From contig CAWKLN010000044.1 in assembly GCA_963850465.1 (NCBI GenBank), forward strand, positions 37,401 to 101,400: a DNA stretch of 64,000 bases. The letters run 5' to 3'. This DNA comes from an uncultured delta proteobacterium. Lineage in GTDB: Bacteria; Desulfobacterota; Desulfobacteria; Desulfobacterales; UBA5852. A program made the translations under genes and the position numbers. Every line of letters begins with the position of its first letter. Position 1 is the stretch's first letter. The notes under the pieces are model-generated. The model did no database searches, was not told where the DNA came from, and was given only the letters and a program-made list of their open reading frames with translations. Shown piece after piece: positions 1-64,000 of the stretch.

Positions 1-619
1 AAACCCCCTCCGCCAGATCGCTGTGACGCGCCCAACCGGCCAGTTCCTGCGGCGCTATAAAGCGCTCATACTGGTGGGTGCCGTTGGGAACAATCCGCAG
101 GACCCGCTCCGCCATGACGATGGCCAGCAGATACGAAAGGGGGGTACGATTCAGGGTGGCAAAGAACACATGGCCGCCCGGACGAACCAGCCGGGCGCAG
201 GCCTGCACGATGGATGACGGGTCGGGAACATGCTCCAGGAGTTCCATACAGACCGCAACGTCGAATCCGGCCGGGCTTTGATCGGCCAGGGACTCGGCAT
301 CGATCTGCCGGTAAGTAATGGGGAGGCCGGATGCTTGCCGGTGCGCTTCCGCGGCCGCCAGCGCGGCCTGTCCCAGATCGATCCCGGTGACCTGCGCGCC
401 CGCCCGGGCCAAGGCTTCGGTTAGAATTCCGCCACCACAGCCCACATCCACCACCGCGCGGCCGGAGAGATCGACCCGCTGCCGGATAAAATCCAGGCGC
501 AGCGGGTTGATATCATGCAGGGCCTGAAATTCCTTGCCGGCCGCCCACCACCCCGCGGCGGCCGCCTCGAATTTGGCCAGTTCGGCGACATCCGCATTGA
601 TCGCTTTTTTATCCGCCAT
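1..619 (-). CDS. ubiG: Ubiquinone biosynthesis O-methyltransferase UbiG; C-terminus runs off the window
   Basis: Absent from the ORF track because it is open at the window edge. Reverse translation from the ATG at 619 gives MADKKAINADVAELAKFEAAAAGWW..LHDINPLRLDFI..VVDVGCGGGILTEALARAGAQVTGIDL..VCMELLEHVPDP..VFFATLNRT. This is co-linear with E. coli UbiG as I remember it, including SAM motif I. Confidence 0.85.
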   Translation of the reverse strand, partial: MADKKAINADVAELAKFEAAAAGWWAAGKEFQALHDINPLRLDFIRQRVDLSGRAVVDVGCGGGILTEALARAGAQVTGIDLGQAALAAAEAHRQASGLPITYRQIDAESLADQSPAGFDVAVCMELLEHVPDPSSIVQACARLVRPGGHVFFATLNRTPLSYLLAIVMAERVLRIVPNGTHQYERFIAPQELAGWARHSDLAEGV

Positions 620-775
620 GACAACCTATCTCTCCCCGGCAGGCCACCGGGTTCCTCACGGATCAGCGCCCCTGTTTGAAGTGATGCTTTTCTGCGGGTG
701 CCGGTGCAACGTCGCCTTGGAAGCACTTTCACCCATTCCTTTGGGTGACACCTTTGGGTACGCGCACCCGGGTGT

Positions 776-3319
776 CTATACCAGACCCGCGCCCCCGGGA
801 CCAGCCTCCGCCGCGGAGGTCGATCGATTTTCACCACGAATCAACAGCAATGTATTGCCGGTCACGCTGAGACTGCTCAACAACATGGCAACCACCGCCA
901 CCAGGGGGGAGAGCCAGCCCGCCATGGCGATCGGAATGCTCACCAGATTGTAGATCAGCGAGCCCCATAAATTCTGTTCGATTTTACGGTTGACCCGGAC
1001 CGCAAACGCCAGAAAAGCATCCATCTGGAGGGGGTCGCCTTGCATGAGGGTCACGGCCTGGGCCTCTTCGCCCAATTGCCGGCCGGCAAAGACCGCCACG
1101 CTCAGATCGGCGGAAGCCAGCGCCGGGGCGTCGTTGACGCCGTCCCCGACCATGGCCACGCAATGGCCCTTCCGGCGCAGATTTTCGATGAAACGCGCTT
1201 TTTCGGCGGGTCGCCGGTCCCCCATCACGTTGTTTATGCCCAGCCGAGCGCCCACCTGATCCGTTGTCGTCTGACTGTCGCCGGATATGATGCTGAGGTC
1301 CAGATGCCTGGCCTGCAGCCGCCTTACCGCCGCTGACGCACCGGATTTCAATCGATCTCCAAACCCCAGACGGGCCACGATCCGGTCGCTGACCGCCAGG
1401 AAAATCCACGACACAACCGCCGTATCGTCCGCAGCCTGGTTCGCTGCCGTATCGTCCAGCACGAACCGGGCCGCGCCGGCAAAATCGGCACTGCCCAACC
1501 GCACCGGCCGACCCTCCCAGTTGCCGGACACACCCCGCGCATGGGACGTCAGCGCCGTAACCGGCAGGACGTCTATCTGCCGCGCGCGGGCCGCCCGCTG
1601 GATCTCGACCGCGATCGGGTGATCGACGCCTTGCTCCATCCCCGCTGCCAGGGCCAGGATCTCGTGCGCCGTCAGGGTTGCCAGCGGCACAACGGACTGC
1701 AGCTGCCAACGACCATGGGTCAGGGTGCCGGTCTTGTCAAAAACGACCGTATCGACCCGTTCGGCCATATCGAACGCGGTAAAATCCTGGACGAGAATCC
1801 CCCTGCGGGCCGCCAACGACACACCCGCCACCCGGGCCAGGGGCACCGCCAATCCCAACGCGCAGGGGCATGAGATGACCAGCACGGTCAACCCGCGAAT
1901 AAACGCCGGCTCGAAAGCGGCCCCCTGCGCCAGAAGGACCAGGGTGGTCAGTGCCGCCAGCACGATCATCACCGGGACAAAAAGTCGCAGAATACGATCG
2001 GTCCGGCCTTCCACGAGCGTCTTGCGGCTCAAGGCCGCATCCATGATGGCCAGCATCTGGCCCAGGGTCGCGGCCGGGCCGACATTTTCGGCCCGCACCA
2101 AAAACGTGCCTTCGATCACACGCGTGCCGCTGACCAGGCGGTCCCCCTCGATCCTGGGCTGCGGCCGGGCCTCCCCCGTCAGGGAAGACGCGTCGATCGT
2201 GCCTTGCCCTTCGATCACCAGGCCGTCCGCGGCCAGCGTTTCCCCGTCCGCCACCCGGAACAGGTCACCCGACGCCAATTGCGCGGCGGCAACATAGCGG
2301 CCCCGGGTATCCGCAACGCTGCACAGGCGCACTTTGGCCGGCATCAAGGTATAATAGTGCCCCAGGTCCTCCTGAATCCGATCTTTGGCCCGCCGCTCCA
2401 GAAGCTTACCCAGCTGGACCAGGATAATCAGCATGCAGGTCGTATCAAAATAGAGGTGGATGCTGCCCTGCAAAAGATTGAAGACGCTGTAGCTGTATGC
2501 ACTGATCGCGCCGATACTGATCAGCGCCTCCATGCCCGGCTGACCATTGAGGATACCTCTGAAAGCCCTTTGGTGCAGCGGCAAGCCGCCGTAGACCATC
2601 ACCACCGTGGCCATGAAGAACATGGGCCAGGAAATTTTCCAGACGGCATCGGCCGCCAGATCGGTAAAAAATCCGGAATAGAGGGAAAAGGATAGCATCA
2701 TGACGTTCATGGAGATAAACGCCGAAATGGCAAACCGGACAAACTGACGGCGCTGCTGCCGGTCGGCGGTCAGGGCATCCGGCGGGCGGGCGCTATAACC
2801 CAGGTGCGCGATGATCTCCTGGATCCTGTCGGGAGACGTCCGGGTGGGGTCATATTCGCAGCGCAGGCGGTCGGTGCTGAAATTACAGCGCGCCGCGTTG
2901 ATTCCCTGACGTTTGCGAAGGGTTTCTTCGATGACCCAGGCACAGGCCGGGCACCACATCCCCTCGACCGACATATGCAGCGCCAGGAGACCTTCCCGGA
3001 CAGCGCTGGATGACGCACCCTCCGGCGCCGTGTCCTGGAAAACAGGGGGGTGAGAGACTTCGGCCAGATCTTCTTCCGAGCGGGGAATGACGCCCATTTC
3101 AACACAGCGCCGAAACAGGTCGCTATTGCGGAACTCGGCCGGGTCGGTTGCATCCGCCGCCTCGCTCAGCATGAGGTAAACCTGCCGGCAGCCCTGGCAG
3201 CAGAAATGAATCCGGCGATCCTCCTGCGCCAGTGCAAACCGGCCGTAGCGCAGCGGCAGACCACATAGCTCGCAGGCGCCGGGAAGATCGTTCATGGTGC
3301 CATACCCGTCCGTCTGCAT
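776..3319 (-). CDS. ccoI: Heavy-metal (copper) translocating P1B-type ATPase, CcoI/FixI-like
   Basis: 847 aa. Cys-rich N-terminus (CELCG..CCQGC), CPC motif (SCPCALGLA), DKTGT phosphorylation site (FDKTGTLT) and GDGVNDAPAL hinge. It is the last gene of the cbb3 cluster. The start may be M9 at 3295. Confidence 0.85.
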   Translation of the reverse strand: MQTDGYGTMNDLPGACELCGLPLRYGRFALAQEDRRIHFCCQGCRQVYLMLSEAADATDPAEFRNSDLFRRCVEMGVIPRSEEDLAEVSHPPVFQDTAPEGASSSAVREGLLALHMSVEGMWCPACAWVIEETLRKRQGINAARCNFSTDRLRCEYDPTRTSPDRIQEIIAHLGYSARPPDALTADRQQRRQFVRFAISAFISMNVMMLSFSLYSGFFTDLAADAVWKISWPMFFMATVVMVYGGLPLHQRAFRGILNGQPGMEALISIGAISAYSYSVFNLLQGSIHLYFDTTCMLIILVQLGKLLERRAKDRIQEDLGHYYTLMPAKVRLCSVADTRGRYVAAAQLASGDLFRVADGETLAADGLVIEGQGTIDASSLTGEARPQPRIEGDRLVSGTRVIEGTFLVRAENVGPAATLGQMLAIMDAALSRKTLVEGRTDRILRLFVPVMIVLAALTTLVLLAQGAAFEPAFIRGLTVLVISCPCALGLAVPLARVAGVSLAARRGILVQDFTAFDMAERVDTVVFDKTGTLTHGRWQLQSVVPLATLTAHEILALAAGMEQGVDHPIAVEIQRAARARQIDVLPVTALTSHARGVSGNWEGRPVRLGSADFAGAARFVLDDTAANQAADDTAVVSWIFLAVSDRIVARLGFGDRLKSGASAAVRRLQARHLDLSIISGDSQTTTDQVGARLGINNVMGDRRPAEKARFIENLRRKGHCVAMVGDGVNDAPALASADLSVAVFAGRQLGEEAQAVTLMQGDPLQMDAFLAFAVRVNRKIEQNLWGSLIYNLVSIPIAMAGWLSPLVAVVAMLLSSLSVTGNTLLLIRGENRSTSAAEAGPGGAGLV

Positions 3320-3460
3320 AGGGTTTCACAAACAAGAACGGCCCAGGGCGGGGCGGCGGCCCCCGCTAACGGCGAGACCACTTGCGGCGCACTCACTTTC
3401 CGAACCATTTTGATGACGCGTGGGATGGGCGGGAAGGCGGATGTGATGGTATGCCCGACG

Positions 3461-3982
3461 TCAGCGCACCCCCAAGGACTTGACATAATGGACGATTTTC
3501 CAGCGGTCATCCGGAAAAATCGTGGTGGCCAGCGCCGGCTGCCGGGCACCGGGCCGATCGACGCCATAGCTGATTTCTTTGAACATCAAACCTTCCCCCG
3601 TGGCCTGGACTTTGGCGCTGCGCAGGTCGGCGGGCAGGGGCGCGAAACTCTGCCCCACGGTCCCCTGGCCGTCATAGTTGACGCCGTGGCATTGCTGACA
3701 GTAGGTGAAATAGAGTGTTTTCCCCTGTTCGATGATCTCGGGGGACCAACTGTTAAACGGTGAAAAGAGCGACGCCGGATCGGCCGTACGATAGAGGGCC
3801 TCGCCGCCGTGGACCGGAACGACCCCCGGCTCCATCACCAGGAGCGGCGCTTCATGCGGGCGCACCGCCGGGGTCTGCCACATCCGGCCGAATTTGAAAT
3901 AGGTGTCGTAGACCGTCAGGGCCGAATACGCCCCAAAGAACACCGTCAGGGCCGCCAAAGCGATGATCAGATTCTTTTTCAT
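3461..3982 (-). CDS. actE: Monoheme c-type cytochrome, ActE-like (ACIII monoheme subunit)
   Basis: 173 aa with an N-terminal TM/signal. It has a single CQQCH motif after GKTLYFTY, an RMWQTPAVRPHE..PGVVPVHG segment and a DDRWKIVHYVKSL tail typical of ActE-type cytochromes. The AGGGGGA RBS abuts the upstream stop codon. Confidence 0.65.
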   Translation of the reverse strand: MKKNLIIALAALTVFFGAYSALTVYDTYFKFGRMWQTPAVRPHEAPLLVMEPGVVPVHGGEALYRTADPASLFSPFNSWSPEIIEQGKTLYFTYCQQCHGVNYDGQGTVGQSFAPLPADLRSAKVQATGEGLMFKEISYGVDRPGARQPALATTIFPDDRWKIVHYVKSLGVR

Positions 3983-4210
3983 CTATTCCCCCTTGGCGCC
4001 CCGGACATGCTGCGGATAAGGCAGCTTGTCGTATACGGCATAAGGCGACTCCGCCGGGACGTCCAGGATGGGACGATAATCCCAGTCCGGCATCTTGCGG
4101 TCGGAGACGATAAAAAAGGAGAAAAACCCTTTGGCCAGAATCAGCGCTACCAGGGAAAGCACCACCAGCCAGGTTTTTACGATCGATTCTTTGTGAACGT
4201 GTTCGCTCAT
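3983..4210 (-). CDS. Small single-TM membrane protein in the cbb3/ACIII cluster, function unknown
   Basis: 75 aa with one hydrophobic helix (WLVVLSLVALILAKGFFSFFIV). Tightly packed: 0-1 nt gaps to both neighbours. Confidence 0.5.
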   Translation of the reverse strand: MSEHVHKESIVKTWLVVLSLVALILAKGFFSFFIVSDRKMPDWDYRPILDVPAESPYAVYDKLPYPQHVRGAKGE

Positions 4211-4211
4211 T

Positions 4212-4487
4212 TCAGATGACTACCCCCAGAATCCCCGTCATGAGGATATAGAAAAAGGCCCATAAAAAGGTTCCGACGATAATCAACATCATCACCAGCG
4301 GGAAGGGTGCGTCGCGATCTTCGATCCCGTCGGGGTAACGATAGATGATCGTGTCATGGCGGGCCTGATCCCCTTCGCGACGAAAATGGGCAAATGCCAG
4401 GCCCACGCCGAAAACCACCATGAACAGCAGGGTCGGAAAAAGATAGAGGTAAATCGCCTGCAAATTCCATAAGGTAAAAAGCCGCAT
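4212..4487 (-). CDS. Small two-TM membrane protein in the cbb3 cluster (possible CcoQ-like accessory subunit)
   Basis: 91 aa with two hydrophobic helices. A GGAGG sits 11 nt upstream. Translationally packed within the operon. Confidence 0.5.
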   Translation of the reverse strand: MRLFTLWNLQAIYLYLFPTLLFMVVFGVGLAFAHFRREGDQARHDTIIYRYPDGIEDRDAPFPLVMMLIIVGTFLWAFFYILMTGILGVVI

Positions 4488-4494
4488 GAGTCGT

Positions 4495-4755
4495 CTAACC
4501 TCCGTAATAGAGGGCGAAAATCACCACCGCCGCACTGGCGGCCAGCCCGGCCGATGCCAGAAAAAACAGGGTGTAGGCTTCCAACCGCCCGAAACGGGAT
4601 ACCCGCACCGGCTGGGGGTCGGGGTCATCCTGAAGCGGCAGATAGCGGGCACGCTGCTGGTCCTTGAACTGCCCGCTGGCCAGGGCCCAGGCAAACACGA
4701 TCAGGGTCAGGCCGAAGCCGATCAAAATATAGGTCACAAAATAAGGAAAGTACAT
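4495..4755 (-). CDS. ccoS: cbb3 oxidase maturation protein CcoS/FixS-like, with an extra C-terminal TM helix
   Basis: 86 aa. The N-terminal TM plus WALASGQFKDQ..LQDD resembles the CcoS signature (SGQFDD..ILxDD). A second hydrophobic helix lies at the C-terminus. Confidence 0.65.
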   Translation of the reverse strand: MYFPYFVTYILIGFGLTLIVFAWALASGQFKDQQRARYLPLQDDPDPQPVRVSRFGRLEAYTLFFLASAGLAASAAVVIFALYYGG

Positions 4756-4799
4756 CCGTTTGCCTCAGGTGATGCCGACCGCGGACGTTGCCCCGCCGC

Positions 4800-5732
4800 T
4801 CAGGGCTCGTAGGCGGCGTCGATGCCCCGCGGTTCAGCGTTGGCATCGCTCTGGTTGATGAAATTCACGGCCACGAAATTACCCACGTCCCATATTTTTT
4901 CGGATTCCAGTTCGCGTTTGAAATAGGGCATGGCGGTCCCGGTAATGCCGTTCATGATCTGGTAGTACAAAATACCGCCCGATACGCCGCGGTCCTTGAG
5001 AATCGTAAAATTCAGCGGCGGCGGATATATCCAGGGCTGGGCCGGTCCCATGCCATCGCCCACCGGGCCGTGGCAGCCCAGACAGAAATCCTGGTAAAGT
5101 TTACGTCCCCGGGCCAGGCCGGCCGGTGTGGTGGGGTAGGGGTTGGGCACCGTGCGCCAGCCCTCCGGGACATTGACATGCAACCAGTTGACGTTGGCTT
5201 CGACACCCTTTTCGTAGGCCGCGATGGCGCGCTGTTTCCACAACATCTGGCGCGCCATGCGATGATCGGCATCCTTCATCCCCAGCCCTTGGACATAGCG
5301 GATCAAGCCCTCCAGTTTTTCCTCCCCGACAAACGCAAAGGCCGGCATAATCGACAGCGGACGCGTGTAGCGGGGGTTGGTAAAATGTGCCAGGTGCCAG
5401 TCGTCCGGATGCTCGCCGCCCGCCTGGGACAGATCCGGCCCGGTGCGCTGGGATCCCAGCAGGATCGGGTGATCGGTCACGTAGTCACCCGACTGGGCAA
5501 TGCGTTCCGCGCCCAGGCCCCAGTCAATGCTGCGGATCGACTGGCTGTGGCAGTAGACGCAACCGTTGGCGATATAGACCGCCCGCCCGGCGGCTTCCGT
5601 TTCGCTGCGATCGCGATAGATATCGGAGGGCGTCTCGTCGTTGTGAATATAAGGGACGTAGACCACCATAAACACAATCGCCCCTAAAATGAGGAGACTT
5701 CCGAACACCACCGCTCTGGGTGTCATCTTCAT
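4800..5732 (-). CDS. ccoO: cbb3 oxidase monoheme subunit CcoO fused to a second c-type cytochrome domain
   Basis: NGCVYCHSQSIR is the CcoO signature. A second heme motif, CLGCH, lies in the C-terminal ~110 aa. The preferred start is the ATG at 5732 (MKMTPRAVV), which forms an ATGA overlap with the ccoN stop; the ORF track extends to 5759. Confidence 0.85.
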   Translation of the reverse strand: MKMTPRAVVFGSLLILGAIVFMVVYVPYIHNDETPSDIYRDRSETEAAGRAVYIANGCVYCHSQSIRSIDWGLGAERIAQSGDYVTDHPILLGSQRTGPDLSQAGGEHPDDWHLAHFTNPRYTRPLSIMPAFAFVGEEKLEGLIRYVQGLGMKDADHRMARQMLWKQRAIAAYEKGVEANVNWLHVNVPEGWRTVPNPYPTTPAGLARGRKLYQDFCLGCHGPVGDGMGPAQPWIYPPPLNFTILKDRGVSGGILYYQIMNGITGTAMPYFKRELESEKIWDVGNFVAVNFINQSDANAEPRGIDAAYEP

Positions 5733-7102
5733 GACAACTTCTCTCCGGGATTGGAACACAGGGTTCTGACAATGTTATAGAGACCGAGAACCGCCGAGGT
5801 GAAAATCAAAAGACCGATGGAGGCCCGCGTGATGTAATACATCTGCATTTGCGGCAGCACCCGGTAAACCGTCTCGCCGTTGTACCAGGCATTGCCCTGG
5901 ATCAGACCGACAATGGTCAGTACCACGGTAAAACCCACGACGCCGAGCAGGACCATCCAGTACTGAAAATCCGCCAGGAACCGGCTGTAGAGGGGTTTGC
6001 GGGTAATCTTGGGCAGCACGTAGTACATGCCTCCCAGGGCGATCATACCGGCGAATCCCAGCACCCCGACATGGGCGTGGGCCACCACCCAGTTGTTGAA
6101 ATGGGTGATGCGCTGGACCTGGGGCAGGGCCATGATGGAGCCCTGGATGCTGACGAAAAAATACATGATGGTGCCGGTAAAAATGAACTTGGCACCGATG
6201 TCGGCATGGATTTCGCCCAGCCGGCCTTTGGCCGTGTACCAGATGTTGATCAGGAAGGCCATCACCGGGATCACCATGGCCACGCTGTCGACGATGGAAA
6301 TGACCTTGAGCCAGGTCGGCACCGGCACCTGCAGCAGGTGGTGCGTCCCGATATGGGTATAGACCACGATCAGGGACCAGAAGCCTAGCAGGGACAGGGT
6401 GTGGCTGTAGAGCGGTGCCCGGCAGACCCGGGGGATGACGTAATAGGCCACCCCGGCCGAAAGCGGCGTCAGCAGCAGGCCGAACACATTGTGCCCGTAA
6501 AACCACAGCAGAATCGCATCCGGAATCCCGACCAGAGCCCCGGTATCGGGCCGCCAGATCACGTTGCCCAGCGAGTAGGTCACCCCGGTCAGGACAATCG
6601 CCGCGCAGGCGTACCAGACCGACACATACAGCACCGGTTCTTTGCGCCGTGTGACCGTCATGATGAAATTGATCAGGACCAGCACGAAAATGAGAACCAC
6701 CATCATGTCCACCGGCCAGACCATCTCGGCATATTCCCGGCCCTGGGTGTAGCCCGCCGCCAGGGTGACTATCGTCGCCAGCAGGGTCAGATTCCAGAGC
6801 GCCACCGTCACGACGCCCAGCATCTCGCTGAAAAGTTCGGCCCGCAGCAAGCGCGGCAGATAGTAAAAGGCCGCCGCCAGCAACCCCGGGGTGACAAACC
6901 CGAACAGCACCAGATTGACATGGATCGGGCGCACCCGGCCGAACACGACCCAGCCGATATTCTCGGTCAGGTCGGGCGCGATGAGCTCCGTGGCCCCCAG
7001 GAGCCCCATGAAGGTGGCCACCATCATCCAGAAGCCGGAGGTGAGGCAGAACCCCTTGGCCGTCATGTAGGTCGGCAACGCGCTTGTCGCATTGGTCGTC
7101 AA
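5729..7102 (-). CDS. ccoN: cbb3-type cytochrome c oxidase subunit I (CcoN)
   Basis: 457 aa polytopic membrane protein. Carries LWFYGHNVFGL (WxYGHNxVG signature) and downstream His ligands (THHLL, VAHAHVG). TTG start at 7102 is preceded by AAGGAGA at a 7-nt spacing. Confidence 0.9.
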   Translation of the reverse strand: MTTNATSALPTYMTAKGFCLTSGFWMMVATFMGLLGATELIAPDLTENIGWVVFGRVRPIHVNLVLFGFVTPGLLAAAFYYLPRLLRAELFSEMLGVVTVALWNLTLLATIVTLAAGYTQGREYAEMVWPVDMMVVLIFVLVLINFIMTVTRRKEPVLYVSVWYACAAIVLTGVTYSLGNVIWRPDTGALVGIPDAILLWFYGHNVFGLLLTPLSAGVAYYVIPRVCRAPLYSHTLSLLGFWSLIVVYTHIGTHHLLQVPVPTWLKVISIVDSVAMVIPVMAFLINIWYTAKGRLGEIHADIGAKFIFTGTIMYFFVSIQGSIMALPQVQRITHFNNWVVAHAHVGVLGFAGMIALGGMYYVLPKITRKPLYSRFLADFQYWMVLLGVVGFTVVLTIVGLIQGNAWYNGETVYRVLPQMQMYYITRASIGLLIFTSAVLGLYNIVRTLCSNPGEKLS

Positions 7103-7220
7103 AATGAATCTCCTTTGGGTTTTCGCTCTAGACGGACCATGACATGTTCGTCTGGGGCGGAACCGTTCAGCGCAGATCGTGATGTAAACACTACCTCATA
7201 AACGCCAGGGGTGGCGCCCA

Positions 7221-7730
7221 TCAGCTGTGACAGGCCAGCCAGCAACCCAGATTGACCTTCTTCTCCGTGTGGCAGTTGATACAAAACCCCATCTTGAAAT
7301 GCTTGCCCTTGATGCGATCCTGGGTTTCCACCTGGTCGTGGCAGGATTGGCACTCGATTCCGAAACGGATGTGTCGCTGGTGGTTGAACAGCACATGCTC
7401 GGGCAGAAAGTTGGCCTTGACCCAGGGGGTCGGCGTCGCGGTGTCGAAATAGCGGTGTTCTTCCTGGATCCACCAGTGATTGGCGATGATGTAGTTGTGG
7501 CAGTAAAGGCATTTTTCCACCGGCGGCAGCCCGGGATGGTTCGAACGCCCCACATAGGGATGGCAGAACTGGCACTGGATCGCCTTGACGCCGGCATGCA
7601 GACGGTGGCTGAACGGGATCGGCTGTTCCGGCCCGATCATGCTCTGGGGCGGCGTATAGAAAAAGAAAAGAAAGGCCGCCACCAGGACAAGCGATACCGC
7701 CGTCCAGAAAAGCGGGGTGGCGTTGGCCAC
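7221..7730 (-). CDS. actA: Multiheme cytochrome c, ActA-like (ACIII pentaheme subunit)
   Basis: 169 aa with an N-terminal TM. Heme motifs are CQFCH, CLYCH, CQSCH and CINCH, plus a terminal CWLACH (CX3CH). The PIPFSHRLH lead-in is typical of ActA. GTG start. Confidence 0.75.
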   Translation of the reverse strand: MANATPLFWTAVSLVLVAAFLFFFYTPPQSMIGPEQPIPFSHRLHAGVKAIQCQFCHPYVGRSNHPGLPPVEKCLYCHNYIIANHWWIQEEHRYFDTATPTPWVKANFLPEHVLFNHQRHIRFGIECQSCHDQVETQDRIKGKHFKMGFCINCHTEKKVNLGCWLACHS

Positions 7731-7772
7731 CAGGACCCTGCCATTTTTTTTGCAGGAAGGCGATCGGATCCA

Positions 7773-8963
7773 TCACGCCACCTCCTTGCGGCCCACCCGC
7801 ACAAGCTCGGGAAACTGTTTCAGATAACCGGAGACCGCGAATGCCATAAGCCCGAAAAATCCCATCGTGATGAGGACATCCGTGATCCCCAGAGGAATGG
7901 ATGTCGCGTCGTGGTTAAGCGCCGGTCCTAGCAGAAGCAGGTGCTCCAGCCACATGCCGGCGATGATGATACCGCAGAAGACCATCATGAACCGCGGCAG
8001 GGTTTTGACTTTTTTGTTGAGCAGCACCAGAAAGGGGACAATGAAGCAGACGATGAACACCAGCCAGGCCAAGCCCTGCCAGGGGGGCGTCATGACCCGT
8101 TCGATGATGTAGGCCGTCTCTTCGGAAAGGTTGCCGTACCAGATGACCACCAGCTGGGCGTAAAAAAAATCGGCCCACACCAGGCAGAAGGCGAAGAAGA
8201 GCTTGCCGATATCGTGAAAGTTGCTGGCGGGAATCTCAAAACCGTTGCCGGGCTGGAGCTGCAGCGCCGCCGCCAGAATGATCACCGCCCCCAGTCCCAT
8301 GTAGATGGCCTTGACAAAGGAATAGGCCCCGAAAAGGGTCGAATACCAGTGGGGGTCAGCCGCCATCACCAGATCGTAGCCGATCAGCGACAGCACCAGG
8401 GCGAAGGCCAGCATGTAGAGAATGCTGAGCACGTTCTTGCAACGCTCACAGCGCTCGATGTTTTCCGGGCGGCGCTGCCAGCGCCGCACCAGAAAGGCGC
8501 GCAGACGGCCGCCCTCAGAGGGTTCCTTCGTTAATTTCAGCCGCAGGGCCTGATAGGTGTATGCCAGCCCCAGACCGTAAAGTACGAGCAAGGCGATGAG
8601 GTCGCGGGAGAAAAGAAAACGGACGTTTAGCCAGGCTTCCTTGCCGTGCAAATCTTCATGCAGCCATGGGAAAACGTGTTCGCGCCCCAGGAAGAGCAAC
8701 AGGAAGAGAACGATGGAATAGGGGAAAAAGGCGGTGAAAGCCTCCGCCAGATTGGACAGCGGGCCGCTCCACTTGGCCCGGGTGGTATGCATGATGGTCG
8801 AAAATAGCAGCCCCCCCTGAGCGATAGCGGACCACACCAGAAAATTGATCAGGTAAGCCTGCCAGGCGCGTTCGGGATGTCGCGTAAACAAGGCCACGAG
8901 GAAGGTGACGATGCCAACCGCGGCCAGTGCCAGAAAGATTTTCCTGATGGGCGATGTCTTCAT
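7773..8963 (-). CDS. actF: ACIII membrane subunit ActF (NrfD/PsrC-like paralogue)
   Basis: 396 aa polytopic membrane protein immediately after ActD, matching the position and size of ActF. Confidence 0.7.
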   Translation of the reverse strand: MKTSPIRKIFLALAAVGIVTFLVALFTRHPERAWQAYLINFLVWSAIAQGGLLFSTIMHTTRAKWSGPLSNLAEAFTAFFPYSIVLFLLLFLGREHVFPWLHEDLHGKEAWLNVRFLFSRDLIALLVLYGLGLAYTYQALRLKLTKEPSEGGRLRAFLVRRWQRRPENIERCERCKNVLSILYMLAFALVLSLIGYDLVMAADPHWYSTLFGAYSFVKAIYMGLGAVIILAAALQLQPGNGFEIPASNFHDIGKLFFAFCLVWADFFYAQLVVIWYGNLSEETAYIIERVMTPPWQGLAWLVFIVCFIVPFLVLLNKKVKTLPRFMMVFCGIIIAGMWLEHLLLLGPALNHDATSIPLGITDVLITMGFFGLMAFAVSGYLKQFPELVRVGRKEVA

Positions 8964-9012
8964 ATGCCGTGGGGTGCCTTTCCCTTTACTGATCTACCGG
9001 TGCCGTCGACGT

Positions 9013-9537
9013 TCAGGCGGCTTGCGATGACGTTTCCAGTGTTGCCACCTGGGCACCGCGATCTTGGAAGAACTGGCGCAGTTCCGTCTCGCCCACCGGG
9101 TCGCAGGCTGCCGTAATGCCGTAATGATCGCCGGAACAGCGGGGGTCGTATTCGGCCAGCCCCGCGTAGTCCGGCAGCCCGCCGATGTTGATCAGCCCGA
9201 TAACGTTGCCGATGACCGAAAAAAGGATCGTGAATTCGAATCCCACGATGAAAAACGGCACCAGGGCGACCACCGGTTTGCCGCCGACGATCAGATCCCA
9301 CTGGACCGAGGTATAGGCCGCGAACAAAAACCCGGTGAAAAAGCCGATGATGCCGCCGGCCAGTGTAAAATAGCCGACCTTGCTTTTGGGCAAGTTGAGC
9401 GCATCGGCAATCTTGTGATTGGGGATCGGGCCGTGAACCCGGACGACCGACCAGGGCGAGGATTTGAGTGCCCTCAGCGTGTCGACCACCTGATCCGGTT
9501 CCTTGAACAACCCCATTAAACGTTTTTCGGCCGGCAT
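9013..9537 (-). CDS. actD: ACIII subunit ActD (DUF3341 family)
   Basis: 174 aa. Soluble N-terminal domain (GLFKEPDQVVDTLRALK) followed by two TM helices. Lies between the two NrfD-like genes. Confidence 0.7.
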   Translation of the reverse strand: MPAEKRLMGLFKEPDQVVDTLRALKSSPWSVVRVHGPIPNHKIADALNLPKSKVGYFTLAGGIIGFFTGFLFAAYTSVQWDLIVGGKPVVALVPFFIVGFEFTILFSVIGNVIGLINIGGLPDYAGLAEYDPRCSGDHYGITAACDPVGETELRQFFQDRGAQVATLETSSQAA

Positions 9538-9546
9538 GACCCCTCC

Positions 9547-10851
9547 CTATTCCAGCATTTCTTTGACTTCCGTCATGGAGATGGAAGGCATGTGTTTGAT
9601 AAAGAGGCAGAACAGAAAGAAAAACAGACTGAAACTTCCGATCATGATGCCGTACTCGATCAGGGACGGTGCAAAGAGCCCCCAGGCGTGCGGGATAAAA
9701 TCGCGCGCCACGCTGGTGATGATGATGACAAAGCGCTCGTACCACATGCCGATATTGATCAGAATGGAAATCACGAACAGGGCCACGATGCTGGTGCGGA
9801 TCTTCTTCACAAGGAGAAACAGGGGCACGACCGTATTGCAGATCGCCATGACCCAGAAGCCCACCGCATAGTCACCCGTGGGGCGGTATTGGAAGATGTA
9901 CTGCTCCAGCGGATTGTGGCTGTACCAGGCGATAAAAAATTCCGTGGCGTAGGCAAACCCCACGATCAGGCCGGTGAAGACGATGGTCTTGGCCACACTC
10001 TCCAGGACGTGCATCGTGATGATCTGCTGGGAGTTGAAAACCCGGCGCAGCGGAATCATCAGGGTCAATACCATGGCCAGGCCGGAATGAATCGCGCCGG
10101 CCACGAAATAGGGTGCGAAAATCGTGGTGTGCCAGCCGGGCACAACGCCCAGGGCGAAGTCCCAGGAAACGACACTGTGCACCGAAATGACCAGCGGGGT
10201 GGCCAGGGCGGCAAAGAAGAGATAGCCGCGGGTGTAGTGGCGCCACTGCTCGAAACGGCCGGTCCAGCCCATGGACAGCACCGTGAAGATTTTTTTGCGG
10301 AAACCGCTGGCGTTGTCGCGCACGATGGCCAGGTCCGGCAGCATGCCTGTGTACCAGAACAGGGAGCTGACCGTCAGATAGGTACTGATGGCGACCACGT
10401 CGAACATGAGCGGCGACTGGAAATTGGGCCAGAGGTTGCGCTGGTTGGGAAAGGGCAGCATGTAGTAGACCATCCAGGCCCGCCCCAGGTGAATGAAGGG
10501 AAAGAGCCCGGCGGTGCAAACCGCGAAAACAGTCATGGTTTCGGCCGCACGGGCGATGGGATTGCGCCAGCCGGCCCGGAAGAGATGCAGAATCGCCGAA
10601 ATCAGGGTGCCGGAATGGGCGATCCCCACCCAGAAGACAAAGTTGATCAGGTAGGTTCCCCAGGCCACGGGATTGTTCATGCCGGCCACGCCAACGCCGA
10701 CAAATATCTGGTAGATCCAGCAGCTGGCGCCCAGGAGGACCCCGCAAAACAGCAGCGCAATCAGGGCCCAGTAGCTTTTCCCGGGGGGCTCGAGTGTGTT
10801 GAGAACCGTCTGGTCAACCTGGGCAAAGGTCAGCTCGGACATGGGGGTCAA
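9547..10851 (-). CDS. actC: ACIII quinol-interacting membrane subunit ActC (NrfD/PsrC family)
   Basis: 434 aa polytopic membrane protein. Its start overlaps the actB stop by 4 nt. Confidence 0.8.
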   Translation of the reverse strand: MTPMSELTFAQVDQTVLNTLEPPGKSYWALIALLFCGVLLGASCWIYQIFVGVGVAGMNNPVAWGTYLINFVFWVGIAHSGTLISAILHLFRAGWRNPIARAAETMTVFAVCTAGLFPFIHLGRAWMVYYMLPFPNQRNLWPNFQSPLMFDVVAISTYLTVSSLFWYTGMLPDLAIVRDNASGFRKKIFTVLSMGWTGRFEQWRHYTRGYLFFAALATPLVISVHSVVSWDFALGVVPGWHTTIFAPYFVAGAIHSGLAMVLTLMIPLRRVFNSQQIITMHVLESVAKTIVFTGLIVGFAYATEFFIAWYSHNPLEQYIFQYRPTGDYAVGFWVMAICNTVVPLFLLVKKIRTSIVALFVISILINIGMWYERFVIIITSVARDFIPHAWGLFAPSLIEYGIMIGSFSLFFFLFCLFIKHMPSISMTEVKEMLE

Positions 10852-13796
10852 ACCTCCTGAACCACTTTTTTAAGATAGATGACCGCCGGTTTGGTGTTGA
10901 CATAGCCCATCACCTGGTAGGCCCGCGGGTCACCCACAAGTTTGCGCACTTGGCTCTCAGGGTCCATCAGACTGCCGAAGGCGATGGCCCTGGTGGGGCA
11001 GGTCTGCATGCAGGCGGGCACCACTTCACCGTCCCGAATGGGCCGCTTTTCATTTTTGGCAACATTGTGGGCGGCTTTGATGCGCTGAATGCAGAAAGAG
11101 CATTTCTCCATCACCCCCTTGGCCCGCACCGTGACGTCCGGGTTTAACTGCAGATCCAGCGGCTTCGGCCATTGCCAACTGTACCAGTTGAAGCGGCGCA
11201 CCTTGTAGGGGCAGTTCTGGGAACAGAAGCGGGTGCCGATGCAGCGATTGTAAATCTGGTTGTTGAGCCCCTCTTTGTTGTGGTGGGGTGCGTAAACCGG
11301 ACAGACCGCTTCACAGGGCGCATTGTCGCAATGCTGGCACATCATGGGCAGGAACGTCACCCGGGTGCCGGTTTCTTCGTCCAGATAGCGTTGAATCTGC
11401 AGCCAGGCCATTTCACGCCCTTCGACAATCCGCTCCTGACCGACCACACCGATGTTGTTTTCCGCATAGCAGGCCGCCGCACAGGCATTGCAACCAATGC
11501 AACGATCCAGATCCACCACCATCGTCCAGCGGTAACCCTCATGATCGTGGGGCGGATAAAAATCCCGTTTGTGATCGTAGCCCTCCGGGATCGGCAAGGT
11601 CAGCGGAAAGTCCCACATGGTCAGGCCGGGTTTCCCAGGATCGGTGGGCTTGCGCAATTCCTGCAGTGAGATCTGCATCGCAATTTTACGGCCGTGCTGC
11701 ACCCGGCTGCCGGACGTCGTGGCCAGCTTGGCGGATGCTCCGGTGGCCTTGGCGGTGATGGGGTGCGCCATAAACTGGACGCCCCCTCCAGGGTTCCGGG
11801 ATGTGTCATGCAACAGGCGCAAGGGGTTGCGCCCCTTGTCGCGGGCATAGCGGCCCAGGCCGGTGTGCCCCTGGCCCACCGCCATGACCATCACGCCCGG
11901 GACGACGCCCTCCCAGTCGTAGACAGGTGCTTCCAGCGTCTCCCCATCGCCTTGCAGGGTAACAAAATCGCCTGCGGTGACATTCAAATCGGCCGCCGTG
12001 TCCGGGTGCATCAGGACCGGGGTCTGCCAGGCGATTTGCGTCAATGAATCAGGAATTTCATTGAGCCAGGACTTATTGGCGCCCCGCCCGTCAAGATAAC
12101 GAATGGATGGCGCTGCGATCAGGATCGGGCTTTTAGGACGGTCGGCTTGCGCCTCGAAGGCCTGCGCCACAACGGCGGGGTCGATACGGGCAGGATCGCT
12201 GGGGGGCGCCGCGGCCGGCGGCGTCGTGAAAAGGCCGCCGGTCTGCAATACATTCACCCAGTCGGCGACCTGATCGATCCCGCCATGGCGTCGACGGATC
12301 GCGCGCGGGAGATACGTCTTGAAATTGTCGGCCGGGGTCTCGGTCGACAAAGAGGTCGCCAGCAGGACATCGCCCAGGGCCGGCGCATTGCCGAAACGCC
12401 CAATCGTCGGCTGCTGGATTCCCACCGCACCGGCAACCCCTTCGTAAGCGTCCCAGGATTCCAATGGTGATCGCACCGGCAGCACAAGGTCCGCCAGGGC
12501 GGTCGTTTCATCCATCACATTGGAGAAGCTGACGACATAAACGGATGGCGCCTGCAGGGCGGCAGCCATCCCGGTGTCGGGTGGCAGGGTGTAAACCGGA
12601 TTGGCATTGTTGATAAAAAGAACATCGGTCTGGCCGTCGCGTACGTCATCGACCAATTGCCGGATCACCGACCGGCGCGCGGCCGTTTCCACCCGGTAGC
12701 GCTGCTCAAACGCTAACAGCGGCAGGGCCGGATTCAGGATATAATTGAGCAGGTTGACCGCCAGGTTGGTGGCGTAGCCATTGGGGCCATGCGCGCCGGC
12801 CCCGGTACCGAGGACAAGCGGGTTCTGGGCCTGAAACAGACGCGTGGCCAGGCGATCGAAAACCGGCCCCGGCACACCGGTCTGTTCCAGCATAGCCGCC
12901 TTGGGATAACGCGTGACGATCGTTTCCAGAGCATCTTTCAAGCCAAACGGCAGATGTTCGGCACGTCCCACGTCCAGGCCGATTTGGATCAGGGTCAGGG
13001 CGATGATCGTTTCGGTATCCGGGTGGCAGGCCACCCATGCGTCAGCATTGGCACCGGTCAGCGATTGAAAAGGGCCGACATGGAAGAACAATCCTTTGCG
13101 TCCTTTGCGCATGCCGTGCATGGTCTTGAATTGGCGCGCATAGGACATCGGAGACAACCAGGTCTCCAGAAAATCCGCGCCGAAGGACACCAGCACATCC
13201 GCCCCTTCCATGCGATAGGCAAACAGGCCATCGATCCCGAAAAGTGTTTCATTGGCGGCCTTCAAGGCATCATACCCAAACGGTTCGTACACCGCCGGTG
13301 GTGATGCGTTCCAGCCCCCCATGGTCTCCGCCGCCAGGTCATAAAGCGGTGCGCCCATCACATCCGTCCAGAACTGAATACGCTCCGGTCCTTTGCGTGC
13401 CGCTGCGGCGGTTTTGCGACGAATAATGTTCAGAGCTTCATCGTTCGTGATGGCACGCCAGCCGCCCTTTTCTTTTAAAAGCGGTGATCCGATGCGATCC
13501 GGATCGTAGAGGCCCTGCAGCGCGGCCTGGCCCCGCATGCAAAGCGCACCCCGGTTGACCGGATGCCCCGGATTGCCCTCCAGCTTGATCACCCGCCCCT
13601 CGCGGTTTTTGGCGATCACGCCGCAGCCGGCCGGACACTCCCGACAGGTGGTGGCGTACCACTGGGGCTCCCCGGTAACCATGTCGTCAGGGGCCTGCAC
13701 CAGGCTGAATAGTTTGCGATCGGGATCAGGCGAACAACCAGCGGCAAACGCCATGCTGCCCATGCCGGCGATTTTAAGGAAGGTGCGACGGTCCAT
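10848..13796 (-). CDS. actB: ACIII subunit ActB: Tat-exported molybdopterin-oxidoreductase-like domain fused to a 4Fe-4S ferredoxin domain
   Basis: 982 aa. Twin-arginine signal (MDRRTFLKIAG..AAGCS). Large MopB-like N-terminal part. C-terminal Cys clusters: CIGCNACAAAC, CQHCDNAPCEAVC, CIGTRFCSQNC. Confidence 0.85.
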   Translation of the reverse strand: MDRRTFLKIAGMGSMAFAAGCSPDPDRKLFSLVQAPDDMVTGEPQWYATTCRECPAGCGVIAKNREGRVIKLEGNPGHPVNRGALCMRGQAALQGLYDPDRIGSPLLKEKGGWRAITNDEALNIIRRKTAAAARKGPERIQFWTDVMGAPLYDLAAETMGGWNASPPAVYEPFGYDALKAANETLFGIDGLFAYRMEGADVLVSFGADFLETWLSPMSYARQFKTMHGMRKGRKGLFFHVGPFQSLTGANADAWVACHPDTETIIALTLIQIGLDVGRAEHLPFGLKDALETIVTRYPKAAMLEQTGVPGPVFDRLATRLFQAQNPLVLGTGAGAHGPNGYATNLAVNLLNYILNPALPLLAFEQRYRVETAARRSVIRQLVDDVRDGQTDVLFINNANPVYTLPPDTGMAAALQAPSVYVVSFSNVMDETTALADLVLPVRSPLESWDAYEGVAGAVGIQQPTIGRFGNAPALGDVLLATSLSTETPADNFKTYLPRAIRRRHGGIDQVADWVNVLQTGGLFTTPPAAAPPSDPARIDPAVVAQAFEAQADRPKSPILIAAPSIRYLDGRGANKSWLNEIPDSLTQIAWQTPVLMHPDTAADLNVTAGDFVTLQGDGETLEAPVYDWEGVVPGVMVMAVGQGHTGLGRYARDKGRNPLRLLHDTSRNPGGGVQFMAHPITAKATGASAKLATTSGSRVQHGRKIAMQISLQELRKPTDPGKPGLTMWDFPLTLPIPEGYDHKRDFYPPHDHEGYRWTMVVDLDRCIGCNACAAACYAENNIGVVGQERIVEGREMAWLQIQRYLDEETGTRVTFLPMMCQHCDNAPCEAVCPVYAPHHNKEGLNNQIYNRCIGTRFCSQNCPYKVRRFNWYSWQWPKPLDLQLNPDVTVRAKGVMEKCSFCIQRIKAAHNVAKNEKRPIRDGEVVPACMQTCPTRAIAFGSLMDPESQVRKLVGDPRAYQVMGYVNTKPAVIYLKKVVQEV

Positions 13797-13928
13797 AATA
13801 GGTACTAGCCCTCAGCAGGTCGAAACTAGCGGTTAATGGATTGGGTCGAACACATTTGCGTCAGCGTATGCCATGGATGCGGCACCAGGGTGGCAGATAA
13901 GAATGATTCGTGATTGTATGGCTAAAAT

Positions 13929-13957
13929 TCTATACAGAACCGGTGCTGGCGTGTCAA
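13929..13957 (-). promoter_or_regulatory. Candidate sigma70 promoter for the ACIII-cbb3 operon
   Basis: The minus strand reads TTGACA (13957-13952), a 17-nt spacer, then TATAGA (13934-13929). This is ~130 nt upstream of the actB ATG. Confidence 0.4.
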
Positions 13958-14045
13958 GACGCGATGCCCTTAAAAACCGGTTATATCCATCGATTCTATA
14001 TCGGCTGGCCGGGCAATAAATTTCAATGATGGATTGAGGTTTTGG

Positions 14046-15467
14046 TCATTTTTTGGGCAGGATGTGGGTCGCCGCCCCGAGAAAGATCTCGGCGGTTTCG
14101 CCTTCGGTTTCGGAAAGGGTGGGATGGGCGTGCATGCTGAGGGCCACGTCTTCGGCCAGCGCCCCCATTTCGATCGCCAGCACGCCCTCGGCGATGAGAC
14201 CTTCGGCCCCGCGGCCGGTGATGCCCACGCCGAGAACGCGGCGCGTGCCGGCGTCGATGATCATCTTCGTGAGACCGGCCGGTGTGCCGGTGGTGAGCGC
14301 CCGGCCGGAAAACTTCCAGGGAAATTTCTCGACGGCTACGGCAAGCCCCTGCCGCCGGGCGTCCTCTTCGGTGATGCCGGCCCAGGCGATCTGGGGGTCT
14401 GTGTAGACAACGGCCGGGATGGCCCGCACGTCGAAAGCCGACGGGCGGCCGGCAACCACCTCGGCCGCGATTTTGCCCTCCACCATGGCTTTGTGGGCCA
14501 GCATGACGCCGCCGGCGATGTCGCCAACGGCATAGATATGCGGTATTGCGGTACGCTGCTGGTCGTCCACGCGAATGAAGCCGCGTTCGTCCAACTGGAC
14601 ACCGGTCGTTTCCAGGCCCAGCGTTGCGGTGTTGGGCTGCCGGCCAATGGCCACCAGGACCCGGTCCACCGCCAGGGATGCGGCGCCGTCCCCGCTTTCG
14701 ATCTGGACTTCCACGCCATGCTCCGAGGCGTCGAGACGCGTCACGCGGGAATTGAACAACAGGGCTTCAAAGGCGTCGTTCAGACGCTTTTTGAGCGGCG
14801 CCACCAGATCCGCATCCACGCCCGGCAGCAATCGATCCCCCACTTCCACCAGGGTAATCCGGCTGCCCAGGGCCGCATAGACCATACCGAGCTCGAGCCC
14901 CACGTAGCCGCCCCCCACGACGAGCAGCGTTTCCGGAATATCCGTGATATTCAACGCACCGGTGGAGCTCATGATACGGCCGCCCTGGCCGAAATCTGTG
15001 CCGGGCAGCGCCGTGGCGTGCGAACCCGCCGCGATGATGGCGCTCTTGAAGGTGACCCGCAGGGCGTCGCGGCCCTTGATGCGCACGTGGCGATCGTCTT
15101 CAAATACCGCCCGGCCCTGGATATATTGAATGCCGCGCTTTTCGGTAAGCGTGACCAAGCCCCGGGCAAGTTGATCCACCACCTGGCCTTTCCAGGCACG
15201 CATGGCCGCCAGATCGAGCCGGGGGGGATCAAAGCTTACCCCCATTGGGCCGGCATGCCGGGCATCATGGATCAGTTCGGCCAGGTGCAGGTAGGTCTTG
15301 GAGGGAATGCAGCCCCGGTGCAGACAGACGCCGCCCGGCCGTTCCGCGATATCCACCATCATGACATCCAGGCCCAGATCCGCCGCCCGAAAGGCCGCCG
15401 CATATCCGCCGGGCCCGCCGCCGATCACCAGCAGGTCGGTTTCCTGTGTGAACTCGCCCATGACCAT
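14046..15467 (-). CDS. lpd: Dihydrolipoyl dehydrogenase (E3), intact copy
   Basis: 473 aa. FAD motif GGGPGGYAAAFRAADLG, redox disulfide CLHRGCIPSK, intact C-terminal HAHPTLSE. Confidence 0.9.
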   Translation of the reverse strand: MVMGEFTQETDLLVIGGGPGGYAAAFRAADLGLDVMMVDIAERPGGVCLHRGCIPSKTYLHLAELIHDARHAGPMGVSFDPPRLDLAAMRAWKGQVVDQLARGLVTLTEKRGIQYIQGRAVFEDDRHVRIKGRDALRVTFKSAIIAAGSHATALPGTDFGQGGRIMSSTGALNITDIPETLLVVGGGYVGLELGMVYAALGSRITLVEVGDRLLPGVDADLVAPLKKRLNDAFEALLFNSRVTRLDASEHGVEVQIESGDGAASLAVDRVLVAIGRQPNTATLGLETTGVQLDERGFIRVDDQQRTAIPHIYAVGDIAGGVMLAHKAMVEGKIAAEVVAGRPSAFDVRAIPAVVYTDPQIAWAGITEEDARRQGLAVAVEKFPWKFSGRALTTGTPAGLTKMIIDAGTRRVLGVGITGRGAEGLIAEGVLAIEMGALAEDVALSMHAHPTLSETEGETAEIFLGAATHILPKK

Positions 15468-15872
15468 GATTTCGTCTCTTCCTTTTACATTTGATGACCG
15501 TTTCCGGCTTTATCAAGAAAAAGCTGACGCACACATCGTGATAAGGTTTCAAGCCGCCCCTTAAGGGGACAAATGCCTGTTTTAATGCTTTGAATTGTAT
15601 CCCCTTTGTCCCGCGCCGAGCATCGGCGGGGTGACCGGGAATAAGCGCGCGGACTGTCTGAGCCCGCCGCAGGTGGGTGAGTTTCCGCGTGCGCCGGCCA
15701 CTCCGACGACGCGCAGGGTGAAGCGGGATACGGGCGTCTTCTTTTGGTTCGTTTACTTCCACGTCTTCCACGTGGAAGAAAATGAACGATCAGGGAAAAT
15801 CTTACCGAATCGTCAAAACTCTTCCTGATCCTCTACCGGAGGTGCAGGGCTTAGATTCAAAGCAAAAGTCAT

Positions 15873-17177
15873 CTAAAAATTCAAAATCATCGTTTCCGGA
15901 TCCTCCAGGGTCGCCACCATGGTCTGCATCAGACGGATGGCTTCGGCCCCGTCCGCGATGCGGTGGTCAAAGCTCAGCACCAGCGGCAGCATGAGGCGGG
16001 GCACGATTTGCGGATCGCCTTCGGCATCAGGCCGCACCACCGGTTTGAGGGAAGCACGGCCCATGCCCAGAATGGCCACCTGGGGGAAGTTGATGATCGG
16101 TGAAAAATGCCCGCCGCCCACGGCTCCGGCATTGGTGACGGTGAAGGTGCCGCCCTGGAGCTCCTCCAGGCGGGTCTTGCCCTCCCGGGCCCGCGCCACC
16201 AGGCCCTCAAACTCCAGCGCCAGCTCCCGGATGCTCTTGCGGTCCACGTCGCGCAATATCGGCACGATCAGGCCCCGGGGGGAGTCTGCCGCGACCCCCA
16301 CGTGATAATACTGTTTGATGATGATCTGTTCTCCGGCCATGTCCAGGCTGGCATTGAAGCGCGGGAAACGCTTGAGCGCGGCCACGGCCGCCTTGACGGC
16401 AAAAACCGTCAGGGTGAGCCGCCCGCCGTCTTTCGCCATTGCCTCGGCATGGCGTTTGCGGAGGGCCTCCAGCGCGGTAACGTCCGCCTCCCCCTGGTTG
16501 GACACGTGCGGAATCTGGGACCAGGCCAGCGCCATCTGACGGGCCGTGGCTTTCCGCAGGGACCGCAAGGGTTCCGTCGCGACCGGCCCCCACTGGGAGA
16601 AATCCGGCAGCGTGGGCGATACGAGCGGACCAACGGCACCGGCCGCGTCTAACGCCAAATCGGCCTCGGCATCAGCGCCCTTCGGGGCATCTTCGGCGTG
16701 GCGTCGCACATCTTCGGCCGTCACCAGTCCTTGGGGGCCGGTCGCGCGCACCCCGTAAAGATCCACCCCCAATTCACGGGCCAGGCGGCGCGTGGCCGGC
16801 GATGCGGGTACCGGCGGGCGGCGGGCGCCTTCAACCGCCGCGGGTGCCGGAGCCGCTTGAACGTCGATCGGTGTTTCCGCCCGGATAGACGGCACGGTTT
16901 CCGGCGAAGTGGCGGCAGGCGATGCGTCGCGTTCCACTTCCCCGCCCGCGAAGACCACCAGCACATCGCCCACGTGGACCGTGTCGCCGGCCGCGACCCG
17001 CACCTCGGCAACCGCACCGGTAAACGGCGACGGGATCGCGGTGACCGCCTTGTCCGTCTCCACCTCGAGCAGGGGGTCGCCTTCCTTGATCTTGTCGCCG
17101 GGTTTGACGAAGACGTCCACGATCTCGCCCTCGTGGATGCCCTCCCCCAGGTCGGGCAGCTTGAATTCATGGGTCAT
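15873..17177 (-). CDS. Dihydrolipoamide acyltransferase (E2) of a PDH/BCKDH-type complex
   Basis: 434 aa. Lipoyl domain (LEVETDKAVTAIPSP), Ala/Pro linker, E3-binding segment (ASPATRRLARELGVDL), catalytic SFDHRIADG. Confidence 0.9.
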   Translation of the reverse strand: MTHEFKLPDLGEGIHEGEIVDVFVKPGDKIKEGDPLLEVETDKAVTAIPSPFTGAVAEVRVAAGDTVHVGDVLVVFAGGEVERDASPAATSPETVPSIRAETPIDVQAAPAPAAVEGARRPPVPASPATRRLARELGVDLYGVRATGPQGLVTAEDVRRHAEDAPKGADAEADLALDAAGAVGPLVSPTLPDFSQWGPVATEPLRSLRKATARQMALAWSQIPHVSNQGEADVTALEALRKRHAEAMAKDGGRLTLTVFAVKAAVAALKRFPRFNASLDMAGEQIIIKQYYHVGVAADSPRGLIVPILRDVDRKSIRELALEFEGLVARAREGKTRLEELQGGTFTVTNAGAVGGGHFSPIINFPQVAILGMGRASLKPVVRPDAEGDPQIVPRLMLPLVLSFDHRIADGAEAIRLMQTMVATLEDPETMILNF

Positions 17178-17188
17178 GGGCGGTCCTC

Positions 17189-18172
17189 CTATCCATCGCT
17201 GAGCAGTTTGCGGGCAGCCTTCAGCACCCGGCCCGCGTGGGGCAGGTAGTGCTTCTCCCGACTGAAGAGCGGCGTCACCACGTCGTAACCCGTCACCCGT
17301 GCAATGGGCGCTTCGAGGTAGTAAAATGCTTTTTCCACCAGCCGGGCAATGATCTCCGCGCCCGGTCCGAAGCTGCGCGGCGCCTCGTGGACCACCAGTA
17401 CGCGACCGGTCTTGCGGGCCGAGCTGGTAAAAAGCGTGTCGTCCAGCGGGGAAACCGTCAGGAGATCGATCACCTCGGCTTGGACGCCGTCTTTTTGCCG
17501 CAGATCTTCGGCCGCCGACAGCACCGGCCGCACCATGGCCCCGTAGGTGATGATGGTCAGGTCTTGGCCCTCGCGAACGATCTGCGAGCGGCCGATGGGC
17601 AGGGTCTCTTCTTCTTCGGGCACCTCTTCGCGGAAGGCCCGGTAAATGGCTTTGGGTTCGAAAAAGATCACCGGATCCGGATCCCGGATGGCGCTCACCA
17701 GCAGCGCCCGGGCATTGCGGGGGCCGGAGGGGATCACCATCTTGAGCCCCGGGGTATGGGCGTAGTAGGCCTCACGGCTTTCGGAGTGGTGCTCCAGGGC
17801 CCGCACCCCGCCGCCGTAGGGTGCGCGCAGCACCATGGGCACGGATAGCCGCCCCTGGGAGCGCAAGCGCAGGCGGGCGGCATGCCCCTCGATCTGGTGA
17901 AAGGCCTGGTAGGAAAAACCGGAAAACTGCATCTCGCACACCGGGTGCAGGCCGTAGACGGCCATGCCGATGGACATGCCGACGATGCCGGCTTCCGCCA
18001 GGGGGGTATCGAGCACCCGCTCTTCCCCGAACGTTTCGATCAAGCCGTCCGTCACCCGGAAGACCCCGCCGTCCACGCCGACGTCTTCCCCTAAAAGAAC
18101 AACACGATCGTCCTTGGCCATTTCCTGTTGCAGCGCCAGGTTCAGGGCCTGGACCATGGTCATCTTAGTCAT
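17189..18172 (-). CDS. 2-oxoacid dehydrogenase E1 component, beta subunit
   Basis: Transketolase-like beta subunit (MTKMTMVQALNLALQQEM..). The preferred ATG at 18172 overlaps the E1alpha stop (GATGACTAA). The ORF track extends to 18265. Confidence 0.85.
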   Translation of the reverse strand: MTKMTMVQALNLALQQEMAKDDRVVLLGEDVGVDGGVFRVTDGLIETFGEERVLDTPLAEAGIVGMSIGMAVYGLHPVCEMQFSGFSYQAFHQIEGHAARLRLRSQGRLSVPMVLRAPYGGGVRALEHHSESREAYYAHTPGLKMVIPSGPRNARALLVSAIRDPDPVIFFEPKAIYRAFREEVPEEEETLPIGRSQIVREGQDLTIITYGAMVRPVLSAAEDLRQKDGVQAEVIDLLTVSPLDDTLFTSSARKTGRVLVVHEAPRSFGPGAEIIARLVEKAFYYLEAPIARVTGYDVVTPLFSREKHYLPHAGRVLKAARKLLSDG

Positions 18173-19271
18173 CGGCGCCCTCCTTCCCGGCCGCCGCGAG
18201 TTCCGCCGCCAATTCTTCCTGCTGGGCCGCGAGATGGGGTGGCATTTCCGCGTAGGCATGGGCAAACATGTCCAGCGGATTGCCCATGGTCTTCATTTGC
18301 AGCTCGGCATTGTCCACGGCCGTCTGGATCTGCGCCAGCACTTCTTCGGCAATGCTTTCGATTTTCTTCTTTGAAAGCAGTTTTTTACCCTGCAGATAGG
18401 TTTCAAAGCGGGTGATGGGGTCCTTGCTCTTCCAGCCCTCCACTTCTTCGTCCGTTCGGTAGCGCCGCGGATCGTCGGCGGTGGTGTGCATCATCATGCG
18501 GTAGGTGACACACTCGATCAGGGTCGGCCCCTCGCCGGAGCGGGCCCGTGCGACCGCCTCGGCCATCGCACGATAGACCGCCAGCACGTCGTTGCCGTCC
18601 ACCTGAATGCCGGGCATCCCGTAGGCCATGGCCTTCTGGGCAAGGGTCTTGGCACGGGTCTGCTTGTGGCGGGGATGGGAGATGGCCCACTGGTTGTTCT
18701 GGCAAAGAAAGACCACCGGGGCCTGGAAGACGGCGGCAAAGTTCAGGGCCTCGTGAAAATCGCCTTCGGAGGTGGCGCCGTCTCCGAAAAAGGTCAGCAC
18801 CACCTTGTCTTCCTTGCGGTAGCGGGCGGCCCAACCGATGCCCACGGCATGCAGCATCTGGGAACCCACCGGGACGGAAACCGGCATGGTGGTGCCGGGC
18901 GGATCCACCGTGGCGGCCTCGCTGTAGCCGTTGTAGCCCATGATGACGCTTTCCAGGCTGCGGCCCCGCCAGATCTCGGCGGCGGTCTCCCGGAAGGCGG
19001 GCACCATCCAGTCCTCGGGCTGCAGCACGGCCACCGCACCAAGTTGCGCTGCCTCCTGGCCGGAAATGGGCGGAAACGTGCCGATCCGTCCCTGGCGCTG
19101 GAGTGCCAGGAGCCGTTCATCGAACCGACGGCCCAGCACCATGGCGCGGTAGATATCGAGCAGCAATTGCTCGGGAAGCGCGGGGTCCAGTTTCTTGTCC
19201 ACCACGCCCTTGGAGTCGAGGATGGAGAGGGTTTCGATTCTATCGGTAATCGCAATTTTTTTGCGGGGCAT
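18165..19271 (-). CDS. 2-oxoacid dehydrogenase E1 component, alpha subunit (TPP-dependent)
   Basis: 368 aa. TPP-binding region (FFGDGATSEGDFHEALNFAAV..VFLCQNNQWAIS). Confidence 0.85.
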   Translation of the reverse strand: MPRKKIAITDRIETLSILDSKGVVDKKLDPALPEQLLLDIYRAMVLGRRFDERLLALQRQGRIGTFPPISGQEAAQLGAVAVLQPEDWMVPAFRETAAEIWRGRSLESVIMGYNGYSEAATVDPPGTTMPVSVPVGSQMLHAVGIGWAARYRKEDKVVLTFFGDGATSEGDFHEALNFAAVFQAPVVFLCQNNQWAISHPRHKQTRAKTLAQKAMAYGMPGIQVDGNDVLAVYRAMAEAVARARSGEGPTLIECVTYRMMMHTTADDPRRYRTDEEVEGWKSKDPITRFETYLQGKKLLSKKKIESIAEEVLAQIQTAVDNAELQMKTMGNPLDMFAHAYAEMPPHLAAQQEELAAELAAAGKEGADD

Positions 19272-19566
19272 GGCAAGCCTCCTTTTTGCTTGTCATGGCA
19301 GGAATGACACCCATTTACAGGCGTGCGGTCTTAGAAAAGTAAACGGGATTAATGCGGAATATTGGACGCAAACAACGCGGCGTCAAGGAATCCGGGTGAA
19401 AAATGGAAATAATTCAGTAGGATTGACGGCATGACCGCAGAGAGATTTCCGGCATGGCGGACGGCCGGGTAGCCCACCCGCGCCTGAGCTGCGGAGCGGA
19501 CTACCGCCAAAAAAAGAAAGGTGACGCCATCTGCGTTTCAGGGCGGGCCCGGCGCTGCCCCCTTGA

Positions 19567-20977
<1,411 letters not shown>

Positions 20978-20979
20978 GG

Positions 20980-22281
20980 TCACACCTCCAGGAGTATGCG
21001 TTCCGGATTTTCGACGAATTCCTTGACGCGGCGCAGGAAGGTCACCGCCCCTTTGCCGTCCACGATGCGGTGATCGTAGCTCAGGGCCACGTACATCATG
21101 GGGCGAATGACAATCTCGTCGTCCACCACCACCGGCCGCTTTTCAATCTTGTGCATGCCCAGAATGCCGCTCTGGGGCATGTTCAGGATGGGGGTGCTCA
21201 ACAGCGAGCCGTACACCCCGCCATTGCTGATGGTAAAGGTGCCCCCTTCCAGATCGGCCAGTTCCAGGCGGTTGGATCCTTGATTTTGGCCACATAATCC
21301 GCGATGCCCTGCTCGATATCGGCAAAACGCATCCGTTCGGCATGCCGCAGGACCGGCACCACCAGGCCTTTGGGGGCCCCCACGGCGATACCGATGTGGC
21401 AGTAGTCATGGTAGACGAAAGTCCTGGCCGTCGATGAAGGCGTTGATTTCAGGAATTTCCCCCAGCGCCTCGACACAGGCTTTGACGAAAAACGACATGA
21501 ACCCGAGGCCAATACCGTGCTTTTTCTGAAAAGCTTCCTTGTAAGTGGCGCGTATCGCCATGGCGTGGCTCATGTCGATCTCGTTGAAGGTCGTCAGCAT
21601 GGCCGTGTTCTGTTTGGCCGCCAGAAGTCGTTCGGCGATCCGCCGGCGGATCGGGCTCATGGTTTGCCTGCGTTCGGTTTCAACACCCGCGTTCGGCGCC
21701 GGCACTGGCGCTGCAGCAGGCGCGGGTTCACCGGCCGGCCGCCCCTCCAGGTAAAGCAGCACGTCCCCTTTGGTGATCCGCCCCCCCGGACCGGTGCCCG
21801 TAGATCGTGGCCGGATCCAGATGGTTTTCGGCCACCAGACGCCGAACGGCCGGCGACAGCTGTGGCGCTTCCGACGCCGGGGCCTCTTTTTCAGCTTCGG
21901 GCGATTTGGTGTCTTGCGCTGGCACTGCCGGTGCCTCCTCTTTCAGCCGCTTCGGCGCGGTTGGCCTCCGTTTCGGGTTCCAGTGGCTTCGTGTCCTCCT
22001 CCGCTTCGGGTGTCCTTGGCCTCCTTCGTCGCCGTCTCGCCGGCCACGGCGGTGTCGATCTTACCCACCACCGTGCCAATGGCCACGGTTTCGCCTTCCG
22101 GTACCAGAATCTTCAACTGACCGGCCGCTTCGGCCTCCACTTCCAGCGTCACCTTGTCGGTTTCGATAACGAACAGGGGCTCGTTCTTGGCAACACTGTC
22201 GCCGTCCTGTTTGAACCATTCCGCCAGAAGGGCTTCGGTAACGGATTCTCCAACACTGGGAACTTTGATTTCAATGGTCAT
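20980..22281 (-). pseudogene. sucB: Dihydrolipoamide succinyltransferase (SucB, E2o) broken by about five frameshifts
   Basis: Collinear SucB segments are spread over five ORFs or frames. They are the lipoyl domain (22281-21943, IETDKVTLEV), the linker, the E3-binding [81 protein letters not shown], and [32 protein letters not shown]. Confidence 0.85.
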
Positions 22282-22292
22282 CTGGCTCTCCT

Positions 22293-25041
22293 CTAATTCG
22301 CCCCCGCACTGGCGGCGCGGTCCGCTTCTTCGATACCGGCCGCCTTATCGATGATGGCATCCTGCAGGCGTCGGTAAATCTTGGGATATCCGGTGGCCGG
22401 GCTGGCCGCGGCGGGCCGGCCCACATAGCGCAGGGGCCCGCTCAGTAACGGCTCCAGGCGCGGCCGCACAAACTGCCAGCCGCCCATATTCTCGGGCTCT
22501 TCCTGCACCCACAGGAACTCCCGGGCTTTCTTATAGCGGGCGATCACCTTGCGGAGGGCGCCCTCCGGGAAGGGGTGGAACTGCTCCAGGCGAATCAGGG
22601 CCACTTTGGGCATCCCCGGGGACCTGATCCGCTGAAACAACTCATAATAGATTTTGCCACTGCAGAAAATCAAGCGCTCTGCCGAAGGGGACCCATCCGC
22701 GTCGTCCAGAACGGAAGCAAAACGCCCCCTGGGCCAGATCATCCCGGGAAGACACCGCGGCCGGGTTGCGAAGCAGACTTTTGGGGGTCATCACCACCAG
22801 CGGTTTCCGGCAGGTCTGGTGAACCTGTCGCCGCAAGAGGTGGAAGTACTGGGCCGGCGTCGTGGGGTAGCATACCTGCATGTTGTCATCGGCGCACAGT
22901 TGCAGAAAGCGCTCCAGGCGGGCGCTGGAGTGTTCGGGCCCCAGGCCTTCAAAACCGTGGGGCAGCAGCAGCACCAGGCCATTTAAGCGCTGCCACTTGG
23001 ACTCGCCGCTGGCGATGAACAGATCGATAATCGCCTGGGCGTTGTTGGCAAAATCACCGAACTGGGCCTCCCACATCACCAGGACATCCGGCCGCATCAT
23101 GGCATAGCCGTATTCGAAGCCCATGACGCTGAATTCGGCCAGCAGGCTGTTGTACACCTCATAGGTGGCCTGATCGGCCGTCAGGGTGTTCAACGGCACG
23201 TGGGAAGCGCCGGTTTCGACATCCATCCAAACGCTGTGCCGCTGGCTGAAGGTGCCCCGGCCGCAGTCCTGGCCGCTGAGCCGTATCGGCGTTCCTTCCA
23301 CCAGCAGCGATGCCAGCGCCAGGGATTCCGCATTGGCCCAGTCGATGCCTGTGCCGTTTTCGACCGCTTCCAGGCGCTTGTCCATCTGACGGACCAGTTT
23401 CGGATTGAGTTTAAACCCCTGCGGTTCTTCGCGGAGCCCACGGGCCAGCTGGATAAGCGTATCGCCCGGCACCCCGGTGGCGACCGGATCATGGCTGAAG
23501 GTGCCGTGATAATCGCTCCAGTTGCTGAAGAAACGATCCTGGGGAAACAGGCACTCACTGCCATGAATCCTGTCGAAAGCCTGCTCGAGTTCGTCACGAA
23601 TCGCCTGTTCGATTTGGGCCACTTCCGCCTTGGTGACAAGACCGTCCGCCATCAGGGCTTCCGCATAAAGCTTGTGCAGGGACGTCCGGCGGCGAATGCG
23701 GCCGTACATCCCCGGCTGGGTGAAATAGGGTTCGTCGCCTTCGTTGTGTCCGTAACGGCGATAACAGACCAGATCGATGACGACGTCCTTGCCAAAGGTG
23801 TTGCGATAGTCGCAGGCCATGCGCGCCACGTGCAGCAAGGCTTCCGGGTTTTCCCCGTGCACATGGAATATCGGCACCATCAGCATCTTGGCCACATCGG
23901 TCGAGTAGCGCGTCGAACGGGCATCCTTGGGCAGCGTTGTATACCCGATCTGGTTGTTGATGATGATGTGCAGCGTGCCGCCGGTGCGGTAGCCCTCCAG
24001 CTGGGACATGTTCAGCGTTTCGGCCACGACCCCCTGCCCGGCAAAAGCCGCATCCCCATGGATCAGAATCGGTAGAATCCGATGCCGTTCCGTTCCGGCA
24101 AGATCCTGTCGGGCACGGGCAATCCCCTCCACCACGGGGTCCACCGCTTCCAGGTGGCTGGGGTTGTTGACGAGATAGACCCGCTGCGCGTGTCCGTCGC
24201 TGGTGGTCAGGTCGGCCAGGTAGCCGTTGTGGTACTTGACGTCACCGGCCCCCAGGAGGGCGTCCGGGTCGTAGCAATGCTCAAACTCGCTGAAAATGTC
24301 TTCATAGGATTTACCCAGGATATGGGTCTGGACATTCAAGCGCCCGCGGTGGGCCATACCCAGGATGATTTCCTGGCCGCCGCGATGGGCGGCGTGGTTC
24401 ACCAGGTCGTCCAACATGGGAATCAACCCGTCCCCGCCCTCCAGCGAAAAGCGGGTCACGCCGACATATTTGCGGTTGAGAAACTGTTCGAAAAGGGCGG
24501 CCCGGAACAGGCGTTCCAGGATGCGCAGACGCGTGGCCGGCTTGATTTCCGGATGGTTGCGGACGGGTTCCATCCGCTCCTGCAGCCAACGGCGCTCCTC
24601 CGGGTCCTGCAGGTGCATGTATTCCACGCCGACGGAGCGGCAGTAGGTTTCCTTCAGGGCCTTGATGATCTCTTTGAGCGGCGCCATGCGGTTGGTGGCA
24701 AAGCGCCGGGTGAAAAACGGCGTTTCGAGATCCGCGGTCTTGAGCCCCAAAGCGCCCAGTGCCAGCAAAGGGTGATCGATGGGACAGGCTTCCAGGGGGT
24801 CCATGCAGGCCAGGAGGTGGCCCATATCGCGATAACGGTACTTCAGCGCTTCCACGCGGGCCTGTCGCAGCATCCGGTCCTCATCCCACTCGCCTTGGCC
24901 GACCGCGCCGCCCGCCTCGCGCGCCATTTCAAAGCCTTTGAAGAAATGCTGCCAGTCCGTGGTGACGGATTCGGGGTCCTCCCGCCAGCGACCGTATTGG
25001 TCCTCTATGAAATCGGCATGGTACGTTTCGAAGACATTCAT
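22293..25041 (-). pseudogene. sucA: 2-oxoglutarate dehydrogenase E1 component (SucA) with one frameshift near the C-terminus
   Basis: The long ORF carries SucA-like sequence from MNVFETYHADFIEDQY (ATG at 25041, AGGAGGAG RBS) to ..MTPKSLLRNPAAVSSRDDLAQG. The sequence continues in another frame as RFASVLDDADGSPSAERLIFCSGKIYYEL..WVQEEPENMGGW. The shift falls at the C5 run 22725-22729. Confidence 0.85.
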
Positions 25042-25377
25042 GGGCAGTGCTCCTCCTGACGGGGGTAGGGCGGCTGAAATGGGCGGCGTCAGGCCCTGGC
25101 AGACGGCTGGACGGGAGATCGTCTGCGGACATGTTAGTGGGTGGCATCCATCAGCCGGCACGGCAATCTCGCCTGCACAACCGGCCGGGATGCCTGAAAT
25201 GATAAAAAAGGACATGCGGGTTGTCAAACACTATCATTGCAATAACAGCGGCGGTCGCCTGCGGAACCGGTCACAGGGAATCGTGTTGCAGGCGGGGGCC
25301 AACTGGATTATAGCCAGGTAATCACGCGGTCCCGGCCGCAACCGCTATCGATCCGGCGGAACGGCCGGCCATAAATA

Positions 25378-26379
25378 ATGATGGAGTCCATGCGCCCCAT
25401 GAATGCCAAGGATGCGGAACAACTGCGACGCCTTGCAACCGATCTGCCGCCGGGAACCAAGTTGCGCCTCACCCTGACCCGGCATGCCCGCAGCGATGAA
25501 TTTCAGGCCTTCGGCCGCCGCTTGAGGGAGGTGGCCCCGGGTATCGATATCCTGACAGACGTCTCTGCAGATCCCACGCCGCCGTGGATGGAAACGACGG
25601 GCGGCATCCGCTTCCAAGCCCTGCCGGAGGGCGACAAACTGGGCAGCTTTGTCGACGCGCTCAAACCTCTCGATGGCGGCGACAACGCCCTCCTGCCGGC
25701 CCATCACGAATTGCTGACCCGCATGACCCTGCCGGCCGAAATCCGGCTCTACATCGCACCGGGATGCCCGTTTTGCCCACGGGCCCTGCAGGCATGGGTT
25801 GCCCTGGCCCGGGCGAGTGAAAAACTCCGGCTGCAGGTCATCGACGGGGCCCTTTTCCCGGAAGTGGCCCGGGAAGCGAACATCCAGGCGGTGCCGACCC
25901 TGATCCTCGATGGGCATTTACGCTGGTCCGGTCGCATTCCGATCGCCGATGTTCTGGAGCAGCTTGCCACCCGCGACCCCAGCCGCCTGAGCGCGGACGC
26001 CCTGGATGGCATCATCAAAGAAGGACAGGCCGAACAGGTGGCCCGGGCCATGATCGAAAGCGGCACCCTGTTCCCCGCGATCATCGATCTTCTGAGCCAT
26101 AGCAAGTGGCCGGTGCGACTGGGGGCCATGGTCGTCATTGAAACCATTGCCGCGGTGGATCCGCGACTGGCCGCCCAGGTGGTGCCGTTCCTACGTCAAC
26201 GCTATGAGCATCTGGACGACCCGGTCCGGGGCGACGTTCTCTACATTATCGGCGAAACCGGCGATCACCGGGCGGTGCCGTTCTTACAGGAAATTATGGC
26301 GCACAGCACCAACCCGGAACTGCGGCAAGCCGCGATTGAAGCCCTTGCCACCATCGCAGCTCCGCGACAGGATCCGTAG
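25378..26379 (+). CDS. Thioredoxin/glutaredoxin-fold protein (AhpF-N-terminal-like, CPFC) fused to HEAT-type repeats
   Basis: 333 aa. IAPGCPFCPRA..VPTLILDG is a thioredoxin-fold active site, preceded by a Cys-less Trx-like unit. The C-terminal third has PBS-lyase/HEAT-like repeats (HSKWPVRLGAMVVIETIA; GDHRAVPFLQEIMAHSTNPELRQAAIEALATI). Confidence 0.6.
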   Translation: MMESMRPMNAKDAEQLRRLATDLPPGTKLRLTLTRHARSDEFQAFGRRLREVAPGIDILTDVSADPTPPWMETTGGIRFQALPEGDKLGSFVDALKPLDGGDNALLPAHHELLTRMTLPAEIRLYIAPGCPFCPRALQAWVALARASEKLRLQVIDGALFPEVAREANIQAVPTLILDGHLRWSGRIPIADVLEQLATRDPSRLSADALDGIIKEGQAEQVARAMIESGTLFPAIIDLLSHSKWPVRLGAMVVIETIAAVDPRLAAQVVPFLRQRYEHLDDPVRGDVLYIIGETGDHRAVPFLQEIMAHSTNPELRQAAIEALATIAAPRQDP

Positions 26380-26433
26380 AACAGACACCCTATACGCCGA
26401 CGCGCCGGCACGTCTTCCCAAGGAGTCGACCGC

Positions 26434-27195
26434 ATGCCCCATCAACAGTTTGAATTTATCAACCGCCGTGGCCTCACCCTTTCCGCCCAGTTGGACGCCC
26501 CTTCGGAAGCGCCGGCCGCAACCCATGCCCTGTTCGCCCATTGTTTTACCTGCGGCAAGGACATCAAAGCCGCCTATTACATTGCACGCGCCCTGAACCG
26601 GGCCGGCATCGGGGTGTTGCGCTTTGATTTCACAGGCCTGGGGGCAAGTCAGGGCGAATTTGCCGACACCAATTTTTCATCCAATGTCACCGATTTGATC
26701 GATGCCGCCCGCTATATGGAAACCCAGCAAATGCCACCAAGCATATTAATCGGACATTCCTTGGGCGGTGCCGCCGTTATCCAAGCCGCCGTATCCATCC
26801 CCTCCGTCCGTGCCGTGGTCGCCATTGCGGCCCCATCCGAACCGGCCCATCTAACACGCCATCTGGAAAGTATTCGTGAACCCCTGCACCGGCAGGGGGA
26901 AGCGGATATCACCATCGCCGGTCGCACGCTTAAAATAAAAAAACAATTTTTAGACGATATCGCCCAAGTCGATATCGACCAGGCGCTAAAGGAGCTGAAC
27001 CGTGCCCTTTTGATCCTGCACTCGCCGCATGACACCGTGGTGGACATCGAAAATGCCGCCCGGCTCTATCGCACCGCCCACCACCCCAAAAGTTTCGTCT
27101 CGTTGGACCGCGCCGATCATATGCTGTCCGACCCGGAAGATGCCCGCTATGCGGGCGGGATGATTGCGGCTTGGGTACAACGTTATTTACCCTGA
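26434..27195 (+). CDS. Alpha/beta hydrolase
   Basis: 253 aa. Nucleophile elbow GHSLGG. The HCFTCGKD..RFDFTGLG N-terminus is typical of the hydrolase half of hydrolase/OsmC family proteins. Confidence 0.7.
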   Translation: MPHQQFEFINRRGLTLSAQLDAPSEAPAATHALFAHCFTCGKDIKAAYYIARALNRAGIGVLRFDFTGLGASQGEFADTNFSSNVTDLIDAARYMETQQMPPSILIGHSLGGAAVIQAAVSIPSVRAVVAIAAPSEPAHLTRHLESIREPLHRQGEADITIAGRTLKIKKQFLDDIAQVDIDQALKELNRALLILHSPHDTVVDIENAARLYRTAHHPKSFVSLDRADHMLSDPEDARYAGGMIAAWVQRYLP

Positions 27196-27384
27196 AAATC
27201 GAATCGAAACCGCCCGTAACCCGCTGTGTCCAGCTAAAAATCGAACGGTTGGCGCACCAGGCTTGAAAAGATTTCCAGCGGGTATATCTTGACATGAACG
27301 GATCGCAGAGACGCGAACGGTGTCCGCGCCAGATTGTAAAGGGGTGTTCCCTTTTCAACATTCGGCCGGCATGAAGGAGGGAGC

Positions 27385-27657
27385 ATGATCGACAAAGCTC
27401 AATTATGCGCTAAAATTATCGAACTCTATCCGGATATCGGCGAATGCGGCATCGATGTGAAAGTCGCATTTGACAGCGACAAGAACGCCTGGGTCGTCGA
27501 TTTGAAGAAAGATACATTTGAACTGAAGACCCACCTCGAAGACGGGGATGCCGATAAATGCTTGATCGGCCAGCAATGTGTCGGCCTCGGCATCGAAATC
27601 GCTCAGTTGCGGGCCAATATCGAACGACTCAAGGAAGACACGCAGGCCCGCTATTAG
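27385..27657 (+). CDS. Hypothetical 90-aa protein
   Basis: Good RBS (GAAGGAGGGAGC before the ATG). Coding-like acidic sequence with a coiled C-terminus. No motif recognised. Confidence 0.45.
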   Translation: MIDKAQLCAKIIELYPDIGECGIDVKVAFDSDKNAWVVDLKKDTFELKTHLEDGDADKCLIGQQCVGLGIEIAQLRANIERLKEDTQARY

Positions 27658-27719
27658 TCGTAGGCCGGACGTGCTCTGAAACACCCACAACGGTTTTCCC
27701 TTGACATTAAGGATGCCGG

Positions 27720-29087
27720 ATGACGCGATATCGCGAAGAAAACGATTCCATGGGGATTGTTCGGGTTCCTGAAACAGCCTACTACGGGGCCCAGACCCAA
27801 CGGGCCGCAGACAATTTCCCTCTCAGCGGGCTGCGTATGCCACAGCCCTTCATCCGCTCGCTGGCCCTGATCAAGGGATGTGCCGCCCGCGCCAATCTGG
27901 CCCTGGGGCTTCTGGACGCCAAACCGGCCGAAGCCATTGCCAGCGCCGCCCAGGAAGTCTATCAGGGGCAGTTCGGCGACCAGTTCCCGGTCGATGTGTT
28001 CCAGACCGGATCCGGAACGTCCACCAACATGAACATGAATGAAGTCATTGCCGGCCGGGCCAACGAACAACTCACCGGCCAGCGGGGGGGCCGCGCGCCG
28101 GTTCACCCCAACGACCACGTCAACCTGGGGCAGTCCAGCAACGACGTCATCCCCACCACGACCCATGTGGCCGCTCTCACACGGATGCATGAACGGCTTT
28201 ACCCGGCATTGGCTGGCCTGCAGGCCGCCCTGTCGGAAAAAGCATCCGCCTTCCGCGATGTTCGTAAAATCGGGCGGACCCACCTGCAGGATGCCGTGCC
28301 CATGACGCTGGGCGATGAATTCAGCGGCTATGCCCGCCAGATCGAGCTGGCCCGCGAGCGTTTCAGCGATGTTGAGCGTCGTTTGGCGGAACTGGCCCTG
28401 GGGGGTACGGCGGTTGGCAGCGGCATCAACACCCATCCGGAATTCGCCGGCCGGGTGATTGCGGAATTGAATGCGGCCACCGGCCTGACCTTCCGTGAAG
28501 CCGCCAACCATTTTCAAGCCCAGGCCTCCCAGGATACCGCCGTTGAACTGAGCGGCGCGCTGAAAACCCTGGCCGTGGCACTGGTAAAAATCGCCAATGA
28601 CCTGCGCTGGCTGTCGTCCGGACCCCGCTGCGGGCTGGGTGAGATCAATCTCCCGTCTCTGCAGCCGGGTTCTTCCATCATGCCCGGCAAAGTCAACCCG
28701 GTGATACCGGAAGCGGTGATCCAGGCCGCCGCCCAGGTGATCGGAAACGATACGGTGATCAGCCTGAGTGGGCAGTCCGGCAATTTCGAACTCAATGTCA
28801 TGCTGCCGGTTACGGCACACAATCTCCTGCAATCTCTCGAACTGATGGCCGCCAGTGCCGAAGTGCTGCACCAGAAATGCCTCGAGGGCATCACGGCCAA
28901 TCGGGATCGGTGCGCCGCCAACATCGAACAGAGTCTGGCGCTGGTGACCGGACTGGTCCCGCTGATCGGATATGACCGGGCCGCGGCGATTGCCCACGAG
29001 GCCTACCGGACCGGGCGGACCATTCGCGAACTGGTCAAAGAGGAAGGTCTTCTGGACGACGATACGTTAAACCAAGTGCTCTCCTGA
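27720..29087 (+). CDS. fumC: Class II fumarate hydratase
   Basis: 455 aa with the GSSIMPGKVNP signature, TGSGTSTNMN and HLQDAVP motifs. Confidence 0.92.
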   Translation: MTRYREENDSMGIVRVPETAYYGAQTQRAADNFPLSGLRMPQPFIRSLALIKGCAARANLALGLLDAKPAEAIASAAQEVYQGQFGDQFPVDVFQTGSGTSTNMNMNEVIAGRANEQLTGQRGGRAPVHPNDHVNLGQSSNDVIPTTTHVAALTRMHERLYPALAGLQAALSEKASAFRDVRKIGRTHLQDAVPMTLGDEFSGYARQIELARERFSDVERRLAELALGGTAVGSGINTHPEFAGRVIAELNAATGLTFREAANHFQAQASQDTAVELSGALKTLAVALVKIANDLRWLSSGPRCGLGEINLPSLQPGSSIMPGKVNPVIPEAVIQAAAQVIGNDTVISLSGQSGNFELNVMLPVTAHNLLQSLELMAASAEVLHQKCLEGITANRDRCAANIEQSLALVTGLVPLIGYDRAAAIAHEAYRTGRTIRELVKEEGLLDDDTLNQVLS

Positions 29088-29150
29088 GCCTGGCCGAACG
29101 AGAAAAAGGCGGATGGAGGGCCGTCGATCAATCGCCGCAACCCATTGTAA

Positions 29151-30155
29151 TCAAAGCCGCAAGCAGGAAGACGCGCACAGCCAGTCCGCCACCGGGCACG
29201 ACTTCGCAGACCTCTTTGGCCCCAAACCGACCGCCTGAACCGCCTCCGCCACCTCCTCCGGGTGATACCGGCACCCTTTGAGGTCGGCCGCCAGCTGCGC
29301 CAACGCCGATGGTGCGCCCTCAGGCGCCGTCAGGTCCAGCTGGGTCACGATACCGCGTCTTATCCGAATCAGGGCCTCACACCATCCCCAGGGAAAACGC
29401 GCGCGGCGACGGAGCGAGAATTCAGGTGAACGCCCGACGGTCCAATCCCACGACCGATATTTGGACTGGGCCAAGTCCTGGATTTGGGACCAATCCGTGG
29501 GTGTAAGTGCCACGGACGTCACGCTCCCATGCAAAGCCGCAAAGGATTGGATTAAGGCGACCCTAACTTTGGCGGTCGTCAGCGCGGGCCGATAGCGAAT
29601 CAGGTTCGTCACCGGGCTGCGCTCCGAACTGCGCCCTCGCGAAAACAGCACCTCGCTGTCGGATGTCAGCATGCGTTGCAACCTGTCCAGGTCGGCAGAC
29701 ACGAGCAGCGTCCCGTGGGTGAGGCATTTCCCCTGCGCACGATACTGTGCGGTCCCGGTAACCTTCTTGCCTTTCAACAGGATATCATGGCGGGCATTCA
29801 GGCGGGCCGACAATCCCAGCGCCTTCAAACCGTCCAGGACAGGCCGTACCGCTTCCCCGGGCGAAGGAAAGGGCGCCGCCCCGCAGGCTTGGATCAAACT
29901 GAAATTCAAGTTGCCCGGGCCATGGTAAACAGCGCCCCCACCTGATATGCGTCGCACGACCGCAACCTGCCCCCGCGACGCCTGCTGCAGGTTGACTTCG
30001 ACATGGGGAATTTGATTGCGGCCGATCACCACCGCCGGATCGTTGATATAGAAAAGAAGAACCGTTTCACCGCCCCGGAAACGTCCCATCAGGAACTCTT
30101 CCAGCGCCAAATTCACCGCCGAGTCCCTATAAGATAGATTGTCGATCATTTGCAT
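29151..30155 (-). CDS. lplA: Lipoate-protein ligase A
   Basis: VVIGRNQ, RRISGGGAVYHGPGNLNFS and the GKKVTGTAQ lysine motif. The likely start is MQMIDNLS at 30155; the ORF track extends to 30278. Confidence 0.8.
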   Translation of the reverse strand: MQMIDNLSYRDSAVNLALEEFLMGRFRGGETVLLFYINDPAVVIGRNQIPHVEVNLQQASRGQVAVVRRISGGGAVYHGPGNLNFSLIQACGAAPFPSPGEAVRPVLDGLKALGLSARLNARHDILLKGKKVTGTAQYRAQGKCLTHGTLLVSADLDRLQRMLTSDSEVLFSRGRSSERSPVTNLIRYRPALTTAKVRVALIQSFAALHGSVTSVALTPTDWSQIQDLAQSKYRSWDWTVGRSPEFSLRRRARFPWGWCEALIRIRRGIVTQLDLTAPEGAPSALAQLAADLKGCRYHPEEVAEAVQAVGLGPKRSAKSCPVADWLCASSCLRL

Positions 30156-30575
30156 GGACGATGCTCCTGCGCAAAAGACGAGGCACGGTTGGTTTCCGGG
30201 AATACCATACCCTCCCCGGGGCATCAAATCCAGGATAGGCGATGAAATGCCCGATACGCTCCTGTTGGAATATATCATTGACAGAAAATGGGCGCCTCGA
30301 TAAACTAAACTGCTTGAAATAATTCATTGATCAGGATGTTGAACCGCCCCTGGCGAGAACTTATGGCAACGGCTTCGTCTCCTGGAAAGCCGCTGTCCTA
30401 TTCCGTCTGACAGGCTGTTGCGAAGCACAACGCGCGTCACTGGCGTACGGCGAAAACACGATTTTTACAGATCATAAATGGGTATCGTGACGTGAGCTGA
30501 ATTTTAACGCCACCAATGCCGTAATATTTCAACAACCCGCTAAAATGCGCCGTTGCCGCGATAGGGGCGCCAAAA

Positions 30576-32885
30576 TTGACAGAGTTTTCTATGCCGGTTT
30601 CCGATCCTCTGCAGCCCAAAAAATTTTCCGGAATTCCCCTCAAGCCCTATTGGCACGGGTTTTCCCTTGATCGTCTGAAGCTGGGCGTCGATAACCTGCG
30701 CTACGACATTCACCTCAGTCCCGGATTCATCAAGGCCACCCGGCGGATGGCCCTGCATCTGATCGGCCGAATATCCGGCGTTACGGATCTGCCCGACTAT
30801 GAAAACGGTTTCAACTGGTATCGCGGCGAGAAGGAGTATAAGGGGCTCTGCCGCGACATCATCTCCGACGCCGTTAAACGTGCCAAGCTGGACAATGAAT
30901 ATCAGGTTCTGTTTCTGGCCAAAGCAGCCATTGCGATAACGTTTAAAGAGGCGGTCAACGACCGCTACAAGGCTTGCCTGCAGCATGTTACCAACCAGAT
31001 CTGGCGGCAGGAGATGGCCTATAACCAGGACCAGGTCAAACACCTGCAAGAAGCCCTTCAAATCATGACCCGTAACCGGGATACGACAACCCGCAACGCC
31101 AATGCGCGACTATTTCGATACCTGGCGGATGTCCTTCAGGACAGTATGAATGAGCTCTACGCCTTGCATTTCGGTCCGGAAGCGCTGCTTCCCGAAGATT
31201 TTTTCACCAACCCGCTCCTGCACGCCGAACCCCATACCAATGACAATTTTTTGATGGCCGAATATGTGTTGCTCGGCAGCCGACGGGAGGACGTCAACCA
31301 GTATGAAGCCTTTCTGAGCGCACTCAACGATTTTCTGGCCGGTCGCGACAGCCAACCCGAAATGGTCCCGCCCGAACCGCCCGAAGAAGGGATATCGCGC
31401 CCCTCCAGCGAATCGGATTCACATGATAGCGCAGGCCGAAGCCACCATGTTGCCTATACCGCCTGGCTCAAACAGGAAATCAACATGGATGCCCTGTTCA
31501 ATTACTACCGCACCGAGCAGATGCTCCGCCGTGATAAACAACGCCCTGCCGACAAAAACCGCATCCGCAAACTCAAACAGGTGACCCGTCTGCAAAAACG
31601 CCTTTTGTCGGCTTTGATGAAAGAATTCAATGCCCGGGAACTGACCCATATTGTCGTGGCCACCGAGGAAATGAAAGCCTTTTGCGACAACTACTGCCCG
31701 CCCCTGACGCCGCATGAGGTCCTTCAATATATCGTTGACCGTAAATCACGCAAACCGATTCGCGCCAAACTAAAACGCATCAAGAAAAATTACGGTGAAG
31801 ATTATTCCCTCCAGCCCATTCGCAACTGTCTCTCGCGGATTCGCTGGCTTCCCCGCCAGCAGAAGATGGAAATACTGCTTGATTTCGTGAAAACCTTTTC
31901 CCGCTATCATCGCGATGTATGTAATTACAACGTCATCAGCCACGCTATCTCCTATATCAATTTCGTCAATGACGATACGTTCCTGAAATTGTCCCGGACC
32001 AACAATTCACTCTACGAATTTCTTCTGCCCAATGAACAGAAGCCCGATGAAATGCCGATCATCCGCCACACGGTCCTGAAAGCGGATGTCCGGGGGTCAA
32101 CGGGTATCGTGAATGAGATGAAATCTCAGGGCATGAATCCGGCCACCAACTTCAGTTTGAATTTCTTCGACCCCATCACCAGCATCTTGTCACGATTCGG
32201 TGCCTTCAAGGTATTCATCGAGGGAGATGCCATTATCCTCTCCCTCTTCGAACATGAAAACCAGCCCCAGAACTGGTACAGTGTCGCAAGGGCTTGTGGT
32301 CTGGCCATGAATACCCTGCTGATTGTCCAACGCTACAACCGAAAAAACGTCGCCTCCCGTCTGCCGCTTCTAGAAATCGGCATCGGCATCAGTTTTTCCG
32401 CCAGCGCGCCGACCTTTTTCTTCGATGAGGACAATCGCATCATGATATCCCCGGCCATCAATCAGGCCGATCGCCTTTCGGGGTGTTTCAAGCCGCTGCG
32501 GGATCAGGCCGTTTTGAAACAATCGCCTTTCAACGTTTTTGTCTATGAAATCGCGGCCGCAGACCAAAAGTCCGCCGCCGGGCAGTATATCCGCTATAAC
32601 GTCAATGGCATTGAACTCAGCGACAATGCCTTCGAAAAATTGAAAAAAGAAATCCAGATGGAACAACTCGACCTGAAAGCACCGGGCGCGGAAGGGGAAC
32701 CCCACCAGCTTTTTGTCGGCAAGTACCCGACGGTTTCCGGCACGTCTCATCAACTGGTCATCCGTCAGGCGCCGCTCCCGATTATCTCGCTAAACGGTCT
32801 CAAGGTGACGGGATCCACCGGGCGTTACTATTACGAAGTCTGCACCAATCCTACCCTTTTGGGCTACATCAAAGACCGCCCATGA
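30576..32885 (+). CDS. Large uncharacterised protein with a divergent class III nucleotidyl-cyclase-like C-terminal domain
   Basis: 769 aa, visibly more AT-rich than its flanks. Residues ~495-640 carry TVLKADVRGST, FKVFIEGDAIILSLF, EIGIGISFS and SPAINQADRLSG. These match the order and spacing of the class III cyclase metal-Asp, metal-Asp, RIGI and NxAxRL motifs. The N-terminal ~490 aa has no recognisable motif or TM helix. The start may be the ATG at 30591. Confidence 0.55.
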   Translation: MTEFSMPVSDPLQPKKFSGIPLKPYWHGFSLDRLKLGVDNLRYDIHLSPGFIKATRRMALHLIGRISGVTDLPDYENGFNWYRGEKEYKGLCRDIISDAVKRAKLDNEYQVLFLAKAAIAITFKEAVNDRYKACLQHVTNQIWRQEMAYNQDQVKHLQEALQIMTRNRDTTTRNANARLFRYLADVLQDSMNELYALHFGPEALLPEDFFTNPLLHAEPHTNDNFLMAEYVLLGSRREDVNQYEAFLSALNDFLAGRDSQPEMVPPEPPEEGISRPSSESDSHDSAGRSHHVAYTAWLKQEINMDALFNYYRTEQMLRRDKQRPADKNRIRKLKQVTRLQKRLLSALMKEFNARELTHIVVATEEMKAFCDNYCPPLTPHEVLQYIVDRKSRKPIRAKLKRIKKNYGEDYSLQPIRNCLSRIRWLPRQQKMEILLDFVKTFSRYHRDVCNYNVISHAISYINFVNDDTFLKLSRTNNSLYEFLLPNEQKPDEMPIIRHTVLKADVRGSTGIVNEMKSQGMNPATNFSLNFFDPITSILSRFGAFKVFIEGDAIILSLFEHENQPQNWYSVARACGLAMNTLLIVQRYNRKNVASRLPLLEIGIGISFSASAPTFFFDEDNRIMISPAINQADRLSGCFKPLRDQAVLKQSPFNVFVYEIAAADQKSAAGQYIRYNVNGIELSDNAFEKLKKEIQMEQLDLKAPGAEGEPHQLFVGKYPTVSGTSHQLVIRQAPLPIISLNGLKVTGSTGRYYYEVCTNPTLLGYIKDRP

Positions 32886-33324
32886 GCGATAGGTCATTTC
32901 AAAACCGCTGATCGCGTTCGAGGGCAACGCGCATGTCGACCCGACGCGCAGCCTATGCGATGCATGGCGTGCCTTTTGTAACATTAGAGACACATCGCTT
33001 CACATAATAATAGAAGCGAAATTCCGCTTCGCGGCCAACGCTGCTATGGGGTCGCAGATGGGGCATTCAAAAAGGCCGCCGGCGTGACCCAGCCATCTCG
33101 CCCGGACGCCCCGCACGAGGCCATTGTTGAATAGTCCTGCAGCGGGACGGCCCCGCAGGCTGTCAGCTCCGCCAACCCCGTGTCGCCATGACCGACTGAG
33201 GGGCGGCGGGCAAGCCCCTCGCGTTGAATCATTCTTTTGACTTTTCCCCTGGAATTCACTATGCTTTGTTCATGAAGGGAACGGCGATTCCCACAGGATT
33301 TCCCCCTTTACCCAAGAGACTGCC

Positions 33325-33678
33325 ATGGGCGTTTTGGCCGGATCGGGATATTGCCCTTATTGCCGGGAAGAAGTCATGGTGGCCTGCTCGGCAGACCCCA
33401 AGCTGTTGCACCTGGCCCTCACGCTGCTCACCGGTGGTCTTTGGGCCATCGTATGGCTTTATTACCAGTTTCGCGTCCACGCTTGCGTTTGCTGCCAGTG
33501 CGGTCACGGCCTGTCGCGCGCGCAGATTGAGACGCTATTACAGCCGGCTCAGGAAACCACGTGGCCGTTTGACCTGCACGTCCGCAACCAATCGGATTTT
33601 AACGGCATTCTGGTCGCCTGCAACCTTGTTTATTACGTACCGACAAGCGCCGGTTATCGTCGGACATGTTGGAGATAG
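33325..33678 (+). CDS. LITAF-like zinc-ribbon membrane protein
   Basis: 117 aa. CPYC knuckle, ~21-residue hydrophobic stretch (LLHLALTLLTGGLWAIVWLYY), then a CCQCG knuckle. The C-terminal 40 aa is low confidence. Confidence 0.45.
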   Translation: MGVLAGSGYCPYCREEVMVACSADPKLLHLALTLLTGGLWAIVWLYYQFRVHACVCCQCGHGLSRAQIETLLQPAQETTWPFDLHVRNQSDFNGILVACNLVYYVPTSAGYRRTCWR

Positions 33679-33713
33679 GTGTCTATGGCGGACGCAACCA
33701 GGGAGATGACCCC

Positions 33714-34040
33714 ATGAACCGAACTGCGATCCGGGTATGTACCGGGATTATCCTTATCACGATCCTGGGAAGTGCTATGAGCGCCGGGCATGTCTTCGCT
33801 GAAGAGCAGATTATCGAACCCCGCACGCCGCCCCCGAATCCCATGAATGTTACGGCGGACGCGCTGATCCTGCGGCCCGTAGGATTAGTCATGATTCCGG
33901 TCATGGGCCTGGTGTATTGCCTCAGCTATCCGTTCGCAAAAATGGCCGGCAATGAACAGGAAACCTACCAAAGCGTTCTCGGCGATACCATCGATTTCAC
34001 TTTTTATCGTCCGATGGGCCGGGGCGAACCCTTCGACTAA
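33714..34040 (+). CDS. Small exported protein with an internal hydrophobic hairpin
   Basis: The preferred start MNRTAIRVCTGIILITILGSAMSAGHVFA has a signal peptide and a GGGAGA RBS. The ORF track begins at 33666. Confidence 0.5.
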   Translation: MNRTAIRVCTGIILITILGSAMSAGHVFAEEQIIEPRTPPPNPMNVTADALILRPVGLVMIPVMGLVYCLSYPFAKMAGNEQETYQSVLGDTIDFTFYRPMGRGEPFD

Positions 34041-34228
34041 ACCTTCTGCGACGGATCAGGTTAAAAGGGGCAAGACCCCCTGTCAGGCCGGATGATGTCT
34101 CCCGGCAAACCGAGCGCTCGCACGCCCGGCCGTTAAGCCCCCCCTTGATCGATCGTCCTCGGCACGCTAAGATACGGTTCACCGCTACGACTGCGGACAA
34201 ATACACCACCATAGCGAAGGACGCCCGC

Positions 34229-34921
34229 ATGCCCCATAAGAAAATCGCCGTTGCGCTGACCAGTATCCTCGGCTTGTTGCTGGTCATGCCGGCCTGCCAA
34301 ACCAAGCATTCCAAAACCCAGACGCTTACCGGCTATGAAGTCGTCGATGTGCGACGCCTGGCCGTCATGCCGTTTCTGCCCGGCAACGCCGCGCTGAGCG
34401 CCGACGATCAGGTCCGGCCGGCCCTGGACTGCACCATGATGGAATTCTGCCAGGAGGTCAACGACGAGTTGGGGGCCAATGCCGCAAACGCCATGACCCG
34501 CCAGATGCAGCGCGCCATGGAGCTGGAGCTGTACGACAAGGTCGTACCGTTGACGCGTGCGGCCGAAATCTATGACGATTTGCCCCAGAATCGTATGGTG
34601 GACACGCCTCGCCAATTGGCTCAGCGCTTCGGCAAGGCCACCGGCGCCGACCACGTTATCATTGGGTCGGTCTGGCGCTATCGGGATCGCACCCCGGACA
34701 TGGGCGCCTCGGTCGCCTTTTCGGTCTATCTCCTGGAAGTGGACACAGGCAGTCGGGTGTGGCGCGGGCGCTTCGATAAAACCCAACAGGCGCTAACAGA
34801 CGATCTGCGCGATGCCGGTAGTTTTTTCACAAAAGGGGGCGGCCACTGGCTGTCGGCCGAAGAACTCGCCCGCTACGGCATTGCGCAAATCATGCAAAAC
34901 TTTCCGGAAACAGCAGAATAA
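34229..34921 (+). CDS. Putative lipoprotein
   Basis: The preferred start MPHKKIAVALTSILGLLLVMPAC has a lipobox-like VMPAC. The ORF track begins at 34145. Confidence 0.55.
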   Translation: MPHKKIAVALTSILGLLLVMPACQTKHSKTQTLTGYEVVDVRRLAVMPFLPGNAALSADDQVRPALDCTMMEFCQEVNDELGANAANAMTRQMQRAMELELYDKVVPLTRAAEIYDDLPQNRMVDTPRQLAQRFGKATGADHVIIGSVWRYRDRTPDMGASVAFSVYLLEVDTGSRVWRGRFDKTQQALTDDLRDAGSFFTKGGGHWLSAEELARYGIAQIMQNFPETAE

Positions 34922-34924
34922 GCG

Positions 34925-35584
34925 ATGCGAATTGCACTGATCGGCATGTCGGGTTCTGGAAAGTCGCTCTGGTCTTCAGTCTTGTCCCGCCACGGATTCC
35001 ATAAACTGGGCTGTGACAACGCCATCGGACGTCGCCTGGTCAACGGCGGCGAATTATCCGAGGGCTCCCTGGATCACATCGGGCGCTGGATGGGGTTTCC
35101 GTTTGAAACCGGTTTTGCACGGCGTGAAGCGCTCTACCTGGACTATGAAAAGGCGGTCATGGACCAATTCCTGACCGAGTTGGAATCCCGACCGGCGGAT
35201 GACGCATCGCCTGTGGTCATCGATACCACAGGCAGTGTGATCTACACCGGCAGGGCCATACGTCAGAGGTTGCGGCAGCAGACCGTGGTCGTCTATCTTT
35301 CCACTTCCGCCGCCTTTCGCCAGGCCTTACACCGGGCTTACGTGGCAAACCCGCGCCCGGTATTATGGCAACAGCATTTCCAGAAAAAAGCCGGAGAGGA
35401 CAACCCGTCGGCCCTCAAACGCTGCTATAAAAACCTCATAGCGGACCGTGATGCCCGCTACCGGCAATATGCCCACCTGGAAGTCCTGTGGGATCCAACG
35501 CCCGATCGGACTCAAGAAGTCGATACGCTGATCGCACCGGTTACTTCATTTCTGGAACAGAGGCGGGCGTCCCATGGGACCTGA
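34925..35584 (+). CDS. P-loop kinase (shikimate-kinase-like fold)
   Basis: 219 aa. Walker A motif IALIGMSGSGKS at the N-terminus. Confidence 0.55.
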   Translation: MRIALIGMSGSGKSLWSSVLSRHGFHKLGCDNAIGRRLVNGGELSEGSLDHIGRWMGFPFETGFARREALYLDYEKAVMDQFLTELESRPADDASPVVIDTTGSVIYTGRAIRQRLRQQTVVVYLSTSAAFRQALHRAYVANPRPVLWQQHFQKKAGEDNPSALKRCYKNLIADRDARYRQYAHLEVLWDPTPDRTQEVDTLIAPVTSFLEQRRASHGT

Positions 35585-36233
35585 AATACGCCGGCAGGCA
35601 ATTGCCGGATTGACGGGTGGCATTGCCTCGGGGAAATCCACTGTGGCAGCCATGCTGGCGGAGGCGGGCGCCCGTATCGTCGATGCGGATCGCATCGCCC
35701 ACCAGGTCGTATTGAAGGGGCAGCCGGCCTGGCGCGACATCGTTGAACATTTCGGGAAAGGTATTTTAAACCGCGACGGTCAGATCGACCGGGAAGCCCT
35801 GGGTACCATCGTCTTCAACGATACCGAAGCGAAAAAAGCCCTGAACGGAATTGTCCACCCCCGGGTTTTTGAAACCATGGCGCAGGAAATTCAGCGACTG
35901 GCCGAAGCGCATCCAGGCGACCTCGTAATCATGGATGTGCCCCTGCTGATCGAATCCGGCCGGCATGAATCCCTGCCGATCGTCATCCTGGTCTACATTC
36001 CCGAAATGCTGCAGAAAGACCGGCTCATGCGACGCGACGGATTGAGTGCCGCCGACGCGGCCGCCCGCATTCGTGCCCAGATGCCCATCGATGCCAAGCG
36101 GGCGCACGCGCACTACATCGTCGACAATACCGGCGATCTTGACACCACCCGTCGACAGGTGCTGGATATTTACCGGAAGATCCTTTCCGGTGCGCCGCCT
36201 CCGACGGCCTCTGCCCGCCAAACCCCGCCATGA
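35574..36233 (+). CDS. coaE: Dephospho-CoA kinase
   Basis: GLTGGIASGKSTVA P-loop. VDADRIAHQV and IVHPRV motifs. Confidence 0.85.
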   Translation: MGPEIRRQAIAGLTGGIASGKSTVAAMLAEAGARIVDADRIAHQVVLKGQPAWRDIVEHFGKGILNRDGQIDREALGTIVFNDTEAKKALNGIVHPRVFETMAQEIQRLAEAHPGDLVIMDVPLLIESGRHESLPIVILVYIPEMLQKDRLMRRDGLSAADAAARIRAQMPIDAKRAHAHYIVDNTGDLDTTRRQVLDIYRKILSGAPPPTASARQTPP

Positions 36234-36856
36234 TGGAAACATCCGGTATTTTGACCACCGGCATTGTTTTCGGACTGAGTGCCGGTCTTACGCCCGGCCC
36301 CCTGATGACGCTCGTTATCACGGAGACTCTCAAGCGGGGTGTTCCCGCCGGCATTCGCGTCGCCGTCGCACCTTTGATCACGGATCCCTTCATCATCGTG
36401 GGCAGCCTTCTGCTGCTGGCGACCTTTGCGCACGCCATGGTATTTATCGGTGTCGTGGCCCTGCTGGGAGGGTTTTTTATTGCCTGGATGGGGTATGAAA
36501 ACATCATGTTCTCCGGCGCAGAAGCCAGCCCCACAATCTCGCAGACCTCTCAACTGCGCACGGGCGTCGTCGCCAACCTGCTGAACCCCAACCCCTATCT
36601 ATTCTGGCTGACGGTGGGCGGTCCCTTGATCTTGAAGGCAAGCCGCAGCGGTATGCTTTCGGCGGCCCTTTTCCTGACACTTTTTTATGCTTGCCTCGTG
36701 GGGTCTAAAATTCTGGTTGCGGCGGCCGTCGGTCATTCCCGGCAGTTTCTGCAGAGTAAGACGTATATTTGGATCATTCGATCCCTGGGAATTCTTCTCG
36801 GGATCTTTGCGTGGTTTTTCTTCAAGGAGGGGTTGCGGTATCTGGGCTGGCTTTAA
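36230..36856 (+). CDS. LysE/RhtB family amino-acid exporter
   Basis: 208 aa six-TM protein. PGP-containing N-terminal motif (GLTPGPLMTLVITETL). ATGA overlap with coaE. Confidence 0.75.
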   Translation: MMETSGILTTGIVFGLSAGLTPGPLMTLVITETLKRGVPAGIRVAVAPLITDPFIIVGSLLLLATFAHAMVFIGVVALLGGFFIAWMGYENIMFSGAEASPTISQTSQLRTGVVANLLNPNPYLFWLTVGGPLILKASRSGMLSAALFLTLFYACLVGSKILVAAAVGHSRQFLQSKTYIWIIRSLGILLGIFAWFFFKEGLRYLGWL

Positions 36857-37015
36857 CGGAAACGGGAAGGCGCCCACTGGTCCCAATACCCAGCCATAGA
36901 AAACTGGCCAGGCCGATCATCCGCCGAAGACTGCGGGACCTAAACGCGGTTTCCATTCAGGTATGCCGCGCGAGCGGTTCATTGCTTCAAAGCGCAACGG
37001 CCGTTGAGCAATCGC

Positions 37016-37438
37016 TTAGAGCGGCTGCCGACTCAGCAATTCGTTTATTTCCGCCTTTTCGTAAGAATCCAGCGGGCGATGATTGATCAGGGTTGCGGAA
37101 TTAGGACTCAGCCCCTGCTCGAGGAAATCAGCCACCTTGTTTTCCTTGAGATAAAACAGGCGAATTCCTTCCCGGGCCCCCTTGTTGTATTCATAGATGA
37201 GATCCGGATAGCCATGCGTTTGAATAAACGTGTTGACCGGCTCACGATACCGGCAGTTGATCATCAGCCGCTGGTAGCCGAAATTCTGGGCTTCGGCATC
37301 CACAGGAAGATAGATAGAACCCGAATGCAGTTTGGTGTCCTGGTAGTCAAGCCAGGCACAGCCGCCCGGCAGGAACAGAACAACCACTGCCAGAACCCAG
37401 GCAATTCGTCGTCTCACAGCAGGATACCTCCCTCGCAT
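37016..37438 (-). CDS. Putative lipoprotein
   Basis: The preferred start MRGRYPAVRRRIAWVLAVVVLFLPGGC has a lipobox LPGGC. The ORF track extends to 37516. Confidence 0.5.
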   Translation of the reverse strand: MRGRYPAVRRRIAWVLAVVVLFLPGGCAWLDYQDTKLHSGSIYLPVDAEAQNFGYQRLMINCRYREPVNTFIQTHGYPDLIYEYNKGAREGIRLFYLKENKVADFLEQGLSPNSATLINHRPLDSYEKAEINELLSRQPL

Positions 37439-37674
37439 AGATCGATGGTTGTATGCAAAATTATTTGGGTCAATTCTATCCGCACCCATTGCCCATATGG
37501 AGATGCTCGCCGCCATGGCAGACTATAACGATCAGGCCCGCGTGGAATCAACGGATCGATGCGTCCCCGACCACCAGAATTGATCGACCATAGCACGGAT
37601 TGCGCCCGGACGAAATAAGACCGCGGCATGGGGATTCGCCGCCGCTCATTTTCAGCGATCCCCGGCGCGATTCT

Positions 37675-38133
37675 TTAACCCGCCTCTTGTTTGAGTTCCT
37701 CCAGCAGATAGCGCGCCAACAGGTAGGCGTTTTTTTGATACGAAAATCGGGGGGTCAAAACCGGGCGTTGGTCTTTGGAAAATTGACGAAGGATCACCGG
37801 CGCGACAACCGTGACATCTGTTTGGGGATAGAGTTGAAGAAGACCTTCGAGCTTAAATGTGGTGCCGCCGGAAGCAAAATTCCCGATTTTTTTACGCTGC
37901 ACGATGGCGATGCGGTCCGGTCGCTTACGCTCAAAGATCGCATGCGCGCATCGGCAGAAACGGCGCACCTCTCCGGGGTCATCTTCGTCCTCGATCTTGA
38001 TCTGGGTGTGTTTACCGGTAACATCCTCGATCGTTTCCCCTGTTTGGCGAAGAAACACAAAAATAGCCCGACGCGCGGAAATATCAATCCCGCAACTGAT
38101 CGGACCGCCTGCTGACATGTCCGTCATCCCCAT
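37675..38133 (-). CDS. DUF3010-like hypothetical protein
   Basis: 152 aa. The GIDIS..FVFL N-terminus and KIGNFASGGTTFKLEGLLQL segment resemble my recollection of the DUF3010 family (KGKFAGGAVGFKMEAALQL). Confidence 0.45.
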   Translation of the reverse strand: MGMTDMSAGGPISCGIDISARRAIFVFLRQTGETIEDVTGKHTQIKIEDEDDPGEVRRFCRCAHAIFERKRPDRIAIVQRKKIGNFASGGTTFKLEGLLQLYPQTDVTVVAPVILRQFSKDQRPVLTPRFSYQKNAYLLARYLLEELKQEAG

Positions 38134-38221
38134 TACCCTTCCCTATTAGAAAATCATCCCGGCCTGACCGACCACACCGAGGCCACCGCACACCATACGG
38201 CACAATGCGTGACGGGCGACG

Positions 38222-38791
38222 TCAGGGACGCTTGCGGCTTTGCCCGCCGACCAGCGCGCCGGCAATCAAGTGCGCGCACCGCAAGGGTTCCGGTATCCGG
38301 CTGTGGATCGACCAGCGCGCCAGGATGTCTCCCGCCTGGGCCCGCGTCAATCCAACCCGCTGAATATAAACATCCCCGACCGGCTCCATGGCGCCCAGGG
38401 ATTCCATCACCGTCCATTTCGCCCGACCGTCCGGCACGTGCCGCTCAAGTGCCCGACGAATGGCGCCCATATCCGGTGCGCGCCGTGCGACCACCAGGAT
38501 GGGTCGCTTCAGGCGCTCATGAAGATCGAAAACGTCGACCACGTTAAATCCGCCCATGGTAATGCCCTGCAGCATGATCAGGTGGGCATGCTGGTCGAAC
38601 TTGGAGGTTTGAACCAGAACCGCCAGTTTCGCGGCGGCATCACCACCGTCTTTTTCAATCGTGCCCATCAGGACGCCGTCCAGGCGGTGGTCGGCAAAAA
38701 CCGCGCCCACGATTTTAACGGGGCCCTGGTGGTTGCGTGGAAAGGGGGCGTCGTCAAAACCAATCACGTTGGAAAAGCGCCGAGTCTGCAT
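38222..38791 (-). CDS. DUF99/UPF0215 family protein (endonuclease-V-like fold)
   Basis: 189 aa. The N-terminal VIGFDDAPF motif is characteristic of DUF99. Confidence 0.6.
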   Translation of the reverse strand: MQTRRFSNVIGFDDAPFPRNHQGPVKIVGAVFADHRLDGVLMGTIEKDGGDAAAKLAVLVQTSKFDQHAHLIMLQGITMGGFNVVDVFDLHERLKRPILVVARRAPDMGAIRRALERHVPDGRAKWTVMESLGAMEPVGDVYIQRVGLTRAQAGDILARWSIHSRIPEPLRCAHLIAGALVGGQSRKRP

Positions 38792-38899
38792 CGGATTGTT
38801 TTAGTGTCCGCCGGGGTGAAAAGTCAAAATTTTTTCGGGGGTTCTGAGTTCGGGAGAAACCGCCTCGATAAACAGGTATCGAACATGTGGTGATCGCCA

Positions 38900-39763
38900 T
38901 CAGGTTGGCATCACACTCAGGGCGATACAGCCCGGTCCGGCATGCGCTGCTATGGTAGGGCCGACTTCGGCCATCTGGATGCCATCAACCGCGACCGGTA
39001 TCTCCAGCGCCAGTTGCGCCAGCAGCTGGTCCCGCTTGTCTTCTGCCGCGGCATGGGCAATCCAGATCTCGCAGGCGCCCCGGTGCCGACGGTAGTCGTC
39101 GTGCGCCAGTTGGGTCAGGGCGTCCAGCGCGGCGTCGTGTCCCCGATGTTTGGACAGGGGGATCAATTGCCCCTTTTTCATTCCAATGACCGGTTTGATA
39201 TCCAGCATGCCGCCCATCATCGAAGAAAAAAGATTGAGCCGGCCGGCACGCTTCAGCCAATAAAGATTGTCGACCGTAAAATACAAGCTGCCGTTGGATC
39301 TGAAAAATTCCAGGTCATGGAGGACATCGTCCAAAGCCAGACCGCGCTGCAGCATCTCGGCGACACGTTTGACAATAAGGGCCTGCCCGGCGGTACAGGT
39401 TCGCGTGTCGATCGAGGTGACCCGTTGGGGGGCATCGTCGAACATCAGTGGAACAGCGCTCTGAACAGATGTGTAGCAGTTGGACAGGGCCTTAGACACA
39501 TGCAAGGAAATCAATCGATCATAGCGTTCCAGCAGCTTTTCCAGGACGTCGGCGTATTCACTGGGCATTGGCGGCGAGGTATGGACCTCGCGATCCTCCC
39601 GCAGAGCCGCGATCACCCTGTCGTTTTCAATGGAAACCCCGTGAAGGTAGTCCTTTCCATCAATCACAATGTGAATCGGGACAACGTGCAATCCCAGTGC
39701 CTCCGCCATACCCGGCGGGAAATCCGCGGTGCTGTCCACGACGATACCAATCTGCGCCGTCAT
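38900..39763 (-). CDS. DegV family fatty-acid-binding protein
   Basis: 287 aa. The IVVDSTADFP N-terminus and overall length are typical of DegV. Confidence 0.8.
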   Translation of the reverse strand: MTAQIGIVVDSTADFPPGMAEALGLHVVPIHIVIDGKDYLHGVSIENDRVIAALREDREVHTSPPMPSEYADVLEKLLERYDRLISLHVSKALSNCYTSVQSAVPLMFDDAPQRVTSIDTRTCTAGQALIVKRVAEMLQRGLALDDVLHDLEFFRSNGSLYFTVDNLYWLKRAGRLNLFSSMMGGMLDIKPVIGMKKGQLIPLSKHRGHDAALDALTQLAHDDYRRHRGACEIWIAHAAAEDKRDQLLAQLALEIPVAVDGIQMAEVGPTIAAHAGPGCIALSVMPT

Positions 39764-39961
39764 ACCCTGTCATCCTTAGAAGTGAATCAAACACCTTGCA
39801 ATAGCCCACGGTCGACCTACCGATCTGACAACCTGCCGTTGATCGGCTCAGCTTTCAAGAAAGGTGATTCTCAACTATCGATCTGTTCGATAGGTTATCG
39901 CCGTGTTTCCGGTTCTCTTGAATATTTTCCCGCCACAACTCCCGACGCACCATTCCGATGA

Positions 39962-40546
39962 TCAATTTAATTCTCGGAAATCGATCGCATCCAGCCGCTC
40001 GCTCTCAACGGTACCGGACCTGAAATCCGCTAACGCCTGACGGACCTGCTCCAGCCGGGGTGCGGTGTAAGCACCCACCTTTTCATCGATCACCCCGATC
40101 GGTTTAAGTCCGGAAAGCCAGTTGGCAATATCCGCATCGGTTTCCGGATCGCCCTGGCGGATGGGGTCATAGGCGACACGCGCTTTCCAAATGCCCGGAA
40201 ATACTTTGGCAAGGATAAAATATTGCCGTCCCGCTTCAAGTTCAGCGTGGACGTATGACCAATTTTCAGCCCGCGCCAGAAAAACATGCTCCCCCGGCGG
40301 CACCAGGATCTGGATATAACTGCCCTGTTCGAGGATGCCGACGAATTGATCGCTGTCCCATATGCCGAATTGTATCGCGCCGCCAAAATAGGATGGCCGC
40401 AAAAAGGTCACCAACGCCCGAGACGACTCCGGTGCCGACTGAGGCGCCGCAGGCTGCATCATCGAACTGGCGCATCCGGTCAGCGCGAGAAAACCCACCA
40501 GCGCGATCACGCCTGAGATTAAACGGTAACTGTGTCGATGTCCCAT
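39962..40546 (-). CDS. Putative lipoprotein (DUF2846-like)
   Basis: The preferred start MGHRHSYRLISGVIALVGFLALTGC has a lipobox LTGC. The ORF track extends to 40777. Confidence 0.55.
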   Translation of the reverse strand: MGHRHSYRLISGVIALVGFLALTGCASSMMQPAAPQSAPESSRALVTFLRPSYFGGAIQFGIWDSDQFVGILEQGSYIQILVPPGEHVFLARAENWSYVHAELEAGRQYFILAKVFPGIWKARVAYDPIRQGDPETDADIANWLSGLKPIGVIDEKVGAYTAPRLEQVRQALADFRSGTVESERLDAIDFRELN

Positions 40547-40970
40547 GACAGTACTCCTTTCGGATCGGATAGATCGGTGTTTATGTTTTCGGCCGAGAAG
40601 ACGGTACAGCAAGACAGCCTCCGGTGCAAACCGGGAACCGAAACAAGATAACGTTCTTTGACGTTCGGGGCACGGCCACCCAACGCGCAAAAAGATACAT
40701 ATCCCGCGCAAGGGAACTCGGAGCATACCGCTCTCGATAAGCGGTTTCAGGATATCACGTTGTGATGTCCGGCCCAAGAACCACGCCGTACGCTCACTGG
40801 CGCCATAACGGCACGCCTCTCCGCATTGTGTCGTTTTGGCGCGAGGGGCATGGTTCTGTTCATCGGATCTCGGGACAACCAGAAGTCCTGTCTACCGGGG
40901 GTTGACGCCCATTACAGAATCGCCTACGGTAAATTTAATAGCTTTTTGGAATCAACCTGCCGAGGAGACC

Positions 40971-41372
40971 ATGGCCATGGCCCGTATCGTACAGCTTCTG
41001 GACGGTATCACGACCGCCCAGTTTGAAATCGACAAACCTGAATTTCACATTGGCCGCGCGCCGGAAAGCGATATCTACATCGATGACGCCTCTGTCAGCA
41101 GCGATCACTGCATCATCGAAACCATTATGTCGGAAAAAGAGGAAGCGCCGGCCGAATACTACATCCGCGATCTGGGCAGCACCAACGGTACCTATGTCAA
41201 TATCGACCGGGTAGAGCGCCACCGGCTGACTCACGAAGACGTTATCCGGGTGGGATTGAAAAGCTTCAAGTTCATCGACGAGCGCAGTGCCAAATACGTC
41301 AAAACCGCCAAAATCAAGAAAAGCTGGATCCCCGGGTATATTACACCAAATAATCCTCCGCAGGGATTCTGA
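40971..41372 (+). CDS. FHA domain protein
   Basis: HIGRAPESDIYIDDASVSSDHCII..DLGSTNGTYVN is an FHA core. Start is MAMARIV with a GAGGAG RBS. The ORF track begins at 40836. Confidence 0.8.
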   Translation: MAMARIVQLLDGITTAQFEIDKPEFHIGRAPESDIYIDDASVSSDHCIIETIMSEKEEAPAEYYIRDLGSTNGTYVNIDRVERHRLTHEDVIRVGLKSFKFIDERSAKYVKTAKIKKSWIPGYITPNNPPQGF

Positions 41373-41448
41373 CGCGAAGACGTATCGAACAATAAGAACC
41401 CCTGAAACCCGCCGAGAGCCGCTTATAATTTGCTGCCACAAAGAAAAG

Positions 41449-41523
41449 GAAGCGGGTGCCGCCGCAATGGGCCACCCGCTTTAAAAGAAAGCGGGTGCCC
41501 CGCAAAGGGCCACCCGCTTTCTT
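41449..41523. terminator. Two tandem, near-identical GC-rich hairpins between convergent genes (bidirectional terminator or REP-like pair)
   Basis: GGAAGCGGGTGCCGCCGCAATGGGCCACCCGCTT (41449-41482) and GAAAGCGGGTGCCCCGCAAAGGGCCACCCGCTTTC (41487-41523). Each arm pair is AGCGGGTG/CACCCGCT with an inner CC(C)/GG(G) extension. Confidence 0.6.
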
Positions 41524-41635
41524 TAAAGATAAACTCATCGGCCGAAGGCAAACCATATGTCTGCACTTGCCGAGGGGACTTCATTTCAGTAGCTCGCGCA
41601 ATAGCCTCTAAATAATATCGGGCGCTGACCGGTAA

Positions 41636-42460
41636 TCACACATTTGTTGCTTGCTGATGGATATGCACATCGCTCTGCGGGTAAGGGATACTGATACCCT
41701 CGGCATCAAACCGTTTTTTGACCGCCTCGGTGGTGTCGAAAAATACGCCCCAGTAATCCCCGGTTTTCACCCACGGCCGAACCACAAAATTGACACTGCT
41801 GTCGGCCAGTTCGGAAACCGCCACCTGGACCGCCGGATCTTTCAGGACACGGTCGTCCGCTGCAAGAATTTCCAAAATCACCTGTCTGGCTTTATCAATA
41901 TCGTCATCGTAACCGATGCCGAACACCATATCCACGCGCCGGGTGCCGGTCGCCGACCAGTTGACGATATTGCCCCCGGTCATGCTAGAATTGGGAATGA
42001 TGATCTTTTTGTTATCGGCTGTTCTCAACTGGGTGGTAAAAATCTGGAGGCTTTCCACCGTGCCGATCACGCCGGCGCCCTCGATTAAATCCCCCACCTT
42101 GAAGGGCCGGAACATGATCATGAGAAAACCGGAGGCAAAATTCGCCAGCGAACCCTGCAGCGCGAGACCAATGGCCAGACCTGCGGCGCCGATAACGGCG
42201 ATAAACGAGGTGGTTTGAATGCCAAGCTGGCCGAGCGCCGCCAGAACCACAAAGGTCAGTAGCGCATAATAGATCAGATTCCCGACAAACGACCGCAGTG
42301 TTTCTTCGACATTGCGTTTTTCCATAACCCGTTCGATCAGTTTGCCAAATAGTTTGGCCACCCATCGCCCGACAACAAAAATGATGATGGCAAACAAAAG
42401 CTTTAGACCGTAGGCCGCTAAAAGAGCGTAGCCTTTTTGGATCAGATCTTCCATGAACAT
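41636..42460 (-). CDS. Small-conductance mechanosensitive channel (MscS family)
   Basis: 274 aa. Three N-terminal TM helices, then GTVESLQIFTTQLRTADNKKIIIPNS, typical of the MscS beta domain. Confidence 0.85.
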   Translation of the reverse strand: MFMEDLIQKGYALLAAYGLKLLFAIIIFVVGRWVAKLFGKLIERVMEKRNVEETLRSFVGNLIYYALLTFVVLAALGQLGIQTTSFIAVIGAAGLAIGLALQGSLANFASGFLMIMFRPFKVGDLIEGAGVIGTVESLQIFTTQLRTADNKKIIIPNSSMTGGNIVNWSATGTRRVDMVFGIGYDDDIDKARQVILEILAADDRVLKDPAVQVAVSELADSSVNFVVRPWVKTGDYWGVFFDTTEAVKKRFDAEGISIPYPQSDVHIHQQATNV

Positions 42461-42581
42461 ACCTCCGTATAAAAAAATTGTGGTTTACGATGCGGTTGTA
42501 TTGCTGAAAACGTATGGCCCGGGAAAAGCCGACGGCGTGACAACGCACACTTGGAGCTGCAGAACGTTTAACTAGCCAGTT

Positions 42582-42609
42582 ATAATAAGAGGCAATGCTT
42601 GTTGGTCAA
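42582..42609 (-). promoter_or_regulatory. Candidate sigma70 promoter for the MscS gene
   Basis: The minus strand reads TTGACC (42609-42604), a 16-nt spacer, then TATTAT (42587-42582). This is ~120 nt upstream of the ATG. Confidence 0.35.
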
Positions 42610-42682
42610 GCCTATTGGGGGTCATGGGGGGGAAATCTCCAACATGTTAAGGATGGCCGCGGCACAGTGATGGAAAAATGCA

Positions 42683-42928
42683 TTACCGGATATCGTCGTT
42701 GTGACATTTCAGGCAACCGACAAAGTCCGGATGACTGGTGGGCGGCCCCACCGGATGGTCCGGATGGTGGCATTCGAGGCACTCGGCATCCTCGGTCACC
42801 CCCGCATGCATATCAGGGAACTGTCGGATGGAAGGTCCGTGCATGCCCAGATAATAGCACCCACCGAGCCCCAGCAGCAACATCACCCATCCAAGTTTCA
42901 AAACGCTTGGCATGGCATCTCCTCTCAC
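42683..42928 (-). CDS. Small diheme c-type cytochrome lipoprotein
   Basis: 81 aa. Lipobox LGLGGC. Two CXXCH motifs (CLECH, CLKCH). Confidence 0.65.
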   Translation of the reverse strand: MRGDAMPSVLKLGWVMLLLGLGGCYYLGMHGPSIRQFPDMHAGVTEDAECLECHHPDHPVGPPTSHPDFVGCLKCHNDDIR

Positions 42929-43157
42929 GGCCGGATCTGTTCACCTCAATCGATAGGAAACCATACCGGTCGTTCTCTTCGGGTGTCAATAGCATCTGTT
43001 GGTATCAGGACACGGGCCGCGGGCGCCTGATAGGTTTTAACCGCGAATTCCGCTAATTGGCCGGGTACGCTTAAGCATTCGCAACAAGTCCCTTTGTGAG
43101 TGCAAACGATATAGGCGTAGTGTGCACCGCGCGCGATTTTTCTTCTTGGCGATAGGG

Positions 43158-44060
43158 TTAACAAGCACAAGCAGCCATCTCGTCAACAACGAAATCCCAG
43201 AGGGCGTCCGGGATCACATGCCCCATGCCGGGAATGATCTTCAATCGTGCCCCGGGGATGGCGTCCGCTGTAGCGTGCGCGCAGGCCACCGGTAAAAGGG
43301 GATCGGCATCGCCGTGAAGAACCAGGGTCGGCACCGTGATGCGGCGCAGCGCCGCCGTGCGATCGCCGGCATATAGAATGGCCGCCAGTTGCCGGGTGAT
43401 GCCGTCGGGGTTCAACCCATTCTCAAAATGCTTTTGCGCCCATCGGTACACACGCGCCTCGTTTATCGGGTATACCGGGCCGCTGATGATCCGGTAGGTC
43501 CGAACAAAGCTTTCAATATAGCCTTCCCGGTCCGCGGGAAAAGGGGTGAGGAGTACCTCCAGGGCCTCGGGCGTCGGCGGTGGTAAATCCGGGCGCCCCG
43601 TGCTGGACATGATGGATGTCAGAGATCGCACATGCGGCGTGAATTCCGACGCCATCACCTGGGCAATCATGCCGCCCATGGAAACGCCGGCCACATGCGC
43701 ACTTTGTATCCCGAGCCCTTGAAGCAACCCAATGCCATCCGCCGCCATGTCCTCCAGGGTATAGGGCGGCCGTTCAGGATGACCGCTCGCCAGGCTCTGC
43801 TCCAGGGCTGCCAGATCGGGAACACCCGCATTTGCGGGGCGGCCCGAAAGGCCGACATCCCGATTGTCAAACCGAATGACGTAGTAGCCCCGGTGCATCA
43901 GTTGCAGGCAAAACGCATCGTCCCAGGCCACCATCTGGGTACCCAGTCCCATGATCAGCAGAAGAGCAGGATCTGTCCGCCGGCCAAAGGCATGATAAGC
44001 CAAATCGATACCGTTAGCCGGAATCACGCCAGATTCATATGAGAAATGATTCGTCTGCAT
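43158..44060 (-). CDS. Alpha/beta hydrolase
   Basis: GVSMGG nucleophile elbow. The preferred start is MQTNHFSYESG at 44060, preceded by AGGAGG. The ORF track extends to 44123. Confidence 0.75.
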   Translation of the reverse strand: MQTNHFSYESGVIPANGIDLAYHAFGRRTDPALLLIMGLGTQMVAWDDAFCLQLMHRGYYVIRFDNRDVGLSGRPANAGVPDLAALEQSLASGHPERPPYTLEDMAADGIGLLQGLGIQSAHVAGVSMGGMIAQVMASEFTPHVRSLTSIMSSTGRPDLPPPTPEALEVLLTPFPADREGYIESFVRTYRIISGPVYPINEARVYRWAQKHFENGLNPDGITRQLAAILYAGDRTAALRRITVPTLVLHGDADPLLPVACAHATADAIPGARLKIIPGMGHVIPDALWDFVVDEMAACAC

Positions 44061-44138
44061 TTGACCTCCTGGGAACTCGGGCGGGAGGGGCCGCCACCCG
44101 CTGCCATTGCTCGGGGACGGCACGACACCTTAATTCCT

Positions 44139-44167
44139 TTGACATTAGGGGCATTTTCACATATGGA
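44139..44167 (+). promoter_or_regulatory. Candidate sigma70 promoter driving the riboswitch leader
   Basis: TTGACA (44139-44144), a 17-nt spacer, then TATGGA (44162-44167). Confidence 0.45.
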
Positions 44168-44199
44168 GAATGGTATCAGTAATAGTATCATTGCTCTCC

Positions 44200-44285
44200 C
44201 TTTCCGGAGAACGCCAAACCTGCCGCGAGGCAGGGACGGAAAGCCACGGGTCTTATGCGAGACAGCCGGGCCGCCGATGATTGCA
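44200..44285 (+). promoter_or_regulatory. GEMM-I (c-di-GMP-I class) riboswitch aptamer
   Basis: The + strand reads ACGCCAAACC-TGCC-GCGA-GGCA-GGGACGGAAAGCC-ACGGGTCT..AGACAGCCGGGCCGCCGATG. That is CAAACC, a 6-bp hairpin with a GNRA tetraloop, GGGACG(C/G)AAAGCC, and a CGG/CCG second stem. It matches the GEMM-I core as I recall it from Vc2. Confidence 0.75.
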
Positions 44286-44288
44286 AAC

Positions 44289-44332
44289 GGCCGAATCGCA
44301 TCAGACCTCTATACGATTCGGCCTTTTTTATT
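44289..44332 (+). terminator. Intrinsic terminator (riboswitch expression platform)
   Basis: GGCCGAATCG (44289-44298), a 15-nt loop, CGATTCGGCC (44314-44323), then TTTTTTATT. No + strand gene lies upstream, so it can only terminate the leader transcript. Confidence 0.7.
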
Positions 44333-44382
44333 GGTCGGCAAACAACTGAATGCACTGTGATCCCGCTGGCTGGAATAACACC

Positions 44383-46923
44383 ATGCAACTGAAAAGAATT
44401 CTTTTTTCGACCAGCTTTATTCTCTGCTTTATGGCAACGCTGCTGATCGTCAGCCTCCTGGGGGAATGGGCACCGCTTCAATTGCCGGAACTCAAACTAT
44501 ACGACCAGCTATTGCGTCTGAAGCCGGCATCCTCCCCGAACCGGGTGGTGGTCGTTGCCATTGACGATGCCAGTATCCAAGAATTGGGCATGTGGCCCTG
44601 GCCGCGCACGACGATGGCCGCGGGCCTCCGCCTTTTAACGGAATACGGTGCCGAGGCGGTGGCGCTGACCACGATTTACCCAGCTCCTTCAGCCAATCCG
44701 GCGTTGGAAGAACTAGGCCGCCTGCGGACAGCACTTCAGTCCGAAACCCGCGCCTCTCAACGGAAAGCCAACCGCCCTGTCGTACGTGAACTGCAAGAAA
44801 TCGAAAAACGGCTCGATGAAGACCAGGTCTTGATCAATGCCGTGCGCGCCGGGCACAATATTGTGCTCCCATTTCGTTTGGCGTTTACCGCTTCCGACAA
44901 CCCTGCCCCCCTAAGCGGTCTGCTCCGAATTAACGCGCTTACCAAGCCTATCCGACCACAACAAACATCGGAAACCCTGCCGGCACATATACAAACCATC
45001 CTTGACCGGATAAAGTCAAGGCCTCCCGCACCGGAACGTGTCACCGAAACCTTTCGCGGATTGGCCGGGAAAGCGGCCGCCATGGGCGCGATTAACCTGT
45101 CGGCCGATGCGGATGGCATCGTTAGGCAGATGCGGCTTCTGTGGCCCTACGAGGAGCTCTATCTCCCCTCGCTTTCCCTGCAGCTGGCCTTAAAGTCCCT
45201 GGGGCGTCCCTTCCGTAAAACCATCCCGGTCCCGGATGAATGCACCCCTTACGGTCTTTGTGTAAACGGTACTGCGATTCCCACCGATGAATATTTCCGT
45301 ATGCGAATCAGTTACCATCCACCGCCGATTCGCCTGAACCAGATCCCTTTTGCCGATCTTGTGTCGGGAAAAGTCGATCCGGCCATTTTCAAGAATCAGG
45401 TCGCGGTCATCGGCGTCACAGCGACAGACCTGACATCCACCTACCAAACCCCGTTTGCATCGCAGGCCACCCCCCCTGAAATCATCGCCGCCGCCGTAGA
45501 CACCATCCTACGTGCCGACCATTTGATCCGGCCCCGTTGGGCCCCGCTGGCCGAAGGGGCGGTCCTGCTTTATTTTTTATTGTTTCTCCTGATCGTCATC
45601 CCGAGGGTCAAACTCAATATCGGAGCCTTGATATTGATGGTCTTTTTGGCCACCTGCTGGGGCGCCGCCATTCTCGCCTTCATGCAGGCCGGGTTCTGGT
45701 TTCGCTTGTTCCCTCCCCTGATTCTCTGCCTCCTGGGGTTCGGAATGATTGCCTTCCGCCAGATCGCCCAACGTCTGAGGGCCGAAAATACGGAATTGAA
45801 TCGGTCTTTAGGACTCTCTTTTCAGACCCAGGGCATGCTCGATATGGCACTGGAAAAATTCATGCAGTGCCCCGCTGAAGACAAAACCGTACGGCGTCTG
45901 CTTTACCACCTCGGCCTGGATTTTGAGCGCAAACGCATGTCGGACAAGGCCCTGACGGTATACGAACGCATCTTAAAGGCCGGTGGGTACCGGGACGCCA
46001 AGCATCGCGTCCGCAAACTGAAAGCCGCAAACCACGCCGTAACCATGGCACCCGGTCTGGATGCACCTATCGCCACTTTGAAACTTACCGATACGGAAAC
46101 CAGGCCCACCTTCGGCCGCTATGAAATCCTGAAAGAACTTGGCCAGGGGGCGATGGGCACAGTCTATCTCGGCCTGGATCCCAAAATCAACCGTCAGGTG
46201 GCCATCAAAACGATGGGCTACAACAATATACCGTCCGAAGACCTGGAAGAGGTCAAAACACGGTTTATTCGAGAGGCCGAAGCCGCCGGCAAGTTGTCCC
46301 ATCCCAACATTGTCACCGTCTACGACATCGGCGAGGAACACGATACCGCTTATATGGCCATGGAACTCCTGGACGGCTTCGAACTCACCACCTATTGCCA
46401 GCGCGACCGCTTAAGGCCTGTCCCGGAAGTGCTCGACATCATGGCGGCCGTAGCGGATGCGCTGGGATATGCCCACAAGGCGGGGGTGATCCATCGTGAT
46501 ATCAAGCCGGCCAACATCATGCAGCTGAAGGACGGACGGGTCAAAGTGACCGATTTCGGCATCGCCAAAGTGATGGACAGCGCCAAAACCCGCACCGGCG
46601 TCGTGATGGGAACGCCCTCGTACATGTCGCCGGAACAGGTCGGTGGCAAAAAAGTCGATGGCCGCACAGACCTTTTTTCGCTAGGGATCGTATTTTATGA
46701 AATGCTGACCGGGTATAAACCTTTTGAGGGTGAGAACTTGACCACCTTGATGTACGCGATCGCCAAAGCCCCCTATCGGCCATTACCGGAAATCGTACCG
46801 GATATTCCATCCTGCTGTGTGGCCATCGTCAACAAGTTGTTGAACAAAAGCGTTTCCCGGCGCTATAAGACAGCAGAGCATGCACTGGAGGCCGTTCGCC
46901 AATGTCGCGGCGACCTCGGTTAA
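44383..46923 (+). CDS. CHASE2 sensor domain Ser/Thr protein kinase (Hanks type)
   Basis: N-terminal TM, a CHASE2-like periplasmic region ([21 protein letters not shown]) and a TM cluster. A TPR-like segment follows, then the kinase domain ([38 protein letters not shown]). The ORF track starts at 44350; MQLKRILF at 44383 is preferred. Confidence 0.85.
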
Positions 46924-46950
46924 CCCTTAGCCGACCCAAGGAGAACGATC

Positions 46951-47292
46951 ATGCTGGAAATAACACTGGAGCTTAAGAACACCCTTCTGGATACGTTCAA
47001 AATCGACAAGGACGAAATTACCATCGGCCGCAACACCGCCAATGATATTACGATCGACAACCTGGCGGTTTCCGACCGCCACGCCCGCATTGTCCGAGAT
47101 AAGACCGGCTATTATCTGGAAGATCTCAACAGCACCAACGGAACTTTTGTGGACGGACGCAAAATCAGCCGCATCGGTCTGGGAGGGCCGCAGGAAATCA
47201 AAATCGGCAAACATATCCTGGCGGTACAAACCCCGGAAAGTAAGAGCGCTGGTTCGGATTTCGCCCGCACCATGAAAATCGACCGTTCCTGA
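46951..47292 (+). CDS. FHA domain protein (likely kinase partner)
   Basis: 113 aa. TIGRNTANDITIDNLAVSDRHARI..DLNSTNGTFVDG. Starts 27 nt after the kinase stop. Confidence 0.85.
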   Translation: MLEITLELKNTLLDTFKIDKDEITIGRNTANDITIDNLAVSDRHARIVRDKTGYYLEDLNSTNGTFVDGRKISRIGLGGPQEIKIGKHILAVQTPESKSAGSDFARTMKIDRS

Positions 47293-47388
47293 TCGGGTGG
47301 ATGCGGCCGTTGGCGTCGCAGCAGATCCCTGCGCGGCGCTTCAGGGGCGGCCGATGGACACCTCCGGTGCACAAGTCATCAGCCAGCG

Positions 47389-47910
47389 TCAGGCGTCATC
47401 ATCGGCGAGTGTAAACCGCCAACGGCAAAACATATCATCTGGATGGCGGTCCGGCGGAGCGTAAAGGCAGGTCACCTCGATCCGTTCGTCAACCTCCCGC
47501 GCCAGCCCTGCAAACTCCCTTCGGTGCATTTCCTTGCAGTTGTATTCACCCAGGCCGCGCTTCAGTCGCGCCACCTGGGTTGGACAGGAGGGCACGCTGA
47601 GCAGCACCTCATCATCACGGCAATCGATCTCGTAGCCCACCAGCAGCGTCCAGGGGAACAACCGTAAAACCTGAACAAACCCTTCCAACCCCCTGTCGGT
47701 TATTCCGAAACGCGTTTTTAGGTCCCGGGCCGCCATACCCGCTACCCGGCCCCAAACGTCTTCGTTGATGGCCTCGGCCATCGGCTGGTCAAACCGATCC
47801 GCGACGGAAATGAACCAGAATGCATCCACAACGCGATAATGCCATAAAAGAAATTTCAAATACTGTCTGAGCTGGGGGGCCTCCAGGGATTCCAGCAGGT
47901 CTATCGCCAT
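47389..47910 (-). CDS. Hypothetical protein (possibly DUF6125-like)
   Basis: 173 aa, coding-like, with no catalytic motif recognised. Confidence 0.45.
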
Positions 47911-47992
47911 CGCGGATTTTCCTTTTACACAGGGTTCCGGCCGGGTTGTCGACGATTGCGCATATACGGATCGTGACGGCTACAATCTATAA

Positions 47993-49018
47993 TTAAAAAT
48001 CGATTTTATCCTCCATGCCGCCATAGAGAAAGCTGCGCGGCACCTCGCTGTTCAGAAAGTCGTGCGGGAACCCGAGTTCCACCTGACTGATTTTATTCAA
48101 ACGCGTTATCTGCTCCGCATCCAAGGTGAACTCAAGGCAGGCCAGATTTTGCTTCACCTGTTCCGCCGTACGTGCACCGATGATCGGTATGACCTGCGGC
48201 TGCTGGCGGACCCAGTTAAGGGCGACCTGGGCAGGAAAACGCCCGATTTCGCCGGCCACCCGATCGACTTCCCGGGCGATGGAATAATTCTCGTCATCGA
48301 TTTCTTTGAAGGCCGCCTTATCCAGACGCCGTTCACTTTGACTGTCTGCGGAGGGCGCGTACTTGCCTGTCAGCAGGCCGCTTCCCAGCGGGGACCAGGC
48401 CGTGATGCCCAGGTTTAGGGCGCGGGCCATGGGGAGCAGCTCTCGCTCGGATGTCCGCTCCACTAGGCTGTACTCCACCTGCAGGGCTATAAAGCGGCTC
48501 CAGCCACGCAGTTCGGCCAGGGTATTGGCCCGAGACACGATCCAAGCCGGCGTGTCGGAAACACCGATATAGAGCACTTTGCCTGCGCGGACCATGTCAT
48601 CAAAAGCCCGCATGATCTCTTCAACCGGGGTGGTAAAATCCCAAGCGTGCAGCCAGTAAATGTCAACATAATCGACCTTCATGCGCTTGAGGCTGGCTTC
48701 CAGGGACTGAAGCATGTTCTTACGGTGATTCCCGGCGGCATTGGGGTCCGTTCCCGGGTTGCTGTTCGTGTATTTGGTTGCCAGGACAAACCGCTCCCGG
48801 TCTCCGGCCACCAGCTCGCCGACCAGTTTCTCGCTCGTGCCGTTGGTATACAAATCGGCGGTATCGATGAAATTCCCCCCGGCCGCGGTATAGGCTTCGA
48901 AAATGCGACGGCTTTCCTCGGGTGATGCGCCCCATCCCCAGTCATCGCCAAAAGTCATGGTGCCTAAGCAAATCTCGGAAACCCGCAGCCCGCTGTGGCC
49001 TAGTAACTTGTAGCGCAT
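47993..49018 (-). CDS. Aldo/keto reductase
   Basis: 341 aa. LGTMTFG, FIDTADLYTNGTSE and the overall AKR layout. Confidence 0.85.
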   Translation of the reverse strand: MRYKLLGHSGLRVSEICLGTMTFGDDWGWGASPEESRRIFEAYTAAGGNFIDTADLYTNGTSEKLVGELVAGDRERFVLATKYTNSNPGTDPNAAGNHRKNMLQSLEASLKRMKVDYVDIYWLHAWDFTTPVEEIMRAFDDMVRAGKVLYIGVSDTPAWIVSRANTLAELRGWSRFIALQVEYSLVERTSERELLPMARALNLGITAWSPLGSGLLTGKYAPSADSQSERRLDKAAFKEIDDENYSIAREVDRVAGEIGRFPAQVALNWVRQQPQVIPIIGARTAEQVKQNLACLEFTLDAEQITRLNKISQVELGFPHDFLNSEVPRSFLYGGMEDKIDF

Positions 49019-49324
49019 GCTTTTTCTCCTTGTGCGTTATTCGGCTTTTTGGGGATATGATTGAAGCTTGATTAAAACAGACCTCTGAGATAAATTGTCC
49101 GATCGACACGATTCCTTCACTACTTGCAAACTTCACCCGCTCAGCGTCGTACCTGCTTGATTGCGGTGTCCTATGATTGAGCCTTATAACTGTCGATGCT
49201 GTCCCTTTTTAGTCAAGTAGATACAAACCCAATAACATAAATATCGAAGACCTGTCACTCGCTTGGCAGCAAGTCCCCTGAACATTTCCAACAGAAACGA
49301 TTCAAAGCGAAGGGCGCCAATACC

Positions 49325-50111
49325 ATGAAAACGATTCCGCGCATGGGAAGTTTGATCGTATTAGCATTTCTTGCTGGCTGTGCCATGACCCACCAAGCCC
49401 CACTACTTGATACACAACAACTTCATGCCACGGCCATTATTGTGGATCACACATGCGTGGATCTTGATCGCATCCCTCCACGCTACATCGTGAAAGCACA
49501 GGAAGGTCTGGGAATTGCCTATGGACATACCTCGCATGGCAGCCAACTTGTGAGTGGTATGCAAGCCCTCATGGATAAAGATAATCGATACGCGTTTGAC
49601 ACCTTTGGAAGCCAGCAGGCCCTTTCCTTTGGACCGGGAACCCGCCGGGGACTTAGGAAACCCCAATCGTAGTGAATGGGCCCGTCGCACCGTTACATTC
49701 TGGATAAAGGTGAATGTTATTTTGTGGTCCTGGTGCGGACAAGTCTCATCCGCTTCCCGCGAAGACATCAACCATTATTTGGATCTGATGCAACAACTGG
49801 AAAAAGACTACCCCGGTGTGGCCTTTGTCTATGCAGGGCACCTGGACGGCAGTGGAGCCAGCGGCAACCTGCATCAGCGGAACGAGCAGATTCGGAAATT
49901 TTGTATGGAAAACAAAAAAATTCTATACGATTTCGCGGACATCGAACGCTATGATCCAGATGGAAACGATTTCCTATCCAAGGGTGCTGACGATGCCTGC
50001 CGGTATCATAACAATGGCGCGAGGAAAAACTGGGCGCTGGAATGGTGTGATAGAAACCCCAGCCAGTGCACGGAATACGCATGCGCTCATTCCCAGGCCT
50101 TGGACTTGTGA
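49325..50111 (+). pseudogene. Lipoprotein of unknown function, interrupted by one frameshift
   Basis: The signal and lipobox (LAFLAGC) ORF at 49325-49672 continues in another frame (49554-50111) as ..DREPAGDLGNPNRSEWARRT..WSWCGQVSS. The junction is around 49620-49630 (CCC/TTT runs). The region is AT-richer than its surroundings. Confidence 0.55.
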
Positions 50112-50208
50112 CCGCAAAGCGGCCGCCTTCTGGTGGTTGCTGGCCCGGATTACTGGCTGGGAACCCGGTCGCTAAATCTGCGGCGCTGCTGGTTGCCGTG
50201 AAAGATGC

Positions 50209-51285
50209 TTATTGGCGACCGAACAATTCACCCAGGCGGGGCAGGAGCGCCACATCGCCTTGGGCGGTATAGGCCCCTTCCATGAAGAGCTGAGCACCGT
50301 CGGCCTCCCCGGATTGAATGGCCACCCAGGTGTCAAAAGGGCTTCGCACAATCAAATCTGGACGATCCGCCGGCCCCGGTAAAGCGGTGATTGCCCCATC
50401 ACAAATCGAAAGATGGCACACCTCTTCCACCGCGCCCTTAAATTCGAACTGCAATACCACCTCAATATCCTCGGCCGCATCGGGATTGAATCCCAGTCGC
50501 ATCAGAAGCATGAAATCTTCCAATGAACGGGGTTTTGGCATCTTCTTCCGGTTTTCAAAAACGTTAGGTGCCATCCGGGCCTCTATCATGGATTCCCATG
50601 CAAGTTTGTGCAGCTGGACGATATCGCCGGGATCGTCCAGCAATGGCTGCCGGATGCGCACTTGGGTGGCTTCAGAGACCGAACGCTCCCGCACCAGTTC
50701 GATGCCGGCCTGACGTGTGGCGTCCAGGATATCGTTTGCCCGTTCACGGCAGAACGGTTTGGTCATTATCTCACTACCGTTGCGATAGATTTCCGCCACA
50801 AGGCGGATCTTATCGCCACAAAGGTAATGCATGTAGTGGGAAAGCGCGTCAAAGGCCGTGTCCGTGGGGAACCCGGCCACCGAAAGCGCGACGACATCCG
50901 GATGACGGTAACGCAGGGGGTGACTCCAGCGCGCCGTTCCGGGGATAAGAAAAGGCTCGATGGACGGCAGCGTGCGCTCGAGGAATGTTTTCATCAGCCC
51001 GTTGACGGTGTGATGATAAAGGGGGGTGGCATAAACGACAAGATCTGCCGCGCGCCACAGGGGGAACAGTTCGCGCTGCATGTCATCGTCATGCAGACAC
51101 TGCCCGGGGGTTTTACTCCAGCAGGTAAAACAACCGATGCAGGGCTTGATCTGTTTTTCACGAAGATTGATCGTATCGACGACCGCGCCGGCCTGTCGCA
51201 TGCCGTCCGTCAGGTGGTTCAGCATCAGCTCGGTCTTGCTCTGACCGCCTTTACGCGAACTTGAATTAAGGGCCAGAACCTGCAT
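50209..51285 (-). CDS. Flavodoxin-like NAD(P)H-dependent FMN reductase fused to an SCP2-like domain
   Basis: The N-terminus VLALNSSSRKGG..CIGCFTCW is typical of iron-sulfur flavoprotein/NADPH-FMN reductase families. The C-terminal ~100 aa (VLQFEF..FMEGAYTAQGDVALLPRLGELFG) resembles an SCP2 sterol-carrier fold. Confidence 0.6.
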   Translation of the reverse strand: MQVLALNSSSRKGGQSKTELMLNHLTDGMRQAGAVVDTINLREKQIKPCIGCFTCWSKTPGQCLHDDDMQRELFPLWRAADLVVYATPLYHHTVNGLMKTFLERTLPSIEPFLIPGTARWSHPLRYRHPDVVALSVAGFPTDTAFDALSHYMHYLCGDKIRLVAEIYRNGSEIMTKPFCRERANDILDATRQAGIELVRERSVSEATQVRIRQPLLDDPGDIVQLHKLAWESMIEARMAPNVFENRKKMPKPRSLEDFMLLMRLGFNPDAAEDIEVVLQFEFKGAVEEVCHLSICDGAITALPGPADRPDLIVRSPFDTWVAIQSGEADGAQLFMEGAYTAQGDVALLPRLGELFGRQ

Positions 51286-51495
51286 GCATCAGACCTCCTC
51301 AGAAGTATTAACCATCTCCCTGCGATATACCAAAAGTGCAGACAGTATCATCCAGCAGATCGGCGGCCCGGGGGGGCCTGTCGAACATGGAACACAGGCC
51401 GTCTGCCGGTATCTTCGTTGGCCTGGAATCGGGATTACGGGCGCGTCCGTGGCGCGTTAACCATCCGCGTCGGCCCCGTTTATCCGAACCGTGGT

Positions 51496-52683
51496 TTATA
51501 TGCCAATATAGGCGCCAAACTCCGTCATCACGTCGCTAATCGGAATGGCAAAACCCACCCCCTCCACGCCGAAGCTGACTACTTTTAACGTGTTCACACC
51601 GATCACCTGACCATTTTCGGTTATCAGCGGACCACCGCTGTTGCCCGGACTGATCTGGGCGCTGGTTTGAATCAGGTCGGAACTGCGTCCCGAAAAAATA
51701 CCGGAAGTCACTGTGTGATCCATACCCCCCAGAGGACTCCCAATGGCATATAGGGGTTGGCCGTGATGCAGGCCGTGGGCATTGCCCCCGGGGATAAATG
51801 GGGTCTTGTAGCCCTTGAGCTTCAAAAGGGCCAGGTCTTTGTTCTCGCTGATGATGACGATGTCAGCCTGCAGCTCGGTTTTATCCGCCAGGACAACCGT
51901 AAACCCGCTCTGGGACAGTTCGTTAAGAAGACGCTGTTCGTATCGTTCGTAGCCTTCGTCAAACTGGCGCCGCTGTTCCTCGAACTGATAGCGTCGCTGG
52001 CGCAACACTTCTTCCCGGATCTCAAGCTGGTCCTTCCAATGCCGGTATTCTTCCTGGCTCATGCTTCTGCGCTGCTGGCGCAACTGCGCCTTTTGTTTAC
52101 GCAGTTGACGCTCCTCCTGGTCCAAAAGCCGGGCCTGGTATTCGACCTGCTTTTTCAGATCTTCGATTTTATCGTCGACATCTTCCGTCTGGCCATAGGA
52201 TGAATCAATGACATGGCGGTTGGTGACGATATAACCGTTTTCCGAAATAAAAAATCCCGACCCGCGGCCCTTAATTGCGACCGTGGCATTGCGCGCTTCT
52301 TCGATCTTGTTGGCCGGCGGGAAATTCTTTTCGAAATGCGCCTGCAGGTCCTCCCCGACGGGAGCGCTGCTGATCGCGGCGGGCTTCCGGCCGGCTGCTT
52401 TCTCATCCTTGATATATTGCTCGGCTTCTTCGAATACTTCTTCGTCCGGCGTATCCGTAAAATGCCAAACGCCGTTTTCGTCTTTGTACTTGTACATCCC
52501 GGCGATGCCGGAATCCGTCAGCAGGCAAAAGGATACCATGACAACCAGCAAGGCGGTCAGAACGCCGGCATAGCATGAGATGCCGCGTCGACCGATCAGC
52601 CGCAGGATCTCTGGGGAATGGTGTTGTGGGTTTCTTTTCGGCATAACAATCCTTCCTGGAGGCATCCCGGCACACCGGTCCAC
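51496..52683 (-). CDS. Trypsin-like serine protease with an N-terminal DUF4124 motif and a coiled-coil linker
   Basis: YKYKDENGVWHFTDTP (DUF4124-like). Triad context TNRHVI, DLALLKL, GNSGGPL. A Lys/Glu/Arg/Gln-rich coiled coil is inserted between His and Asp. The start is uncertain (possibly M14). Confidence 0.7.
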   Translation of the reverse strand: MDRCAGMPPGRIVMPKRNPQHHSPEILRLIGRRGISCYAGVLTALLVVMVSFCLLTDSGIAGMYKYKDENGVWHFTDTPDEEVFEEAEQYIKDEKAAGRKPAAISSAPVGEDLQAHFEKNFPPANKIEEARNATVAIKGRGSGFFISENGYIVTNRHVIDSSYGQTEDVDDKIEDLKKQVEYQARLLDQEERQLRKQKAQLRQQRRSMSQEEYRHWKDQLEIREEVLRQRRYQFEEQRRQFDEGYERYEQRLLNELSQSGFTVVLADKTELQADIVIISENKDLALLKLKGYKTPFIPGGNAHGLHHGQPLYAIGSPLGGMDHTVTSGIFSGRSSDLIQTSAQISPGNSGGPLITENGQVIGVNTLKVVSFGVEGVGFAIPISDVMTEFGAYIGI

Positions 52684-52811
52684 CTCGCCTGAATGAATAC
52701 CATGAGATTTAAAATCTATTATGATGCCGGCAAAGAGTCAAGACTGTCTGAAATTTATGGGAAAAGATCGAATTGAATGGGCACGCGCCCGCAACAACCT
52801 GAAATGTGGAT

Positions 52812-53618
52812 TCAACCCCGTACGGCCGGCAGGATATCCTGCCAAGGCCCCTGTTGCAAGGCACCGCGATCGGCTGTCAAAACACTGATCCACTCCTGTG
52901 AAAACCAGTCCGGCAAGGTGTCAAGCGCACCGCCGTTCTGCCCCCGGTAGTGAAACGTCTGGTGAAAATGCCCCAGGAAAATTCTGGCCGCCCCCTCTGC
53001 GAAGCGCTCCTCGGCAAAAGCCCGCAGCTGATCCCGGGGCAATGTTTTGTAAAACGCCCGGCTGGCCTTGCCCAGGCGGCGCCTGAGGTGGTGCACCAGG
53101 TGGGGACCCCGCGGCAATCCCCGTGCAACCGCTTTGGCAATCGGGTTTTTGGTAAATTTGCGAAAAATGAGATAATGTCGATCATGGCGATTGATGCGAT
53201 CGCCATGGCAGAAGAGGTTCCCCTCGGTATCCCTCCACCAGGGCCGATGGGTACACCAGGTGAAGGCCGCGGCGTGCCCCTGGGCGAGGAAAAATTCGTG
53301 GTTGCCTTCCACAAACCCAATGCGGCGATGCCTTTTCTGCCGTCGGCACCAGGACAAGAAAGTGCGGTGCACCTCATTTTCATAGCGCGGCAGCGCGATC
53401 CAGAGATCAAAGATATCGCCCAGAAAAACCACATCGCAGGCGACGCGCTCCAGTGCCGTCAGCATTTCAAAGAAGGCCTCGACATTCCCCTGCTTGCGGC
53501 TGATGTGCGCATCCGCAATCATTACCAGGGGCTTTCGACGGTCGCCCGGAGAAACTATGGTGCGCTGCGTCTTGCCATTCACCCTATTCAATCCAACACC
53601 CGCAGAATTCGGTACCAC
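52812..53618 (-). CDS. Metallophosphoesterase, LpxH-like UDP-2,3-diacylglucosamine diphosphatase
   Basis: MIADAHIS (DxH), FLGDIFDLW (GD) and EGNHEF (GNHE) motifs. The N-terminal extension is probably over-called. Confidence 0.65.
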   Translation of the reverse strand: MVPNSAGVGLNRVNGKTQRTIVSPGDRRKPLVMIADAHISRKQGNVEAFFEMLTALERVACDVVFLGDIFDLWIALPRYENEVHRTFLSWCRRQKRHRRIGFVEGNHEFFLAQGHAAAFTWCTHRPWWRDTEGNLFCHGDRINRHDRHYLIFRKFTKNPIAKAVARGLPRGPHLVHHLRRRLGKASRAFYKTLPRDQLRAFAEERFAEGAARIFLGHFHQTFHYRGQNGGALDTLPDWFSQEWISVLTADRGALQQGPWQDILPAVRG

Positions 53619-53745
53619 CTGAAGAAATAAGCAATCTATAACCTATAGCGTTCCCATTATTAGACAATCTGGGCGTTCGGACATTACCACAGGCAAGCAT
53701 GGCGCAACGAAAAGGGAGGAGATGAAACGGCATTCCAATCGGTGG

Positions 53746-53859
53746 TCAGGGATTTTCTTCTTCCGATCCCAGGATTTCTTCCGTTTCCATCCACATGACA
53801 TTGATTATGCCAAAGGCGCAGGCTAAGAGTACGCCCAATATCCAGGAAAAATACCACAT
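53746..53859 (-). CDS. cydX: Cytochrome bd oxidase small subunit CydX
   Basis: Below the ORF-track size cut-off. Reverse translation gives MWYFSWILGVLLACAFGIINVMWMETEEILGSEEENP. E. coli CydX, as I recall it, begins MWYFAWILGTLLACSFGVI. Lies 60 nt downstream of cydB. Confidence 0.8.
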   Translation of the reverse strand: MWYFSWILGVLLACAFGIINVMWMETEEILGSEEENP

Positions 53860-53919
53860 GGTGTCACTGGTTCCTTATCATTAAGGTTTAGTGCCGACGA
53901 TCGCCCCACAAACGACCCG

Positions 53920-55062
53920 CTAATAGGCCGAGTGGGTGTTGGCCCTGATTTTTTCTTCGGTCGATTTCCCCCGCAGCACCCGGTACACCCAGCTGGTGTA
54001 GGCCAGCACAATGGGCAGAAACACCACGACCACCCCAAACATCAGCATCAGGGTGCGATGACTGGAAGTGGCGTCAAAAGCGGTCAGACTGCTGTTCGGA
54101 TGCGTGCTGGAGGGCATGATAAAAGGGAACATGGCGAATCCGGCGGTCAGAATAACCCCTGCCAACGCGGTGCCGCTGCATATAAATCCCAACCCCGGTC
54201 GGTTGGCCCGGCTCAGCAAAACAGCCAGCCCCCCCCCTATAAAAACCGCCGCCGGCGCCGCCATCATCCAGGGATAACGACTGAAATTGGTCAGCCAGGC
54301 GCCCTGGACGACTTCTACGGTTTTATCCAGCGGGGTCATGACAGATCCAGGGTCCGGCATCGATACAATCCGGAAACCTTCAATACCATAGGCCTGCCAG
54401 ACACCGGCCAGACCGAAGGCGGCCAGAAACGCCAGCCCGAACCAGGTGGCCGCTTTGCGTGCCCGCGCCGCGACATCCCCCTCGGTACGCATTTGCAGAT
54501 AGATGGCGCCGTGGAAGACCAGCATGGTCAGGCTCACCACGCCCGCCAAAAGCGCAAAGGGATTGAGAAGCCCCCAGAAATTTCCCGTATAATAAGATCT
54601 GAGGAAGGCATCGAAGTGGAAAGGCACGCCCTGCAAAAGATTGCCGAAAGCGACCCCGAACACCAGTGCCGGCACGCTGCCCCCCACGAACAAGCCCCAG
54701 TCCCAGGCACTGCGCCAGCGGGGGTCTTCCACTTTGCTGCGGTATTCAAACCCCACCGGCCGGAAAAACAAGGCGAACAACACGAGCAGCAACGCCCAGT
54801 AAAAACCGGAAAACGCCGTGGCATACACCATCGGCCAGGCCGCAAAAAGGGCTCCGCCCGCTGTTATAAACCAGACCTGGTTACCTTCCCAGGTGGGCCC
54901 GATGGCATTCAAAATCACCCGGCGCTGCGTATCGGTGCGGCCGACAAAGGGGAGCAAGGTGCCCACGCCCAGATCAAAGCCGCCCAGCAGGGCGAAGCCG
55001 ATCAGCAATACCCCCACAAACAGCCACCAGATCAGTTTTAGCGTATAATAGTCAATATACAT
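53920..55062 (-). CDS. cydB: Cytochrome bd ubiquinol oxidase subunit II
   Basis: 380 aa polytopic protein immediately downstream of cydA, with the typical CydB N-terminus ([13 protein letters not shown]). Confidence 0.9.
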
Positions 55063-55099
55063 GGAGCGGATCTCCTTTTACTCGTATTCTTGCGTCCGC

Positions 55100-56663
55100 T
55101 TATGAGGCGGCTTCGTGTTCGAAATGATAACGCCCGGTATGCAGACTGCTGGGCCCCTGACGCACAAACTTCACCATCAGGTAGACTTCGGCGACCAACA
55201 ACACCGTATAGATCAGGAGGAGGCCCAGCATACTGCCGATCAAGTCGCCCACGGTAAGTGTTGAGGTTGACAGAAACGTGGGCAACACGCCGCCGATGGT
55301 CCAGGGTTGTCGACCGTATTCGGCCACAAACCACCCCAGTTCGATCGCAATCCATGGTGCCGGCAGCGCAATGATCAACAGCTTGAGCAACCATTTTTTC
55401 TGGTCGAACACCCGGGTGCAGCAGTAGTAAAAGGCCACCGCAATAAGGGCCAGCAGCATGAATCCCAGCCCCACCATAATACGGAAGGCCCAGAACATGG
55501 GCGCCACTCCGGGAATGGTGTCCAGGGCGGCCTGTTTGATCTGGGCTTCCGTGGCGTCAACCACATTGGGCGTATAGCGCTTGAGCAGCAGACCGTAGCC
55601 GAGGTCGTCCTGACGCTCCTTGAAGGCCGCTTTGATCGGATCGGAGCGATCACCCTGGCGCAGCTTTTCGAGCAGGTCGTAGGCGATCATACCACTTCGA
55701 ATGCGCGTCTCGTTTTCAGCCACCAGCTGTTTGATGCCCGGCACCGGGGTGTCAATGGAGCGGGTGATGATGAGCCCTCCGACCCATGGGAATTTTGATG
55801 GCCGCGTCGGTTTTCTGGCCTTCCTGGTCGGGAAACCCGAAAAGGGTCAAGGCGCTGGGGGCTTCATCGGTTTCCCAGTGGGCCTCCATGGCCGCCAGCT
55901 TGACTTTCTGCACCTGGCCGGTCACGAACCCGCTCTCATCCCCCAGGACGATGACGGACAGAATCGACGCCAGCCCAAAGCCCGTGGCCACCGCAAACGA
56001 TCGTCGGGCGAAGGCCAGGTCCCGGCCCCGCAAGATATAATAGGAACTGACCGCCAGCACGAACATGGAGGCCGCCACATAGCCGGCACCAACGGTGTGG
56101 ACAAATTTCACCTGGGACACCGGGTTGAAAAAGAGCTCCGAAAAACTGGTGAGCTCCATGCGCATGGTTTCAAAATTGAATTCGGCCCCGGCCGGATGGC
56201 CCATCCATCCGTTGGCCACCAGAATCCAGAGGGCGGACAGGTTGGAACCGAGCGCCACCAGAAAGGTCGTTATCAGGTGACCGCGTTTGCTCAATTTGTC
56301 CCAGCCGAAGAAGAACAGCCCGATAAACGTCGATTCCAGGAAAAAGGCCATCAAGCCCTCGATGGCCAGGGGGGCGCCGAAGATATCACCGACATAGTGG
56401 GAATAATAGGCCCAGTTGGTCCCGAACTGGAACTCCATGGTCAGGCCCGTCGTTACACCGAGCGCGAAATTGATGCCGAACAGTTTGCCCCAGAAACGGG
56501 TCATGTCCCGGTAAATGACTTTTCCGGTCATGACATAGACCGACTCCATGATAAACAGAATCCAGGACAGCCCCAGGGTCAGGGGGACAAACAAAAAATG
56601 GTACATGGATGTCAGGGCAAATTGCCAGCGGGATAATTCGACCAACCCATCAACTGGTGACAT
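55100..56663 (-). pseudogene. cydA: Cytochrome bd ubiquinol oxidase subunit I with a single frameshift
   Basis: The N-terminal 303-aa ORF ([15 protein letters not shown]..) ends ..AAIKIP then junk. Another frame continues [48 protein letters not shown], co-linear with E. coli KIPYALGIIATRSVDTPVIGLKELM. The shift falls at the GGG run 55788-55790. Confidence 0.85.
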
Positions 56664-56802
56664 GAATGAACTCCTTGATGATTGAAAGACGGCGGCAGGG
56701 TGGTTTCCCGGTTGTCCGATGCGCGTGTTTTGCCGCTGTTGAGATGAGTTTTGTTTGCAAATTTTCTATTATAACCTATTAATGGCTGTCAAACCATTTC
56801 CT

Positions 56803-58581
56803 ATGAAACCCGAATCAATGCATAGTGGCCAACCGGCCCTGAAATGGCTGTTCCGCCGCGCCCGCACGGCACGGCTGTGGATCGCCCTGTCCGTCGGCCT
56901 GGGATTCGGCAGCGGTTTGCTGCTCATTGCCCAGGCCGCCCTGATCGCGCATCTGATCCATGCCATTTTTATCGAAGCGCTGCCGCGCTCCGAACTGACC
57001 CGCTTTTTTGTGCTTTTCGCGATGGTGGTGGCGGGTCGCGCCGTCATGGCCTGGGCACGCGAAATTGCCGGCTTCCACGCCGGCGCCCGGGTCCGGGCCG
57101 AAGTCCGCCTGCGTCTGCTGGAACACATGACGGCGGCCGGCCCGGCGTTTACGCGCCGGCAGCAGACCGGCGCGCTGGCCAGCACCGTTGTGGAGCAGGT
57201 GGAAGCCCTGCACAATTTTTTTGCCCACTATCTGCCGCAGCTGGGCTTAGCCGTCTTGATGCCCCTCAGTATCGCCGCGGTGGTTTTCCCCGTCAGTTGG
57301 ACCGCCGGGGCCATTCTGGTGGGAACCGCGCCCCTGATTCCCCTGTTCATGGTGCTTATCGGGATGGGCGCCGAATCCATCAGCCAACGGCAGTTCCAGG
57401 CCCTGGCCCGCATGAGTGCCCATTTTCTGGATGTCCTCCAGGGCCTGCCGACCCTCAAAATCTTTCAGCGCAGCAAGGCCGAGGCGGATCGGGTGGCCAC
57501 GGTTTCCCGCGCATACCGTCAGCGCACCATGCGCGTACTGCGGGTCGCCTTCCTGTCATCCGCCGTGCTGGAATTCTTCAGCTCGGTTTCCATTGCGCTG
57601 GTGGCCGTTTTTCTGGGGACCCACTTCCTCGGGTACATCACTTTCGGCACCTATGGCAGCCCCCTGACCCTCGGAGCCGGGCTGTTCATCCTTATCCTGG
57701 CACCCGATTTCTACCTGCCCTTGCGCGAGTTGGGGACCCACTATCATGCCCGGGCGGAAGCGGCCGGGGCGGCCGAAGAAATCATGCGGATCCTGCAGGC
57801 GCCGATACGTGTGCAACAATCGACGGCCAATGCCCCCGATGTTGCCCAACCGCTTGACATCGTTTTTGACAAGGTGAGCTTTACCTTTAACAACCAGGAC
57901 CGCCATGTGCTGCGGAATGTGTCCTTCAGTGTCCGGCCGGGTGAAAAGGTAATCCTGGTGGGGGCCAGCGGGGAGGGCAAAACCACCCTCCTGAATCTGC
58001 TGCTGGGGTTCTATGACCCGACTGAGGGCGCCATCCGGATCAACGGCACACCCCTGGCAGACATCGCACTACAGGATTGGCGCCACCAGCTGGCCTGGGT
58101 CGGGCAACAGCCCGTTCTTTTTTACGGTTCGCTGCGTGACAATATCCGTCTCGGCCGCCCGGAAGCCGATGATGCCGCCATCCGGGCCGCGGCCAGCGCG
58201 GCCAAGGTGCTCGAATTTGCCGATCGGATGCCCGGGGGGCTCGACACACCGGTCGGGGAGAAAGGTCACCGGCTTTCCCGCGGCCAGGCCCAGCGGGTGG
58301 CCCTGGCACGGGCCTTTCTGGCCGATGCCCCCCTGCTTTTGCTGGACGAACCCACCGCCGGACTGGACGCCACCAATGAACGCCTGGTGGTCGCCGCCAT
58401 CGACACCTTGAGCCACGGACGCAGCGTCGTCATGGTCACCCATCGCATGGCCAATGTCCAGGAGACGGATCGCGTGTTGACGCTGTCCGGGGGCGGCATC
58501 GTCGAGGACGGAAGCTATCGGGACCTGGTGGCCGCCCGGGGAACCCTCTTCAACCTGCTGCAGCAACCGGAGGAGGCCTAA
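56803..58581 (+). CDS. cydD: Thiol-reductant ABC exporter subunit CydD
   Basis: TMD plus NBD with Walker A GASGEGKTT, signature LSRGQAQR and Walker B LLLLDEPT. Divergent from cydA. The start is uncertain (56755, 56803 or 56818). Confidence 0.85.
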   Translation: MKPESMHSGQPALKWLFRRARTARLWIALSVGLGFGSGLLLIAQAALIAHLIHAIFIEALPRSELTRFFVLFAMVVAGRAVMAWAREIAGFHAGARVRAEVRLRLLEHMTAAGPAFTRRQQTGALASTVVEQVEALHNFFAHYLPQLGLAVLMPLSIAAVVFPVSWTAGAILVGTAPLIPLFMVLIGMGAESISQRQFQALARMSAHFLDVLQGLPTLKIFQRSKAEADRVATVSRAYRQRTMRVLRVAFLSSAVLEFFSSVSIALVAVFLGTHFLGYITFGTYGSPLTLGAGLFILILAPDFYLPLRELGTHYHARAEAAGAAEEIMRILQAPIRVQQSTANAPDVAQPLDIVFDKVSFTFNNQDRHVLRNVSFSVRPGEKVILVGASGEGKTTLLNLLLGFYDPTEGAIRINGTPLADIALQDWRHQLAWVGQQPVLFYGSLRDNIRLGRPEADDAAIRAAASAAKVLEFADRMPGGLDTPVGEKGHRLSRGQAQRVALARAFLADAPLLLLDEPTAGLDATNERLVVAAIDTLSHGRSVVMVTHRMANVQETDRVLTLSGGGIVEDGSYRDLVAARGTLFNLLQQPEEA

Positions 58582-58585
58582 CACC

Positions 58586-60331
58586 ATGGCGAACGCAATG
58601 CGTGAGCTGAGACCGTTTCTCCGGTTGTTGAAGCCCCATCGCCACTGGATGGCGCTCGGTCTGCTGCTGGCATGCACGGCGGGCGCGGCCGGGGCCGGGC
58701 TCCTCGGTCTCGCGGGCTGGTTTATTTCAGCATCCGCCCTGGCCGGCCTTTCGCCCCTGACCGCCCACCTCTTCAATTTGCTGCATCCCAGTGTCGGTCT
58801 CCGTATTTTTGCCATTTCGCGCACGGCCGGGCGTTATGCGGAGCGCATCGTCAACCATGACATTACCTTCCGCATCCTCGAAAGCCTGCGCACCTGGTTC
58901 TATCTTCGATTAGAACCCCTGGCGCCTGCAGGGTTGGGAAAATATCGGTTTGGAGACATCCTTGACCGAATCGTGGCCGACATCGATGCCCTGGACAATC
59001 TTTACATCCGGGTGCTGACCCCCAGCATCGTTGCCTTGGTCATGACGCTGCTGATGGCCGGGGTATTCTGGCATTTCGACCAGGGTGCGGCCCTGGTCCT
59101 GTTGACCGGCATGGTGTTGGCCGGATTTGCTCTCCCGATGGTTGCCGGCCACGCCGGCGCCGACCCGGGCCGGGCCCTGGCCCGGCATTCTGCGAGATTG
59201 CGCATTCACACGGTCGAAGGCTTGCAGGGCCTGGCCGAACTGCTGGTATTCAATGCGGCTGACCGCCACCTCCGGAAAATCGAGCGCTGCCAGGATGCTT
59301 TGATCCGCACCCAGGGTCGCATGAGCCATATCAGTGGCGCTACTTCCGCCGGGTTGACGCTGGTGTCCGGCGCCGCGGTCGGAACCTTACTCTATCTGGG
59401 ATCCGGTCGCGTGGAAGACGGTCAGCTGGACGGCGCCATCCTGGCCATGATGGCGTTTGCCGCCCTGGCCACCTTTGAGGTCATCTGGTCGTTACCGGCC
59501 GCCTTTCAGTATCTCAGCCGCACCCGGGAGGCATCGCGACGCCTGCTGGAAATCGTCGCGCAGGCTCCCGCCGTGATCTTCCCGGCGGCCTCGGCACCCC
59601 TTGAGAATTTTGACATTTCTTTCGACGGTGTGACCTTCCGCTATGACCCGGAAGGGCCCACTGTTCTCAAGGACTTCCACCTCCGCATCGGCCATGGCGA
59701 ACGTGTGGCCATCATGGGGGCCACCGGTGCCGGCAAATCAACCCTGGTCAACTTGCTGGTGCGGTTCTGGGACCCCGGCGCGGGGCGTATTCTCCTGGGG
59801 GGGCAAGATATCCGGACCATGAGCGAAGCGCGTTTGCGACAGGAGGTCGCGGTGGTCTCACAGCAGTCTCATCTGTTTAACGCCACGATACGGGAGAATC
59901 TCCGCTTGGCCTGCCCTGATGCCGACGACGAACAACTCTGGGCGGCGCTGCGGGCGGCCCGGCTGGATGGTTTCGTGTCGGCCCTCCCCCAGGGGTTGGA
60001 CACCTGGACCGGGGAGGCCGGGCAGCGTCTTTCAGGTGGGGAGGCGCGACGCCTGGTCATCGCCCGGGCGGTTCTGCGGGACGCACCGGTATGGCTGCTG
60101 GATGAACCCACCGAAGGCCTGGACAGTGCCAATGAGCAGCAACTGATGAACACGTTATATGATTTGACGGCACAACGCACGATGCTGTTGATTACACACC
60201 GTCCGGTGGCCCTCGACCGGATGGATCGCATCGCCATTCTGGACACTGGACGCATTGTGGAAGAGGGCCGCCATGATGTTCTTCTGGCGTCCGGAAAGCA
60301 CTATCCCCATCTCGGGCTGAAACGCTTTTGA
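58586..60331 (+). CDS. cydC: Thiol-reductant ABC exporter subunit CydC
   Basis: 581 aa. Walker A GATGAGKST, signature LSGGEARR, Walker B WLLDEPT. Starts 4 nt after cydD. Confidence 0.85.
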   Translation: MANAMRELRPFLRLLKPHRHWMALGLLLACTAGAAGAGLLGLAGWFISASALAGLSPLTAHLFNLLHPSVGLRIFAISRTAGRYAERIVNHDITFRILESLRTWFYLRLEPLAPAGLGKYRFGDILDRIVADIDALDNLYIRVLTPSIVALVMTLLMAGVFWHFDQGAALVLLTGMVLAGFALPMVAGHAGADPGRALARHSARLRIHTVEGLQGLAELLVFNAADRHLRKIERCQDALIRTQGRMSHISGATSAGLTLVSGAAVGTLLYLGSGRVEDGQLDGAILAMMAFAALATFEVIWSLPAAFQYLSRTREASRRLLEIVAQAPAVIFPAASAPLENFDISFDGVTFRYDPEGPTVLKDFHLRIGHGERVAIMGATGAGKSTLVNLLVRFWDPGAGRILLGGQDIRTMSEARLRQEVAVVSQQSHLFNATIRENLRLACPDADDEQLWAALRAARLDGFVSALPQGLDTWTGEAGQRLSGGEARRLVIARAVLRDAPVWLLDEPTEGLDSANEQQLMNTLYDLTAQRTMLLITHRPVALDRMDRIAILDTGRIVEEGRHDVLLASGKHYPHLGLKRF

Positions 60332-60573
60332 GCATCCCGTCAGGATGAATTCCTAAAAACCCGCGTTCGAACAACTTGGAAAAATTCAAGACACGGCGTG
60401 CAAATCCCGAGGAATAACGCTATTGCGGGTGACGTCAGCAGTGTGCTTAGCGTACGCCCCAATGAAGCGGAAGGATACGCAAAACAGATATTGGTCCCTT
60501 TTCGGCGCTGTCAATCAGGACGGTTCGAACACCGACGATCATCTGCGGCCGTCGGAAGTCAACAAGCCGTCGG

Positions 60574-61653
60574 CTATCCGGAGCGCCGTTCATGAAACGC
60601 CCGGGCCAAGCGGCCGTCTTCTGCCAGCAGACGGTCGATCATTTCCAAAATTGCCGCGTTCCCCGTGGCGACATAATCAGATAGACGTCTTTTAAACTCG
60701 GGCAGATGGTAGAGGAAATCACCAATGGCCTCCGATGTTACGCGCCGCAGATTCAGACCGTAGCCAAGCTGTGCCAGGAACACGGCATTGATCTCTTGCT
60801 CGAACTGCCCCCGCATGGGAAGCGCCAGATAGGGTTTGTGCAGGTGAAGGGCCTCGGTAATAAGTGTGAACCCGGCTGTGGCCATGACCGCCTTACAGGC
60901 CGCCAGATCTTGAAGAAACCCGTCCCGAGCGGGAGACTTGAACACCAAATTACCTTCCTCTCGGGTTTCCCCGCAACCGTAGACGATAAAACGCTCACGA
61001 GCAAATCCCCTGAGTTGCTCGAGAAACGATTCGAAACCACTGGTCAAGTATACAAGGATATGGTCAGTTTCTGTGGCCTTGAGCCCTAAAACTTCGTCAC
61101 GCAAGATGGGCGGGAAGAGAAAGGTTCGGTCGTTCTTGGTTTCTCCGAAATAGAACGTGGTCACCAAGGAAACGTCCGGTCGTGGCACCATGGCCCGAAT
61201 GATATTTTCTGTCAAAACCTGATCCGATTTGAAATCAGACGGGCAGGCATAGGCCATGTAACGCAGGCGATGTTGATTGTCGACCGTCACCAGGGGGAGG
61301 TCATAGTAATTGGCCAGGTAAGCCGTCATGGGTTCGAAATCCGTGAAGACCACCATCGGCGGATCTTCCCGGAACAACCGAGCTTTGATTTCGTTCAGCT
61401 TGCGTCGTCCCTGGGGCAGCCGCTGCAGGTTGTCCATGATGGTACGTCGCTTGGAAACCTGGTTTTCGCAACTGCTGATATGAAGACCTTCGGTTTCGAA
61501 TACCTCGAAGCGATCCCGCAGATTACGATAACCGCGGTCATAGCTGACGATCGAGACATGATGTCCCCGGTGTTCCAGGTGGGCGGCAATGACCTGTGCG
61601 CGCGACGAATGGCCGGATCCCTCTCCGGACACGCCATATACGATGTGCGCCAT
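60574..61653 (-). CDS. Glycosyltransferase (GT-B fold, MJ1255/MGT-like family)
   Basis: 359 aa. The N-terminal GVSGEGSGHSSRAQVIAAHL glycine-rich loop is typical of this family. Confidence 0.6.
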   Translation of the reverse strand: MAHIVYGVSGEGSGHSSRAQVIAAHLEHRGHHVSIVSYDRGYRNLRDRFEVFETEGLHISSCENQVSKRRTIMDNLQRLPQGRRKLNEIKARLFREDPPMVVFTDFEPMTAYLANYYDLPLVTVDNQHRLRYMAYACPSDFKSDQVLTENIIRAMVPRPDVSLVTTFYFGETKNDRTFLFPPILRDEVLGLKATETDHILVYLTSGFESFLEQLRGFARERFIVYGCGETREEGNLVFKSPARDGFLQDLAACKAVMATAGFTLITEALHLHKPYLALPMRGQFEQEINAVFLAQLGYGLNLRRVTSEAIGDFLYHLPEFKRRLSDYVATGNAAILEMIDRLLAEDGRLARAFHERRSG

Positions 61654-61732
61654 GATCGAGTCCCTGTTCGATTGAATGCGTCACCAGCAAGCGGCGTTGA
61701 TCGGGATGCTGGAGGCAACGCCGGTTTGAAAA

Positions 61733-62578
61733 CTAGGATCCGCCTTTGTATGATGCGTAGCGGACGGCATTTTTGCCGTCCTGTTTGATGGCCCGCATGA
61801 GCTTTTCGGACATCTTGATCATGGCACGCGCCGCGGGCGGGACATGGTAGAAGGTGACCACGGCTACGCTGAATGTTATCGGCCAGCGCTTGTCTTCCAT
61901 TTCTTCCGCCAGCTGTTCGCCGATTTTGGGAATGACGATTTTAGCGGCGGCAAGATCCGTTTCCGGCAACAAGATGACAAACTCATCCCCCCCGAGACGT
62001 GCCACGCGGTCGGTGGCCCGCAAATACTTCATCATCGTGCGGGCCACCTTCTGTAGAACCATGTCGCCGACGGTATGGCCGAAACGGCTATTCACGCGCT
62101 TGAAATGATCCAGTCCGATATAGGCCAGCGTTACCGGACGTTTAAAGCGGGCACTCTTGCGGTGTTCGTTTTCTACGAGATTATAGAAGGCTCTGCTGTT
62201 CAAGGCACCGGTCAGAAAATCAACCAGTGACAAGGCCTGGGTTCGGGACTCGGCCTTGCGCAGGCGGGCCAGCAAGATGGCGAACACCCCGGCAATGGCC
62301 GTTAATGAAAAAAACTGCCACAACATGACCAGTGTGGAGGGAAACAGGCGTCCGGCATAATGGCCTGCCGCAAGCCAGGCCGCCGAACAGAATACGGCCA
62401 GCAACGTACCGGCCCCCGCGCCGGCATGCCAGGCCACGAAATAGACCGGCAGCAGGTAAATCGCCGTGAGCGTGACATGGCTGCCCGTCAGGTAGTCCAG
62501 CACCCCCACCACAGCGGCAGACGCCAGACCGATGGATAGAATGACGGCCTTGCCTTGTCCCTGTAATAAATCACGCAT
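61733..62578 (-). CDS. Membrane-anchored diguanylate cyclase (GGDEF) with an I-site
   Basis: ~110 aa of TM helices, then a GGDEF domain. RATDRVARLGGDEF gives an RxxD I-site at the canonical spacing before GGDEF. Confidence 0.85.
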   Translation of the reverse strand: MRDLLQGQGKAVILSIGLASAAVVGVLDYLTGSHVTLTAIYLLPVYFVAWHAGAGAGTLLAVFCSAAWLAAGHYAGRLFPSTLVMLWQFFSLTAIAGVFAILLARLRKAESRTQALSLVDFLTGALNSRAFYNLVENEHRKSARFKRPVTLAYIGLDHFKRVNSRFGHTVGDMVLQKVARTMMKYLRATDRVARLGGDEFVILLPETDLAAAKIVIPKIGEQLAEEMEDKRWPITFSVAVVTFYHVPPAARAMIKMSEKLMRAIKQDGKNAVRYASYKGGS

Positions 62579-62657
62579 GCTAAGATGACGACCTTCCCGG
62601 GCTTTTAAAACGTTCAGCCACCCCCATTGTGGTCAGCACGATATGGGATGTCCGCCC

Positions 62658-63077
62658 CTATTCCAGGACAAACTGGACCGATGCGAGTGTGTTGTCGGCG
62701 CTGTCCAGCAGATAGACTTTCCAGTTGCCTTTCTGGCCCATGGTCTTTTTGCTGGTATACGTGCGCCAGCGGGAGCCTTGACCGATGGACAGCGGGACAC
62801 GGGCCACTTCCTGCTCCTCGTGGTACCAGGCCATCTGTACTTCCGTGGTCTCCTGGATATCGCGGGCCTCGAGAAAACAGAAGACCGTTTCCGTGCCGGC
62901 CGGAAAGACATCCGTCACATTGATGGGGTCACGATTCTGGATATTTTCACAAACCACCAGCCGGGCCACGGAAAAAGGGCCGGACTGAGACATGGCGGCC
63001 ATCGGTAAACCCGCCAGCAGCATCAATAAGACCCCCAGAACAACACCTCGTCGCATAGGTGAAAGAACTGTTTTCAT
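62658..63077 (-). CDS. Secreted DUF2914-like protein
   Basis: 139 aa with a signal peptide. VARLVVCENIQNRDPINVTDVF..VFCFLEA resembles the DUF2914 pattern. Confidence 0.5.
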   Translation of the reverse strand: MKTVLSPMRRGVVLGVLLMLLAGLPMAAMSQSGPFSVARLVVCENIQNRDPINVTDVFPAGTETVFCFLEARDIQETTEVQMAWYHEEQEVARVPLSIGQGSRWRTYTSKKTMGQKGNWKVYLLDSADNTLASVQFVLE

Positions 63078-63110
63078 TACAAATTCCCTTCTTCAGGTAA
63101 CGTTATTGGG

Positions 63111-64000
63111 TTATAGCAAGCTCTGATCGACGGGCATCCCCATGGCGTGATAGCCCTTGTCCACATATAGCACCGTGCCGGTAATCCCGCTGGCCAGCGA
63201 ACTACAGAGAAAAGCCGCGGCCTGCCCGACCTCGTCTGATCGCAGGGACTCCGGAAGCGGTGCGTTCCGGGCCACATAATCCACCATGCGATCGATCTCG
63301 CCGATGGCCGAGGCCGCCCGGGACGCCAATGGTCCGGCCGAAATGCAGTTCACCCGCAGACCATAGCGACGGCCGGCCTCATGGGCCAGGACCCGGACAT
63401 CACTCTCCAATGCGGCCTTGGCGGAGCTCATGCCGCCACCATACCCCGGGATGACCCGTTGGCCGGCCAGATAGGACAACGCCATGAAGGCGCCGCCGGA
63501 CGACATCAACGGCGCCAGATGGCGGACCATGGCCACCATGGAGTAGGCGCTGACACTCAGCGCGGCCAGATAGCCGTTGCGGCTCGTATCGATCAGGGGG
63601 TTGCGCACTTCCGGCCCATTGGCCAGAGAATGCACCACAATATCCAGCGATTCGTCCCCGAAATCTTTGCGCCATTGGGACACCAGGCCTGCGATGGAAT
63701 AATCGCCGACATTTTGATAGCGTTTGTTGGTCCGGATATCTTCCGGAACATCGTCCAGGGTATCGAAGGCTGCGTCCAGGGGATATATGCGTTCAAATTC
63801 CAGAAGATGGCCGTCACGCATCGTGCGCGAGCGGTCTAATTTGCCGCGCTCGATCAGTTTGGCAAAAATATTCCAGGTCGGCGGCCATGTCCCCACGCAC
63901 ACCGAAGCCCCCGCCTCTGCCAGCGCCTTGGCAATGGCAAACCCGTAGCCCTTATCATCCGCCACGCCGGCCACCAGGGCGCGGCGTCCATGAAGATCAA
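63111..64000 (-). CDS. fabI: Enoyl-ACP reductase FabI; N-terminus runs off the window
   Basis: The ORF stays open upstream of the listed GTG (..DLHGRRALVAGVADDKGYGFAIAKAL). Contains YGGGMSSAKAALE (Y-x6-K). Confidence 0.85.
   Translation of the reverse strand, partial: DLHGRRALVAGVADDKGYGFAIAKALAEAGASVCVGTWPPTWNIFAKLIERGKLDRSRTMRDGHLLEFERIYPLDAAFDTLDDVPEDIRTNKRYQNVGDYSIAGLVSQWRKDFGDESLDIVVHSLANGPEVRNPLIDTSRNGYLAALSVSAYSMVAMVRHLAPLMSSGGAFMALSYLAGQRVIPGYGGGMSSAKAALESDVRVLAHEAGRRYGLRVNCISAGPLASRAASAIGEIDRMVDYVARNAPLPESLRSDEVGQAAAFLCSSLASGITGTVLYVDKGYHAMGMPVDQSLL

Follow-up and report, generated by a model that had tools for sequence, protein, structure and literature searches.

The operon encoding a CHASE2 kinase and an FHA protein in the 64-kb window (the whole stretch of DNA analysed here) carries in its leader a genuine and strongly conserved GEMM-I-type aptamer, well beyond what chance would produce. 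The complete arrangement is probably a c-di-GMP-sensing leader acting as an OFF switch of this operon; the identity of the ligand, the site where transcription starts and the polarity of the switch are inferred. The coordinates of the features are collected in Table 1.

Table 1. Features of the kinase-FHA locus and its leader (positions are those of the window; Vc2 is the Vibrio cholerae aptamer).
Feature	Position	Strand	Basis
Alpha/beta hydrolase gene, divergent from the kinase gene	43158-44060	-	
Putative -35 hexamer TTGACA	44139-44144	+	sequence; invariant in 7 orthologous leaders with otherwise diverged flanks
Putative -10-like hexamer TATGGA	44162-44167	+	17-nt spacer after the -35
P1 5' strand AUCAUUG, pairing with 44275-44281	44187-44193	+	RNAalifold consensus; MFE of 44185-44283
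P0, extra hairpin UCUCC/GGAGA with 6-nt loop	44195-44210	+	consensus fold
G, equivalent of Vc2 G20	44213	+	RF03167 model position 10 in the cmscan alignment
P1a: C44214-G44239, C44215-G44238, 6-bp stem 44219-24/44229-34, GCGA tetraloop 44225-28	44214-44239	+	
Core block CAAACC	44215-44220	+	sequence
Core block GGGACGGAAAGCC	44233-44245	+	sequence
A, equivalent of Vc2 A47	44240	+	model position 37; mapping from the alignment to the Vc2 sequence
P2 hairpin, bulged A44246 and bulged A44264-G44265	44243-44271	+	consensus fold
Predicted anti-terminator, 5' half: GGGUCU 44248-53, AUGCGA 44255-60	44248-44260	+	upper P2 stem and loop
C, equivalent of Vc2 C92	44274	+	model position 75 in the cmscan alignment
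P1 3' strand CGAUGAU	44275-44281	+	consensus fold, MFE
Predicted intrinsic terminator: 10-bp stem, arms GGCCGAAUCG 44289-98 and CGAUUCGGCC 44314-23, 15-nt loop, T6 44324-29	44289-44329	+	folding, conservation
Predicted anti-terminator, 3' half: UCGCAU 44296-301, AGACCU 44303-08	44296-44308	+	end of terminator 5' arm and conserved loop
CHASE2 membrane sensor and Hanks-type Ser/Thr kinase, 846 aa	44383-46923	+	Pfam CHASE2 2e-48, Pkinase 1.4e-57
Stand-alone FHA-domain protein, 113 aa	46951-47292	+	Pfam FHA 6.9e-19

Inspection of the protein sequences found the GxGxxG, VAIK, HRD, DFG and SPE motifs of the kinase all intact and a GR...S..H...NG motif in the FHA protein; FHA domains bind phosphothreonine. 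A gap of 27 nt separates the kinase stop codon from the FHA gene, which is preceded by an AAGGAG ribosome-binding site. A kinase with complete catalytic motifs and an FHA domain are thus encoded together, and the Pfam assignments agree with the preliminary description of this DNA, which had placed a CHASE2 Ser/Thr-kinase and FHA operon downstream of the leader. No PP2C phosphatase gene is present in the operon of the window, which differs in this from distant homologues. A GGDEF protein is also encoded within the window, in line with c-di-GMP as the likely ligand.

The 322-nt intergenic region upstream of the kinase gene appears to comprise a promoter and a leader of about 208 nt belonging to the two-gene operon, with transcription probably starting near 44174-44176. 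The hexamers and spacing proposed earlier (TTGACA-17 nt-TATGGA) were found in place, with the -35 invariant in the orthologues, and the gene assignments bear out that the terminator has no plus-strand gene upstream to serve. In the -10 of the orthologues, the leading TA alone is conserved (TATCCT, TAATCT, TAGAAA, TATGCA, TATTGA). The leader promoter was not called in a simple consensus promoter scan because of its weak -10, which matches at 3/6 positions and has no final T; the leader terminator was not called in the corresponding terminator scan because its 15-nt loop exceeds the limit of 8. Despite these misses, conservation across orthologous leaders and folding argue for retaining both as putative elements. 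Two ORFs, 44046-44360 (+) and 44188-44481 (-), were rejected as a leader peptide or antisense gene, being unsupported and crossing the conserved RNA structure. A second GC-rich inverted repeat, GGUCGGC 44333-39/GCUGGCU 44365-71, recurs in orthologues and lies directly 5' of the Shine-Dalgarno sequence GGAA (44372-75).

The Rfam cmscan of the window returned a single match, at 44204-44279 of the plus strand, for which the best model was RF03167 ‘c-di-GMP-I-GGC’. The score is 68.6 bits (gathering score 59; E 4e-14), and all 80 model positions are covered. RF03167 forms the GEMM-I clan (Rfam CL00126) with RF01051 (gathering score 35 bits) and RF03168, and one further family of this clan, probably RF01051, also exceeded its own gathering score there. 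The threshold is therefore passed over the full model length, and kinase orthologues with 57-88% identity have an RF03167 match of 61.1-67.4 bits at the corresponding upstream position. The preliminary description had recognised a GEMM-I core by eye, and each element that it named lies where it was described, in agreement with the clan match. Its expectation of a plus-strand RF01051 match held for the clan and the gathering threshold; the best model proved to be the sister family RF03167 instead.

The consensus fold contains the three helices of the class and one addition. The seven pairs of P1 form in all of 12 leaders (100% paired) and include one compensatory change from A-U to U-A; the Rfam model places P1 at 44204-07 instead, with a G.G mismatch. 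The fold points to a correction of the model’s P1, which would be longer than the Rfam alignment shows and accompanied by an inserted hairpin, P0. The latter separates the P1 5' strand from the junction bearing the G20 equivalent and occurs only in clade A leaders; its cells are 90% paired, and two pairs change on both sides (C-G to U-A and G-C to C-G). The strands of P2, GCC-A-CGGGUCU and AGAC-AG-CCGGGC, form 11 pairs, 100% paired and invariant. The GNRA tetraloop (GCGA) capping P1a and the bulged A’s of P2 fit the GYRA-tetraloop/bulged-A type of GEMM described in PMC1950547. Within the kinase clade the aptamer is so conserved that its own covariation is almost nil (12 leaders). The conserved -35, aptamer and terminator follow one another ahead of the kinase ATG, as befits a 5'-UTR with an expression platform.

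In the Vc2 aptamer, A47 intercalates between the two ligand bases. Vc2 G20 contacts the Hoogsteen edge of one ligand base, the first, and C92 makes a Watson-Crick pair with the other, while A at position 20 marks cGAMP riboswitches (PMC6140456). The window has G44213, A44240 and C44274, that is, the c-di-GMP-I pocket and not the A at position 20 of the cGAMP (GEMM-Ib) class. With G/A/C at the G20, A47 and C92 positions, the predicted ligand is most likely c-di-GMP, a reading based on three nucleotides and gene context.

Pocket genotypes were compared in a set collected with a loose GEMM-I pattern, which comprised at least 120 loci from many phyla. The sole core departure of the window from the canonical aptamer is the flipped C21-G46 pair (canonical G21-C46) adjoining the pocket. 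This flipped pair was found in 28 and the canonical G-C in 93 of the 134 pattern matches listed; the flipped-pair subtype is frequent among Thermodesulfobacteriota and Campylobacterota. Position 20 is G in all 28 flipped-pair aptamers among the matches listed, which answers the question of c-di-GMP versus 3'3'-cGAMP left by the preliminary description in favour of a c-di-GMP genotype at the sequence level. The scan also picked up aptamers with A at position 20; one of them comes from a MAG of the Desulfuromonadales, to which Geobacter belongs and in which cGAMP riboswitches were described (PMC6140456).

A ligand other than c-di-GMP, either 3'3'-cGAMP or that of the RF03167 variant class, is quite unlikely. 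It would be in keeping with RF03167 and not RF01051 being the best model, with the pair adjoining the pocket being flipped throughout the subtype, with a host related to Desulfobacterales, given the cGAMP riboswitches of the related Desulfuromonadales, and with the bispecificity reported for some G20 aptamers (PMC6140456). Against it stand the G, not A, at position 20, the A at position 37 as in canonical aptamers and the retained C92. The RF03167 consensus has G at position 37 beside a G-C pair at 11-36; the window has A, where the match line is blank (negative score), beside C-G. The same A and C-G are found in all 28 subtype aptamers, and the consensus ‘CG’ is present in 0/134 of the pattern matches listed. 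Although 18/20 flipped-pair-subtype aptamers best fit RF03167, RF01051 itself is the best model for two others, L041 (55.6 bits) and L005 (44.7 bits).

The c-di-GMP-I-GGC variant family reportedly originates from Weinberg et al. (2017, PNAS), and from the model consensus we take ‘GGC’ in its name to stand for G20/G47/C92. If so, the G/A/C genotype of the window would lack the name-giving change of RF03167. Since RF03167 matches mostly carry canonical G/A/C pockets, the label is no evidence of altered specificity, and for annotation the family label of the window is at odds with its pocket genotype.

The genes associated with the subtype bear on the same question. Elsewhere, the identical aptamer core precedes genes for adhesins, PEP-CTERM proteins, a chemoreceptor (MCP) and cytochromes, and related flipped-pair aptamers precede those for an HD-GYP-type (HD_5) protein and a pseudopilin; the same-subtype targets also comprise a multihaem cytochrome, a TPS exoprotein and a PAS-LuxR regulator. 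Both target sets resemble a classic c-di-GMP regulon, and the phosphodiesterase-like HD-GYP-type protein, adhesins, pilin and MCP argue against another ligand. The same-subtype targets match the original GEMM target list, which names histidine kinases, PAS, HAMP, HD-GYP and GGDEF, with the Hanks kinase absent (PMC1950547). There is a slim chance that the flipped-pair subtype as a whole, which Rfam places in the little-characterised RF03167 variant family, has a specificity other than c-di-GMP, e.g., for another cyclic or linear dinucleotide. The kinase-FHA operon would then be the main output, in these sediment bacteria, of a molecule not yet tied to riboswitches.

With c-di-GMP as the preferred ligand, the expression platform was considered. 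The 10-bp GC hairpin and T6 noted earlier before the start codon were recovered, with a folding energy of -18.4 kcal/mol and z = -4.27; the T6 ends 53 nt before the kinase ATG at 44383. This terminator is 100% paired in 12 leaders, with changes from G-C to G.U only, and is present in clade B leaders too.

Folding of the aptamer and terminator alternatives, a check suggested in the preliminary description, brought out a predicted anti-terminator in which part of P2 pairs with the terminator loop. Its duplex has an energy of -17.4 kcal/mol, matched by 0/300 loop shuffles, and represents the MFE of the nascent transcript. For a transcript ending before the terminator 3' arm, the anti-terminator fold reaches -47.4 kcal/mol and the apo aptamer -39.6 kcal/mol; once the leader is complete, the terminator state has -58.5 vs. 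-49.8 kcal/mol. The gain of the alternative fold is -12.0 kcal/mol, compared with -5.1 ± 1.7 kcal/mol with shuffled loops (0/60 shuffles as good). The terminator-loop motif GCAUCAGAC is conserved across leaders, and its use by the anti-terminator would account for a conservation that is otherwise unexplained. The anti-terminator cells are 85% paired in the 12 clade A leaders. Clade B leaders have a different predicted anti-terminator that uses the same terminator loop, with GCUGCCGAUG pairing with CAUCGGACAGC. Short candidate pairings of the P1 3' strand with the 5' arm of the terminator (CGAU/AUCG, GGCCG/CGGCC, GAUG/CAUC) were discarded as main anti-terminator elements, being 4-5 bp long and, by eye, unconserved.

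These folds suggest the following mechanism. In the ligand-free state, the upper part of P2 and its loop would pair during transcription with the 3' half of the anti-terminator, and GCCG 44265-68 would also pair with CGGC 44288-91. This would disrupt the aptamer and sequester the terminator 5' arm, so that polymerase reads into the kinase gene. Once bound, c-di-GMP would lock P1, P1a and P2 to one another; the hairpin of the terminator could then form and transcription would end at its T-run. High c-di-GMP would hence mean less kinase and FHA protein, which would link the second messenger with signalling by Ser/Thr phosphorylation.

The model thus predicts a transcriptional OFF switch. The opposite polarity, in which c-di-GMP would prevent termination and raise kinase and FHA levels through the same riboswitch, is unlikely. 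Both ON and OFF switches are known among c-di-GMP-I riboswitches. Moreover, covariation was sought for the anti-terminator in the 12 clade A leaders and no pair was changed on both sides, and in 5/20 leaders (L124, L125, L009, L212 and L167) the anti-terminator is weak, no better than shuffled controls; the fold-based polarity is therefore not secure. On the other hand, aptamer and terminator occupy separate stretches of the leader, and because the terminator lies wholly outside, the ligand-locked aptamer would leave it free. The sole strong alternative pairing breaks P2 and ties up the terminator 5' arm, and in the predicted folds of the leader no pairing was found that would let the folded aptamer keep the terminator from forming.

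It is highly improbable that the hairpin and T-run are not a regulated attenuator at all, the terminator being leaky or incidental and the aptamer acting on translation or mRNA stability, or being a relic. The GC-rich repeat just 5' of the Shine-Dalgarno sequence, recurrent in orthologues, would suit control at that level, but no pairing of the aptamer with the Shine-Dalgarno region appeared in the predicted folds. The terminator arms, T-run and loop are kept across leaders whose surroundings are unalignable. A relic is unlikely because the aptamer has hardly changed over a divergence of the kinase to 57% identity.

Attenuation by the aptamer, the favoured reading, is accompanied by a stable association with the operon. 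About 20 independent contigs carry the same -35, aptamer and terminator ahead of an orthologous kinase-FHA pair, with kinase identity down to about 57%. The orthologous leaders compared keep a near-identical aptamer and an invariant TTGACA amid flanks that cannot be aligned, and wherever an orthologous contig extends far enough, the FHA gene comes next after the kinase. A search with the 39-nt aptamer core gave 104 exact matches, including the window and the previously found orthologues, from which about 87 downstream ORFs could be clustered; the kinase accounted for 25 of them, which makes the kinase-FHA operon the most frequent single target of the exact core in the metagenomic sample. The Desulfobacterales-like placement of the host is based on two labelled relatives, L009 from a Desulfobacteraceae MAG and P0034 from Desulfosarcina/Desulfobacterales. 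An extension of the control to distant CHASE2 kinases was excluded, as the genes of four of them gave no Rfam match: L127 (44% identity, encoded behind a YcaO gene) and L222, L223 and L224 (43-46% identity, with a PP2C gene next and an FHA gene nearby).

Comparison with known systems places the leader within the GEMM-I group. With RF01051 and Vc2, it shares the three-helix junction, the CAAACC and GGGACG..AAAGCC blocks, the GNRA-capped P1a, the bulged-A P2 (GYRA type, PMC1950547), the G/A/C pocket and the 5'-UTR site, and sister copies of the window aptamer target signal-transduction and surface genes. It differs from them in the C-G pair beside the pocket (canonical G-C), the inserted P0, the 7-bp P1, the higher score with RF03167 and the Hanks kinase + FHA target, absent from the published target lists searched. 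In the sequence of P1a and P2, the window is very close to the RF03167 consensus, but it has C-G and A where that consensus has G-C at 11-36 and G at 37. The c-AMP-GMP (GEMM-Ib) riboswitches of Geobacter, such as Gs1761, have the same fold, belong to the same clan, use terminator-based platforms and come from a related host lineage (former Deltaproteobacteria); they have A at position 20 (PMC6140456), whereas the window and all its orthologues have G.

The Cd1 riboswitch in the flgB leader of Clostridioides difficile is a c-di-GMP-I OFF switch. Its ligand favours an intrinsic terminator 3' of the aptamer and turns the operon off, which is also the predicted logic of the window. The two differ in host phylum and target, and the predicted anti-terminator of the window uses P2 and the terminator loop.

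Known c-di-GMP riboswitches control genes for motility, adhesion, pili, cytochromes and c-di-GMP turnover. A full-text literature search gave no relevant paper that joins a riboswitch with CHASE2, or GEMM with a threonine kinase; like the target list of PMC1950547, this agrees with the earlier remark that no such riboswitch target was known. The kind of RNA switch is known, and its conserved target class, a Hanks kinase with FHA, has apparently not been described before. If the model is true, the leader would provide a direct link at the RNA level between second-messenger signalling and a eukaryotic-like Ser/Thr kinase with its FHA partner. The arrangement of aptamer and operon has outlasted divergence of the kinase to about 57% identity and rebuilding of the expression platform. 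This survival, together with the frequency of the target, suggests that the link between riboswitch and kinase probably matters to the physiology of marine and sediment Desulfobacterales.

Rfam cmscan gave a single match in the 64-kb window, namely RF03167 (c-di-GMP-I-GGC) on the + strand at 44204-44279, covering model positions 1-80 of 80 and scoring 68.6 bits (gathering score 59; E = 4e-14). A second, overlapping family of the same clan also exceeded its own gathering score at the aptamer. The preliminary description had called a GEMM-I riboswitch and expected RF01051 (c-di-GMP-I); the clan assignment (CL00126) holds, and the best model is RF03167 instead. The promoter, CAAACC block, GCGA-capped stem, core block, second stem and terminator that it had read by eye are all present at the positions it gave. 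A consensus scan called neither promoter nor terminator in the leader, the former because the -10 element is weak and the latter because the loop is 15 nt long. In isolation, the terminator hairpin has a folding energy of -18.4 kcal/mol (z = -4.27), and its T6 run lies 53 nt from the kinase ATG.

Features of the riboswitch leader and neighbouring genes
Feature	Position	Strand	Basis or remark
alpha/beta hydrolase gene, divergent	43158-44060	-	Pfam
Promoter -35, TTGACA	44139-44144	+	sequence reading
Promoter -10, TATGGA	44162-44167	+	17 nt 3' of -35
P1, 7 bp	AUCAUUG 44187-93 / CGAUGAU 44275-81	+	RNAalifold, MFE
P0, inserted hairpin	44195-99 / 44206-10	+	RNAalifold, MFE
P1a, with 6-bp stem and GCGA loop	C44214-G44239, C44215-G44238	+	RNAalifold, MFE
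Core block CAAACC	44215-20	+	sequence reading
GCGA loop closing 6-bp stem	44225-28	+	sequence reading
Core block GGGACGGAAAGCC	44233-45	+	sequence reading
P2	44243-71	+	bulged A44246 and A44264-G44265
Alternative fold, upper P2 and its loop	GGGUCU 44248-53, AUGCGA 44255-60	+	predicted
Alternative fold, terminator loop and 5'-arm end	AGACCU 44303-08, UCGCAU 44296-301	+	predicted
Terminator, 10-bp hairpin	44289-98 / 44314-23	+	T6 at 44324-29
Second inverted repeat	GGUCGGC 44333-44339 / GCUGGCU 44365-44371	+	7 pairs, 3 G.U
Shine-Dalgarno GGAA	44372-75	+	
CHASE2 + Pkinase gene	44383-46923	+	Pfam: CHASE2 2e-48, Pkinase 1.4e-57
FHA gene	46951-47292	+	Pfam 6.9e-19
DUF6125 gene	47389-47910	-	convergent to kinase-FHA operon
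Aldo/keto reductase gene	47993-49018	-	convergent to kinase-FHA operon
Membrane protein gene, 281 aa, GGDEF intact	61733-62578	-	Pfam 9.5e-31

The kinase, FHA and divergent hydrolase genes proposed earlier were borne out by Pfam. The kinase has the full set of catalytic motifs, and the FHA gene starts 27 nt past it with an AAGGAG site of its own. Gene callers tend to push the kinase start upstream over the leader (L126:3001-5685; window 44350-46923): the JGI call is 857 aa from ATG 44350, and the conserved start is at 44383. The GC-rich second inverted repeat, which might affect translation initiation, sits between the terminator and the Shine-Dalgarno site; orthologous leaders carry like repeats (GGCCGGCC / GCCGGC). 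The window also encodes an intact GGDEF protein, so the genome can presumably make c-di-GMP.

The aptamer structure was derived from RNAalifold of the leaders and from the MFE of 44185-44283, which agree. Rfam places the 5' strand of P1 at 44204-07, with a G.G mismatch; the 7-bp P1 is the better fit. The whole structure is 98.6% paired across 12 clade A leaders, with compensatory changes at two pairs of P0 and one of P1. The aptamer core never varies in clade A, so covariation speaks neither for nor against it. At the base of P2 (44242/44272), every clade A leader has an A.C mismatch; clade B and the Rfam consensus have an A-U pair there. Of the two GEMM types originally distinguished, the window aptamer fits that with a GYRA tetraloop and bulged A residues in P2 (PMC1950547).

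The preliminary description left the choice between c-di-GMP and 3'3'-cGAMP to the discriminating pocket base. In the Vibrio cholerae Vc2 aptamer, A47 intercalates between both ligand bases. One ligand guanine is contacted by G20 at its Hoogsteen edge, and the other makes a Watson-Crick pair with C92; in cGAMP riboswitches, A replaces G20 (PMC6140456). In the cmscan alignment, the equivalents of G20, A47 and C92 are G44213, A44240 and C44274. Judged by sequence, the pocket is thus of the c-di-GMP genotype, and the aptamer is not of the cGAMP type. Nor does its pocket make it a 'GGC' variant, the Rfam label notwithstanding: the RF03167 consensus has G-C at 11-36 and G at 37, compared with C-G and A in the window, and the match line is blank at 37. 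We infer that the name-giving change of RF03167 is G at the A47 position, which the window lacks. As a member of the GEMM-I clan, the window aptamer combines the canonical pocket with a flipped neighbouring pair (C21-G46) and a lineage-specific inserted hairpin.

A regex survey of pockets covered 134 GEMM-I-like genome matches. Among the matches listed, 93 were canonical (GG...CA) and 28 had the window-type flipped pair (GC...GA), mostly in Thermodesulfobacteriota, 'delta proteobacteria' and Campylobacterota; eight had A at position 20 (one Desulfuromonadales MAG, the others mostly Bacillota MAGs), and none had the RF03167 consensus genotype. Of 20 flipped-pair aptamers with the canonical G/A/C pocket at genome loci (L002-L107), Rfam filed 18 under RF03167 and the other two under RF01051. 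The label therefore tracks overall sequence similarity and is a poor guide to the pocket. Genes behind flipped-pair genome aptamers encode an HD_5 (HD-GYP-type) protein, a pseudopilin, DUF11 and cadherin-like adhesins, a multihaem cytochrome, KatG and DUF4833. Those behind the identical 39-nt core encode giant adhesins, a secreted nuclease, PEP-CTERM proteins, a TPS exoprotein, a PAS-LuxR regulator, MCP, subtilase and cytochrome c3. These targets resemble the classic GEMM/c-di-GMP regulon and point the same way as the pocket genotype; that the flipped-pair subtype binds some other ligand seems very improbable. Tandem GEMM-I aptamers, two same-strand copies of the identical 39-nt core offset by about 216 nt (L195:123-161 and 339-377; L210:7372-7410 and 7588-7626), precede an unannotated ORF family of ~190-290 aa, for which Pfam gave no match.

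Kinase orthologues were retrieved by protein database search and their contigs compared. The order of a ~400 nt intergenic region, kinase and FHA is shared (kinase identity 88, 75, 72, 69 and 57%), and RF03167 matches of 61-67 bits occupy the same place 5' of the kinase in all of these contigs. The FHA genes encode 110-113 aa and are present wherever the contig extends that far. The intergenic alignment shows little or no variation in TTGACA, the aptamer, the two arms of the terminator and its T-run; flanks outside the -35 element, aptamer and terminator are unalignable. DUF6125 and the aldo/keto reductase are found at the corresponding place on most contigs of the orthologues (L121, L123, L125), so synteny reaches beyond the operon.

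A metagenome scan found the exact 39-nt core at 94 loci (104 matches among the loci compared, counting the window and previously found orthologues). The kinase forms the biggest single cluster, 25 of ~87 clusterable ORFs 3' of the core, with FHA following on every contig long enough. Clade A leaders are window-like (kinase identity 63-100%); clade B kinases are ~57% identical, and their leaders differ in the terminator loop and in how the region 5' of the aptamer is built. Clade B kinase calls (870-894 aa) start within or 5' of the aptamer. Rfam found no riboswitch in the leaders of four distant CHASE2 kinases (43-46% identity), one of which lies behind a YcaO gene and three of which are each followed by PP2C with FHA nearby. 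Conservation at orthologues, with none at distant kinases, argues on comparative sequence grounds that the association is real, under selection and confined to one lineage. Labelled relatives, L009 (Desulfobacteraceae MAG) and P0034 (Desulfosarcina / Desulfobacterales), place this lineage in Desulfobacterales. In the comparison loci L222, L223 and L224 (kinase from 2501), a PP2C phosphatase gene directly follows the kinase and adjoins a larger FHA gene (232 aa, same strand, in L222 and L224; 337 aa, opposite strand, in L223); the riboswitch-controlled operon is without PP2C, and its FHA protein has just 113 aa.

The aptamer ends at 44281 and the terminator starts at 44289, so a ligand-locked aptamer would leave the terminator free to form. 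The predicted alternative duplex, GGGUCU with AGACCU and AUGCGA with UCGCAU, pairs 12 of 13 positions at -17.4 kcal/mol, a value matched by none of 300 loop shuffles, with further pairing of GCCG 44265-68 with CGGC 44288-91. In RNA ending before the terminator 3' arm, the anti-terminator (-47.4 kcal/mol, MFE) is favoured over the apo aptamer (-39.6); in the full leader, the terminator state (-58.5) is favoured over the anti-terminator (-49.8). These modelled energies fit the way in which kinetically controlled transcriptional OFF switches are commonly built. Use of the terminator loop GCAUCAGAC in anti-terminator pairing would explain its conservation. Among 20 distinct leaders, the alternative fold gains 10-13 kcal/mol in 14; at most 5% of loop-shuffled controls were as good in nine of those, the other five being less clear-cut, and in five of the 20 it was no better than shuffles. 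No anti-terminator pair with changes on both sides was found among the leaders. In clade B, the same loop is predicted to be used otherwise: GCUGCCGAUG, which comprises the P2 end, C92 and the 3' strand of P1, would pair with CAUCGGACAGC. Without ligand, the anti-terminator would form first on nascent RNA in preference to the apo aptamer; high c-di-GMP would lock the aptamer, cause termination and lower kinase and FHA protein levels. Confidence in the OFF direction is moderate; confidence that the leader is a functional cyclic-dinucleotide riboswitch for the kinase-FHA operon is high.

GEMM-I is famed for the variety of its targets, so a kinase target is plausible rather than startling to a specialist. 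Full-text searches returned no paper tying GEMM to a Ser/Thr kinase and no relevant one tying a riboswitch to CHASE2, the two text matches for the latter being a survey of cyanobacterial cyclases and phosphodiesterases and a preprint on RNA design. Histidine kinases, PAS, HAMP, HD-GYP and GGDEF appear in the published table of GEMM targets and Hanks kinases do not (PMC1950547), in line with the earlier remark that no such target is known. The Hanks kinase-FHA operon is apparently an unreported, conserved GEMM-I target class, and the arrangement offers a clean, testable link from c-di-GMP to Ser/Thr phosphorylation.
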